IMG/VR virus record: IMGVR_UViG_2681813004_000013
Location: 1 to 10,226 of that record
DNA from: a virus
Taxonomy: Duplodnaviria; Heunggongvirae; Uroviricota; Caudoviricetes
DNA length: 10,226 nt
Reading direction: 5' to 3' (one strand)
Made by a program: the position numbers and the translations under genes. Below, one piece after another: positions 1 through 10,226 of this stretch. The notes beneath the pieces are model-generated. The model ran no database searches. It worked only from the letters and a program-made list of their open reading frames with translations, and had not been told where the DNA came from. How positions within the stretch are numbered: the stretch's first letter is position 1; each line of letters opens with the position of its first letter.

Positions 1-233
1 TTAACCTGGTCGCATTTTTCCTTCGACAGCTTCATTCCCGGTATGACGGGCTTACCATCCACCATTGTGGCACCACGACAGATGGTCCATATACCGGAAC
101 CATCGCGGTATGCCGTAGTGTGGTTACCCTCTTTTTCATCCAGAAACTGGTCAAGTATTTGAGGAGCAGATGCGCCTGCTCCAATCAGCGCCAGAACGAC
201 CGCTGACAGGCCGTATTTGATTTTTGCGTTCAT
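1..233 (-). CDS. Phage endolysin (lysozyme, T4-lysozyme/GH24-like) with N-terminal SAR-type signal-anchor; only the 5' part of the gene is in the window (it continues past coordinate 1)
   Basis: Minus-strand ATG at 231-233 opens a frame with no stop before the window edge. Translation starts MNAKIKYGLSAVVLALIGAGASAPQILDQFLDEKEGNHTTAYRDGSGIWTICRGATMVDGKPV: a Gly/Ala-rich weakly hydrophobic N-terminus followed by an E...D...T spacing typical of SAR endolysins such as phage 21 R. It sits downstream of a pinholin gene. Not in the ORF track because it is truncated by the window edge. Confidence 0.8.
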   Translation of the reverse strand, partial: MNAKIKYGLSAVVLALIGAGASAPQILDQFLDEKEGNHTTAYRDGSGIWTICRGATMVDGKPVIPGMKLSKEKCDQV

Positions 234-338
234 GGATATTTATCAGGATTTATCGGTTTCTGAACCCTGGATATGTTTATCTGTCCCGGCCTGTTGAATC
301 AGGCGGGGAAAAGGTAAAGACAATCAAGAGGATTATTT

Positions 339-611
339 ATGGACAATAACACCATTTCTCTACAGGAGTTGCTCGACTGCATTTCCAGGCTTCGGGATGA
401 TGTAAATGCCCTCACTGTTGCATTTTCATATCTGGCTTTCTCAATTCCCAAAGAACAAATGAAACCAACACTGGCATCGCTTCTGCTTGAGTCACGCAAC
501 CCCAAATGGTCCCAGGAACAACAAAATTCTTTCAAGTGGCTGGCGGCATTACTGGAAGAAAAATATGCTGGTAAAATTACCATTTCGGTGGAGTCTTCAG
601 AGAACCAGTAA
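339..611 (+). CDS. Hypothetical 90-aa protein, moron-like insert transcribed opposite to the lysis genes
   Basis: ATG at 339 is preceded by AAGAGGA (326-332) with a 6-nt spacer. The translation is protein-like (amphipathic, no low-complexity runs), whereas the overlapping minus ORF 299-646 is Ser/Cys-rich and GTG-initiated. A plus-strand intrinsic terminator follows at 654-682. No family recognised. Confidence 0.55.
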   Translation: MDNNTISLQELLDCISRLRDDVNALTVAFSYLAFSIPKEQMKPTLASLLLESRNPKWSQEQQNSFKWLAALLEEKYAGKITISVESSENQ

Positions 612-921
612 TTCTTCCCGGTAGCTTTCCTTTGTAGGTTATCCACACATTATGCGCCTCTAAAATTACGGGGCGCTTTTCCGGCGACTGCTCACTCCCT
701 TCACATAACCCGGCAGCAACATCCAGGAAGACCTGTCTGATGCTCCTTCTGGCTGCTGCCTCATAAAACTCCAGCGCGGCACCTTCAACACGGTCCAGCG
801 AGATGTCCAGGTCAAAAATTTCACCGTCAAAGCGTTTTTTGTCCCGTAACGCTAAAGTTACCGTAACTTTATTCTCAAAATTGCGGATCCCTTTCACAAT
901 CAGTTCATAGTTTTGAGTCAT
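577..921 (-). CDS. YdfR-like small protein of lambdoid lysis cassettes (DUF1327-like); C-terminal part possibly altered by the adjacent insert
   Basis: ATG at 921 with GGGGAGAG SD about 9 nt upstream, 4 nt after the holin stop (926). Its position between holin and endolysin matches the essQ-ydfR-rrrQ order recalled for the Qin prophage. The 3' 100 nt overlap the plus-strand moron ORF and its terminator. Confidence 0.55.
   Translation of the reverse strand: MTQNYELIVKGIRNFENKVTVTLALRDKKRFDGEIFDLDISLDRVEGAALEFYEAAARRSIRQVFLDVAAGLCEGSEQSPEKRPVILEAHNVWITYKGKLPGRITGSLKTPPKW
654..682 (+). terminator. Putative rho-independent terminator for the plus-strand moron ORF
   Basis: GCGCCTC (654-660), 9-nt loop, GGGGCGC (670-676; 7-bp stem with one G-U), then TTTTCC (677-682). 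Lies 43 nt after the stop of ORF 339-611. Confidence 0.4.
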
Positions 922-925
922 TGAA

Positions 926-1141
926 TTACTCTCCCCGTGCAGCCTTACGCTTGTCTTCTTTAATCTTGAAATAAAGGTTTGTCAGATACGTCAGCAAGCC
1001 AAATACCAGACTACCCAGCACACCTATTGCCGCCCACTGTGAGGGCGTGACTTTATCGAGCAACTGTAAAAACCAGTACCCGGCACTACCTGCTGAGGTG
1101 CCATAGGCGACACCCGTTGTTAACTTATCCATGGATTTCAT
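926..1141 (-). CDS. Class II holin of the phage 21 S (pinholin) family with dual-start motif
   Basis: Translation [71 protein letters not shown] (71 aa): two TM segments, a charged C-terminus, and the Met1-Lys2-Ser3-Met4 start arrangement known from S21 (antiholin/holin pair). GAGGTGGGG SD upstream of ATG 1141. The ORF track extends it to a GTG at 1204, which I consider less likely to be the start. Confidence 0.85.
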
Positions 1142-1208
1142 AACCCCACCTCGCAGATGCGGGTGCTGTGTAATGGAAATAAAAAGGCCACCTGACGTGG
1201 CCACCAGA

Positions 1209-2141
1209 TTATTTCCCCACCAGCTCGTTTATCTCTTTCACTGTCTGGTTAAACCGCTCTGACTCAAGCTCAACACCTAAGGCCCGACGCCCCAGCGCCA
1301 TTGCTGCTTTTATTGTGGAACCGGATCCCATAAAAAAATCAGCAACCAGATCACCTGGTCGACTACTGGCATTGATTATTTGCCTGAGCATATCCGCCGG
1401 TTTCTCACACGGATGTTTCCCCGGGTAGAACTGAACGGGTTTATGCATCCAGACATCGGTATAAGGCACGGAGACTGATACGGAGAAATAGCGCCGGAGA
1501 GATTTAAACTCATCCAGCAATTCAGAATATTTGCGATTCAGTGAATCATAAGATGCCACCAGCTGGTGGTGTGGTTGTTCCAGTTGTTGTTCCTGAAACT
1601 TCTCTGCCGCTATACGGGAAAACAGTGCCTGTAACTTCCGATAGTCAGCCTCATTCGGCAACTGCCACTGACTGGCACCAAACCAGTGGGAAACCATATT
1701 TTTCTTACCTGTGGCTTCGGCAATTTGTTTTGCCGTTATACCCAGTTCGGCACGAGCATCCCTGAAATACGATATCAGCGGTGCCATTATGTGCTGTTTG
1801 AGTTCCCTTTCTTTTGCCGCATAGCCGTCACTTTTGCCGCGATATGGCCCCTGGTAATGTTCAGCAAACAGAACGCGCTCTGTGGCAGGAAAATATGCGC
1901 GCTGACTTTCTTTATTACACCCATTCCAACGTCCGGACGGCTTCGCCCAGATGATATGGTTAAGCACGTTGAAACGTTCACGCATCATGATCTCAATATC
2001 AGATGCCAGGCGATGCCCACAGAACAGGTAAAGGCTTCCGGCAGGTTTTAACACCCGCCAGAACTGGGCCAGACAGTGGTCCAGCCACTTAAGGTAATCT
2101 TCGTCCCCTTTCCACTGATTGTCCCAACCGTTAGGTTTCAC
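1209..2141 (-). CDS. DNA methyltransferase, N6_N4 (beta-class, CcrM-like) family; apparently lacks the N-terminal DPPY catalytic region (possible 5'-truncated remnant)
   Basis: C-terminal motifs HPCEKP and DFFMGSGST (motif I, FxGxG) plus internal [12 protein letters not shown] and NHIIWAKP match beta-class MTase signatures. No D/S-PPY motif is found upstream of RVLKP in the ORF or in the in-frame upstream extension, which runs into tRNA-Thr. The first start codon is GTG at 2141, with AAGGGAG about 10 nt upstream. Confidence 0.6.
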
Positions 2142-2187
2142 CTTCAGTCTGCTCCCTTTGGCCGCTCGGGAACCCCACCGGACTTGA

Positions 2188-2263
<76 letters not shown>

Positions 2264-2265
2264 AC

Positions 2266-2341
2266 TGGACCGCCACCGGGGACTCGAACCTCGCACACTC
2301 AACTTAAAGGGTTGACGCTCTTTCCTGATGGCTAGTGGCGG
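2266..2341 (-). tRNA. Atypical tRNA-like gene (positional anticodon UUU, loop CCUUUAA); possibly degenerate
   Basis: Minus-strand CCGCCACTAGCCATCAGGAAAGAGCGTCAACCCTTTAAGTTGAGTGTGCGAGGTTCGAGTCCCCGGTGGCGGTCCA has a perfect 7-bp acceptor stem, T-loop TTCGAGT, encoded CCA and a perfect 5-bp anticodon stem TCAAC/GTTGA. Position 33 is C instead of U, the D-stem is only 2-3 bp, and the T-stem has one A-C mismatch. Confidence 0.5.
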
Positions 2342-2342
2342 T

Positions 2343-2418
2343 TGGTGGCCCTTGCTGGATTTGAACCAGCGACCTGGCGATTATGAGTCGCTCGCTCTCA
2401 CCACTGAGCTAAAGGGCC
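2343..2418 (-). tRNA. tRNA with CAU anticodon, ileX/ileZ-like (tRNA-Ile2 reading AUA after lysidine modification, or tRNA-Met)
   Basis: Minus-strand GGCCCTTTAGCTCAGTGGTGAGAGCGAGCGACTCATAATCGCCAGGTCGCTGGTTCAAATCCAGCAAGGGCCACCA: canonical cloverleaf, anticodon loop CTCATAA. It is close to the E. coli ileX sequence as I recall it. Confidence 0.85.
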
Positions 2419-2446
2419 GAGCCAAAAAATAATAATCAGATGAAAA

Positions 2447-3160
2447 TCAATAATCAAGCCCTTGCCTGGATACATATCTGTCTGGCGGGAAGCCATAATA
2501 GCGGTGAAATACAGAAATAAAGTAGGACCTGCTTGAATAACCGCATTTTTCTGCTATAGCCTGTCCATATCCATGCCGGGAACATAACATATTTACAGCA
2601 ACACGCATCCGCTCTTCCAGCAACAAGCGACTGAACATGCCCCCTTCATTTTTCAGTTTTGTCTTTAACAAACTCTCACTCATATGCAACTGTAGAGCAA
2701 TCGCACCAAGCGTCCAGCTTGCTGATATATCTGTCTGAATTATCGCCCTGACTTTGGCACTTATGCTGGATAAACATCCACTTAAAAACAATGACATCCG
2801 TTCATCTGTTTCAAACAGAGACAGGCAGGCCATCATAAGAAACATATCCGTGGCCTCTCCGGAAAATCCCTGGCTGGTAATTAAAGCCGCAGCCAACGCA
2901 GGATTGTTGGGTTCCAGCAACAGGTAAAGCGGAATGTCAGTCAGACGAGTCCTCGTCAGCTTATGCTGACTTTCCAGATATTGACTTACGACGGATTCGC
3001 TTATATCGACAATTTTAACTTTGCCATAATGCATAAGGAAAAGCTCCCTGATGCATTTGGTGGCCAGAACAACTGAGCCTGGCTTAAGTGACAACGTATC
3101 CTTTTCAAGAAAAATATTAATTGGGGAGCAAACCATGATAACTGAACAGACAACAGCCAT
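2447..3160 (-). CDS. AraC-family transcriptional regulator, AppY-like (prophage-encoded regulator type)
   Basis: The C-terminal 100 aa carry the AraC double-HTH signature (…IAEKCGYSSRSYFISVFHRYYGFPPDRY). The N-terminus MAVVCSVIMVCSP…KVKIVDI aligns with the N-terminus of E. coli AppY as I recall it (MDYVCSVVFICQS…KLRIVDI). ATG at 3160 sits in an AT-rich leader. Confidence 0.8.
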   Translation of the reverse strand: MAVVCSVIMVCSPINIFLEKDTLSLKPGSVVLATKCIRELFLMHYGKVKIVDISESVVSQYLESQHKLTRTRLTDIPLYLLLEPNNPALAAALITSQGFSGEATDMFLMMACLSLFETDERMSLFLSGCLSSISAKVRAIIQTDISASWTLGAIALQLHMSESLLKTKLKNEGGMFSRLLLEERMRVAVNMLCSRHGYGQAIAEKCGYSSRSYFISVFHRYYGFPPDRYVSRQGLDY

Positions 3161-3280
3161 TATAATTTTACTTTCATTAGCAATTGGTTAGCTCAATTAT
3201 AGCCCCAAAAGGTAAATTATCATCAACACATAAGCAAAGGACTGACAGGTGTCGCCCCCCACCAGCCGCCCATTCACCAC

Positions 3281-3307
3281 AAATAAAAAGCCTTCAGGAC
3301 TGAAGGC
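3281..3307 (-). terminator. Rho-independent terminator after the small wHTH gene
   Basis: Minus-strand RNA GCCUUCA-GUCC-UGAAGGC followed by UUUUUAUUU. The hairpin overlaps the UGA stop at 3294-3296. Confidence 0.55.
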
Positions 3308-3491
3308 GTCTGTAACAACCGCACTGATAGTCTGCCAGACCCGCCATAACAAGTTGGGTCAGTATTAACTGGCAGCGTTCGCGTGAAAGGTAAGTATTCT
3401 GCGCAATCTCCCCGACTGTCGCCGGTTCGGTAACGCTTAATTCATCAAACACAACTCTGGCGGTTTCTGTCATATCCTGCTGTTTCAGCAT
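3294..3491 (-). CDS. Small (65 aa) putative winged-helix DNA-binding protein
   Basis: ORF with its own downstream terminator. The segment ATVGEIAQNTYLSRERCQLILTQLVMAGL resembles a wHTH recognition helix (PapI/FaeA-like proteins come to mind). The start codon is ambiguous: ATG at 3491 or ATG at 3473. Confidence 0.45.
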   Translation of the reverse strand: MLKQQDMTETARVVFDELSVTEPATVGEIAQNTYLSRERCQLILTQLVMAGLADYQCGCYRRLQS

Positions 3492-3614
3492 GTCTTTTTA
3501 CCCTTTCCGGTTAACGTGACATACCAATAACTCTTGTCCAAAAAGCCAGCAAGCAGAAAGACCGGTATTCGCAACCACCAGCGTATTTAACGCCCCGTGC
3601 CGTTTTTCAGTCAT

Positions 3615-3638
3615 AAAAAAACCCGCAAAAAGCGGGCT
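3615..3638 (-). terminator. Rho-independent terminator after the ORF6N-like gene
   Basis: On the minus strand, GCCCGC-UUUUU-GCGGGU followed by a 7-U run (plus-strand A-run at 3615-3621). About 100 nt downstream of the stop at 3735. Confidence 0.6.
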
Positions 3639-3734
3639 CTTTCAAATGTCCATGTCTGCTATTCGCCTCGCGGTACAGCTTTGCGAAGCGTACCGGAATT
3701 GAAGCAGTTTATGGCTAAAATTGCAAGAACTTTT

Positions 3735-4346
3735 TTAAAGCTGCATCAGCCTTTCCACCAGTTTATCTCTGCGAACAACAAACCAACCATTGGCTCTCGC
3801 CAGTTCCAGCCATGACTCAAGGGAAATAACAATATCATCATCCCGCAACTGAATTGTGGAAACAGTGACACCGCCTCGCTGATAACAGAGAACTCGCGTG
3901 TCGTAACTTTTCTGGCATGAAGCTGGCGCTGACGGATCCTTTTGTCTGAAATAGCACTCTTCCAGTTTTTCGAACACATCCCACGCCTGATCGGTTTCGA
4001 GCATTTTGGCGTGACGGGCTGCTCCGCGTTCTGTCCAGAGAATGAGGGAGCGGGCTTTCGGGGAAATTTGTAACCCTCTTAAAGATGGTTGCAAATTTTG
4101 TGAGTTACTTAAAGTAACCCGCAAATTTTGTGAGTAGTTTAAAGCTACCCGCAATTCTTTAAGGTCATTACCAACAACTTTGAAAAAGTGTTTCCCTTCA
4201 ACGAAGCGTACTTTGTTCTCATGATGATTCTGGCGAATGCGCACCGGCTCAGTGCCGTAAAGCTGCGCCAAAAGTTCGGTGGTAATAACAGGAATCTGGT
4301 TATGGGTGATCGGGGAGAGAGTTTCAACAGAAATTTGAGTTGTCAT
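3735..4346 (-). CDS. Phage antirepressor-like protein with N-terminal ORF6N-type domain and internal 10-aa tandem repeats
   Basis: ATG at 4346 with AGAGGG SD about 8 nt upstream. The N-terminal segment VITTELLAQLYGTEPVRIRQNHHENKVRFVEGKHFFKVVGNDLKEL fits the ORF6N antirepressor N-domain pattern as I recall it. The central region encodes repeats LRVALNYSQN / LRVTLSNSQN / LQPSLRGLQI from a 30-bp tandem DNA repeat. Confidence 0.5.
   Translation of the reverse strand: MTTQISVETLSPITHNQIPVITTELLAQLYGTEPVRIRQNHHENKVRFVEGKHFFKVVGNDLKELRVALNYSQNLRVTLSNSQNLQPSLRGLQISPKARSLILWTERGAARHAKMLETDQAWDVFEKLEECYFRQKDPSAPASCQKSYDTRVLCYQRGGVTVSTIQLRDDDIVISLESWLELARANGWFVVRRDKLVERLMQL
4090..4149. repeat. Two tandem 30-bp repeats (25/30 identical), each containing a short dyad-symmetric core, inside the ORF6N-like CDS; degenerate partial copies flank them (about 4063-4165)
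   Basis: Unit 1 is gcaaattttgtgagttacttaaagtaaccc; unit 2 is gcaaattttgtgagtagtttaaagctaccc. The cores are GTTAC-ttaaa-GTAAC and GTAG-tttaaag-CTAC. Four of the five differences between units fall at paired positions and preserve the dyad. Confidence 0.8.
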
Positions 4347-4505
4347 AATGACGCCCTCTGGTGGTTTCTTAATAACTCACCACCGACGACGCCAATCATC
4401 TGGTGGTGAACTGTGCGGGGTTGGCGTAACCGGGAAACCGACCGGCGCGGATCTCTCCGCCCCCACACAGCCCACCATAATTCAGATGTGCGCGTGCATA
4501 CGACA

Positions 4506-4529
4506 ATAAAAAACACGCTCGCGGCGTGT
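4506..4529 (-). terminator. tR'-like intrinsic terminator of the short late leader transcript
   Basis: Minus strand ACACGC-CGCGA-GCGUGU followed by UUUUUUAUUG. Lies about 70-80 nt downstream of the putative late promoter. Confidence 0.6.
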
Positions 4530-4590
4530 ATCTGTCGCGGTCTCTATCCAGGACGCCAATCCCGACGCCAGATTTTGCTGGCGCGTGAGG

Positions 4591-4620
4591 AATATAGCCC
4601 CGGATAACAGATTGAGTCAA
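4591..4620 (-). promoter_or_regulatory. Putative Q-dependent late promoter (pR'-like)
   Basis: Minus strand TTGACT (4620-4615), 17-18 bp spacer, then CTATAT/TATATT (4597-4591). The -35 overlaps the Q stop codon. Directly followed by the short leader and terminator, as in lambdoid late regions. Confidence 0.5.
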
Positions 4621-5183
4621 CAGACGGTTTTTAGATCCCCGGAAGAGAATGCATCACGCATCGGCAGATAGAGCATAAACTCTGCCATTTTCAACCACGC
4701 ATCTATGCGATTACGGCACGTGGCGTAACACCACTCAGGGTGTGAATCATTCAGCAATTCAGCCATTTTGCGCTTAGTCATCCCCCGCCCCACATAACGC
4801 TGACTCAGAACATTGAGCAGCCCGGGATAACCTGCCAGTACTTCACCAATAACCCTGTCGATTATTAACGCCTCTGAATCGGTACAATGTGCCAGCCAGC
4901 TTTTTTGATTGCCGTTGATCATATCCCGCAAAAAAGCCTCAAGTTCAGGTTTGTCCAGACCCGCTTTTTTCATCCTCCGGAGCGCCTCGTTAATTGCCGT
5001 TTTTGTCAGCTTTTTAGAGGTCAGTAATTGGTTGAACATATTTCCCGTCTTACCGTCGCCAATATACGACCAACGCCCCCACATACGCAGTTTCCCCTGG
5101 ATCCAGACACTTTCCAGCGTTTTCAGGCGTAAATGCTCACCGCTTTTGCCTGTAATTTCCGGGTATATCATATTTATGCTCAC
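4617..5183 (-). CDS. Late-gene antitermination protein Q (lambdoid Q-like)
   Basis: Sits between rusA and the pR'/tR'-like elements, the canonical Q position. Size is 184-188 aa; the MWGRWSY motif resembles the RWGRW segment recalled from E. coli prophage Q homologues. The track start is GTG at 5183, overlapping the rusA stop; an in-frame ATG at 5169-5171 is the more likely start. Confidence 0.65.
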   Translation of the reverse strand: MSINMIYPEITGKSGEHLRLKTLESVWIQGKLRMWGRWSYIGDGKTGNMFNQLLTSKKLTKTAINEALRRMKKAGLDKPELEAFLRDMINGNQKSWLAHCTDSEALIIDRVIGEVLAGYPGLLNVLSQRYVGRGMTKRKMAELLNDSHPEWCYATCRNRIDAWLKMAEFMLYLPMRDAFSSGDLKTVC

Positions 5184-5545
5184 TCACTTTCAATTTTGTA
5201 AATCTTCACGCCCAGCCGCCCAACAGAAACGAGCTGACCGCGCACAATATTGATTTCATCAAACTGCTCGTCGTCTATGAGAAGTCCGGCATGCGTCAGC
5301 GCATCCAGCGGTGCTTTCAGAATGTTGTCCAGGTCACGGCGGCGCTTATCCGGTGGCTCTGCAATAATTTTTATTGCCAGCCTTCCGGACAGGTTTAATT
5401 TCAACCTCTGCTGGCGAACAATAAGCGCCACATCACGGCGATAACGCTTTCCGGCCTCCGAGATGAAATACGTATTGCCATGACGTCGCCAGTAGGTATT
5501 CACCGTCGGCGGGTAAGGCAAAACAAATTCTATCCGTTCAGTCAT
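5180..5545 (-). CDS. rusA: Holliday junction resolvase RusA
   Basis: Translation MTERIEFVLPYPPTVNTYWRRHGN…PPDKRRRDLDNILKAPLDALTHAGLLIDDEQ matches the RusA family signature (P-P-S/T-x-N-x-Y, RRRDLDN, D-D acidic pair). The ATG directly abuts the upstream stop (TGAATG). Confidence 0.9.
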   Translation of the reverse strand: MTERIEFVLPYPPTVNTYWRRHGNTYFISEAGKRYRRDVALIVRQQRLKLNLSGRLAIKIIAEPPDKRRRDLDNILKAPLDALTHAGLLIDDEQFDEINIVRGQLVSVGRLGVKIYKIESE

Positions 5546-6604
5546 TCATGCTTTCCACTTCAGGACACCCGAATTTCTCGCGTGCATTAAAAAACGAATC
5601 AGCAACAACAGCTGGCTGCCGTGTTTCTCTTCAAATTCTCTTACCCCGGCATGTAGCTCGTTATGGCAGCGTCTACACAACGGAATAACAAACAAATCGT
5701 CAGCCTTTGTTCCCGTTCCCCCCAGTCCATGACCAATGATGTGATGCGGATCATCTGCCTGATTGCCACACGCCATGCACTTCTGCGTTTTTACCCACCG
5801 CGTGTATATCGGCATCTCTTCACGTTGTGGTTTCTGGCGTCTGAGGTATTGAGCAGGAGACTCCGGATCAACAGTTATGCTGACCACCGCTTTTTCCTGT
5901 TGTGGGTTCTGTTGCTGGTGGGCGTAAGGCAACGGCGCAAGATTTTTTGTGCGCTGCTTCAGTATGCTGGTGGCGCTCTGCTCTCCCGGTACGATGTCGC
6001 TTTCACGGTACATTGAGCGGATTTTTTCCGCACGCAACCCCAGCGAACGACGTAATACCGCTTCCGGTAGCGCGTCCGCCACCTGATTGCGGACCGCCCA
6101 CCAGGATAATTCAGCCAGAGATAATTCCCGTTCCTGTGCACCACTTATTGCGTGACGTATGACGTCAATCATCCAGGCTGTCAGATTTTGTTGAGCAAGC
6201 TGCCCGAGTGATTCGGATGTCTGGTCACGCAGCTGGTTGTCGCAGTGCCAGCACAACACCATTGCGCCGGTACCATAACGGTGAATGACGGTTTCACTGT
6301 GGTGATAATCGCCGTGTGGCCACTGGCAGGATTTAACATGACGCAGTAACCAGTCAGACAATGCGCCAGCGCCACCAGCAGCACGAATCACTCGTTCGTC
6401 GCTGAAAAATGGCAGTAATGATTTATCCTCCGCCAGCGGCTGGCGAACGGCAGGAACGACCCCAGACGGCAGATTACGCATGCTTTTCGGTTCCGGCTCC
6501 ACCAGTACCCGGGTATTGTGGAATACCGGCATGGATTCACGGCCCGGCTTAACGATCACCAGCCCGAGTTCCGGTACCAGAACAGGTCGAAGTAATACCC
6601 GCAC
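5546..6604 (-). CDS. DUF968-family prophage protein (YdfU-like) with C-terminal HNH-like zinc motif
   Basis: 352 aa with a GTG start preceded by GGAGG. The C-terminus CMACGNQADDPHHIIGHGLGGTGTKADDLFVIPLCRRCHNELH has CxxC…HH…CxxCH spacing typical of HNH-type nuclease folds. It occupies the position upstream of rusA/Q that YdfU holds in Qin-like prophages. Confidence 0.7.
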   Translation of the reverse strand: MRVLLRPVLVPELGLVIVKPGRESMPVFHNTRVLVEPEPKSMRNLPSGVVPAVRQPLAEDKSLLPFFSDERVIRAAGGAGALSDWLLRHVKSCQWPHGDYHHSETVIHRYGTGAMVLCWHCDNQLRDQTSESLGQLAQQNLTAWMIDVIRHAISGAQERELSLAELSWWAVRNQVADALPEAVLRRSLGLRAEKIRSMYRESDIVPGEQSATSILKQRTKNLAPLPYAHQQQNPQQEKAVVSITVDPESPAQYLRRQKPQREEMPIYTRWVKTQKCMACGNQADDPHHIIGHGLGGTGTKADDLFVIPLCRRCHNELHAGVREFEEKHGSQLLLLIRFLMHARNSGVLKWKA

Positions 6605-6605
6605 G

Positions 6606-6890
6606 TTACCTCCAGAGCCGTTGCTGGAATGTGCGGGACGGACGCGGTGGGCGTTCGGAGTAAGGAAGCCTGACGGAGATTATCCAGTGACGATAATCGA
6701 GGCTGAGGGCTTCCCTAAACTCATACCCACGCCTGCGGTAGTTCTGAATCAGCCATTCGGCCTGTTCTTCAGTGCATGGGTCATGCTGATACCAGTCATA
6801 TTTGAATGTGTGAGAACGCCGCCCGTGCCTACTGGCAAAGACGGCTGAATTATCAGAATTGTTAATTTTTTTGTAATGCACCACTACCAT
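6606..6890 (-). CDS. Hypothetical 94-aa protein
   Basis: ORF whose stop lies 1 nt from the DUF968 GTG start, suggesting translational coupling. A palindromic TATAAT (6935-6940) lies upstream. The SD is poor (GAGG directly abutting the ATG), so the true start is uncertain. No family recognised. Confidence 0.4.
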   Translation of the reverse strand: MVVVHYKKINNSDNSAVFASRHGRRSHTFKYDWYQHDPCTEEQAEWLIQNYRRRGYEFREALSLDYRHWIISVRLPYSERPPRPSRTFQQRLWR

Positions 6891-6950
6891 CCTCGTAATG
6901 GTGCGACAGACGCCAGTTGTTCAGGCTGGCTTTAACTATAGCATTATAAT

Positions 6951-7118
6951 CTAGTCTTTCTTAATGCTGAAGTGACTGACCGAATCCGCATGCGATTCTT
7001 TGGTGATCAGAATAACATCGGGTGGCAATGGCATTACGATAAATTCACCATTCTCAAGAACTATTACTTCATAATTACCAGATACAGAAAGCGCAGCAAT
7101 TAATTCCTTATCATTCAT
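6951..7118 (-). CDS. Possible small protein (55 aa), not in the ORF track
   Basis: Hand translation gives MNDKELIAALSVSGNYEVIVLENGEFIVMPLPPDVILITKESHADSVSHFSIKKD. Protein-like composition, but only a weak SD (AGGG about 9 nt upstream). Confidence 0.3.
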   Translation of the reverse strand: MNDKELIAALSVSGNYEVIVLENGEFIVMPLPPDVILITKESHADSVSHFSIKKD

Positions 7119-7236
7119 AACAAAACCCTATGAACTTTTAACATTTCCCCTTAAGGGGTCCATCCCTCTTCTCCCTGCGCGCTACTTAAGTATTTTTGAT
7201 TCTATTCCGGCACCTTCAAAAAGCTCAAACGTCTTG

Positions 7237-7270
7237 AAAATAAACAACAAAAAACCCGCCGAAGCGGGTT
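7237..7270 (-). terminator. Rho-independent terminator of the hok transcript
   Basis: Minus-strand RNA AACCCGC-UUCG-GCGGGUU (UUCG tetraloop) followed by UUUUGUUGUUUAUUUU. About 70 nt downstream of the hok stop. Confidence 0.75.
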
Positions 7271-7338
7271 AAGTGCGGGTGCGTTGAGGATGCCTGACAC
7301 ATCAGAGGTGGCGAGGGATTTCTCCCCCGCCGGGTCTC

Positions 7339-7494
7339 TTACTCCTCAGGTTCGTAAGCTGTGAAGACAGCGACCTCCGTCTGGCCGGTTCGGATTCGTA
7401 CCTCGCAGAGGTCTTTCCTCGTTACCAGTGCCGTCACTATGACGGTTAAACAGATGACGATCAGGGCGATTAACATCGCCTTTTGCTGCTTCAT
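7339..7494 (-). CDS. Hok-family type I toxin (membrane-depolarising peptide), HokD/Gef-like
   Basis: Hand translation gives MKQQKAMLIALIVICLTVIVTALVTRKDLCEVRIRTGQTEVAVFTAYEPEE (51 aa), which carries the canonical Hok signature (TM helix, then TRK-LCE-R-G--EVAAF-AYE). AAGGAG SD upstream. Not in the ORF track because it is shorter than 60 aa. Confidence 0.85.
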   Translation of the reverse strand: MKQQKAMLIALIVICLTVIVTALVTRKDLCEVRIRTGQTEVAVFTAYEPEE

Positions 7495-7614
7495 AGCCTG
7501 CTTCTCCTTGACCTTTCGGTCCGTAAGAGGCTAATCTCTATGTGTCGCATAGATATGGCCTCAGATTAATGTTAAGCGTCTTGCCGGACGCGTAATGTTA
7601 ACTGGGGCTTTTCT

Positions 7615-7650
7615 CTGTCTGCCTTACGGCGGCATGCCCGAGGCAGACAG
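7615..7650 (-). promoter_or_regulatory. Long stem-loop in the presumed hok mRNA leader (9-bp stem, 18-nt loop containing the palindrome GGCATGCC)
   Basis: ctgtctgcc (7615-7623) pairs with ggcagacag (7642-7650). No U-run follows on either strand, so it is not a terminator. It lies in the region where hok-family loci carry mok/sok/fbi-type RNA elements. Confidence 0.35.
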
Positions 7651-7711
7651 CCTCAAGCACCCGCAGCAATTCTACTTAACTCTCGCTTTACAGCAAACCG
7701 TTTTTGCCCGA

Positions 7712-7727
7712 TATGGGAATTCCCATA
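7712..7727. repeat. Perfect 16-bp palindrome TATGGGAATTCCCATA
   Basis: Exact dyad centred on GAATTC, in the intergenic space between the stop of the 34-aa peptide gene (7738) and the hok leader. A candidate operator or RNA hairpin. Confidence 0.7.
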
Positions 7728-7737
7728 CGGAATGAAT

Positions 7738-7842
7738 TCAGTTCCCCAGGCGATCCATCAAAAACACAACCAGGCAGTAAACACCCACAACAGCAATAAC
7801 AGCCAGAGCGCCTTCCATTACCAGTGAAATATCATCCGACAT
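7738..7842 (-). CDS. Small hydrophobic peptide (34 aa, single predicted TM helix)
   Basis: Hand translation gives MSDDISLVMEGALAVIAVVGVYCLVVFLMDRLGN. The ATG is preceded by a very strong SD, AAGGGAGGG, with a 4-nt spacer. A promoter-like TTGCTA…TAGTAT/TATATG lies upstream (minus strand, about 7880-7910). Confidence 0.5.
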   Translation of the reverse strand: MSDDISLVMEGALAVIAVVGVYCLVVFLMDRLGN

Positions 7843-7951
7843 ATTCCCTCCCTTGGTGTGAATTCCGGCGAACGTTTTTACCCCCACCGACAAATAACAT
7901 ATACTAGAAAAGCAATAGCTATAGCAACGCCTGCAAATGCATCGGGCCGGC

Positions 7952-8785
7952 TCATTGGTGCGCCCCCTGTATCGCTTCTACTGCGATCTGACTGGCGTAT
8001 TTGTTAATGGTAACGATAAGTTCTTGCTCGGCCTCATCCAGACAACCACCGATACCTCGCCTGTCACCTTCAGAAGCATCGAAATCTGCACGAACCCTGG
8101 CGACCTTCAGGATTGCGGACAACACCTCATCAGGGATTGCCGGAGAGTTGGTTGACGTTTCCGAGGTTATCCGAAAATTATTGGTTGACGAATTCTTATT
8201 TTCCCGAAAGTTTTCGGCATGAAGCATGGCGGTGTTATACCCATCCGCGAAAATCTCTGCTTCTTCGTTATTCAGTTCGGCACCAAGTTTAAGCGCAATA
8301 GCTTTTGCCATTGAGGCGGTAATTTGATGGCATGGCTGACGTCCATGAAGCATGGCGTCGCTCCGCTCTATGCCATCCAGCGCAATTCGAAGCGCATGAA
8401 TTGTAGTAATGCTATCGTTTGGGGTTATTCCGTATCGTTCGAATACAGCGATATGGTTGCGCATAATCGCAGGTGTAAGCTCTTTGTAAGCAAGAGCAAG
8501 AGGTCCAGATACATCGTTCAGCACTACCGTCATCGGTGAGGCGGCGTAGACTTCAATAATCCCAGTATCAATAGGCCATTCCCCATCCTTGATATAGTAA
8601 CTTGTTCCGTCAACTTGCTGTTCTACAATGTGGAAAGCACCTATTGGTTCTGCTTCCAGCGATGCCAGTGCAATTTTGAATAACTCGCCCTCTACCCGTG
8701 CCATCCCTGAATTGGGGTAGCATTTCGCAATCGCTATTTTTAATTTGGCTTCTTCGATTAATTTCTCTTTGGTTAATTCAGTCAC
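7952..8785 (-). CDS. Hypothetical 277-aa protein of unknown function (two predicted domains joined by a Ser/Thr/Asn-rich linker)
   Basis: Long ORF with protein-like composition. The only in-frame start at the 5' end is GTG at 8785, served by a hairpin-bridged AGGAGG. The linker is NSSTNNFRITSETSTNSPAIP. No family recognised from the sequence. Confidence 0.6.
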   Translation of the reverse strand: MTELTKEKLIEEAKLKIAIAKCYPNSGMARVEGELFKIALASLEAEPIGAFHIVEQQVDGTSYYIKDGEWPIDTGIIEVYAASPMTVVLNDVSGPLALAYKELTPAIMRNHIAVFERYGITPNDSITTIHALRIALDGIERSDAMLHGRQPCHQITASMAKAIALKLGAELNNEEAEIFADGYNTAMLHAENFRENKNSSTNNFRITSETSTNSPAIPDEVLSAILKVARVRADFDASEGDRRGIGGCLDEAEQELIVTINKYASQIAVEAIQGAHQ

Positions 8786-8816
8786 TTTTCATTACCGCCC
8801 TTTCGGGCGGCCTCCT
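8783..8816 (-). promoter_or_regulatory. Structured translation-initiation region: AGGAGG, 16-nt GNRA-type hairpin, then GTG start
   Basis: Minus-strand RNA AGGAGG-CCGCCC-GAAA-GGGCGG-UAAUGAAAA-GUG. The linear SD-to-start distance is 25 nt, reduced to about 9 nt if the 6-bp GC hairpin forms. Confidence 0.4.
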
Positions 8817-8820
8817 GACA

Positions 8821-9033
8821 TTAATCGTTGTGATAACTCATAGCTTCATTTGCAGCATCAACTGGATCAACATCCCACCAGCAATAATTTGGGTCGACAC
8901 CTTCAGGTGTCCACGGCTCTAATTCATTTTTTGCTACATTCTCGTCACCAGTAATTTTAAAAATCTGCTCAGAGAATTTTTTTACCCACTCGTTATATTT
9001 TTCCGCGTTAATGGTTTTCTGTGTATTTAACAT
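8821..9033 (-). CDS. Hypothetical 70-aa acidic protein
   Basis: ATG at 9033 with GGAGG SD and a 7-nt spacer. Translation MLNTQKTINAEKYNEWVKKFSEQIFKITGDENVAKNELEPWTPEGVDPNYCWWDVDPVDAANEAMSYHND. AT-rich relative to its neighbours. No family recognised. Confidence 0.55.
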   Translation of the reverse strand: MLNTQKTINAEKYNEWVKKFSEQIFKITGDENVAKNELEPWTPEGVDPNYCWWDVDPVDAANEAMSYHND

Positions 9034-9078
9034 AGATATACCTCCGGTTAAGGATTAAATTTTATTTACAGTGCTGAT

Positions 9079-9438
9079 TTAATATTCAGTTCTGGCTTTT
9101 GTTGCCCTGCGTATCCGCGCTTTCGCGTTACGCTCAATCTGAATTAGCTTTTCTATATTTTTTCGCCTTTCCTGTTCCTCCTGGCGCAATAGCCTTACAT
9201 CATCTGCCAGTCTGGTTTCTCTTTTAGCCACAGAGAGCATCCAGTCAAACGGCTCCACAACTGCACCACAGATTTTGCAGCGGACCTGACGCTCTTTTTC
9301 GTCAACCCGGACAGAAGCGTGATGGCAGTATGGTCTTTCCGATGGCTCATAAAGAAAATTAACCTGATTACGTGGGTCATCCTCTTTTACCGGAAATAAA
9401 ACGATATTGCTTAACTCATCTTCTGGTTTTATTTCCAT
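9079..9438 (-). CDS. Hypothetical 119-aa protein with a Cys/His cluster (putative zinc ribbon) and a basic coiled-coil C-terminus
   Basis: Preferred start is ATG at 9438, preceded by AAAGGAGAGGAG; the track's TTG at 9489 has no SD. Contains YCHH…(15)…CKIC, then a Lys/Arg/Glu-rich helical tail. Confidence 0.55.
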   Translation of the reverse strand: MEIKPEDELSNIVLFPVKEDDPRNQVNFLYEPSERPYCHHASVRVDEKERQVRCKICGAVVEPFDWMLSVAKRETRLADDVRLLRQEEQERRKNIEKLIQIERNAKARIRRATKARTEY

Positions 9439-9495
9439 GCTCCTCTCCTTTGATGCGAATGCCAGCGATAATTGAAGCCTGATAGCCAATTTTAC

Positions 9496-9915
9496 TCACA
9501 GCCCCCCCTGATAATTTCCCTGATAAAACGCCAGCACTCGCTGCATAACTTCGCTCTTCCGGCACTCGCGACAGATTATATTCAGGCGCCTGTCGTAGCG
9601 ACGTATTTCTCCGTCTGGTAATGACCATATAAGGTCAGGATCAACCACAACCGGTTTCTTCAGCTTTGCCCTCGATAATTTTTTGCGGGCGTTTTGCCAG
9701 TCCTTACGAGCCTGTTCAGAGGGGAATAATCCGTAGCCTGAATTGTAAACATCACCACTGGCGACCAGTTCTCTGGCGAGAGTGCTTATGTAATACCTTG
9801 ATGCACCGGTTTTAGCCTCCAGAGCCCGTAACGTCTCGCGACCGCTCAGACGTACAAGTTCAATAACCTGCCCTTTAATTTTTTCTCGCTCTTCTTGTGT
9901 AAAAACTTTTGCCAC
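9496..9915 (-). CDS. Hypothetical 139-aa protein with probable helix-turn-helix
   Basis: GTG start with AGGAGG SD and a 4-nt spacer. The segment RETLRALEAKTGASRYYISTLAREL is HTH-like. A C-terminal CRECRK motif is present. Confidence 0.5.
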   Translation of the reverse strand: MAKVFTQEEREKIKGQVIELVRLSGRETLRALEAKTGASRYYISTLARELVASGDVYNSGYGLFPSEQARKDWQNARKKLSRAKLKKPVVVDPDLIWSLPDGEIRRYDRRLNIICRECRKSEVMQRVLAFYQGNYQGGL

Positions 9916-9955
9916 AAGTCCTCCTGAAAATTACCTCGTGACCTGAAATAAACAC

Positions 9956-10226
9956 TTACCCCCTGAAGCCCGGTGGAATTTCGGTATCCGGTTCAGAAAT
10001 ATGATTCACACAACGCTGGTTGTTCGTGCCGCTTACCGGGAGCAACCAGGGGTTTTCAAAATTTCGGTCCGGTCCAAAAAACGTCGTCGCTCGCTGAACA
10101 AATTCCGTTCCAGTTTTCCCGGTAACCGCCAGATATCTTGCGTAACGCCTCACGCCATCCAGCATGGCCTCTGGTGGCACCCCCTCGCGTAATCTGGCCT
10201 TCCAGGCACTGAAAGCGGATTTCTTC
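9956..10226 (-). CDS. 3' end of an early-region gene of unknown function (the start lies beyond the window end)
   Basis: The minus-strand frame is open from the window edge to the TAA at 9956-9958. The track's Met at 10180 is an internal GTG codon. The translation …AFSAWKARLREGVPPEAMLDGVRRYARYLAVTGKTGTEFVQRATTFFGPDRNFENPWLLP… is protein-like. Confidence 0.45.
   Translation of the reverse strand, partial: KKSAFSAWKARLREGVPPEAMLDGVRRYARYLAVTGKTGTEFVQRATTFFGPDRNFENPWLLPVSGTNNQRCVNHISEPDTEIPPGFRG

Follow-up and report, generated by a model that had tools for sequence, protein, structure and literature searches.

The window, a stretch of 10,226 nucleotides from a virus of the Caudoviricetes (IMG/VR record IMGVR_UViG_2681813004_000013, positions 1 to 10,226), contains identified genes that all lie on the minus strand in the typical order of a lambdoid prophage, with the exception of one plus-strand ORF. 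Along the minus strand, genes for DUF977, DUF968/HNH and RusA proteins are followed by a Q-like antiterminator gene (DUF1133), and then by genes for an ORF6N protein, an AraC-family regulator, tRNA-Met, tRNA-Lys and tRNA-Thr, before the features closest to the plus-strand ORF are reached (Table 1). No Rfam match was obtained in positions 1-2100, and in positions 1-2500 the tRNA genes were the sole matches. A gap of 343 bp separates the stop of the YdfR-like gene (577) from the start of the lysozyme gene (233), and the plus-strand ORF, which encodes 90 amino acids, occupies this gap and overlaps the 3'-end of the YdfR-like gene by 35 bp (577-611). The coordinates that an earlier note on this DNA had given for the ORF, its Shine-Dalgarno (SD) sequence, the gap, the overlap and a downstream hairpin were all correct on recheck.

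Table 1. Features of the lysis cassette and its surroundings in the window
Feature	Position	Strand	Basis or remark
Lysozyme (endolysin) gene, 5' part	1-233 (start at 233; runs off the window)	minus	Phage_lysozyme
Replaceable cassette relative to ORF-less alleles (~295 bp)	292-585 (left edge 282-292, depending on the allele compared)		alignments
Candidate weak promoter-like pair	294-324	plus	TTGAAT (294-299), 19-nt spacer, GACAAT (319-324)
Shadow ORF, 115 aa, internal ATG at 583	299-646	minus	judged not to be a gene
Shine-Dalgarno sequence AAGAGGA	326-332	plus	6 nt upstream of the ATG
90-aa ORF, protein-coding gene	339-611	plus	PHROG 2411 family
YdfR-like gene (tail-type YdfR/DUF1327), 114 aa	577-921	minus	Pfam DUF1327, E 6e-42; convergent partner of the plus-strand ORF
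Last 8 codons of the 90-aa ORF (SVESSENQ) and TAA	585-611	plus	antisense to the YdfR tail codons; predicted disordered
Hairpin, possible terminator	654-680	plus	stems 654-660 and 670-676 (7-bp stem, 9-nt loop), then TTTT 677-680
Class II (phage 21-type) holin gene, MKSM dual start	926-1141	minus	Phage_holin_2_1, E 2e-35
Terminator-like site	1186-1202		downstream of the DNA methyltransferase gene
DNA methyltransferase gene	1209-2141	minus	

About 240 copies of the locus were fetched from IMG/VR, metagenomes, genomes and phages, and all of them were colinear (lysozyme, ORF, YdfR, holin). An intact, ATG-started ORF of 89-90 codons was present in 231 of 237 fetched copies, and the pairwise dN/dS (NG86) was 0.25 in the frame of the ORF versus 0.9-1.6 in the other two plus-strand frames. 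The SD and start codon, GAGGATT(A/G)TTTATGG, were kept across the E. coli-type upstream variants (AAGGA in one of them), and the 90-aa gene is probably translated from this conserved SD. Of 5426 complete E. coli genomes, about 1100 contained the whole interval by Megablast and 1125 (21%) the core of the ORF, whose annotation there always reads "hypothetical protein". Strain EPSSH018 (NZ_CP125889.1) matched window 300-575 at 100% identity, and the inducible phages with the gene include Chlobot and phiSTEC1575-Stx2k.

The codon-position and dN/dS tests were blind to the strand, because a minus-strand ORF covering the same region shares its wobble position with the plus-strand ORF, and its dN/dS (0.21) was equally low. 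The strand was decided instead by stop-codon counts and by a BLOSUM62 comparison. The possibility considered was that the real gene is this minus-strand ORF, or the version of it that begins at the internal ATG, either of which would be co-oriented with the lysis genes; the ORF is open over its 115 codons in the window and the internal ATG overlaps the YdfR stop. However, the version beginning at this ATG was broken by a stop in 6 of the 36 distinct variants of the E. coli type, all divergent ones included, whereas the plus frame was open in the variants in which the minus frame was broken, and the minus frame was also interrupted in 9 of 11 members of the PHROG 2411 family, which come from several genera. 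Aligned replacements among these 11 members had a mean BLOSUM62 score of 1.69 in the plus frame versus 0.47 in the minus frame. The minus-strand ORF also lacks an SD, its translation is Ser- and Cys-rich and junk-like, and the RefSeq and phage-record annotations that were inspected put the hypothetical protein on the plus-strand ORF. The stops in relatives together with the low BLOSUM62 score rule out the minus-strand ORF as a gene, and we find it barely conceivable that the coding strand has been misassigned. Judged by its sequence, the plus-strand ORF is a genuine, selected protein-coding gene lying antisense to the late operon, as had been proposed, and its dN/dS, its integrity in nearly all copies and its distant homologues bear this out.

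The 90-aa product gave a full-length match to PHROG 2411 (residues 1-90 on positions 1-90 of the 90-position profile, E 3.2e-57), a family placed in the category of unknown function. Its RefSeq name is hypothetical protein and one UniProt entry calls it Ybl58; a literature search on this name returned no paper, and a list of the morons of the LF82 prophages does not cover the PHROG 2411 gene. The gene is thus already catalogued and annotated, and belongs to a known family without an assigned function. A word-indexed search retrieved relatives at 71% identity or more, in Escherichia and Shigella only, and an exhaustive profile search added a few distant relatives (28-57% identity) in Citrobacter, Yersinia and other loci, which had the motif ELLxxIxxLRxxVNxLxxAFSYLAFS...ALxFES in common; three of these (P0065, P0069 and P0073) also match PHROG 2411. 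When a profile of the distant members was run against viral and metagenome contigs, nearly everything that it recovered was of the E. coli type.

The product is acidic (pI 4.8), with a maximum 19-residue Kyte-Doolittle mean of 0.88, and a sequence-based check found no transmembrane segment, signal peptide, lipobox or hydrophobic N-terminus. Four helices were predicted by structure modelling (pLDDT 72), suggesting a small, soluble, acidic four-helix protein. No Pfam, NCBIfam or PADLOC match was found, nor any sequence or fold match to an immunity, antitoxin or defence family. The remote homology search and structure prediction proposed in the earlier note for this product yielded a family and a predicted helical fold, but no functional match. 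A role in superinfection exclusion, which had been suggested for it, is unlikely in its classical membrane form because the product is acidic and soluble and has neither a transmembrane segment nor a signal peptide.

Boundary alignments with 611R1, YYZ-2008, 2H10 and K-12 Qin were used to delimit the DNA that distinguishes this locus from ORF-less alleles. In K-12 Qin, YdfR has 103 aa and its stop overlaps the start of rrrQ; in YYZ-2008 a 114-aa YdfR is followed by a gap of 50 bp (H-19B and many Stx phages are alike by partial match), and in vB_EcoS-611R1 a 116-aa YdfR is followed by a gap of 63 bp. The proposal that the interval contains extra DNA relative to related prophages was therefore correct. 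On the plus strand the cassette holds the promoter-like region, the SD and codons 1-82 of the ORF, and on the minus strand it holds the last two codons of YdfR (K-W) with the stop, and nothing more of YdfR. The variable segment is bounded by the YdfR codons ..SLKTPP (codon P112) on one side and by the conserved leader of lysozyme, ..AACATATCCAGGG..GATAAATCCTGATAAATATCCATG, on the other. Its G+C content is 0.42 versus 0.47-0.51 in the flanks, a modest difference. The remainder of the ORF (585-611) lies in DNA common to the ORF-less alleles.

Residues 1-78 of the window YdfR make up the DUF1327 core, and residues 79-114 (window 580-687) form a tail with the motif KGKLPGRITGSLKTPP. The protein scored 142 bits against Pfam PF07041 (cut-off 25), and the K-12 allele scored 180 bits over positions 1-93 of 93; the two are homologous up to about residue 78, and the tail differs from the K-12/Pfam-type C-terminus. 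The structure model of the window YdfR was poor, with a pLDDT below 50 in the tail. Apart from K-W, the C-terminus ..NVWITYKGKLPGRITGSLKTPP is conserved in the tail-type YdfR family, ORF-less phages included; tail-type YdfR without the ORF was found in more than 80 phage records, H-19B and YYZ-2008 among them. The idea that the YdfR C-terminus is encoded by inserted DNA consequently holds for K-W and the stop, but the rest is the conserved C-terminus of the tail type. In a broader sense it retains some truth, since the tail differs from the K-12/Pfam type from about residue 79 and carries the motif found in the companions of PHROG 2411 genes.

The slot between YdfR codon P112 and the lysozyme leader is replaceable and a hot spot, being either empty in lambdoid phages or filled with one of three unrelated antisense small ORFs. 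Phage 2H10 and two further loci (L257 and L258) have a YdfR extended to 183 or 176 aa and an antisense ORF of 86-88 aa that belongs to PHROG 2572 (E 1e-53) and overlaps the YdfR 3'-end. This second cassette was present in 314 of 5426 complete E. coli genomes, its product is likewise small and acidic, and no feature is annotated there in 7 of the 8 RefSeq genomes listed. In the LF82 prophage Perceval a 104-aa YdfR variant (PHROG 2735), which ends in ..YTIKINSSDNSITGC, is met by a convergent antisense ORF of 79 aa that belongs to PHROG 21218 (E 2e-57) and is not annotated in the record. Homology of PHROG 2411 with PHROG 2572 or PHROG 21218 was considered and rejected (hhalign probability below 1%). 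The antisense small ORFs of the slot are mostly skipped by automatic annotation, and the polymorphism of the slot, with its three unrelated antisense ORFs, is not obvious from existing annotation.

In each of the six phage contexts that were examined, the PHROG 2411 gene was convergent with, and overlapped at its 3'-end by 7-47 nt, a late-strand gene whose product carries the motif KGxL...(K/R)ITGSL..P within its last 15-25 residues (Table 2). When the collected loci were translated in six frames, the core pattern had a background frequency of 0.08 per 1000 residues. The codons of the motif vary between loci while the peptide is kept, and its register to the ORF stop varies as well, which indicates that the constraint falls on the partner protein. 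That all partners are YdfR homologues was rejected, since their bodies (60-238 aa) are unrelated or weakly related and the C-terminal motif alone is common to them.

Table 2. Convergent late-strand partners of PHROG 2411 genes in phage contexts
Locus	Context	Partner length	Partner C-terminus
Window	E. coli lysis cassette	114 aa	..YKGKLPGRITGSLKTPPKW
L104	Citrobacter lysis cassette, upstream of holin	238 aa	..EGKIRNEKITGSLRVPMKL
L105	Yersinia, after tail gene I	71 aa	..SGELYSEKITGSLFAPLSAHPSE
L097	between tail genes M and L	71 aa	..KGNIFSDQIFGDLKKPPSY
L254	between tail genes M and L	60 aa	..EGKLILRDGSLVSF
L094	upstream of Nu1/terminase	62 aa	..KGGQLRYKRLTGDILIPLES

The extra DNA between M and L at L097 and L254 is made up of the partner and the ORF, and in phiSTEC1575-Stx2k the lysozyme module has been swapped with YdfR and the ORF still together. 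In four non-E. coli loci a late-strand terminator was found 125-150 nt beyond the ORF start, and the unit in the late direction there consists of the partner gene, the antisense of the ORF and the terminator. The association of PHROG 2411 with a tail-motif partner in phages of several genera is likewise not evident from the annotation that exists.

Other loci were of a different kind. In three of them (L087-L089) the ORF was intact and YdfR was reduced to a remnant of 23 codons, in which the motif is still encoded. Four non-phage family members (L096, L100, L102 and L255) had no motif-bearing partner, and some homologues lie beside an autotransporter, between dinI and bssS, or in other non-phage settings. 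Together with the common occurrence of tail-type YdfR without the ORF, these loci speak against an obligatory tie to YdfR.

A consensus scan that allowed spacers of 16-18 nt found no sigma-70 promoter upstream of the 90-aa gene. The promoter-like pair in Table 1 is partly conserved, and its second hexamer reads TACAAT in most alleles and GACAAT in the window. As a candidate -10 hexamer it lies 14 nt from the ATG, and transcription starting there would give a leader of about 8-10 nt.

The hairpin downstream of the ORF had been proposed as the gene's own terminator. It does exist on the plus strand inside the YdfR coding sequence (-12.3 kcal/mol, z -2.1), and it escaped the consensus terminator scan on account of a loop above 8 nt (9 nt) and a run of only 4 T. 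It was intact in about 220 of 236 copies, and the variants were disruptive and in no case compensatory. However, it lies outside the cassette and is also present in ORF-less alleles, and the same DNA encodes the conserved YdfR residues EKRPVILEA, for which reasons its role as a terminator is unproven. A plus-strand terminator at this position is plausible from the sequence, but it would not have come with the inserted DNA.

The explanation that we consider the most probable, and rather better than even as a whole, is that an antisense cassette gene is expressed in the lysogen, is silenced late and encodes a product that binds a protein. The 90-aa gene would be transcribed from a weak promoter of its own while the late operon is silent; own transcription in the lysogen is suggested by the orientation against the late operon, the promoter evidence being weak. 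After induction, convergent Q-driven late transcription would shut the gene off. The product is small, acidic and helical, which suggests that it most likely works by binding another protein. On the side of transcription, the points that weigh against this explanation are the failure to find a consensus promoter, the closeness of the candidate -10 to the ATG, and a hairpin that is shared with ORF-less alleles and shows no covariation. On the side of the product, the failure to match any immunity, antitoxin or defence family and the low pLDDT of the modelled YdfR tail count against it too.

As the target, our best guess would be the basic tail of the YdfR-type late protein with which the gene converges, in an arrangement resembling a colicin operon, and the 90-aa gene would then be an antidote or regulator maintained in the uninduced cell; we put this forward tentatively, as a guess with the chances clearly against it. 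[quoted passage not shown] This suggests that YdfR proteins may act on host RNA metabolism late in infection, but the K-12 allele lacks the tail. A speculative possibility, with the odds well against it, would be a mobile two-gene module in which a late protein, with its KGxL..ITGSL..P tail as the active or recognised part, is bound or neutralised by a lysogen-expressed antisense acidic protein, with at least three non-homologous cognate pairs (PHROG 406/2411, 2091/2572 and 2735/21218). If such a module were real, it would amount to an effector-immunity-like system within phage late operons, with a layout like that of pore-forming colicins.

Two other explanations accept the locus as described and dispute what the gene is for. 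It could be a stand-alone lysogenic-conversion or defence moron, as the earlier note proposed, that benefits the host or blocks phages and has no functional tie to YdfR, the linkage reflecting shared descent and the insertion site. Where YdfR has decayed, the ORF is still intact and purifying selection acts on it; its homologues occur without a partner in non-phage settings, tail-type YdfR is common without it, and 21% of E. coli genomes have retained it, many of them probably with defective prophages. Bor, Lom, Cor, SieB and HK97 gp15 are exclusion or conversion proteins of membrane or lipoprotein type, and the soluble acidic product is unlike any of them; the lack of a PADLOC, Pfam or NCBIfam match and the recurrence of the same motif-bearing partner at four late-operon positions in three genera also count against a purely independent moron, which we regard as possible but on balance unlikely.

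The locus might instead be mainly an antisense-transcription element whose convergent transcription, into the 3'-end of YdfR and on in the direction of the holin gene, damps leaky late transcripts in the lysogen or tunes YdfR, or which forms a roadblock before the lysozyme gene, the protein being secondary. This would fit the presence of three unrelated ORF families in the same slot and orientation, each overlapping the YdfR 3'-end, the 3' overlap found in all six phage contexts, and the four non-E. coli loci, where the late transcript would cross the whole ORF before reaching its terminator. But purifying selection acts on the protein (dN/dS 0.25), whose conservation extends to relatives at 28% identity and shows conservative replacements, and the start codon and SD are conserved too, so that a role exerted mainly through antisense transcription seems to us very improbable.

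The PHROG 2411 gene, an uncharacterised one, is present in a fifth of the sequenced E. coli genomes. Expression in the lysogen, if it takes place as the preferred explanation supposes, would make it an unstudied prophage gene that faces the host in many lineages, both clinical and veterinary, ST131 and STEC included. YdfR/DUF1327 lies in the lysis cassette of many Stx phages without an assigned lysis role, and the polymorphism of the slot together with the tail-motif partnership offers an experimental handle on it.

When the published concept of phage morons (PMC3594210) was used as a set of criteria, the locus resembled them in being additional DNA between two genes that lie next to each other in related phages, and in containing one small gene equipped with translation signals of its own; a G+C content below that of the flanks fits as well. 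It differs in that no clear promoter and terminator pair was found, in that the 3'-end of the gene is the antisense of a neighbouring late gene, and in having a specific partner in phages. The nearest textbook case is lambda bor, an accessory gene that lies next to the lysis genes and runs antisense to the late operon, and the 90-aa gene, being likewise oriented against late transcription, would need its own promoter as bor does. Bor is a lipoprotein, whereas the 90-aa product is predicted to be soluble, acidic and helical.

In pore-forming colicin operons, a colicin gene, an immunity gene on the opposite strand and a lysis gene follow one another (PMC4436062). The three-part layout of an effector-like gene, a backward small gene and a lysis gene is alike here, a resemblance of layout only. 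In both cases the backward orientation would permit expression in uninduced cells, and here too the upstream C-terminus varies with the backward gene, across three cassette types. The differences are that the immunity proteins of pore formers are integral membrane proteins while the 90-aa product appears soluble, that there is no homology, that no toxicity of YdfR is known, and that ORF-less alleles with the same tail are common. Convergent transcripts over the 3'-end of a phage gene also occur in lambda with OOP RNA and cII. OOP is a 77-nt RNA that tunes cII and is non-coding, whereas the PHROG 2411 element encodes a conserved protein.

The slot between YdfR (the DUF1327 gene) and the lysozyme gene also receives an antisense ORF of PHROG 2572, which differs from the PHROG 2411 ORF of the window. 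The YdfR paired with the PHROG 2572 ORF was extended (176-183 aa). Of 5426 E. coli genomes, 314 carried the cassette; among the 8 listed RefSeq genomes, 7 had no annotated feature at the position of this ORF. A third ORF of the slot belonged to PHROG 21218 and was left without annotation in the record of the LF82 prophage Perceval, its partner, that is, the convergent late-strand gene, being a 104-aa YdfR variant (PHROG 2735) with the C-terminus ..SITGC. Coordinates are shown in the table.

The prophages of a single lineage (L087-L089) had lost the body of YdfR and kept a 23-codon remnant (2125-2196 in L089, for example), which still codes for KLPGRITGSL and adjoins an intact ORF; downstream of lysozyme, these prophages carried a ParE/ParD-like pair replacing the spanin genes. 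One IMG/VR copy (L019) had its YdfR tail region interrupted by a 1.3-kb insertion (about 2923-4233), probably an IS element, and another locus (L091) had a transposase (rve) gene between YdfR and the holin.

At four loci outside E. coli, a late-strand terminator preceded the start of the PHROG 2411 gene by 125-150 nt, giving a late-strand unit in the order partner gene, antisense of the ORF, terminator. The matching place of the E. coli window contained only a 5-bp hairpin (291-305, GCCTG..CAGGC) without a T run.

Upstream of the lysis cassette, the AraC-family regulator gene probably counts among the accessory genes of the late region too. The tRNA set at the cluster position varied among related prophages, being Gly/Thr/Lys/Ile in L001 and Arg/Arg in vB_EcoS-611R1, which has an ORF-less allele.

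Features located in the window and in the comparison loci
Feature	Location	Strand	Remarks
Late-strand intrinsic terminator	L104 (Citrobacter) 2859-2876
Late-strand intrinsic terminator	L105 (Yersinia) 2833-2849
Late-strand intrinsic terminator	L097 (tail M/L junction) 2856-2873
Late-strand intrinsic terminator	L094 (near Nu1/terminase) 2852-2866
PHROG 2572 antisense ORF, 86-88 aa	L253 (phage 2H10) 1166-1432; L257 1979-2245		YdfR-lysozyme slot
PHROG 21218 antisense ORF, 79 aa	L259 (Perceval) 964-1203		YdfR-lysozyme slot
AraC-family regulator gene	window 2447-3160	minus	between Q-like antiterminator region and tRNA cluster
tRNA cluster Thr-TGT, Lys-TTT, Met-CAT	window 2188-2418	minus	upstream of methyltransferase and lysis genes
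DNA methyltransferase gene (N6_N4_Mtase)	window 1209-2141	minus
Good terminator-like hairpin with T run	window 1186-1202	minus	after methyltransferase gene, just upstream of holin
Imperfect inverted repeat AATTACCATTTC, 14 nt, GAACCAGTAATT	window 572-612		across ORF/YdfR convergent junction
P0076, most distant family match (E 1e-4)	L255 3001-3279		chromosomal gene between dinI and bssS

Whether P0076 is homologous to the PHROG 2411 family is uncertain. Its gene lies near rne and pyrC, in the same orientation as its neighbours.

Because the imperfect inverted repeat covers the convergent junction of the window, ..IT(I/G)S.. is encoded by both strands and the TAA of the ORF falls within the antisense of the I-T codons of YdfR. 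The Citrobacter locus L104 has this DNA layout as well.

Follow-up and report, generated by a model that had tools for sequence, protein, structure and literature searches.

A probably degenerating, anticodon-switched argN-type tRNA gene in the tRNA cluster of a lambdoid prophage

The middle gene of a three-tRNA cluster in a lambdoid prophage is, judged by position and sequence, the homologue of argN, the first Arg gene of the ileZ-argN-argO cluster in Stx and O157 prophages; it carries the anticodon UUU, a C at position 33 and a single-base deletion in its D-stem. We consider it likely, at a probability of roughly 0.6, that this copy is a degenerating, anticodon-switched tRNA of Arg lineage, which would be transcribed together with its neighbours and probably excised, and would do little or no decoding.

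Results

Genomic context and layout of the cluster

The window, a 10,226-nt stretch of viral DNA (IMG/VR record IMGVR_UViG_2681813004_000013), is the late-regulatory and lysis region of a lambdoid prophage, encoded on the minus strand. Along that strand, hok/sok is followed by DUF968 and RusA genes and a Q-like antiterminator (4617-5183); then come the isrK and C4 antisense RNAs, an ORF6N antirepressor and an AraC-type HTH protein (2447-3160), after which the tRNA cluster leads to an N-terminally truncated DNA methylase, a holin (926-1204) and DUF1327. The gene order around the tRNA cluster matches that of O157 and Stx loci, and the middle gene occupies the argN slot, directly after an ileZ-type Ile2(CAU) gene and between the Q/regulatory and lysis genes. 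In order of transcription, the features of the cluster are:

2429-2457, minus strand: sigma-70-like promoter match, TTGATT-17-TATTAT, about 10 nt upstream of the first tRNA (consensus scan only)
2343-2418, minus strand: first gene of the cluster, a tRNA-Ile2 type gene with anticodon CAT, homologue of ileZ (ARAGORN Met/Ile2(CAT); RF00005, 72.5 bits)
2342, minus strand: 1-nt spacer (A) between the CCA of the first tRNA and the middle gene (read from the sequence; G in 26 related loci)
2266-2341, minus strand: middle tRNA-like gene of 76 nt, argN-slot homologue with UUU, C33, A51·C63, U73 and an encoded CCA (ARAGORN Lys(TTT); alignments)
2330-2331, minus strand: site of a derived 1-nt deletion (U12; D-stem GCUC to GC-C; column 12 of the family alignment)
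2304-2310, minus strand: anticodon loop CCUUUAA, with C33 at 2309 and UUU at 2306-2308 (read from the sequence)
2264-2265, minus strand: 2-nt spacer (GU) before the third tRNA (read from the sequence)
2188-2263, minus strand: tRNA-Thr(UGU), identical to host thrU (ARAGORN Thr(TGT); RF00005, 73.8 bits)
2145-2187, minus strand: host thrU-tyrU spacer (8 nt, 2180-2187) and tyrU nucleotides 1-35 (2145-2179) (alignment with E. coli IAI1)

The promoter match is weak evidence, since the number of such matches equals that expected from shuffled sequence. The Ile2 gene is unchanged in 111 of 124 related loci, and PGAP labels an identical gene tRNA-Ile. A preliminary description of this DNA, made from the letters alone, had given the spacers as 1-2 nt, which they are, and had taken the flanking genes for canonical tRNAs of a phage rare-codon set; their CAU and UGU anticodons and their covariance scores bear out the first part of that view, but the Thr gene, being host thrU, does not fit the second.

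The host-derived part of the cluster can be traced further. Many E. coli genomes have a chromosomal thrU that matches the Thr(UGU) gene at 100% identity, and behind that gene come the 8-nt spacer of the host and the first 35 nucleotides of tyrU, which end in the tyrU anticodon loop. This thrU-tyrU fragment occurs only in the window and in a second IMG/VR locus, L088, with the same break nucleotide and different DNA beyond it; the 3' half of tyrU, sought as a sign of integration, was absent from the window and from all fetched prophage loci. In the common form of the cluster, the Thr and Gly genes are host thrU and glyT, adjoining in the way that loss of tyrU would leave them. The thrU identity and the tyrU fragment together indicate that part of this phage tRNA cluster is recently host-derived and not a phage-specific rare-codon set.

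The middle gene departs from a canonical tRNA

Read element by element, the middle gene is CCGCCAC UA GCCA UCAGGAAA GAGC G UCAAC CCUUUAA GUUGA GUGUG CGAGG UUCGAGU CCCCG GUGGCGG U CCA. Pairing is complete in the acceptor stem (7 of 7) and in the anticodon stem (5 of 5), as first described; the T-arm, which had also been called perfect, has 4 of 5 pairs, its A51·C63 mismatch being non-canonical in the Rfam alignment of the intact allele as well. The D-stem was rightly described as barely paired, with G10-C25 and C11-G24 as its only Watson-Crick pairs, and the window copy falls short of the canonical cloverleaf of 7-bp acceptor, 3-4-bp D, 5-bp anticodon and 5-bp T stems. The reported loop, CCUUUAA with C33 and UUU, was confirmed, and ARAGORN calls the gene Lys(TTT). 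At 2309 the window copy thus has C in place of the canonical U33, and the Rfam alignment of the intact allele also places a C at the consensus U33. A conserved T-loop (of the GUUCGAGUC type) and an encoded 3' CCA are present.

The atypicality of the middle gene exceeds chance. Among the 137 distinct tRNAs called by ARAGORN across all fetched loci, 118 have U33 and 18 have C33, of which 17 come from the middle-gene lineage. With the gathering score of RF00005 (29 bits) as the mark of a canonical tRNA, the window copy gave no match even at E<=10, and the identical allele in L088 likewise gave none; all that was left after clan competition was a 17.8-bit match to tRNA-Sec. A tRNA-Sec-like reading with an 8-9-bp acceptor stem (A-1:U73) was rejected on that score (E=0.47, against a gathering score of 47) and on the base at -1, which varies (A, G or U) among relatives. 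Bacterial tRNA folding is aided by tertiary contacts and modifications, and in an energy model that ignores both, the cloverleaf of the window copy comes to -17.0 kcal/mol, about 8 kcal/mol worse than its predicted non-cloverleaf optimum (-25.2 kcal/mol); the intact UUU allele reaches -22.3 kcal/mol, and a UCU relative -31.5 kcal/mol, essentially its optimum.

The U12 deletion is shared by independent records

The common, intact allele of the middle gene is 77 nt long, has a D-stem of GCUC/GAGC and is labelled tRNA-Lys by PGAP. It is found identically in 279 complete-genome records and at 95% identity or more in 753, has a megablast match in 798 of 5,426 complete E. coli genomes (about 15%), and is carried also by isolated phages. 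Its RF00005 score is 44.4 bits, against 42.9 bits for the argN of O157; across alleles, UCU forms score 52-57 bits and intact UUU/C33 forms 40-45 bits. Among GTDB species representatives, its loop-arm sequence was confined to E. coli and Shigella flexneri, apart from two chance matches in Flavobacteriia. The covariance-model check suggested in the preliminary description therefore has two outcomes: the window copy gives no normal match, and the intact 77-nt allele, with its conventional tRNA-Lys annotation, lies above threshold.

The window copy differs from the common allele solely by the loss of U12, a derived state: column 12 of the family alignment is T in 41 of 43 distinct alleles, with a gap only in the window/L088 allele and in O111-type alleles. 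No complete E. coli genome has the exact window allele, the best match being 98.7%; a search for the identical sequence at a functional locus elsewhere, also foreseen at the outset, led only to another prophage contig, that of L088. Together with a second change, C70U, the deletion recurs in EHEC O111 strain RM9322, in 13 further IMG/VR loci (one of which, L009, is the RM9322 locus) and in 11 PPompW phage records, and the right flank of these O111/PPompW alleles differs from that of window and L088. Alleles with the deletion, like those with U8C, are left unannotated by PGAP and give no RF00005 match at E<=10, and some phage records label the deletion allele tRNA-Lys.

A single-base indel being the only difference from the 77-nt allele, a sequencing or assembly error in a normal tRNA-Lys gene comes to mind, as does a recombination or attachment site that is not a gene. 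We regard both as very improbable. The deletion is shared by independent records, which indicates that it is real and heritable and not a sequencing error. For a recombination site speak the mosaic joints at which tRNA genes lie, among them the differing O111 right flank and the host thrU-tyrU DNA after the Thr gene; against an attachment site, there is no associated integrase or att-type repeat within the window, and homology runs continuously through the middle gene in relatives.

The middle gene belongs to the argN lineage

Plunkett et al. reportedly gave the names ileZ, argN and argO in 1999, for Stx phage 933W and O157 prophages; argN is a tRNA-Arg(UCG). The comparison with this gene set, proposed in the preliminary description, identified the middle gene as the homologue in the argN slot. 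The window cluster is 77-80% identical to its three-tRNA counterpart in Stx2 phages and O157 prophages, which PGAP labels Ile, Arg and Arg. Stx2 phages have been described as carrying one tRNA-Met and two tRNA-Arg genes (PMC7946995). Both argN and the middle gene come after the Q/regulatory region and directly behind an identical Ile2(CAU) gene, and they have in common a C1-G72 acceptor stem, U73, a D-loop containing A20, the T-loop and the encoded CCA; unlike argN, the middle gene has UUU instead of UCG or UCU, C33 instead of U33 and an A30-U40 stem pair, and lacks U12, and the third gene of its cluster is a host-type Thr(UGU) in place of argO.

Acceptor, D and T arms are common to the UCG, UCU, UGG and UUU alleles of the slot in our alignments. 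Across the 43 distinct slot alleles the family cloverleaf is 95.9% paired, against 29-53% in slid controls, and three pairs (7-66, 27-43 and 30-40) show double compensatory changes; this pairing and these changes indicate a genuine tRNA lineage. Its anticodons vary: UCG is the main Stx/O157 form, UCU is rare, UGG occurs in phage TL-2011c, GCG was seen once, and UUU is the form found here.

The middle gene thus has neither of the Arg anticodons UCG and UCU, its UUU being derived relative to the UCU alleles of loci L231 and L005. U12, U33 and C35 are present in all non-UUU relatives, and C33 is present in every UUU allele with an argN-type body, with position 32 varying (C, A or U). The closest canonical form, that of L231, lies in the same Ile2-X-Thr-Gly cluster and has the A30-U40 stem pair, the loop CUUCUAA, the Arg anticodon UCU and a score of 54.2 bits. 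Together with the other non-UUU relatives, L231 implies that the UUU/C33 form arose from a tRNA-Arg(UCU) by two transitions, U33C and C35U. Of the altered decoding considered in the preliminary description, what stands is this switch of an Arg anticodon (UCU/UCG) to UUU. The A30-U40 pair, at one point taken as a compensatory sign of selection after the switch, was dropped: L231 has it, so it predates the switch and is uninformative on later constraint.

We found no intermediates between the two forms. U33 with UUU in an argN-type body was absent from IMG/VR, where the three matches were unrelated tRNA-Lys genes, and from metagenomes; C33 with UCU in such a body gave no match in IMG/VR or metagenomes. 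A second, independent switch to UUU has occurred in a thrU-type body, in 5 loci, where it lies beside the U8C allele.

The anticodon U34 U35 U36 is that of tRNA-Lys, and the 7-nt loop equals what we take to be the host tRNA-Lys loop except at position 33. The rest of the gene is not of this kind, with U73 where tRNA-Lys has A73 and a body homologous to argN instead of descent from a lysT-type gene. Literature searches found no paper describing an Arg-to-UUU switch or C33 in argN-slot prophage tRNAs, and searches on ileZ/argN/argO and on C33 in phage tRNAs returned nothing specific.

This history resembles tRNA gene remolding (alloacceptor anticodon shift), in which a point change in the anticodon shifts a duplicated or accessory tRNA to another codon family, and also tRNA pseudogenes; here damage has accumulated afterwards. 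Anticodon shifts are tolerated in this slot, as the UCG, UCU, UGG and GCG sister alleles show. Unlike remolded tRNAs accepted as functional, which keep U33 and an intact core, the shift in the middle gene is tied to C33 and was followed by core damage. Eukaryotic cytoplasmic initiator tRNAs are a natural class with C33, but they are an unrelated lineage of another domain of life, with a special role in initiation, and lend no support to C33 in bacterial elongators.

Constraint on the UUU lineage appears relaxed

Across 126 loci, 46% of middle-gene copies are off the main allele, compared with about 10% for the adjacent Ile2 gene and about 34% for the Thr gene. The variants of the UUU lineage include U8C (26 copies) and the U12 deletion (15), as well as A9G and, in a few copies, G24A, G24U, C25A, G52A and G42A, and about a third of middle-gene copies carry the plainly damaging U8C or U12 deletion. 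Overall, these comparisons suggest a lineage under relaxed constraint and progressive damage, of which the window copy would be an advanced example. Stem substitutions within the lineage are mostly from C to U and leave a G·U pair in place, and these hint at some continuing constraint.

Another reading gives the gene a role outside decoding. The middle gene may have been kept as a tRNA-shaped processing element that has lost decoding and retains its acceptor/T-arm helix for the maturation of its neighbours, with RNase P cutting 1 nt past the Ile2 CCA, where the middle gene begins, and again 2 nt past the middle gene's CCA, at the start of the next tRNA. The 1- and 2-nt spacers fit this role, as do the intact acceptor stem and T-loop, the acceptor-stem changes, nearly all of which preserve wobble pairing, and the confinement of common-allele damage to positions 8-25 (U8C, A9G, loss of U12, and changes at G24 and C25). 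We nevertheless think it unlikely. The loci were gathered with exact patterns drawn from either the anticodon or the T/acceptor arm, so that variation there is under-sampled; since the search patterns fixed the other arms, the regional comparison is biased and no conclusion follows from where the damage lies, and we judged the D-arm enrichment uninterpretable as evidence for processing. Moreover, clusters in which the middle gene is rearranged or unannotated still retain their Ile2 and Arg genes (as in L008), and RNase P would recognise the downstream Thr tRNA unaided.

An unlikely alternative: a lysine decoder that evades nucleases

E. coli has a single tRNA-Lys(UUU). AAA is not a rare codon, so that codon supplementation fails to explain a phage UUU tRNA. 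Evasion of nucleases offers another rationale: the window copy could be a working lysine decoder that escapes tRNA-Lys-directed nucleases and tolerates its D-stem deletion. LysRS would charge it through UUU, cleavage by PARIS AriB, PrrC or RloC, the nucleases that deplete the one host tRNA-Lys(UUU), would be hindered by its Arg-type body and C33, and the prophage would in this way complete late translation after induction or superinfection. We consider this decidedly unlikely for the window copy. For the family of intact UUU/C33 alleles in lambdoid prophages of E. coli and Shigella, we likewise think it unlikely that they are functional lysine decoders on an Arg body, by which AAA/AAG codons would still be translated once defence nucleases have destroyed the host tRNA-Lys, with C33 aiding escape.

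Precedents exist in virulent phages. Phage tRNA-Lys variants rescue phages from PARIS, which E. coli tRNA-Lys does not do or does poorly (PMC12409363), and with PrrC170, too, phage tRNA-Lys rescues phages and host tRNA-Lys does not or does so poorly (PMC11555353). AriB cuts tRNA-Lys, and also tRNA-Thr(UGU), at U36AAUC|A41, a cleavage that is abolished by U39A, impaired by A41C and U16C, and escaped by a variant tRNA-Lys of phage T5 (PMC12409363). PrrC cleaves 3' of U33 (PMC2610378), and our literature search on PrrC and position 33 returned nothing beyond the location of this site. The middle gene is like the tRNA-Lys of T5 (against AriB) and of SP15 (against PrrC170) in being phage-borne and in having the UUU anticodon that is targeted in the host. 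Those are bona fide tRNA-Lys bodies with few substitutions, from virulent phages with large tRNA sets and with demonstrated rescue; the middle gene, by contrast, is known from sequence, has an Arg-lineage body with C33 and U73, resides in temperate phages and, in the window copy, has a damaged D-stem.

Several observations are consistent with evasion. The middle gene reads U36AAGUU41, with G39, U40 and U41, and has C16, and thus departs from host tRNA-Lys at three AriB-sensitive positions (39, 41 and 16); the position cut by PrrC, U33, is C. At the level of sequence, then, the targeted host anticodon is combined with substitutions at cleavage-impairing positions. UUU is always tied to C33, with no intermediates in the databases searched, the anticodon arose a second time in a thrU-type body, and the intact allele is frequent in E. 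coli genomes and present in isolated phages. Normanly et al. reportedly found in 1990 that amber-suppressor derivatives of E. coli tRNA-Arg and tRNA-Thr insert lysine.

Against this stand the broken D-stem of the window copy and its lack of a covariance-model match, the discriminator U73 in place of the A73 of tRNA-Lys, and the combination of C33 with A51·C63, which is expected to reduce performance on the ribosome; about one in three copies, moreover, is plainly damaged. The neighbouring Thr(UGU) gene retains the AriB motif UAAUCA, which argues that the cluster is not a coherent anti-PARIS set.

Discussion

Of the explanations offered for the window copy at the outset, that of a decaying pseudo-tRNA has emerged as the best supported, through the loss of U12, C33, the A·C pair in the T-stem, the lost covariance score and the weak cloverleaf. 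In the course of events that we propose, the starting point is the short tRNA operon found in lambdoid prophages after the Q/regulatory region and ahead of the lysis genes, which in Stx/O157 phages has the form ileZ-argN-argO. U33C and C35U then arose in the middle Arg(UCU) tRNA of one sub-lineage, giving the loop CCUUUAA and hence a lysine-type anticodon on an Arg-tRNA body with C1-G72, U73 and A20; the window copy has in addition lost U12, leaving a D-stem of two Watson-Crick pairs, or three with a bulged A23. It would probably still be transcribed together with its neighbours, and RNase P may excise it by way of the intact acceptor/T-arm helix, the same cuts presumably freeing the Ile2 tRNA at its 3' end and the Thr tRNA at its 5' end. 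It is probably not aminoacylated, and would contribute little or nothing to decoding.

Some features point against decay. The acceptor stem, anticodon stem, T-loop and encoded CCA of the middle gene are intact, ARAGORN still calls the window copy a tRNA, and the G·U-preserving changes noted above would fit a measure of selection. The U12 deletion, on the evidence of its flanks, has persisted long enough to be found in two right-hand contexts, that of window and L088 and that of O111 and PPompW.

If the middle gene were a decoder after all, it would be a case of tRNA counter-defence in a temperate phage through an alloacceptor anticodon switch, and a natural bacterial elongator-type tRNA functioning without U33, and the window copy would then count as a variant that is tolerated or as one inactivated recently. 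As the argN slot shows, the anticodons of accessory phage tRNAs change readily (UCG, UCU, UGG, UUU), and the slot has twice yielded UUU tRNAs, the specificity attacked by several E. coli defence nucleases. Should the intact allele prove to be charged and nuclease-resistant, tRNA counter-defence would extend from large virulent phages to common temperate coliphages; should it not, the lineage would be a clear example of the decay of a tRNA gene beside intact operon neighbours.

For E. coli and its prophages, the finding serves chiefly as a warning for annotation and as a case of tRNA decay. Hundreds of E. coli genomes carry the intact allele under the pipeline label tRNA-Lys; it is in fact an Arg-lineage gene with a switched anticodon and C33, and many copies, that of the window included, are damaged; counts of prophage 'tRNA-Lys' genes, and the codon-supplementation arguments built on them, need caution.

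Host-derived DNA and neighbouring modules of the prophage

The third tRNA gene of the window cluster is identical to host thrU, and the copied chromosomal DNA runs on past it; an ORF begins where that DNA stops.

Window 2145-2187, minus strand: thrU-tyrU spacer and tyrU fragment, recognized by sequence identity to the E. coli chromosome
L088 3240-3282 and L222 678-720, fetched loci: the same spacer and tyrU fragment
Window 1209-2141, minus strand: DNA methylase ORF (N6_N4_Mtase; Pfam profile match, E=1e-36)

Behind the thrU copy come the 8 nt that separate thrU from tyrU in the host and then tyrU nucleotides 1-35, at 100% identity to the E. coli chromosome, with homology ending in the tyrU anticodon loop. 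In the IMG/VR locus L088 the break falls on this same nucleotide, and the DNA beyond it is unrelated; neither the window nor any of the prophage loci fetched contains the 3' half of tyrU. The common form of the cluster has a Thr gene equal to host thrU and a Gly gene equal to host glyT, and their junction looks like the product of a deletion of tyrU and its spacers.

The methylase ORF starts exactly at the tyrU-fragment junction. Because its Pfam match begins only at profile position 20, the methylase looks, from its sequence, N-terminally truncated; in the related locus L008 a full-length methylase is instead placed upstream of the tRNA cluster.

Two further modules were recognized in the window.

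Window 4399-4597 and 3735-4346, minus strand: RNA module and ORF6N gene region (Rfam matches and ORF6N domain)
Window 7339-7662, minus strand: hok/sok toxin-antitoxin module inside the prophage

The first has the Q-like gene on one side and the tRNA cluster on the other. Its matches to C4 antisense RNA (67.8 bits), the a1/b1 target of that RNA (50.5 bits) and isrK (75.5 bits) are directly followed by a gene of antirepressor type with an ORF6N domain; this arrangement resembles the P1/P7-type immI module. In the second, a 51-aa Hok/Gef ORF (E=1e-23) overlaps at its start with sok RNA (105.9 bits).

Other states of the argN slot and a second UUU tRNA

The argN slot, the middle position of the cluster, takes several further forms in related loci, and in some loci a thrU-type UUU tRNA directly follows it.

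L002 3090-3166 (Stx2 phage TL-2011c, JQ011318.1): argN homologue with anticodon UGG, called tRNA-Pro by ARAGORN
L008 1594-1693, and also L155, L169 and L187: disrupted argN-slot gene
L006 1616-1692: argN(UCG) of O157:H7 FRIK944
L042 3480-3555: thrU-type tRNA with anticodon UUU

Among about 220 sampled loci, the UGG allele was found only in TL-2011c, the Stx2 phage of an outbreak strain; UGG is one base from UCG, C1-G72 is present, and the gene scores 54.7 bits on the Rfam tRNA model, RF00005. The four disrupted genes retain the D-arm and the T/acceptor 3' end, with unrelated sequence replacing the anticodon arm, and neither ARAGORN nor PGAP called a tRNA in them. In FRIK944 argN the stems are interrupted by two mismatches, A6·A67 and A52·C62, and position 32 is U; the cloverleaf is predicted to lie 9 kcal/mol above the predicted optimum, and the RF00005 score is only 42.9 bits. 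The slot's reference gene is therefore not well-formed in every strain.

The thrU-type UUU tRNA occurs in five IMG/VR loci (L042, L059, L074, L078 and one more), carries the loop CUUUUAA through the change G35U, and reaches 74.2 bits on RF00005. Directly before it stands the U8C allele, a variant of the UUU/C33 middle tRNA, and these prophages therefore carry a tandem pair of UUU tRNAs. The thrU-type gene arrived at UUU independently, and is the second in the same cluster to have made this switch.

Follow-up and report, generated by a model that had tools for sequence, protein, structure and literature searches.

A probable mosaic of three described lambdoid-prophage modules, one of them carrying an allele of psrB, behind a DUF1133-type Q gene

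The immI region of P1 and P7, which Citron and Schuster reportedly described in 1990, comprises the c4 antisense RNA, icd and ant. In Gifsy-1, the promoter PisrK was shown to drive isrK, orf45 and anrP (Hershko-Shalev et al. 2016, PMC4825925). PsrA and PsrB of EHEC O157:H7, both prophage-encoded secretion regulators, activate gadE, yhiF and hdeA and thereby repress type III secretion (PMC10877973, PMC8565820). Regulators of the PsrB type are a means by which prophages tune both acid resistance and type III secretion in EHEC. In these two reviews, which summarise Tree et al. 2011 and Yang et al. 2015, PsrB is z2104 in OI-57 and PsrA is z1789, and the published identity between the two is 90%; Sakai ECs_1087 is named psrA in PMC13502914. 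AppY, YdeO and Psr all act on acid-stress or stationary-phase regulons (PMC10057817).

The locus compared here with these systems lies in a window of 10,226 nucleotides (positions 1 to 10,226 of virus record IMGVR_UViG_2681813004_000013). Its context is that of an E. coli lambdoid prophage, with Q, RusA, DUF968 and hok/sok upstream, and tRNAs, a holin and DUF1327 downstream of psrB. Between the Q gene and three tRNAs are three minus-strand ORFs of 203, 65 and 237 aa, present just as the initial annotation had described them: an ORF6N antirepressor-like gene, a small winged helix-turn-helix (wHTH) gene and an AppY-like AraC regulator, which were read as one regulatory island in the late leader. 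Comparison with related prophages makes it very probable that the region is, instead, a mosaic of three independent and already described modules 3′ of a DUF1133-type Q gene (Table 1). The first (4620-3735) is an isrK/C4/anrP antirepressor cassette of the Gifsy-1 type, the second (3726-3290) is likely a Q-linked late leader with the first late gene, and the third (about 3257-2130) is psrB with the three tRNAs. The arrangement is real but ordinary, its parts being known already: an RNA-controlled antirepressor cassette, a conserved small phage gene of the DNA-binding type, and PsrB.

Table 1. Features of the locus, in the order of transcription
Feature	Position	Strand	Evidence
Q antiterminator gene, DUF1133 type	4617..5183	-	Pfam DUF1133 E 7e-104, weak Phage_antitermQ
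isrK promoter-like site, TTGACT-18-TATATT	4591..4620	-	Scan, 10/12 matches
c4-a1b1 element (overlaps IsrK)	4545-4597	-	Rfam RF03163, 50.5 bits (cutoff 46.7), full length
IsrK sRNA	4508..4584	-	Rfam isrK RF01394, 75.5 bits (cutoff 50), full length 1-77 of 77
IsrK parts: a1 loop; b1 loop; intrinsic terminator	4577-4571; 4560-4554; 4529-4513	-	Terminator by scan
Upstream ORFs across the C4 element	4343..4516	-	phrog_20442; coding status uncertain
C4-type antisense RNA	4399..4482	-	Rfam C4 RF01695, 67.8 bits (cutoff 45), full length
Putative C4 target sites: b2 ATTGGCGTC; a2 GAAACC	4396-4388; 4368-4363	-	Read from sequence
ORF6N antirepressor-like gene, Gifsy-1 AnrP homologue	3735..4346	-	Pfam, PHROG, BLASTP
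Likely true late leader: promoter, short RNA, terminator	3615..3726	-	Fold and comparison; function putative
Small conserved DNA-binding-type gene, 65 aa, three-helix HTH or wHTH	3294..3491	-	PHROG 331 E 6e-37, unknown function
Intrinsic terminator over the stop codon of the small gene	3290..3307	-	Scan: 7 pairs, loop of 4, T-run; fold z -2.1
psrB promoter-like site, sigma-70-like, ATGATA-16-TATAAT	3196..3223	-	Consensus scan, 10/12 matches
psrB allele, AraC/XylS-family regulator, YdeO/AppY/GadX clade	2447..3160	-	Pfam, protein identity
tRNA cluster: CAT anticodon, Lys(UUU), Thr(UGU)	2188..2418	-	ARAGORN; RefSeq annotation of homologous positions
5′-truncated N6/N4 DNA methyltransferase gene	1209..2141	-	Pfam match from profile position 20

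The antirepressor cassette behind Q

The Q gene matches PHROG 753 ("anti-termination protein Q-like") and diverges from the EDL933 OI-57 allele over its last ~36 codons (from about 4726), with a break in homology at 4727. Its stop codon is overlapped by the -35 hexamer of the isrK promoter-like site, the Gifsy-1 homologue of which reads TTGACA-18-TATATT. The hairpin that follows, taken in the initial annotation as the late terminator tR′ (about 4506), turned out to be the terminator of the IsrK sRNA. Downstream of it, the C4-type RNA (a′ loop 4441-4434, b′ loop 4427-4420) has the position of STnc1160, a stable RNA 3′ of isrK in the Gifsy-1 study, and the Gifsy-1 element is identically placed. 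The sites a2 and b2 lie just before the Shine-Dalgarno sequence of the ORF6N gene (GAGGG, 4358-4354; ATG at 4346); b2 repeats the b1 loop of IsrK and is complementary to b′ of C4, and a2 is complementary to the a′ sequence GGUUUC. The whole-segment duplex energies were not better than those of shuffles, and it is by analogy with P1 immI that a2 and b2 are regarded as putative C4 target sites.

Two short ORFs also run across this stretch. A 57-aa ORF with a GTG start, which is the "orf34" of VT2-Sakai, ends in ATGA on the ORF6N start, and an ATG at 4478 lies at +107 from the isrK start, as in orf45 of Gifsy-1, but a 2-nt indel leads here to a stop at 4377, 31 nt before the ORF6N ATG, without the overlap of stop and start by which orf45 couples translation in Gifsy-1. 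Since orf45 is not kept as one ORF, the mechanism of activation by IsrK may differ from that in Gifsy-1. The conserved feature upstream of the ORF6N gene is the set of RNA elements rather than the ORFs, the control region of the cassette having 82% DNA identity to Gifsy-1.

The ORF6N domain itself (residues 12-115) passed the Pfam threshold as had been predicted (E 5e-19, 68.8 bits against a cutoff of 27.8), and among PHROG anti-repressor families the best match was PHROG 2379, "anti-repressor" (E 1.3e-92); the match in PADLOC was marginal (E 4.6e-4). The protein aligns over its full length with STM2616/AnrP (52% identity, E 1.6e-63, residues 1-200 versus 1-184) and is chimeric, with residues 1-133 near-identical to Ant of Stx phages and residues 134-203 of the AnrP type. 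Tandem Repeats Finder (TRF) located a 30-bp tandem repeat in the gene at 4091-4154.

While this anatomy is directly visible, the working of the cassette can be proposed from what is known of Gifsy-1 and P1 immI. A constitutive promoter would make the 77-nt IsrK RNA, and transcripts that read through its terminator would carry the C4-type antisense RNA and the AnrP-like ORF6N gene. Translation of the latter would be prevented by RNA structure and by the pairing of C4 with a2/b2 beside the ribosome binding site, and the protein, once made, would act as an antirepressor and push the prophage towards induction.

The probable late leader and the small 65-aa gene

The isrK promoter and terminator might themselves be the Q-dependent late promoter and tR′, in which case IsrK would be a 6S-like leader and the ORF6N gene the first gene of the late leader. 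In the window as in Gifsy-1, the unit does abut the stop codon of Q, it yields a short terminated RNA with partial read-through, as is typical of a late leader, and AnrP and AntQ are functionally linked in Gifsy-1. Q-binding sites, however, are specific to the type of Q, yet between Gifsy-1 and the window the unit keeps 82% identity although their Q proteins are unrelated (BLASTP without a significant match, best E 0.51), and its identity to a copy in the nin region of Stx2 phages is 98.5%. Moreover, EDL933 OI-57 has the same Q type without the isrK unit, and there it is the homologue of 3736-3615 that follows Q. This explanation is considered unlikely.

A promoter-leader-terminator unit that is tied to the Q type and follows Q was found in the 3736-3615 block, which lies directly 3′ of the DUF1133 Q gene in EDL933 OI-57 and occurs only behind Q genes of this type; where the small gene and psr stand behind other Q types, the homology starts only at 3589-3626. 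The candidate late promoter consists of TTGCAA (3726-3721), a 17-nt spacer and the extended -10 element TGcTTCAAT (hexamer 3703-3698), with a TANNNT element, TACGCT, at 3692-3687, for which relatives have TAAGCT or TATGCT. In four contexts the extended -10 and the TANNNT element are preserved while terminators differ. The promoter calls are consensus matches, the late promoter having a weak -35 in EDL933 and being unlisted by the scan. The predicted leader RNA of ~77 nt (3691-3615) would end at a strong terminator, 3638-3615, with a 13-bp stem and then U7 (fold of the surrounding 96 nt -33.7 kcal/mol, z -3.7); this hairpin is clear upon folding but was missed by the terminator scan, presumably as a result of pairing that can extend from the stem into the U-run. 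By comparison among prophages, the Q-linked late leader is more likely formed by the promoter 3726-3698 and the terminator 3638-3615 than by the 4506 hairpin. As the earlier assignment of pR′ and tR′, which placed all three genes inside the late leader, is most likely wrong, the ORF6N gene would probably be upstream of the leader, and the anatomy is corrected in two respects: the hairpin after Q is the IsrK terminator of an antirepressor cassette, and the true late leader is probably located 1 kb downstream of it.

Searched against Rfam, the leader 3691-3615 gave no isrJ match and an isrK match at chance level (19.8 bits, E 0.97). Pairing of the leader, of IsrK or of a third hairpin RNA with hha (-50 to +30) was also considered and rejected, the duplex energies being not better than those of shuffles; no complement of the hha ribosome binding site was found anywhere in the window.

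The small gene next to the leader, with a Shine-Dalgarno sequence (GGAAAGGG) 9 nt upstream, is real and conserved: it has 295 homologues in Escherichia, Shigella, Salmonella, Klebsiella, Citrobacter and Buttiauxella, its synonymous to nonsynonymous codon differences are 25:7 and 27:13, and in many enterobacterial lambdoid prophages it is the widespread first late gene after the late terminator. The wHTH call for its product survives at the level of the general fold class, which is weakly supported by fold matches. The AF2 model (pLDDT 73) has helices at 4-18, 26-32 and 37-49 with a pLDDT of about 80 and a low-confidence C-terminus modelled as a helix; the top Foldseek matches are all wHTH regulators, at E >= 0.28, and the match to Pfam TrmB stays below threshold (17.8 bits against 25.6), with no match in NCBIfam. 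A relation to SafA, a K-12 protein of 65 aa whose gene lies immediately upstream of ydeO, was rejected for want of a BLASTP match. A literature search on the locus tags of the gene yielded nothing relevant, and the PADLOC defence search nothing for either the AraC or the small protein. The small gene is the only piece of the region without a known role. No promoter-like site precedes the ORF in the consensus scan, though a terminator is present, and with no recognisable promoter of its own the gene is probably made only by terminator read-through.

psrB, the tRNA cluster and the independence of the modules

The AraC-family call was put to a profile search and passed the Pfam thresholds for HTH_AraC (50.3 bits, cutoff 26.6) and HTH_18 (39.8 bits, cutoff 33.6) at residues 155-230. 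The likeness to AppY holds at the level of the clade, the identity being only 28.6% to AppY and 31.1% to YdeO, with a score of 108.5 bits against the NCBIfam YdeO model, below its equivalog cutoff of 348. The product is identical to the O104:H4 copy (237/237 aa), and 100% matches occur in many genomes; it shares 234 of 237 residues (98.7%) with the EDL933 copy at NZ_CP008957 1905274-1905987, inside OI-57 (1849324-1929825, which holds z2104 = psrB), and 215 of 237 (90.7%) with Sakai ECs_1087 (psrA). The two O157 copies are also identical at 215 of 237 residues (90.7%), in agreement with the published figure for PsrA and PsrB. Judged by these identities, the gene is an allele of psrB and no new AppY-like regulator; psrB is present in 830 of 5426 complete E. 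coli genomes. The suggested rewiring of acid resistance and virulence by a prophage AraC regulator is exactly what has been published for PsrB (PMC10877973, PMC8565820), and the value of the result is one of annotation, PsrB being recognised in a new genome rather than discovered. The names psrA and psrB are based on the reviews and on genome coordinates. psrA is absent from the OI-50-like prophage of one EDL933-derived assembly and maps instead to the Sp4-type prophage; because that OI-50-like prophage lacks a psr gene, the location published as z1789/OI-50 conflicts with the one given by ECs1087/Sp4.

An N-terminal MxxVCSVI motif, common to the product, AppY and YdeO, supports the ATG at 3160 as the start. 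The promoter-like site of psrB, identical in EDL933 OI-57, lies in an AT-rich spacer (GC 0.40 over 3001-3300). No terminator was found 3′ of the gene, the fold of 2425-2480 having a z of -0.44 and the first tRNA, which carries the CAT anticodon and is annotated tRNA-Ile in relatives, beginning 28 nt past the stop codon. By the measure of a moron, which has its own promoter and its own terminator, psrB has a promoter-like site and lacks the terminator, as read from consensus scans. The initial annotation had given each of the three genes a terminator and, on account of these and of the AT-rich spacers, independent expression: the hairpins 3638-3615 and 3307-3290 are real but none follows the AraC gene, and a promoter-like site precedes the AraC gene but not the small ORF. 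In lysogens, psrB would be expressed from its own promoter in the AT-rich spacer; after induction, polymerase modified by Q would pass both terminators, and psrB and the tRNAs would then be made with the late genes.

Beyond the tRNAs, the methylase gene lacks its first 40 codons, including DPPY; its PADLOC match, MTase_II, begins at position 57 of 333, and the 350-aa proteins of Salmonella and Klebsiella, which alone have DPPY, align with it from residue 41. From this comparison, psrB and the tRNAs look like a separate insertion that truncated the start of a phage methylase gene, the truncated gene marking its far edge.

The idea that the three genes were inserted as one block of morons 3′ of pR′/tR′ (about 4600-4506), each independently expressed, is suggested by their adjacency and common orientation, by a good promoter-like site and terminator right after Q, and by 35 complete E. 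coli genomes that have the whole 2.5-kb arrangement. That promoter and terminator, however, are those of IsrK, and the isrK sequence also occurs in Gifsy-1, where the Q that it follows is unrelated, and in VT2-Sakai, where it lies in the nin region at a great distance upstream of Q. The reference psrB prophage, EDL933 OI-57, has the order Q-leader-small gene-psrB without ORF6N or isrK, the homology to the window stopping at 4727 and resuming at 3736. Prophages of Salmonella and Klebsiella have Q, the small gene, the methylase and the holin, with no AraC gene and no tRNA between small gene and methylase. The absence of the ORF6N cassette from the EDL933 psrB prophage and the occurrence of the small gene elsewhere without an AraC gene indicate three independent modules that do not travel as a block, and the lack of a terminator after psrB and of a promoter before the small gene likewise speaks against the block of morons. 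Insertion as one block appears largely refuted by these comparisons and is very improbable. Different cargo is swapped in and out between Q and the small gene: a CAAX protease in Sp4, two reverse-strand genes in O104:H4 and another ORF in phiSTEC1575.

A narrower unit has also been weighed, in which the small HTH protein would be a dedicated partner of PsrB, for instance by repressing the psrB promoter or by acting as an anti-activator. The two genes stand side by side in all psr-carrying prophages examined, with four different Q types upstream, but the small gene is no less conserved, at 77-88% aa identity, in Salmonella, Klebsiella and other prophages without an AraC gene, where it precedes a methylase or TerB gene, and relative to these prophages psrB and the tRNAs look like an insertion 3′ of it. 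In Sakai Sp4, furthermore, the small gene is frameshifted after codon 49, yet the adjoining psrA is reported to be functional. Such a partnership is very unlikely.

Within a mosaic of independent modules, a joint function is still conceivable, in which the small HTH protein regulates the late leader, the leader RNA acts in trans and induction is coupled to PsrB output; taken as a whole this is quite unlikely. The HTH protein might control read-through into, or silencing of, the downstream cargo (psrB, tRNAs, stx, methylase). In non-Stx prophages, the constitutive pR′ leader could be this 77-nt RNA or, by analogy, IsrJ of Salmonella, with an StxS-like action in trans. Together with an antirepressor cassette placed between Q and its promoter, these features would tie PsrB output to the induction switch.

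Comparison with known systems

The locus resembles the PsrA and PsrB loci of EHEC O157:H7 in its place in a lambdoid prophage, after Q and the small 65-aa gene, with the psr gene 28 nt before an ileZ-type tRNA. It differs in that the isrK/anrP cassette sits between Q and the leader, that the tRNAs are Ile(CAT)-Lys-Thr rather than Ile-Arg(-Arg), and that a truncated methylase follows.

Compared with the isrK locus of Gifsy-1 (Hershko-Shalev et al. 2016, PMC4825925), the order is alike (antQ-isrK-orf45-anrP-isrJ), as are IsrK, the a1/b1 element and the C4-type RNA, all at the Rfam threshold, and the short terminated RNA after the gene, followed by a tRNA. The Q genes, in contrast, are unrelated (DUF1133 here, Q82-like there), and orf45 is broken by the indel. 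IsrJ scores 100.3 bits in Gifsy-1 but has no match at E<=1 in the window, where a different terminated leader takes its place; the ORF6N protein has an extra 10-aa repeat relative to AnrP and an N-terminal part of the Stx-phage type.

P1/P7 immI is similar in having a C4-family antisense RNA on one transcript with an antirepressor gene, with a1/b1 sites upstream and putative a2/b2-like sites downstream, beside the ribosome binding site. Here, however, icd is missing, the space between C4 and the ORF6N gene holding only short ORFs of poor conservation; the antirepressor belongs to the ORF6N type and is not P1 Ant, and the leader is a separately terminated sRNA, IsrK.

With AppY of the DLP12 prophage and YdeO of K-12, the psrB product shares a full-length alignment, the N-terminal motif and the C-terminal pair of AraC HTHs, at the low identities given above; AppY lies at the far end of DLP12, not behind Q.

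The lambda pR′-6S RNA-tR′ arrangement and the StxS leader of Stx phages (PMC7547250) are alike in the promoter after Q, in the short terminated RNA and in carrying cargo (tRNAs, a conversion gene) ahead of the lysis genes. Promoter sequence and Q type differ, and Q dependence of the leader is putative here. In Stx phages stx occupies the place that psrB has here, and phiSTEC1575 has both psrB and stx2k in one leader.

Gene order and the three regulator-type genes

ORF calling placed every gene of the window on the minus strand. The three ORFs that the initial annotation had joined into one regulatory island (ORF6N antirepressor-like, small winged-helix and AppY-like AraC) are real, and the ORF6N and AraC domain calls stand above their cutoffs. 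That observation was largely sound; its reading of the three genes as a unit found no support, because the cargo carried between Q and the small gene differs from prophage to prophage, as do the neighbours of these genes. The variable cargo, the presence of the small gene without an AraC gene elsewhere, and the insertion of psrB with the tRNAs point instead to three separate histories. A terminator behind each gene had also been proposed, and the hairpins at 3638-3615 and 3307-3290 do exist, but none follows psrB (fold z -0.44), the first tRNA beginning 28 nt downstream.

Features of the window, from RusA in transcription order, with hok/sok last
Feature	Position	Strand	Evidence or remark
RusA gene	5545-5180	-	first listed in transcription order
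DUF1133-type Q antiterminator gene	5183-4617	-	Pfam E 7e-104
isrK promoter-like site	4620-4591	-	
a1/b1 element	4597-4545	-	Rfam 50.5 bits
IsrK sRNA	4584-4508	-	Rfam 75.5 bits
IsrK terminator hairpin	4529-4513	-	initially called tR'
C4 antisense RNA	4482-4399	-	Rfam 67.8 bits
ORF6N gene, 203 aa	4346-3735	-	Pfam ORF6N 68.8 bits, cutoff 27.8
Late promoter candidate	3726-3698	-	TTGCAA 3726-3721, 17-nt spacer, extended -10 TGcTTCAAT, hexamer 3703-3698
Terminator hairpin	3638-3615	-	13-bp stem, seven U; segment fold z -3.7
Small ORF, 65 aa	3491-3294	-	TrmB 17.8 bits, below cutoff 25.6
Small ORF terminator	3307-3290	-	7-bp stem, T-run; overlaps the stop codon
psrB promoter-like site	3223-3196	-	ATGATA-16-TATAAT (consensus scan); predicted transcript start near 3190
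AraC-family gene (psrB), 237 aa	3160-2447	-	HTH_AraC 50.3 bits, cutoff 26.6; HTH_18 39.8, cutoff 33.6
Three tRNAs: CAT-anticodon (Ile2-type), Lys(UUU), Thr(UGU)	2418-2188	-	
N6/N4 DNA methyltransferase ORF	2141-1209	-	5'-truncated
P21-type holin gene		-	after the methylase ORF
hok/sok pair	7339-7662	-	Hok ORF 7339-7494, Pfam E 1e-23; sok RNA 7492-7662, Rfam 105.9 bits

Just downstream of hok, a sub-threshold isrK-like match (7249-7330, minus strand, 30.5 bits, E 0.0016) ends with a GC hairpin and a U-run and is perhaps no more than the terminator of the hok mRNA.

psrB, the tRNAs and the truncated methylase

By sequence comparison the AraC-family gene is psrB. Its protein is identical at 234 of 237 residues to the EDL933 copy (NZ_CP008957 1905274-1905987), which lies inside O-island 57 (1849324-1929825), where psrB (z2104) has been placed, and at 215 of 237 (90.7%) to ECs_1087 of Sakai prophage Sp4, the gene named psrA by the Tree laboratory (PMC13502914). 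O157:H7 genomes carry two psr copies, and the two are mutually 90.7% identical, in agreement with the published PsrA-PsrB identity of "90%". A search of 5426 complete E. coli genomes found the 714-nt gene in 830 (595 records at 99% identity or more), and at least 1000 contigs encode exactly this protein. PsrA and PsrB are AraC/XylS regulators found in prophages only, which increase gadE and yhiF expression so that type III secretion is repressed; PsrB in addition binds at the promoters of hdeA and gadE and raises acid survival (PMC10877973, PMC8565820). The suggestion that a prophage AraC protein might act on acid resistance or virulence was a good guess, but one already published for this pair. 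The label "AppY-like" holds at clade level and not beyond: aligned over its full length, PsrB shares 28.6% identity with AppY and 31.1% with YdeO, and the best NCBIfam model, YdeO, gives 108 bits where the cutoff is 348.

The N-terminal motif MxxVCSVI, common to PsrB, AppY and YdeO, supports the ATG at 3160 as the psrB start, which makes the shorter Sakai annotation less likely. ECs_1087, which lies with its neighbour ECs_1086 at 28343-29390 of the Sp4 locus (L006), is annotated at 588 nt, but its ORF extends to 714 nt with the conserved MVVVCSVI start. In the EDL933-derived ATCC 43894 assembly (1630000-1675000), the nleL/espN/espK prophage matching O-island 50 lacks a psr gene, and comparison with Sakai Sp4 places the psrA-type copy in the Sp4-type prophage, adjoining pchA; the location given in the literature, z1789/OI-50, may go back to the first EDL933 assembly.

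Compared with the Salmonella prophage, the window is homologous over the small gene (3582-3258) and over the methylase (2129-1240), and the intervening 1.1 kb consists of psrB and the three tRNAs, which together look like an insertion. The methylase ORF begins at a residue aligning with position 41 of the intact 350-aa Salmonella and Klebsiella proteins and lacks their DPPY motif, which argues that the insertion removed the start of the gene; truncated in this way, the enzyme is probably inactive. Stx phages and Sp4 carry a different tRNA set, ileZ-argN-argO, and one close relative of the window has a tRNA-Gly in addition to the three found here.

A conserved small gene

Homologues of the 65-aa ORF numbered 295, in Escherichia, Shigella, Salmonella, Klebsiella, Citrobacter and Buttiauxella, with identities of 77-100% among the 120 listed and an invariant helix, ERCQLILTQL. 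Synonymous against nonsynonymous codon differences were 25:7 and 27:13 relative to the Salmonella and Klebsiella genes, and this mostly synonymous change marks it as a real coding gene. The TrmB match falls below cutoff. The AlphaFold model has a three-helix HTH core (pLDDT 73), and every one of the top fold matches was to a winged-helix regulator, none of them significant. The ORF belongs to PHROG 331, a family without assigned function, and the consensus scan found no promoter-like site before it. In Salmonella and Klebsiella prophages the gene stands behind a Q of DUF1133 or Phage_antiter_Q type and is followed by the 350-aa methylase or a TerB gene and then a holin; it is a conserved first late gene. 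A role as a PsrB partner is unlikely, since those same prophages have no AraC gene (nor a tRNA between small gene and methylase) and the Sp4 copy adjoining psrA, ECs_1086, is frameshifted after codon 49. K-12 ydeO is likewise preceded by a 65-aa ORF, safA (3763-3960 of the K-12 locus, L013); the shared length appears to be coincidence, as the two have no sequence similarity.

The antirepressor cassette and the probable late leader

What lies between Q and the small gene varies among prophages: nothing in EDL933 OI-57, the isrK/ORF6N cassette in the window and 35 complete E. coli genomes, a CAAX protease in Sakai Sp4, two reverse-strand genes in O104:H4, another ORF in phiSTEC1575-Stx2k (with psrB upstream of stx2k in the same leader) and a 139-aa ORF in Salmonella. 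The O104:H4 genes (9313-11705 of locus L005), one annotated as a 'nucleoid-associated protein' (1176 nt) and the other as hypothetical (1215 nt), may be a defence or exclusion pair.

The Rfam scan of the window placed three full-length matches above gathering score in the 270-nt Q-ORF6N spacer, all on the minus strand. As the IsrK match spans 4584-4508, the hairpin at 4529-4513 that had been taken for tR' (about 4506) is the IsrK terminator, and the ORF6N gene is part of an antirepressor cassette together with IsrK and C4. ATTGGCGTC (4396-4388) and GAAACC (4368-4363) adjoin the ORF6N ribosome-binding site and are complementary to the two single-stranded C4 RNA loops. In immI of phage P1, sites a2/b2 are complementary to the C4 RNA loops, and the candidate target sites of the window resemble them. 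The ORF6N protein is chimeric: residues 1-133, an extra 10-aa repeat among them, are almost identical to the Ant protein that Stx phages such as VT2-Sakai encode in their nin region, and residues 134-203 are of AnrP type. A 30-bp tandem repeat (2.1 copies, 4091-4154) inside the gene encodes LRVxLxxSQN units, each holding a short near-palindrome around TTTAA; in relatives one of the units is missing (193 aa instead of 203), and AnrP of Gifsy-1 lacks them altogether. PP818812.1, deposited as Actinobacillus phage vB_Apl-pPE4, carries Q, cassette and leader at 85-86% identity to the window; its neighbour genes (hok, DUF1133 Q, TerB) are likewise typical of E. coli prophages, and Actinobacillus looks doubtful as its host.

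The late leader is probably at 3726-3615, comprising a Q-linked late promoter, tR' and a predicted leader RNA of about 77 nt that would run from about 3691 to 3615. In EDL933, the psrB prophage shares this Q type and lacks an ORF6N gene; its homology to the window breaks at 4727, inside Q, and restarts at 3736, the ORF6N stop codon, so that block 3736-3615 lies directly behind Q there. Past the ORF6N stop codon, the window still shows a recognisable trace of the final 20 nt of the EDL933 Q gene. In prophages with three other Q types, homology starts only at 3589-3626, past the strong terminator. The promoter candidate, which the consensus scan did not list, and a TANNNT element in the block (TACGCT; TAAGCT or TATGCT in relatives, though the terminator sequence varies) complete the grounds for this reading, under which the cassette would have been inserted between Q and its own late promoter.

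In the Salmonella prophage Gifsy-1 the cassette elements recur in identical order behind Q (antQ, isrK, orf45, anrP, isrJ, tRNA), with 82% DNA identity in the control region and 52% identity of AnrP to the ORF6N protein over its whole length (E 1.6e-63). The two Q proteins have no significant BLASTP match (best E 0.51), and in VT2-Sakai the isrK unit is found over 2 kb upstream of Q, within the nin region; with nearly the same sequence behind unrelated Qs, the unit is part of the antirepressor cassette and not tied to Q type. In Gifsy-1 the read-through transcript from the isrK promoter is translationally silent, short IsrK turns on orf45 and anrP translation in trans, and AnrP leads to higher antQ expression and prophage induction (PMC4825925). 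The window keeps the orf45 ATG at +107 (4478); owing to a 2-nt indel, however, the ORF stops 31 nt short of the ORF6N start, so that translational coupling of the Gifsy-1 type may not apply. Gifsy-1 IsrJ (33406-33512 of locus L011), which no paper found describes as the pR' leader RNA, has a TTGCAA-17-TATATT promoter starting right after the anrP stop codon; it holds the same place as the proposed late leader of the window and, by analogy, may be the pR' leader RNA of Gifsy-1.

Follow-up and report, generated by a model that had tools for sequence, protein, structure and literature searches.

In the window, by which we mean the whole 10,226-nt stretch of viral DNA analysed here, a tandem 30-bp repeat lies inside the coding sequence of an ORF6N-domain gene (Table 1), which raises the question of whether the repeat is kept for the residues that it encodes or for a property of the nucleic acid itself. 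Both the repeat and its ORF6N-like host gene, first noticed in a sequence-only reading of the window, were confirmed by Tandem Repeats Finder and by the Pfam match. The period corresponds to ten codons in frame and, with its divisibility by three, the head-to-tail arrangement of the units and their polymorphic copy number, identifies the array as an in-frame coding minisatellite (VNTR). Each 30-bp unit consists of a 27-nt palindrome and a 3-nt spacer, an AAT codon, and three such palindromes, centred exactly 30 nt apart, are present in the gene. An independent inverted-repeat search returned 4092–4110/4112–4130 as the longest inverted repeat of the whole window, and palindromes having at least 10 of 13 arm pairs numbered 8 in the window versus a mean of 1.1 in shuffles. 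The short dyads of 4–5 bp described in the first reading are real; their extent, 27–33 nt and family-wide, had been underestimated. As for the degenerate flanking copies that it reported, the copy on the 3′ side of the coding strand is a true third palindrome (unit C), whereas the 5′ copy (4158–4184) is not a palindrome.

Table 1. Repeat units, host gene and neighbouring regulatory features in the window (folding energies in kcal/mol, mRNA strand / plus strand).
Feature	Position	Strand	Description
ORF6N-domain gene, AnrP/Ant-like antirepressor family	3735–4346	−	203 aa; Pfam ORF6N E=5e-19
Palindrome unit C	4068–4094	−	TTGCAACCATCTT-T-AAGAGGGTTACAA; encodes LQPSLRGLQ, residues 85–93; centre 4081; 11 of 13 arm pairs; folding −5.2 / −9.9
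Palindrome unit A	4098–4124	−	TTGCGGGTTACTT-T-AAGTAACTCACAA; encodes LRVTLSNSQ, residues 75–83; centre 4111; 11 of 13 arm pairs; folding −9.4 / −9.0
Palindrome unit B	4128–4154	−	TTGCGGGTAGCTT-T-AAACTACTCACAA; encodes LRVALNYSQ, residues 65–73; centre 4141; 10 of 13 arm pairs; folding −7.3 / −9.0
Tandem array (Tandem Repeats Finder)	4091–4154		period 30, 2.1 copies, 85% matches
Small upstream ORF	4343–4516	−	stop overlaps ORF6N start (ATGA); position of orf45 in Gifsy-1 (PMC4825925)
C4-type antisense RNA	4399–4482	−	Rfam RF01695, 67.8 bits (gathering score 45)
isrK sRNA (4508–4584) and c4-a1b1 target motif (4545–4597)	4508–4597	−	RF01394, 75.5 bits; RF03163, 50.5 bits
Promoter-like site; isrK terminator	4620–4591; 4529–4513	−	promoter and terminator scan

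The two full units differ at five positions in the register 4091/4121 and at six in the register 4090/4120. Four of five differences had been read as lying at paired positions and preserving the dyad, and this is correct: between the units, pair 4106/4116 changes from T-A to A-T and pair 4107/4115 from A-T to G-C, both true compensatory pairs. At 4108, C is replaced by T while its partner stays the same, giving T·G on the plus strand and C·A on the mRNA strand. Units of the array share only 16–25 of 30 nucleotides, and the arm sequences of the three units within this one gene are different (GTAG, GTTA and CCAT). A CCA...GGG mismatch is retained in unit C, whose module type, PSLRG, occurs in other genera as the perfect palindrome CCCTCTTTAAGAGGG.

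The same element, 27–33 nt long and self-complementary, was found at one homologous position of the ORF6N domain in other genes. At least 9 of 12 arm pairs were present in 101 of 104 distinct proteobacterial ORF6N linkers, versus 5.6% of codon shuffles, and in all 39 distinct 'canonical' ORF6N linkers, which come from metagenomic viral contigs and have approximately 20% amino-acid identity, versus 6.9% of shuffles. These sequence comparisons show the palindrome as what appears to be an obligatory, family-wide feature of ORF6N-domain genes across the sampled bacteria and phages. A check of copy number between strains, proposed in the first reading, revealed one, two, three or four units among E. 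coli and viral-contig alleles; in the four-unit alleles L005 and L006, the duplicated unit is unit A. A single module is present in 64 of the 104 distinct linkers, and independent amplification has occurred in several lineages, giving module periods of 30 and 33 nt. The repeat seen here is a local amplification, to three copies, of the 27–33-nt self-complementary element. The element accompanies the ORF6N gene into the nin region, downstream of Q and onto plasmids, and because these contexts are unrelated, the only constant partner of the element is the ORF6N gene itself.

Alignment of homologues, which had been suggested as a check for covariation at the paired positions, revealed that the dyad is kept through many compensatory changes: arm sequences vary widely, with compensatory changes at 8–9 of 12 pairs. 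Among 105 distinct modules, each of arm positions 3–13 is occupied by two to four Watson–Crick pair types, and no module lacks the pair at position 11 (105 of 105). We divided modules into those preceded by Leu-Arg (LR class) and those preceded by Phe-Lys-x-Arg (FK class), neither of which was selected for palindromicity. Pairing in the LR class reached 86.8%, versus 74.4% in shuffles and 26–45% in slid controls, with 78 double-change cells versus 26.5; in the FK class it reached 88.3%, versus 69.7% and 28–36%, with 89 double-change cells versus 34.3. The measures of either class were reached in 0 of 500 shuffles. Conserved within classes are the centre CT...AG and the outer TTGC/GCAA or ACAG/CTGT, and the variable positions 4–7 stay complementary. 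On this covariation, the palindrome counts as a structured nucleic-acid element. Another coding palindrome of the window (853–871, in ORF 577–921) is uninformative on covariation, since 80 of 80 homologues are at least 96% identical.

Symmetry also reaches into codon choice and reading frame. The third base of the Val codon predicts the partner residue (GTA-TAC 17, GTT-AAC 8, GTG-CAC 7, GTC-GAC 2), and synonymous Leu codon choice likewise tracks the partner codon. The allowed amino-acid pairs are those of reverse-complement codons: V with N, Y, H or D; L with K, E or Q; T with S; S with R; and P with G. The palindrome is centred on the first, second or third codon position depending on the lineage, and Acinetobacter, Rhodospirillales and canonical genes translate it in other frames. 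Because paired base changes preserve the symmetry even across reading frames, the constraint acts at the DNA or RNA level, and protein-level selection cannot explain the retained symmetry. Together, the compensatory changes, the Val and Leu codon tracking and the use of three frames bear out the earlier proposal of selection on a nucleic acid beyond the protein repeat. The drive to perfect pairing is limited, since repairable mismatches persist: a C·A mismatch that one synonymous change would repair is retained in 32 of 43 LR-class modules, and the CCA...GGG of unit C is likewise still present. A comparable overlay of code and structure is found in the coding palindromes of Nematomorpha mitochondria (PMC6649704), which are near-perfect inverted repeats with both arms translated, and in which a functional protein and a strict secondary structure are maintained at once; those palindromes are up to 284 bp long, numerous and genome-wide in one organelle, whereas the ORF6N palindrome is short, confined to a single site of one domain family and present across bacterial phyla and phages.

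The element appears to be exclusive to ORF6N genes. Linkers totalling 24.9 kb contained 178 strong palindromes, versus 20, some of them in paralogues, across 373 kb of flanking sequence. When the whole of IMG/VR was scanned with a pattern, all matches with paired variable positions lay in an ORF6N gene or its remnant, and a control scan with N7 spacing gave only chance matches, none palindromic; neither the linker and flank counts nor the IMG/VR scan yielded copies outside ORF6N genes that could serve as targets. Rickettsia palindromic elements, REP and MITE-like insertions are palindromic DNA translated in frame within host proteins. The ORF6N element differs from those, which are mobile and scattered over many unrelated genes, and its confinement to ORF6N genes rules out a dispersed palindromic mobile element of the REP, RPE or MITE kind. 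Literature on ORF6N, antirepressor VNTRs and antirepressor palindromes yielded no description of the element.

C4-type antisense RNAs are known regulators of ant genes. One such RNA, separate from the palindrome element, is encoded beside the ORF6N gene (Table 1), together with isrK and with Q-like (DUF1133/Phage_antitermQ), RusA and AraC-type genes. The order in the window (Q-like gene, isrK, C4-type RNA, small coupled ORF and ORF6N antirepressor-like gene) is shared with Gifsy-1 antQ-isrK-orf45-anrP-isrJ, and the layout is that of this locus and of P1-type c4/ant (PMC4825925; RF01394, RF01695, RF03163), which places the gene in a known Gifsy-1-type antQ-isrK-c4-anrP module. Regulation known for those systems concerns the leader and ribosome-binding site, and an intragenic palindrome is absent from that description (PMC4825925). 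The isrK and C4-type RNAs were also detected upstream of ORF6N in Salmonella, Izhakiella, Leminorella, E. whittamii and Chromatium loci, and the palindrome is also present in ORF6N genes with no detected C4 or isrK. In base composition, the C4 and isrK RNAs, whose known targets are the leader and ribosome-binding site, are G+C-rich and the palindrome units A+T-rich.

The core of the ORF6N product is predicted to adopt a MerR/Xis-like winged-helix fold, with a moderate fold match. The usable AF2 model was obtained with an alignment of 67 diverse representatives; a model of the whole protein built with 26 close relatives had pLDDT below 50 in the N-domain and was discarded. Sequence and profile searches of the PDB with the ORF6N protein found no relative, and Foldseek of the model against the PDB gave no significant match. 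The array occupies a segment that has low model confidence and variable length among homologues, and phmmer alignments of many homologues break exactly there.

Our best guess, which we hold tentatively, is that the palindrome is a DNA-level cis element tied to the putative winged-helix product of its own gene. The constraint would act on DNA symmetry or on intra-strand pairing, that is, on a duplex dyad or an extruded hairpin or cruciform; the most likely origin of the coupled arm changes would be a single template-switching event from one arm to the other, and the element would be kept because it acts in cis for its own gene. Most likely, it would be the ORF6N product itself that uses the element as a recognition or roadblock site; such self-binding could provide autogenous control of an antirepressor that needs a tight off state, and extra copies of the unit would raise occupancy or dose. 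The more specific proposal, that the ORF6N family carries its own putative recognition site in its coding sequence and that the product binds the palindrome or its hairpin or cruciform, we consider speculative and rather doubtful. Covariation at the non-conserved positions 4–7 and the unlike units of one array seem to fit pairing as such better than a dimer that reads sequence. Were the self-site real, control would be built in, autogenous and cis-preferential, and unit amplification would let phages adjust the dose of antirepressor; both arms being translated, each change in the site would alter two residues together, and reverse-complement codon pairing would be a visible rule of protein evolution. 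Roi of phage HK022 reportedly has a binding site in the roi gene (Clerget and Boccard, in 1996), which would make it a Bro/antirepressor-network protein with a DNA target in the very sequence that encodes it. We treat Roi as no more than an analogy and rejected it as a direct precedent: its N-terminal domain is pRha-type and not ORF6N, and the roi gene of HK022 contains no comparable palindrome. In Stx phages, roi adjoins the ORF6N ant gene (PMC3430580).

Should the palindrome instead act in the transcript, each unit would fold as a stem-loop in the ant/anrP mRNA and control it post-transcriptionally, more units giving a stronger effect; possible routes are RNase III-type cleavage, ribosome pausing, blocking of 3′ exonucleases and recognition by an RNA-binding protein. 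We regard this as possible, if on the unlikely side. A folded strand classically shows itself by covariation at variable positions, and hairpins of approximately −5 to −9 kcal/mol are predicted here and down to −30 in Rhodospirillales homologues. The 161-nt region is more stable than shuffles (z = −2.5), the central 3–5 nt vary freely, as a loop would, in many homologues, and the gene already sits in a module controlled by RNA, isrK and C4 (PMC4825925). Against this, the modules show no excess of G·U over A·C, G·T mismatches numbering 49 versus 60 A·C, and 5 versus 17 in canonical genes, and antisense folding is as good as sense folding, the more stable hairpin being the sense one in 47 modules and the antisense one in 44; the tandem RNA hairpins offered in the first reading found no support in either measure. 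The sequences being related, these counts do no more than weaken the RNA reading. Complementarity often continues through the palindrome centre. The equality of the strands, seen among related sequences with few mismatches, points to a symmetry that would reside in DNA rather than in an mRNA-specific structure. Moreover, confinement to one domain family at one position is not what one would expect of a generic host-factor hairpin, and Rfam matched no family over the repeat (only rivX, sub-threshold at 21.6 bits versus a gathering score of 100) and gave no match in six divergent loci.

An unlikely reading, though one with several points in its favour, is that an ancestral inverted repeat of ORF6N perpetuates itself and is functionless, its symmetry coming solely from polymerase template switching, with conversion between arms in a part of the protein where nearly any sequence is tolerated and slippage producing the tandem array. 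Template switching is known to homogenise the arms of inverted repeats and has been proposed for conserved perfect inverted repeats in Proteobacteria (PMC5941160, PMC8604942). Quasipalindromes altered in this way also acquire coupled multi-nucleotide changes that keep the arms identical, a known route to compensatory-looking substitutions and protein-sequence changes (PMC5941160, PMC8604942, PMC7202029). Such an origin would suit the fast-evolving arm positions that remain paired, the absence of strand asymmetry, the variable length and low model confidence of the segment, the breaks in phmmer alignments and the persistence of mismatches that one synonymous change could fix. Template switching is, however, a mutational mechanism and not an element, and is unreported as maintaining one site across a domain family and its frames. 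The palindrome is retained in approximately 140 of 143 distinct linkers despite approximately 20% protein identity and very different GC content; it is deletion-prone and its loop tolerates deletions, yet no palindrome-free alleles were seen. The rest of the same loci contains few strong coding palindromes, and the independent amplification of modules in several lineages also speaks against neutrality.

We consider it very improbable that the units form an array of the iteron or operator type to which some other phage protein (a replication initiator, a repressor or a partition protein) would bind. Tandem dyad-symmetric units within the coding sequence of a DNA-binding-type protein, spaced by 30–33 bp (approximately three helical turns) and varying in copy number between phages, do resemble such an array. 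Lambda-type ori iterons lie inside gene O. The two cases are alike in that dyad-symmetric repeats stand in frame within a phage gene for a DNA-binding protein, so that the DNA is both code and site, and in that repeat number varies among lambdoid phages. Lambda iterons are near-identical within a phage and read by sequence, whereas ORF6N arms differ and retain nothing but their complementarity; a single unit is usual in ORF6N genes, and there is no sign of an origin. Neither near-identical repeats nor an array in all members was found, and the element follows the ORF6N gene through its unrelated contexts, so the iteron-like interpretation offered in the first reading fits poorly. An ordinary ten-residue protein minisatellite with coincidental dyads, which the in-frame unit and polymorphic copy number might suggest, is refuted by homologue covariation, synonymous-codon coupling and conservation across three frames and can be dismissed with near certainty.

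Other element types were considered and rejected. A terminator scan of both strands gave only 4529–4513 and 3582–3561, with no intrinsic terminator at the units; no slippery heptamer lies at a suitable distance from the units for a −1 frameshift signal; and stop codons within the units exclude an overlapping plus-strand gene. The units are contiguous and inside an ORF, unlike a CRISPR/TIGR-like array, and there was no CRISPR match in Rfam. ToxI-like type III antitoxin repeats were rejected on the lack of a ToxI match in Rfam and on the Q-like, RusA and AraC-type neighbours. Resemblances to attC or IS200-type hairpins and to anticodon-loop mimicry had no supporting features.

The ORF6N proteins Ant and AnrP set off the induction of Stx and Gifsy-type prophages, and a hidden cis element in such genes therefore bears on the control of toxin-phage induction. 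The locus offers a clean natural case of nucleic-acid symmetry overriding protein coding and fixing the permitted amino-acid pairs; the symmetry constraint survives frame changes and holds in bacterial lineages that are far apart and in their phages. What Pfam describes as the ORF6N signature (RSQxxTS or LRxxLxxSQ) may in part reflect the symmetry of the DNA and not the function of the protein. The family also provides a tractable system for separating selection on structure from template-switch drive, and for E. coli prophages the 30-bp unit is a marker that varies between strains.

The ORF6N gene holds, in frame, a 30-bp tandem repeat whose coding-strand units read TTG CGG GTA GCT TTA AAC TAC TCA CAA AAT (LRVALNYSQN), TTG CGG GTT ACT TTA AGT AAC TCA CAA AAT (LRVTLSNSQN) and TTG CAA CCA TCT TTA AGA GGG TTA CAA ATT (LQPSLRGLQI). 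The sequence-only reading had described a short dyad in each full unit, preserved by compensated substitutions. The two full units differ at five positions, or six in the other register; four of the differences indeed form two compensated pairs, and the fifth gives T.G on the + strand and C.A on the mRNA strand. The dyads are present, but their length had been understated: each unit forms a 27-nt palindrome in which 10–11 of 13 arm positions pair, and the three centres are spaced exactly 30 nt apart. An inverted-repeat search of the whole window placed its longest inverted repeat at these units, and palindromes of this kind numbered 8 against a shuffle mean of 1.1. The 161-nt repeat region folded better than shuffles as RNA (z = −2.5) and as DNA (z = −2.7). 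Separately, a perfect palindrome (TAAAGTTAC-C-GTAACTTTA) lies in an unrelated small ORF, with viral-contig homologues at least 96% identical and too alike to judge covariation.

Copy number, which the same reading had proposed comparing between strains, varies from one to four units. The gene was matched in 874 of 5,426 complete E. coli genomes, and the fetched alleles carried one unit (LRVALNYSQN-PISPK, LRLTLSKSQN-PISPK or LRTSQRGLQ-ISPK), two (B-C or A-C), three (the window arrangement) or four (B-A-A-C). The array is thus an in-frame minisatellite with polymorphic copy number. Elsewhere, modules (single palindrome copies in homologues) occupy two reading-frame registers within one Acinetobacter chengduensis gene (locus L025, about 1150-1260), and three to five, repeating every 33 nt or separated by spacers, occur in Symbiopectobacterium (L015) and an IMG/VR locus (L280); these layouts therefore indicate independent amplification in several lineages.

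We fetched 160 loci encoding relatives (one genome per species, plus IMG/VR) and examined the linker, the variable module-holding segment from the conserved GKHFF to the LWTERGA motif. Of 104 distinct linkers, 80 held a 15-nt palindrome pairing 6 or more of its 7 arm positions (codon shuffles, 17%), 30 held a perfect one (0.85%), and 101 paired at least 9 of 12 arm positions, versus 5.6% of codon shuffles. The palindromes differ greatly in sequence: GTTACTTTAAGTAAC encodes VTLSN, GTAGCTTTAAACTAC VALNY, CCCTCTTTAAGAGGG PSLRG, CTTACTTTAAGTAAG LTLSK, GTGTCTTTAAGACAC VSLRH, GTCACTAATAGTGAC VTNSD, CTGACTAATAGTCAG LTNSQ and GTATCTCAAAGATAC VSQRY, and there are many kinds besides these eight. Extended arms reach 13–16 bp, with 16/16 pairs in Acinetobacter (AATTTGCGACTGACTT-A-AAGTCAGTCGCAAATT) and Roseospira (CCGAGCAGAGGGTCTT-A-AAGACCCTCTGCTCGG), and hairpins of −20 to −30 kcal/mol are predicted for them. 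For the divergent canonical subfamily, a hand-written consensus query (FPEDFMFQLT...AFTEQGVAMLS) retrieved 80 real viral-contig loci, 60–76% identical to the query and ~20% to the window protein. Their palindromes, at an RSQ(I/F)VTS motif that aligns with the E. coli module, include GTTTGAGGTCACAA-A-TTGTGACCTCAAAC (14/14 pairs), GAGGTGCCAAATTGGCACCTC (RCQIGTS), GAAGTCGCAATTTGCGACTTC (KSQFATS), GTCATCACAATTTGTGATGAC (SSQFVMT) and GACATTCCAAATTGGAATATC (TFQIGIS); all 39 distinct canonical linkers had at least 9 of 12 pairs, versus 6.9% of shuffles. The element is family-wide in ORF6N genes.

It is also exclusive to them. Palindromes pairing 11 or more of 13 arm positions numbered 178 in the 24.9 kb of linkers among the fetched loci and 20 in their remaining 373 kb, several of the 20 in neighbouring ORF6N paralogues. 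When TTTGC-N6-CTTWAAG-N6-GCAAA was scanned across all IMG/VR contigs, every match that paired four or more of the six N positions lay in an ORF6N gene or remnant; the remaining matches were unpaired and due to chance, and a mis-spaced pattern (N7) gave chance matches only. No Rfam family covers the element in the window or the divergent loci, and we found no description of it in the literature.

Covariation in homologues bore out the compensated pairing. Arm positions 2–13 of 105 distinct modules comprised 1,060 Watson–Crick pairs, 49 G.T, 60 A.C and 91 others, with 2–4 pair types at each of positions 3–13; position 11 was paired in 105/105 (G-C 51, C-G 50, T-A 4). Two classes, named by the residues preceding the module (LR, Leu-Arg; FK, Phe-Lys-x-Arg), were picked by position without regard to palindromicity. 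Pairing in the LR class was 86.8% versus 74.4% in shuffles (0/500; slid registers, 26–45%), with 78 double-change cells versus 26.5 (0/500) and covariation of 0.38 versus 0.16 (0/500); the FK class gave 88.3% versus 69.7% (slid registers, 28–36%), 89 versus 34.3 and 0.49 versus 0.19. An LR-class C.A mismatch (Arg CGN against Ser TCA; window 4121/4101 and 4151/4131, columns 16/36 of alignment A4) is kept in 32 of 43 distinct modules, and a single synonymous change, TCA to TCG, would mend it. The defect may be tolerated, or the asymmetry may be deliberate and make the non-coding-strand hairpin (G.T) the stabler one.

Codons are coupled to their partners: Val codons pair as GTA-TAC (Y, 17), GTT-AAC (N, 8), GTG-CAC (H, 7) and GTC-GAC (D, 2), with few exceptions, and TTG goes with CAA, AGA with TCT, CTG with CAG and CTT with AAG. 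The palindrome centre falls on codon position 2 in most genes, position 3 in Acinetobacter-type genes and position 1 in Rhodospirillales and the canonical subfamily; the same DNA (TTTGCGACTGACT...) is read as EFATDLKSVANF in Acinetobacter-type genes and as NLRLTxSQLQI elsewhere. In a protein-only check of 122 cluster representatives (≤50% identity), 34% had a 9-residue window permitting four reverse-complement codon pairs, versus 2% of shuffles. Because synonymous choice follows the partner codon and frames differ, protein-level selection cannot explain the palindromes, in agreement with the earlier proposal of selection on the nucleic acid, and a plain protein repeat is unlikely.

The element is real, gene-specific and constrained as nucleic acid, and in E. 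coli it has been amplified into the repeat. That much is firmly established; any function is putative. We rank first, tentatively, a self-associated DNA-level cis element of the ORF6N gene that would act by autogenous binding or as a roadblock, as a duplex dyad or an extruded structure, because its sole constant partner is the ORF6N coding sequence, the fold of the product is plausibly DNA-binding and strand symmetry favours DNA. An mRNA hairpin is a less likely rival. Covariation at non-conserved positions and unlike units in one array suggest that pairing itself matters rather than sequence read-out, which keeps the hairpin alive, and folding predicted mRNA-strand hairpins in the window (−7.3, −9.4 and −5.2 kcal/mol); those of the + strand were similar or stabler (−9.0, −9.0 and −9.9). 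A functional mRNA stem is expected to tolerate G.U far better than A.C, but G.U is not in excess (49 versus 60; canonical genes, 5 versus 17), so this signature is missing. The stabler hairpin was that of the sense strand in 47 modules and that of the antisense strand in 44 (sense mean −10.9, antisense mean −11.1 kcal/mol). With the reservation that sequences are related and mismatches few, this points to DNA-level symmetry (duplex dyad, either-strand hairpin or cruciform) or mutational drive. The latter, a neutral palindrome kept by template-switch conversion, a documented process (PMC5941160, PMC8604942, PMC7202029), is a serious rival, though we place it behind the hairpin. It would account for fast yet symmetric evolution, and such conversion is probably the source of the compensatory changes whichever model holds. 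Three observations speak against pure neutrality: the palindrome is kept almost without exception in very distant lineages, other coding palindromes are rare, and amplification has recurred independently. An iteron or operator for another protein is unlikely, the ORF6N coding sequence being the one constant partner. Coding palindromes are a known kind, as are structures or sites within coding DNA and homogenisation by template switching; we found no record of a frame-independent domain-family palindrome by which a protein is held to reverse-complement codon pairs.

An AF2 model from 67 diverse representatives (mean pLDDT 77, core above 90) placed unit B at the end of a long helix (residues 59–79) and units A and C in a low-confidence insert before strand 100–105 (71–80 block mean 57; residues 80–91 below 50). 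On this model the product plausibly binds DNA, and the module region is a tolerant segment of variable length, with which the breaking of phmmer alignments there agrees.

Features of the window, with the ORF6N gene, its palindromes and its neighbours
Feature	Position	Strand	Remarks
Small ORF	577-921	-
Perfect palindrome	853-871		9+1+9, in small ORF; peptide NKVTVTLA
DNA methylase	1209-2141	-
tRNA gene	2191-2263	-
tRNA gene	2346-2418	-
AraC-type HTH regulator	2447-3160	-
Weak isrK-like hairpin	3616-3689	-	19.8 bits, below threshold; just 3' of ORF6N stop
ORF6N gene	3735-4346	-	203-aa product; Pfam ORF6N domain, E=5e-19
Palindrome, unit C	4068-4094
Tandem repeat	4091-4154		period 30 bp, 2.1 copies, 85% matches
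Palindrome, unit A	4098-4124
Palindrome, unit B	4128-4154
57-codon ORF	4343-4516	-	stop overlaps ORF6N start (ATGA)
C4-type antisense RNA	4399-4482	-	upstream of ORF6N gene, with c4-a1b1 motif
isrK with terminator	4508-4584	-	upstream of ORF6N gene
Promoter-like site	4620-4591	-	upstream of ORF6N gene
Q-like antiterminator gene	4617-5183	-	DUF1133/Phage_antitermQ; upstream of ORF6N gene
RusA resolvase	5180-5545	-
DUF968/HNH protein	5546-6604	-
sok antitoxin RNA	7492-7662	-	105.9 bits

The source is a lambdoid prophage that is rich in morons from Q to the lysis genes. A complete isrK/c4-a1b1/C4 set with promoter and terminator lies within 4399-4620 (-), and the layout is that of the Gifsy-1 antQ-isrK-orf45-anrP-isrJ locus, where AnrP induces the prophage as an antirepressor (PMC4825925) and isrJ occupies the place matching the weak isrK-like hairpin. 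Such RNAs also lie upstream of ORF6N genes in Chromatium and several Enterobacterales; none was detected in Acinetobacter, Rhodospirillales or canonical loci, so the palindrome is broader than the isrK/C4 module. In Pectobacterium and Photorhabdus (L014 879-963 and L033 881-964) the RNA before ORF6N scored as sRNA-Xcc1 (RF02221, ~75 bits) instead of C4, which suggests that the two Rfam families are interchangeable at this position. Near sok, a related annotated prophage carries hok-type small ORFs.

Follow-up and report, generated by a model that had tools for sequence, protein, structure and literature searches.

The closest characterised relative of the locus described here is hokW-mokW-sokW of Sakai prophage 5 (VT2-Sakai; Takada et al. 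2021, PMC8621323). HokW is toxic and is neutralised by sokW expressed from its own promoter. On treatment with mitomycin C, sokW is lost in a RecA-dependent manner and HokW is produced, and deletion of hokW-sokW halves phage release; the cause of the Sok loss was left open by these authors (PMC8621323). The hok/mok/sok (parB) locus of R1 is plasmid-borne and mediates post-segregational killing. Its mok has 70 codons in a frame that differs from that of hok, which it overlaps, and mok translation is needed only up to the hok start region and the hok Shine-Dalgarno sequence (SD; PMC9841398). Chromosomal hok loci tested earlier gave no post-segregational killing (bioRxiv 10.1101/2025.08.07.668861).

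EDL933 alone has 13 hok/sok loci (Faridani 2006), and a recent census lists thousands of prophage and phage hok copies; analysis of Mok and Sok was explicitly omitted from that census. The locus examined here lies in a window of 10,226 nucleotides, positions 1 to 10,226 of the Caudoviricetes record IMGVR_UViG_2681813004_000013 in IMG/VR. Judged from its sequence, the minus strand of this window very probably carries a complete hok/mok/sok type I toxin-antitoxin module of a lambda-like prophage between about 7697 and 7247.

The hok locus and its prophage setting

A first-pass annotation of the window had described a Hok-family locus with a structured leader of the hok/sok type, and Pfam, Rfam, alignment and folding all support this description. 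The hok coding sequence (7494-7339) is intact, encodes 51 amino acids and is preceded by a good SD (AAGGAG, 7509-7504), as had been reported. The peptide matches the Pfam family HOK_GEF (PF01848; E = 1.2e-23, 82.9 bits against a cut-off of 22), and the leader from 7662 to 7492 matches the Rfam model RF01794 ('sok') over its full length (105.9 bits, E = 8e-24; gathering score 59). The 416-nt hok transcript folds with a minimum free energy (MFE) of -181.3 kcal/mol (z = -7.96 against shuffles). Taken as a whole, the hok locus far exceeds a chance pattern. The peptide is identical to K-12 HokD (RelF) at 51 of 51 positions and shares only 42% identity with R1 Hok. Both NCBIfam Hok models score below their own cut-offs (48.5 bits against 73 and 40.2 against 89), and the name HokD for this peptide therefore rests on the complete identity and not on a hidden Markov model.

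The window is a mosaic lambdoid prophage. Its minus strand carries, in order, a DUF977 gene, ORFs without known function, hok, a DUF968 gene, RusA and a Q-like antiterminator (DUF1133); beyond the Q-like gene lie isrK, C4-type RNAs, an ORF6N protein, an AraC-family regulator, three tRNAs, a DNA methylase and a P21-type holin. The cassette occupies the nin region, with the replication genes on one side and DUF968-RusA-Q on the other, and is oriented as early rightward transcription. No full-length match to the window was found in complete E. coli genomes, where the best coverage was 58%. The 800 bp around hok have a match in 4730 of 5426 E. coli genomes, at up to 10 places per genome, annotated as hokD. 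In the best-matching genome the cassette lies, in conserved orientation, between replication protein P and DUF1367/DUF1364/Q genes, and the gene order of the window agrees with that of E. coli prophages annotated with hokD. Cassettes of this kind at such a position in lambdoid prophages are already catalogued, and in this respect the locus is ordinary.

Over 7267-7705 the DNA is 90.7% identical to hokW-sokW, with which the window shares the lambdoid prophage position, the order of elements and the long hairpin of the predicted Sok. The regulatory elements tac, ucb, dcb and fbi and both SDs are identical in the two loci. Leader and coding sequence differ by substitutions, several of them compensatory, and by indels of 1-2 nt only, and no insertion element is present. 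The terminator is the only part that has diverged further, and the Hok C-terminus reads TAYEPEE in the window and VDYESEK in HokW. According to the first-pass annotation, an active copy could not be told from a silenced one. The alignment narrows this question, as no element has been inserted or deleted relative to the functional hokW-sokW, and both expression and toxicity are predicted.

The relation to K-12 hokD (relF, Qin prophage) is of another kind. The two loci are 96.1% identical, but only over 7146-7508, a segment that comprises the hok SD, fbi and sequence past the terminator; downstream, synteny extends to the DUF968 gene (ydfU) and the Q-like gene. The homology begins at the hok SD, on the other side of which K-12 has relE, and this confirms the earlier remark that the upstream context differs from that of relBE-hokD. 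In K-12, relBE replaces the whole leader, and the hok promoter, tac, ucb, mok and sok are all missing. Because K-12 shares this segment only, we regard its relBE-hokD as a truncated remnant and the window as the intact form, in agreement with the published view that hokD lost components through rearrangement (PMC12214031).

A generic promoter and terminator scan of the window reported the hok terminator and neither the hok nor the sok promoter, and both promoters were therefore placed by homology. The putative hok promoter, as read from the sequence, has a -35 element TTTGCT (7697-7692), a 17-nt spacer and a -10 element TAGAAT (7674-7669). Almost every one of 106 prophage copies retains TAGAAT and the adjoining GCGGGTGC, even those with different DNA upstream. 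Transcription would start at G7662, which is also where the Rfam model begins. The predicted full-length mok-hok mRNA of about 416 nt extends from 7662 to 7247 and ends at an intrinsic terminator (7270-7247), in which the 7-bp stem AACCCGC-UUCG-GCGGGUU (7270-7253) is followed by a U run. This is the strong UUCG-tetraloop terminator noticed at first pass, and it is common to the window and K-12 hokD.

Downstream of the coding sequence, a stem-loop GGCGGGGGA-GAAA-UCCCUCGCC (7331-7310) is present in all predicted folds and, by analogy with R1 (PMC9841398), is likely to be the protective 3' hairpin of the processed hok mRNA. The Tyr47 codon lies within UACG (7356-7353), the motif for A-to-I editing by TadA, which converts Tyr to Cys. 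Such editing of K-12 hokD mRNA is reported at a low level of 6% (PMC12214031), and the copy in the window may be edited at codon 47 likewise; Cys47 in Hok would then depend on low-level RNA editing.

The extent of the cassette was examined in the 106 prophage copies, drawn from IMG/VR and represented by 97 unique segments of 590 nt. Per-column entropy is close to zero between about 7675 and about 7255, and rises to 1.4-1.8 bits on both sides. These sharp boundaries, which also support the extent of the predicted mRNA, and the unrelated flanks indicate that the cassette moves as a unit from promoter to terminator, in the manner of a moron.

A perfect 16-bp palindrome, TATGGGAATTCCCATA, is present at 7712-7727 as reported in the first-pass annotation; its proposed likeness to a fold-back element is not upheld, as its place is in the non-conserved flank 5' of the hok promoter. 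A regulatory part in hok/sok, for example as an operator, might be suspected from its position 15 bp 5' of the hok -35 element and from its extension to a 22-bp perfect palindrome in some relatives. It is, however, outside the hok transcript and beyond the point near 7675 where conservation falls sharply, and hokW, R1, hokC and hokB have no counterpart. Only 16 of the 106 loci contain it, always together with the 3' end of one small hydrophobic ORF cassette upstream and whatever the hok allele. A perfect palindrome of this length appears in 15% of shuffled windows and is unremarkable alone. A regulatory function in hok/sok is thus highly improbable.

Leader elements, Sok and the mRNA switch

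The regulatory elements were placed by aligning the window with hokW, R1-type hok, hokC and hokB, and by use of the Rfam structure line and folding. In this way mok, tac and fbi could be located and a position for sok proposed. By homology to known loci, a counterpart of every element of the module is present, that of sok as a predicted promoter and RNA, and the predicted hok mRNA has an energetic switch. The window shares with R1 the tac element, the metastable hairpin, ucb, the mok SD, dcb and fbi, and has a putative sok promoter inside mok, as in R1.

The short upstream ORF that had been seen to end over the hok start codon can now be identified as mok. It begins with the ATG at 7550, comprises 19 codons (MRHIEISLLRTERSRRSRL) and ends with a TGA at 7493-7491 that overlaps the hok ATG (7494-7492) in the sequence AUGA. 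The mok SD, GAGG (7562-7559), lies 8 nt 5' of the mok AUG, and its position equals that of the GAGG mok SD in R1 (PMC9841398). The 6-bp hairpin noted around the upstream ATG is UCUAUG-CGACA-CAUAGA (7553-7537), which encloses the mok AUG and in the predicted folds forms the apex of the Sok-target hairpin.

Sok had not been assigned with confidence. Its promoter and ends can be proposed by homology to sokW, SokC and R1 sok. The predicted plus-strand promoter (7508-7537) consists of a -35 element TTGACC (7508-7513), an 18-nt spacer and a -10 element TAATCT (7532-7537), and agrees with the consensus at only 8 of 12 positions. The hexamers align with TTGCCT and TAACCT of sokW, which are separated by 17 nt, and with TTGCGC and TATCCT of R1; the sokW -10 element has been inactivated experimentally (primers YO-421/422, 'pro-less' construct; PMC8621323). 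A start at about G7544 is suggested by a G that is found 7 nt past the -10 element in every allele examined. The 5' end of Sok of the hokW/hokC type, GUUCAGCAU, is the annotated 5' end of K-12 SokC (SokC 16952-17010), and homology to SokC puts the 3' end near 7620; both annotated SokC ends align with the predicted ones, and the hokC leader is homologous to that of the window. The Sok hairpin of hokC is 18 nt shorter than that of the window.

On this homology, plus-strand positions 7544-7620 would correspond to a Sok RNA of about 77 nt, made up of a 13-nt 5' tail, a hairpin (7557-7609) and then UUUCUCUGUCU, which is U-rich. The predicted RNA folds with -33.4 kcal/mol (z = -4.78), and its complementarity extends over the mok AUG, the mok SD and ucb.

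The 5' end of the hok mRNA carries the translational activator element tac (GGGUGCUUGAGG, 7662-7651). With GCCUCGGGCAUGCC it forms a metastable hairpin (7662-7631) of 13 bp that includes GGCAUGCC, and this hairpin is the MFE structure of the first 35-45 nt (-21 to -26 kcal/mol). Between tac and ucb (AAAAGCCCCAG, 7612-7602), which acts as an anti-SD element, the Rfam structure and folding place a conserved 9-bp stem-loop (CUGUCUGCC/GGCAGACAG, 7650-7615). This is the stem-loop with an embedded palindrome recognised at first pass, and it is itself enclosed by the tac/ucb stem of the Rfam consensus structure. The compensatory pair G7648A/C7617T distinguishes this stem in the window and hokW. The palindrome GGCATGCC (7638-7631) lies inside the loop of the 9-bp stem and, as the GGCAUGCC loop extends the metastable 5' hairpin, is best understood as part of that hairpin.

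Folding of the full-length minus-strand transcript returned the pairings expected of a closed mRNA. In the MFE structure tac and the fold-back inhibitory element fbi (CCUCAACGCACCC, 7289-7277) form a 12-bp helix interrupted by one bulge. The mok SD region (7564-7558) is taken up by ucb (7608-7602), and the hok SD by positions 7530-7525 of dcb (AGCCUCUUAC, 7532-7523), an element that is invariant among the 97 unique prophage sequences. The true fbi, identified by this pairing with tac, had been absent from the first-pass list of elements. Forcing the tac-ucb stem costs +12.5 kcal/mol when fbi is present, and +0.7 to +1.1 kcal/mol after 3' trimming past fbi, which makes the tac-fbi pairing worth about 11-12 kcal/mol for the switch. 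In the open fold after removal of fbi, ucb pairs with tac, the mok SD (GAGGC) pairs with dcb and the mok AUG is placed in an apical hairpin.

The tac-ucb structure was expected to be the MFE of the fbi-trimmed RNA but lies 0.7-1.1 kcal/mol above it, the MFE being the metastable hairpin or an alternative fold. This small difference is compatible with the model of switching and is no proof of it. The pairing of tac with fbi is also seen in evolution, as the two elements covary with compensatory changes in 16 hok loci. These loci represent about 10 genera, among them Escherichia, Shigella, Klebsiella, Kluyvera, Pantoea, Siccibacter and Atlantibacter; in hokB, for example, GGUGCCUGAGA occurs with UCUCAUGGCACC. 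A family-wide contig scan for the pattern GCCTCTTAC...AAGGAGAA was unspecific, with real hok loci making up 12 of 120 hits, and these 12 sufficed for the covariation test.

Variation in mok and in the Sok target

Three mok reading-frame solutions exist side by side in otherwise near-identical cassettes. In about 80% of the prophage copies, hokW among them, mok is in frame with hok and encodes a 70-aa 'MokW'; mokC of the K-12 hokC locus (gef) is likewise in frame with its hok gene. A mok of 68 codons in the +1 frame is present in six copies, and 14 of the 106, including the window, have the 19-codon mok in another frame that ends at AUGA. This short out-of-frame mok is a minority allele, and is a minor new point of this study. 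As R1 mok needs to be translated only as far as the hok start region, the 19-codon mok should work, probably with coupling to hok by termination and reinitiation at AUGA.

The most variable stretch of the otherwise invariant leader is 7553-7534, which covers the target loop, the 3' arm of the loop and the Sok 5' tail. Among the prophage copies this patch has about 20 alleles. All of them retain the hairpin (-11.5 to -15.5 kcal/mol), and it is the loop sequence that varies. The target loop of the window has 5 nt (CGACA), whereas those of hokW (CUGAACA), hokC and other alleles have 7-9 nt, and such a short loop could alter the kinetics of Sok binding. We considered whether a loop 2 nt shorter destroys the YUNR U-turn, with loss of Sok recognition; this idea was dropped because other common alleles also have no obvious YUNR and the window allele occurs in 14 contigs.

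The first 20 nt of Sok are predicted to form a duplex of -36 to -39 kcal/mol with their own target and of -12 to -31 kcal/mol with those of other alleles. In the only four isolate genomes with two sampled loci, the co-resident loci carry different Sok-tail alleles in three cases and the same allele in one; from the allele counts, the chance that two random loci share an allele is roughly 11%, so that these four genomes carry no weight either way. The variability of the patch and the stronger duplexes with the own target form the pattern that specificity diversification among co-resident copies would produce. We tentatively suggest, as a possibility that falls short of an even chance, that the 20-nt patch 7553-7534 determines specificity and has diversified from one prophage hok/sok cassette to another, which would keep co-residents orthogonal, with the window as a distinct regulatory variant. 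The features that would set the window allele apart as a variant are its 5-nt loop, its 19-codon mok and the presumed coupling through termination-reinitiation at AUGA. That the Sok 5'-tail and target-loop patch is the most variable stretch of the module is a further minor new point.

Predicted mode of action and role

By analogy with the R1 and hokW paradigm, there is a strong case that the window encodes the canonical hok/sok mechanism. Transcription of hok would start at about G7662, and the first 32 nt would fold at once into the metastable hairpin. The finished 416-nt RNA would be locked in the closed state by pairing of tac (7662-7651) with fbi (7289-7277); with ucb masking the mok SD and dcb the hok SD, this state would allow neither translation nor Sok binding. 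Slow 3' trimming is expected to remove fbi, which would make tac-ucb pairing possible and display the mok start region in a hairpin. Ribosomes translating the 19-codon mok would pass the hok SD and stop at the UGA in AUGA, and hok translation would thus be coupled to that of mok. As long as transcription of the cassette continues, antisense Sok, an unstable plus-strand RNA (about 7544-7620), would pair with the mok SD and start and block mok and hence hok, and the duplex would be cleaved by RNase III. When the supply of Sok ends, Hok would accumulate and permeabilise the inner membrane.

The role of the locus is most likely that of hokW-sokW, by analogy with which Sok would be lost and Hok produced on prophage induction, aiding lysis and phage release. 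Antiterminated early rightward transcription against the sok promoter could shut sok off by transcriptional interference, a suggestion of our own. The window sequence does not itself discriminate between help in lysis, maintenance and exclusion.

The cassette might look intact and yet be functionally silent, as a decaying or tightly locked chromosomal copy that never makes toxic amounts of Hok. In K-12, hokA, C, D and E are considered to be inactivated, and the unusually small target loop and shortened mok of the window allele would fit such a fate. Unlike the K-12 loci, however, of which hokC has IS186 directly downstream, the locus in the window has no IS element or rearrangement and has every regulatory element in place. 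Its allele is found in 14 independent prophage contigs, and the transcribed unit, unlike its flanks, is conserved. The closely related hokW-sokW functions in the prophage to which it belongs, and overexpression of the HokD coding sequence, like that of other Hok homologues, is reported to be toxic; the identical peptide encoded here may be toxic as well. A silent copy is therefore improbable.

A better claim, if still an unlikely one, can be made for the same RNA mechanism serving mainly in prophage maintenance by post-segregational killing, or in phage exclusion, and not in lysis. The R1 hok/sok system stabilises plasmids and lowers the plating of T4, and prophages show a roughly four-fold enrichment of hok genes. 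An enrichment of hok near defence systems has not been found, and the sole experiment on a near-identical prophage locus, hokW-sokW, gave a positive effect on phage release. We prefer a role in lysis and phage release for the locus in the window.

Biologically, the locus is one further copy of a known module, and some research value lies only in how the Sok recognition patch and the mok frame vary from allele to allele among prophage copies. Annotation pipelines label just a 'hokD' coding sequence at such loci, to which mok, Sok and the mRNA switch elements can now be added at defined coordinates. The locus in the window also shows that the relBE-hokD of K-12 has arisen from a complete prophage cassette by decapitation.

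The hok leader in Rfam and in K-12

The Rfam family RF01794, named 'sok antitoxin', matches positions 7492-7662. The match lies on the hok-sense strand and the consensus stops at the hok start codon, so what the model represents is the leader of the hok mRNA, in the open tac-ucb fold, rather than the strand of antisense Sok. Annotation of the strand or ends of Sok from an RF01794 match would be misleading.

In the Qin prophage of K-12, the sequence homologous to window positions 7146-7508 is found at 1644928-1645288 of NC_000913.3. This homology begins exactly at the hok SD; the relBE insertion or rearrangement in K-12 thus eliminated tac, ucb, mok and sok together with the hok promoter, while fbi and the terminator were retained. 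Within the hok coding sequence, codon Tyr47 carries a UACG motif (7353-7356, minus strand), the context in which TadA A-to-I editing of hokD from Tyr to Cys has been reported (PMC12214031). The predicted full-length fold places this motif in an unpaired junction.

Other elements of the prophage

The 16-bp palindrome TATGGGAATTCCCATA (7712-7727) comes after a minus-strand ORF encoding a hydrophobic peptide of 34 aa (MSDDISLVMEGALAVIAVVGVYCLVVFLMDRLGN, 7738-7842). The two always co-occur, being present at 16 of 106 loci, and in some relatives the palindrome extends to a perfect 22 bp (CGATATGGGAATTCCCATATCG). No U run follows it on either strand.

On the minus strand at 4399-4597, Rfam matches were obtained to isrK (75.5 bits), C4 antisense RNA (67.8 bits) and its a1/b1 targets (50.5 bits). 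This region is located directly 3' of a Q-like gene and 5' of an ORF6N-domain gene (3735-4346), and has the appearance of a c4/ant-like antisense immunity module of the P1 type within a lambdoid prophage. Three adjoining minus-strand tRNA genes, Met(CAT), Lys(TTT) and Thr(TGT), occupy 2188-2418, only two of which were detected by the Rfam gathering search. They have a DNA methylase gene (1209-2141) on one side and the gene of an AraC-family regulator (2447-3160) on the other, and lie upstream of a P21-type holin (926-1204).

Variation in mok and in the Sok target

Among the IMG/VR prophage hok loci (L007-L125), near-identical cassettes carry three mok frame solutions side by side (window 7491-7550). 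In about 80% of the prophage copies mok is in frame with hok and encodes 70 aa; six copies have 68 codons in the +1 frame, while a 19-codon ORF ending at AUGA is found in 14, including the window. The same loci show that variability in the otherwise almost invariant hok leader is highest in the minus-strand patch at 7534-7553, which comprises the Sok 5' tail and the target loop. Some 20 alleles of this patch occur, every one of which keeps the hairpin. Sok-tail duplexes are predicted to be far more stable for cognate pairs, at -36 to -39 kcal/mol, than for non-cognate pairs, at -12 to -31 kcal/mol. The variability of the patch may reflect diversification of specificity between co-resident prophage copies of hok/sok.

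Follow-up and report, generated by a model that had tools for sequence, protein, structure and literature searches.

The window, the whole stretch of 10,226 nucleotides that was analysed, carries on its minus strand a 70-aa gene and, downstream of it, a 277-aa open reading frame (ORF), and between them lie a Shine-Dalgarno (SD) sequence and a hairpin (Table 1). Read on this strand, the end of the 70-aa gene (CAC AAC GAT TAA) is followed by TGTC, AGGAGG, CCGCCC, GAAA, GGGCGG, TAATGAAAA (8794-8786) and GTG ACT GAA TTA ACC. The arrangement reported in a preliminary description of this DNA is directly visible in the sequence and in the centroid fold: AGGAGG lies exactly 25 nt from the GTG start codon, a GC-rich hairpin of 6 bp with a GAAA loop stands between them, and the stop codon of the 70-aa gene is found 4 nt ahead of the SD. 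The hairpin occupies 16 of the 25 nt, and the 9 nt that remain by count agree with the spacing of about 9 nt that had been proposed for the folded state. No SD-like sequence is present in the spacer UAAUGAAAA. This spacer also holds an out-of-frame ATG (8792), which opens a 4-codon ORF (MKSD*).

Table 1. Coordinates of the initiation region and of the neighboring genes and linker in the window.
Feature	Position	Strand	Basis
277-aa ORF, probable member of the hyper-mosaic Eaa / 'DUF551 domain-containing' family of lambdoid phages	7952..8785	minus	homologues
GTG start codon of the 277-aa ORF	8783..8785	minus	in-frame TGA upstream, homologue N-termini
A-rich 9-nt spacer UAAUGAAAA, hairpin to start codon	8786..8794	minus	sequence
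Hairpin CCGCCC-GAAA-GGGCGG, six G-C pairs and GNRA tetraloop	8795..8810	minus	sequence, centroid fold
Hairpin, 5' arm CCGCCC	8810-8805	minus	
Hairpin, loop GAAA	8804-8801	minus	
Hairpin, 3' arm GGGCGG	8800-8795	minus	
SD AGGAGG, abuts the hairpin	8811..8816	minus	sequence
Stop TAA of the 70-aa gene	8823-8821	minus	sequence
70-aa gene, phrog_4659, unknown function	8821..9033	minus	ORF, PHROG match
Second conserved intergenic linker ACTGAATATTAAATCAGCACTGTAAATAAAATTTAATCCTTAACCGGAGG	9041..9090	minus	sequence, comparison

An in-frame TGA (8791-8789) is located two codons 5' of the GTG and the next in-frame ATG is only found at codon 28, so the GTG is the sole possible start at the 5' end of the 277-aa ORF. 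The ORF has 6589 homologues, and in nearly all of the 120 homologues listed the N-terminus M-[TSA]-x-[FIL]-T-K-E falls at the GTG codon. The upstream stop and these N-termini together bear out the earlier assignment of GTG (8785) as the start. In the first 27 codons, 8, 1 and 8 variable sites are observed at codon positions 1, 2 and 3, respectively, a pattern that weakly supports coding. The PHROG matches of the ORF are all of unknown function.

The hairpin is the sole element of the predicted centroid structure, in which the six G-C pairs are joined by a pair between G8811 and U8794; the last G of the SD is thus able to form a seventh stem pair. The predicted free energy of the hairpin is -14.4 kcal/mol at 37 C and remains below zero even at 95 C, and folding is predicted throughout 25-95 C. 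In its 81-nt context the fold has a z of -2.55, and one of 200 shuffles folded equally well. By prediction, the unpaired probability of both hairpin arms is 0.00, while the SD and the start codon are mostly at 0.7-0.97, with lower values for the single bases A8816 (0.34) and the middle base of the GTG (0.35). The central GGAG of the SD reaches 0.74-0.97, the start codon 0.35-0.72 and the spacer, U8794 excepted, 0.66-0.99. No competing fold that masks the SD or the start is predicted, and the duplex of AGGAGG with the anti-SD ACCUCCUUA amounts to -10.3 kcal/mol. Perfect GC-rich 6-bp stems with a 4-nt loop occur twice in the 10 kb against 0.24 expected, and at least one is present in 22% of 500 dinucleotide shuffles. 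This stem count is within chance; the hairpin goes beyond chance because of its placement together with its conservation in thousands of loci.

The sequence AGGAGG CCGCCC GAAA GGGCGG TA is not specific to the 277-aa gene. It is a portable intergenic cassette, with an SD-hairpin unit of 26 nt, and is present at 4874 places in 2638 of the 5426 complete Escherichia coli genomes, roughly half, in E. coli lambdoid, Rac-like and Stx prophages. O157:H7 has several copies of it. In Rac and Qin of E. coli K-12 it is absent, even when two mismatches are allowed. The cassette precedes about ten unrelated genes, of which the ATG lies 6-9 nt after the hairpin and the products begin with MTELTKE, MAELTKEW, MRKFKIIIETG, MKHYLEKNYP, MTTLFRKEYP, MVTLFRKKYP, MQDIKENIRQ, MLTLKHFIDI and others. 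These start codons agree with annotation and homology: the starts called by PGAP for a DUF4014 gene, a DUF7167 gene and one hypothetical gene are exactly the ATG 6-9 nt past the hairpin. The spacers of the other cassette copies are 6-9 nt long, A/T-rich and free of G-rich motifs, and only the type encoding MEITKERLLE has a GGAG of its own after the hairpin.

Members of the same gene families carry ordinary SDs elsewhere. About 19 of 80 DUF4014 homologues are found in unrelated upstream contexts, and there the start, an ATG or GTG at the same codon, is preceded by AAAGGAG at a spacing of 6 nt or by GGGAG at a spacing of 4 nt. Eaa paralogues at other places have AAGGAG plus 6 nt and no hairpin. 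Since both families carry an ordinary SD in other contexts, the AGGAGG of the cassette appears to stand in for the canonical SD.

The sequence at 8816-8783 is probably a constitutive split (structure-bridged) translation initiation region (TIR) of the type of T4 genes 38 and 25. The very stable GNRA hairpin would always be folded, so that 16 of the 25 nt from AGGAGG to the start are looped out. With the distance shortened in this way, a 30S subunit bound to the exposed AGGAGG would still reach the start codon 9 nt beyond the stem base, and the cassette would provide the sole SD of the small early gene behind it, whichever that is. As criteria for a split TIR, a linear SD-to-start distance of more than about 15 nt and a spacing after folding of about 5-13 nt were used, next to a stable hairpin with a single-stranded SD and start. 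The linear distance from AGGAGG to GTG is 25 nt, folding leaves a spacing of 9 nt at this locus and of 6-9 nt in the other copies, and the hairpin is stable with an exposed SD and start by prediction. The A/T-rich spacers contain no SD, but the GGCGGU of the 3' arm, although predicted to be fully sequestered, is SD-like. We infer the use of AGGAGG by ribosomes across the hairpin, and its constitutive operation, from sequence comparison and folding models. Of the earlier suggestion that initiation depends on RNA structure, the bridging part is supported, as the hairpin most likely brings AGGAGG to working distance for about ten genes at 6-9 nt; the switch behavior is not.

[quoted passage not shown] 1999 J Mol Biol 288:291; Malys and Nivinskas 2009 Mol Microbiol 73:1115; review PMC3014915). 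The window locus resembles these sites in an SD that is linearly too distant (25 nt), a stable local hairpin in between, an effective spacing shortened to 9 nt and a position at an intercistronic junction of a phage operon. However, there is no sequence relationship, and the phage type is temperate lambdoid here and T-even there. The T4 structures serve one gene each, whereas the 26-nt unit serves about ten unrelated genes at a mosaic junction, and the T4 function was proven by mutagenesis and probing, whereas here we infer it. Non-contiguous TIRs have also been described for E. coli rpmE and thrS, in which a hairpin between an AU-rich enhancer and the SD is the operator of an autogenous repressor (PMC7297116). 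There, too, a stable stem-loop interrupts the initiation region, but the hairpin described here lies between the SD and the start and has no known repressor. A literature search on SD, stem-loop and spacing returned nothing beyond T4, rpmE and thrS, and a search for the exact hairpin string found no paper.

The 3' arm with the following U (GGCGGU) resembles an SD with one mismatch. Every cassette copy has it at canonical spacing, with 5-8 nt to the start, and if free it would pair with the anti-SD at about -8 kcal/mol. The hairpin could therefore be inhibitory, with the stem-masked GGCGGU as the true ribosome contact and AGGAGG as a standby site for the 30S subunit until the stem breathes or opens. 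This is very unlikely, since with six G-C pairs, a tetraloop, the predicted -14.4 kcal/mol and an unpaired probability of 0.00 (GGCGGU is predicted to be 100% paired) spontaneous opening of the stem would be negligible. Judged from the ribosome footprint size, a ribosome that ends translation of the 70-aa gene would get as far as the stem base at most, and most cassette copies are without any upstream translation.

Conditional initiation, through temperature, an RNA-binding protein or obligatory coupling to the 70-aa gene, had been proposed in the preliminary description and is now highly improbable. RNA thermometers such as ROSE and fourU, and other SD-masking structures, likewise have a hairpin in the translation initiation region. 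Their stems, however, are weak and mismatched, pair with the SD or start and melt at 30-42 C, whereas here the SD and start lie free outside a stem that is predicted to be stable to 95 C, and no alternative structure involves either of them. A hairpin that is predicted to be folded at 95 C cannot be a physiological thermometer, and the idea of temperature control was dropped. Coupling is in part plausible at the window locus, where the position of the 70-aa stop would bring a terminating ribosome onto the SD. Most cassette copies, however, lack the 70-aa gene ('context B') and any nearby ORF end, so coupling cannot be required. In the common context, the distance to the end of the closest upstream gene is about 75 nt, and the hairpin is not crossed by any long ORF. 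An ORF through the hairpin with stop-start coupling was rejected as well: the open frame in the common context is limited to 20-30 codons, none of the genes extends across the hairpin, and the ATGs show no conservation.

Protein control finds some support in the fact that a GNRA hairpin can serve to bind a protein, as boxB of phage lambda does. BoxB has a pentaloop (GAAAA or GACAA), is preceded by boxA and occurs once each just downstream of pL and pR. The cassette hairpin shares with it a short G-C stem, a GNRA-type loop and a place in an early phage operon. It differs in its true tetraloop, in the upstream sequence CAACGATTAATGTCAGGAGG, which contains no boxA, in the multiple copies between distal small genes deep in operons and in the SD that abuts the stem, and a lambda nut site (boxA and boxB) was therefore rejected. 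Against the Rfam covariance models no match was found at 8783-8816, even at E <= 5, while other elements of the window were found. A Rho-independent terminator was rejected because a U-tract is missing from both strands (coding strand UAAUGAAAA, opposite strand CCUCCUGAC), and a terminator scan of 8500-9200 gave no terminator-like call.

Conservation of the hairpin at homologous loci, which had been put forward as a check, was observed at the sequence level, which is almost invariant, with an exact stem in 78 of 80 loci picked by their upstream protein. In these loci the stem is more conserved than the SD. The loop variants found, GAGA and GGAA, are both GNRA. Among the stem variants, a double change from G-C to A-U is present in 7 contigs, and in 48 contigs a U-G wobble results from a C-to-U change, while several variants with mismatched stems (CGGCCC, CAGCCC, and CCACCC with C) still lie ahead of intact ORFs. 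Covariation was assessed in four degenerate scans of viral contigs, in which a non-consensus base was forced at stem positions 2-5. These scans yielded one compensatory change, wobbles and mismatches, and the covariation count is not significant, as 129 of 500 shuffles also reached one pair changed on both sides. Where the SD core is lost, the intact downstream ORF tends to be lost too (79/19/1/5 over 104 distinct contexts), with a Fisher P of 0.002 that is uncorrected for shared ancestry. That the cassette copies are nearly identical could be due to recent spread with recombination, and not to selection on RNA structure.

The cassette also has the features of a boundary. Homology with other phages breaks off at window positions 8773/8787 and, on the opposite side, at 8818, and all mosaic joints seen coincide with the hairpin's 3' edge. 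Directly behind GGGCGG, about ten different sequences were observed to start, as was a convergent two-gene insertion. Judged from these sequence comparisons, the cassette forms the border of a conserved segment, with the variable region directly 3' of the hairpin. The convergent module (184 aa and 299 aa) found at this edge in some phages gave no PADLOC or Pfam match. Some contigs carry two cassette copies about 1 kb apart, and in four loci (L166, L109, L018 and L009) the hairpin is kept without a following start and may thus have a role unrelated to initiation. It could then mainly be a boundary element, for mRNA-end protection, as a processing site between cistrons or as a short conserved DNA linker for module exchange among lambdoid phages by homologous recombination, with AGGAGG as an incidental or relic sequence and weak translation from an A/U-rich leader. 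The joints, the paired copies and the persistence of the hairpin without a start favor this explanation, as do the better conservation of the stem than of the SD at the loci picked by upstream protein and the non-significant covariation. We nevertheless consider it rather unlikely as the main role: it leaves unexplained the tight band of starts at 6-9 nt, the missing SD compared with homologues elsewhere and the joint loss of SD core and ORF. Both roles could coexist, and the split TIR explanation itself already includes a boundary role.

Modular evolution, with conserved boundary or linker sequences at the junctions of lambdoid modules, was reportedly described by Susskind and Botstein, and later in comparisons of HK97, HK022 and HK620. 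Like such linkers, the cassette is a short conserved intergenic sequence between unrelated modules with homology breakpoints at its edges. Unlike them, it has a defined RNA anatomy (SD and GNRA hairpin) and a plausible translational role. More speculatively, the SD-hairpin unit might act as an 'expression dock' of a variable gene slot, that is, as a preferred recombination joint and a universal structure-bridged ribosome binding site in one. Foreign small genes, and even modules in reverse orientation, could conceivably be swapped in, and whatever lands 6-9 nt behind the hairpin would be expressed, although we regard this too as an unlikely extension. Its logic would resemble that of an integron-like cassette system with a single site, here for the accessory genes of phages. 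Specific recognition of the hairpin is conceivable, either in its RNA form or as single-stranded DNA in the course of Red/RecT-type recombination.

To our knowledge, only a few genes, notably T4 38 and 25, have a natural split initiation region that has been proven. If the split TIR reading is true, the cassette would be by far the most widespread split site, with thousands of copies in about half of the complete E. coli genomes, including those of Stx-converting phages. It would also offer a natural experiment, in which many different coding sequences are placed 6-9 nt behind one and the same SD-hairpin unit. Annotation may suffer too: a gene finder that searches for an SD at 5-10 nt from the start may overlook such genes or assign them a wrong start. 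In addition, the cassette marks a precise hotspot of mosaic exchange in the accessory regions of prophages.

At the window locus itself, the start codon differs from that of the relatives, which read TAATGAAAAATGACTGAA with an ATG, by a single A-to-G change. The GTG allele was observed at 22 loci, of which 8 carry a nonsense change at codon 32, 2 a frameshift, 6 a 123-aa ORF and 6 the 277-aa ORF. Because all relatives have ATG, and 10 of the 22 loci have a premature stop or a frameshift and 6 a 123-aa ORF, the GTG is, on this comparison, not a designed feature and is best described as a one-base variant of the ATG of the relatives. The window protein is 91% identical to the homologue P0003 over residues 1-224 and then diverges. 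DUF551 is located at residues 220-287 of P0003, and the window protein has no Pfam match; the conserved N-terminal and central modules of the Eaa family (M-T-x-x-T-K-E and IALASLEAEP) are present, and the C-terminal DUF551 is absent. In two genomes that match 7900-9100 (1.2 kb) at 98.9-100%, PGAP called only 7952-8239, as a pseudogene fragment.

The arrangement may thus no longer matter here, in a decaying Eaa-family gene of a defective prophage in which the GTG is a mutated ATG. The ATG of all relatives, the intact 277-aa ORF in just 6 of the 22 GTG-allele loci, the missing DUF551 and the full ORF left uncalled by PGAP in the matching genomes all point this way. This reading is nonetheless unlikely, as GTG is a functional start in E. 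coli, the SD and the hairpin are intact here, and the 277-aa frame is open and is an annotated protein in other NCBI records (P0001, 52 member sequences). Expression from the window GTG may be weak, because the ATG start has become GTG in a prophage lineage with often broken gene copies.

Upstream of the 70-aa gene, the second conserved intergenic linker carries the ordinary SD of this gene, GGAGG, 7 nt before its ATG (9033). The linker is preceded by at least five unrelated upstream genes, and in many phages it lies just 23 nt from the SD-hairpin cassette. TA[AG] follows the hairpin directly in most cassette copies. In the window, overlaps of the form TAATG are observed, in which the frame ATG TCA GGA GGC CGC CCG AAA GGG CGG TAA (MSGGRPKGR*) is followed by ATG AAA AGT GAC TGA.

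On the minus strand, which is the coding strand for every gene in this part of the window, all elements of the preliminary description, an AGGAGG SD separated from a GTG start by a hairpin, were found at their positions. The SD-to-GTG distance is 25 nt, of which the 6-bp G-C stem and its GAAA loop occupy 16 nt, leaving 9 nt, and the stop codon of the 70-aa ORF lies 4 nt upstream of the SD. GTG is also the 5'-most start, as the frame of the 277-aa ORF is closed by a TGA two codons upstream (8791-8789) and the next in-frame ATG is codon 28.

Features of the site and other annotated elements of the window
Feature	Position	Strand	Basis
70-aa ORF stop (...CAC AAC GAT TAA; TAA)	8823-8821	-	read from sequence
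TGTC	between TAA and AGGAGG	-	sequence
SD, AGGAGG	8816-8811	-	sequence
Hairpin 5' arm, CCGCCC	8810-8805	-	sequence
Hairpin loop, GAAA	8804-8801	-	sequence
Hairpin 3' arm, GGGCGG	8800-8795	-	sequence
Spacer, TAATGAAAA	8794-8786	-	sequence
Start GTG, then ACT GAA TTA ACC...	8785-8783	-	sequence
sok antitoxin RNA	7492-7662	-	Rfam, 105.9 bits
hokD-like 51-aa ORF	7339-7494	-	Pfam HOK_GEF, E = 1e-23
a1/b1 target of C4 antisense RNA	4545-4597	-	Rfam, 50.5 bits
isrK	4508-4584	-	Rfam, 75.5 bits
C4 antisense RNA	4399-4482	-	Rfam, 67.8 bits
tRNA gene	2346-2418	-	Rfam tRNA, 72.5 bits
tRNA gene	2191-2263	-	Rfam tRNA, 73.8 bits

By homology (6589 matches), the 277-aa protein is a member of a very large, hyper-mosaic family of lambdoid-phage proteins whose annotation reads 'DUF551 domain-containing' or 'Eaa'. 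Of the 120 homologues listed out of these 6589, nearly all start with M-[TSA]-x-[FIL]-T-K-E at exactly the codon of the GTG, even where the next 30-40 residues are unrelated. Because the homologues begin at the same codon, the start position appears well supported by this comparison, and since close relatives read TAATGAAAAATGACTGAA, the GTG represents a single A-to-G change from ATG. The family (P0001-P0120) is mosaic below the gene level: the opening 7-8 codons (MTxxTKE) are conserved, as is an IALASLEAEP motif in the centre, and the 30-50 residues between the two, like the later modules, exist in several unrelated versions.

The hairpin is the sole element of the predicted centroid structure. 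The predicted free energy, counting a further G8811-U8794 pair, amounts to -14.4 kcal/mol at 37 °C and stays below zero at 95 °C, which rules out an RNA thermometer and speaks against the temperature control that had been suggested. In a 126-nt context, both arms have a predicted unpaired probability of 0.00, the central GGAG of the SD is predicted to be unpaired at 0.74-0.97, and the spacer and start codon mostly open. Two hairpins of this kind were observed in 10 kb against 0.24 expected, and at least one occurred in 22% of shuffles; the hairpin alone is not beyond chance in 10 kb, and its significance lies in its placement and conservation. Other identities were also rejected. An intrinsic terminator is ruled out by the lack of a U-tract on either strand and of any call in a terminator scan, and a nut site by the lack of boxA, the tetraloop and the many copies deep within operons. 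The hairpin matches no Rfam family, and it does not form the end of an upstream gene, as no long frame runs through it in the common upstream context.

Conservation of the hairpin in homologous loci, proposed earlier as a check, was confirmed: of 80 loci picked via the upstream protein and not via the hairpin, 78 have an exact stem. In scans in which a non-consensus base was forced at a given stem position, position 3 changed from G to A in 21 contigs, seven of which carry the compensating C to T (A-U pair), position 4 changed from C to T in 48 contigs (U-G wobble), position 2 gave 18 mismatch and two wobble variants, and position 5 gave none. Loops deviating from GAAA were of two forms, GAGA and GGAA, and both keep the GNRA pattern. 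Two copies are strongly decayed, one of which (L207) precedes an Eaa-family gene annotated by PGAP merely as a pseudogene fragment. Among 12 variant types, one pair was changed on both sides, a covariation count that was matched by 129 of 500 shuffles and is not significant; the structure's existence therefore rests on thermodynamics and sequence conservation.

The exact 16-nt hairpin was found in at least 119 loci in viral contigs, and about 95 of the matches listed carry the whole cassette, AGGAGG, hairpin and TA. Among these matches, about 10 unrelated gene starts follow the cassette: the Eaa types MTELTKE and MAELTKEW, MRKFKIIIETG (annotated DUF7167), MKHYLEKNYP, MTTLFRKEYP and MVTLFRKKYP (annotated DUF4014), MQDIKENIRQ, MLTLKHFIDI and MEITKERLLE. 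The ATG lies 6-9 nt past the stem, after an A/T-rich spacer without an SD; the MEITKERLLE type, with its own GGAG and an 11-nt spacer, is the sole exception among the matches listed. Among 5426 complete E. coli genomes, 2638 contain matches to a 37-nt cassette query; the matches total 4874 places, and no genome has more than nine. Full-length matches in the phage collection are nearly all from Escherichia temperate phages, including ArgO145, Stx2a-converting phages, mEp460 and Rac-like phages, plus one Actinobacillus phage record. Some phage genomes carry two copies (L002, which is phage ArgO145, L023, L051, L097 and L112), and in the four viral contigs among them the copies are 1064 nt apart. 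In the second ArgO145 copy the loop-closing C is replaced by T (CCGCCT), so that a U-G pair closes the loop.

Several observations bear on whether AGGAGG acts as the SD of these genes. The PGAP start codons of one DUF4014, one DUF7167 and one hypothetical gene are exactly the ATGs after the hairpin. Of 80 DUF4014 homologues picked by protein similarity, about 60 carry the cassette, and about 19 lie in unrelated upstream contexts with an ordinary SD (AAAGGAG + 6 nt or GGGAG + 4 nt) and ATG or GTG at the same codon as the cassette-borne copies. Eaa paralogues elsewhere in the fetched loci likewise have AAGGAG + 6 nt before the ATG, without a hairpin. Since homologues elsewhere carry ordinary ones, DUF4014 and Eaa genes normally have an SD, and in the cassette context the AGGAGG beyond the stem is, as far as the sequence goes, the only SD candidate. 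Its computed pairing with the 16S anti-SD is about -10 kcal/mol. Loss of the GGAG/GAGG core accompanies the absence of an intact downstream ORF in 104 distinct contexts (79, 19, 1, 5; Fisher P = 0.002, a value that ignores kinship and reflects only about four independent SD-loss events). Many copies of the DUF4014 family (L177-type and L205) vary by a single A in the poly-A run immediately past the start (AGAAAAAATATCC vs AGAAAAAAATATCC) and are therefore frameshifted, one being flagged as 'frameshifted' by PGAP; either slippage is recurrent here or a pseudogene allele is common.

The best-supported reading is that SD, hairpin and start form a putative constitutive split translation initiation region. 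The stem would be permanently folded, the 30S subunit would bind the exposed AGGAGG abutting it, and the stem would take 16 nt out of the path, placing the start 9 nt from the helix base (6-9 nt in other copies). As no linker separates SD and stem, we infer that the SD/anti-SD helix could stack on the stem. The same logic applies to T4 genes 38 and 25, in which a hairpin shortens the distance from 22 to 5 nt and from 27 to 11 nt, respectively (PMC3014915); mutagenesis, reporter fusions and DMS probing have shown efficient initiation to require the structure (PMC3014915, citing Nivinskas 1999; Malys and Nivinskas 2009). Alternatively, AGGAGG could be a standby site for a cryptic SD masked in the 3' arm. 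The arm plus U (GGCGGU) could indeed pair with the anti-SD at about -8 kcal/mol, but it is fully sequestered in the predicted fold, and a standby site is less consistent than a split site with the 6-9 nt band of spacings and with the absence of ordinary SDs. True conditional control, as had been proposed, also agrees less well with both features, and a regulatory switch at the 277-aa gene is not supported. A ribosome that terminates at the stop codon of the 70-aa gene would be positioned on the SD, and some coupling to that gene, also suggested earlier, is therefore possible in the window; it is not a general requirement, as in a second upstream context the nearest gene end is at least about 75 nt away. 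As split initiation is a mechanism of a known kind, the cassette is not categorically new. What is new is that one SD-hairpin unit is reused for about 10 genes in thousands of prophage copies, far more widely than the known members; no paper containing the exact hairpin sequence was found in a literature search.

The cassette is also a mosaic boundary, at which the region's similarity to other phages and to E. coli genomes is interrupted. Phage matches extend upstream to 9100 from either 8773 or 8787, which means that the 70-aa gene, the SD and the hairpin are common and the downstream gene differs; one E. coli genome set matches 7900-8818, so the 277-aa gene, hairpin and SD are common and the upstream sequence differs. 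The sequence upstream of the cassette is in essence of two kinds: either the 70-aa gene, as the window has it, or a 23-nt stretch (GATTTCTGCACCCTCAGAACATC) joined to a second conserved linker (window 9090-9041); in the latter context, no long frame reads through the hairpin. This linker, (A)CTGAATA(A)TTAAAT..AGCACTGT.AA.AAAATTTAATCCTTAACCGGAGG on the minus strand, carries the ordinary SD of the 70-aa gene and follows at least five unrelated upstream genes in many loci (e.g. L005, L024, L065), with homology starting within their last 2-3 codons. In most phages it is joined to the cassette by the 23 nt, which are able to pair with the first SD. Every joint seen lies at the hairpin's 3' edge, including the insertion of a convergent, AT-rich module of two genes on the opposite strand, encoding 184-aa and 299-aa proteins. 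In L166, L109 and L018, the cassette is followed not by a start codon but by the 3' end of this module, 12 nt after the hairpin. Neither protein has a PADLOC or Pfam match; the 184-aa protein looks, by eye, like a membrane protein. The hairpin could be imagined to serve solely as a boundary or to stabilise mRNA, the SD being incidental, a reading that accounts less well for the spacing band and the absent ordinary SDs than split initiation does.

The cassette also matters in practice for the calling of genes. In two E. coli genomes (L003 and L004), one identical to the window over 7900-9100 and the other 98.9% identical over 7900-8818, PGAP left the 277-aa ORF uncalled and annotated just 7952-8239, its last 96 codons, as a pseudogene ('DUF551 ... 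missing N-terminus'). Despite this omission, a 99%-identical 277-aa protein (P0001) is present in NCBI records, and the non-canonical start context may contribute to the inconsistency. The window copy lacks the C-terminal DUF551 domain, which is present in a 91%-identical relative (P0003). Among 22 fetched loci with the GTG allele, the 277-aa frame is kept in six, six have a 123-aa ORF, eight a nonsense codon at position 32 and two a frameshift. The gene may be decaying in the window's lineage. That the arrangement is a functionless relic at this locus is nevertheless a poorer fit than a split site, given the 6-9 nt band and the lack of ordinary SDs.

Elsewhere in the window, a complete hok/sok type I toxin-antitoxin locus is present (7339-7662, minus strand). 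Besides the hairpin at the start site, the window contains a single further perfect GC-rich stem of 6 bp with a tetraloop, ACCCGC-TTCG-GCGGGT (7254-7269, minus strand). It lies just downstream of hokD, within an isrK-like Rfam match that is weak (7249-7330, 30.5 bits), and probably represents the hok mRNA 3' structure or terminator. Taken together, the elements at 4399-4597 resemble a module of P1/P7 type for antisense immunity or anti-repressor control, lying in a lambdoid prophage. Both tRNA genes lie downstream of the Q-like region, a location typical of Stx-type prophages.
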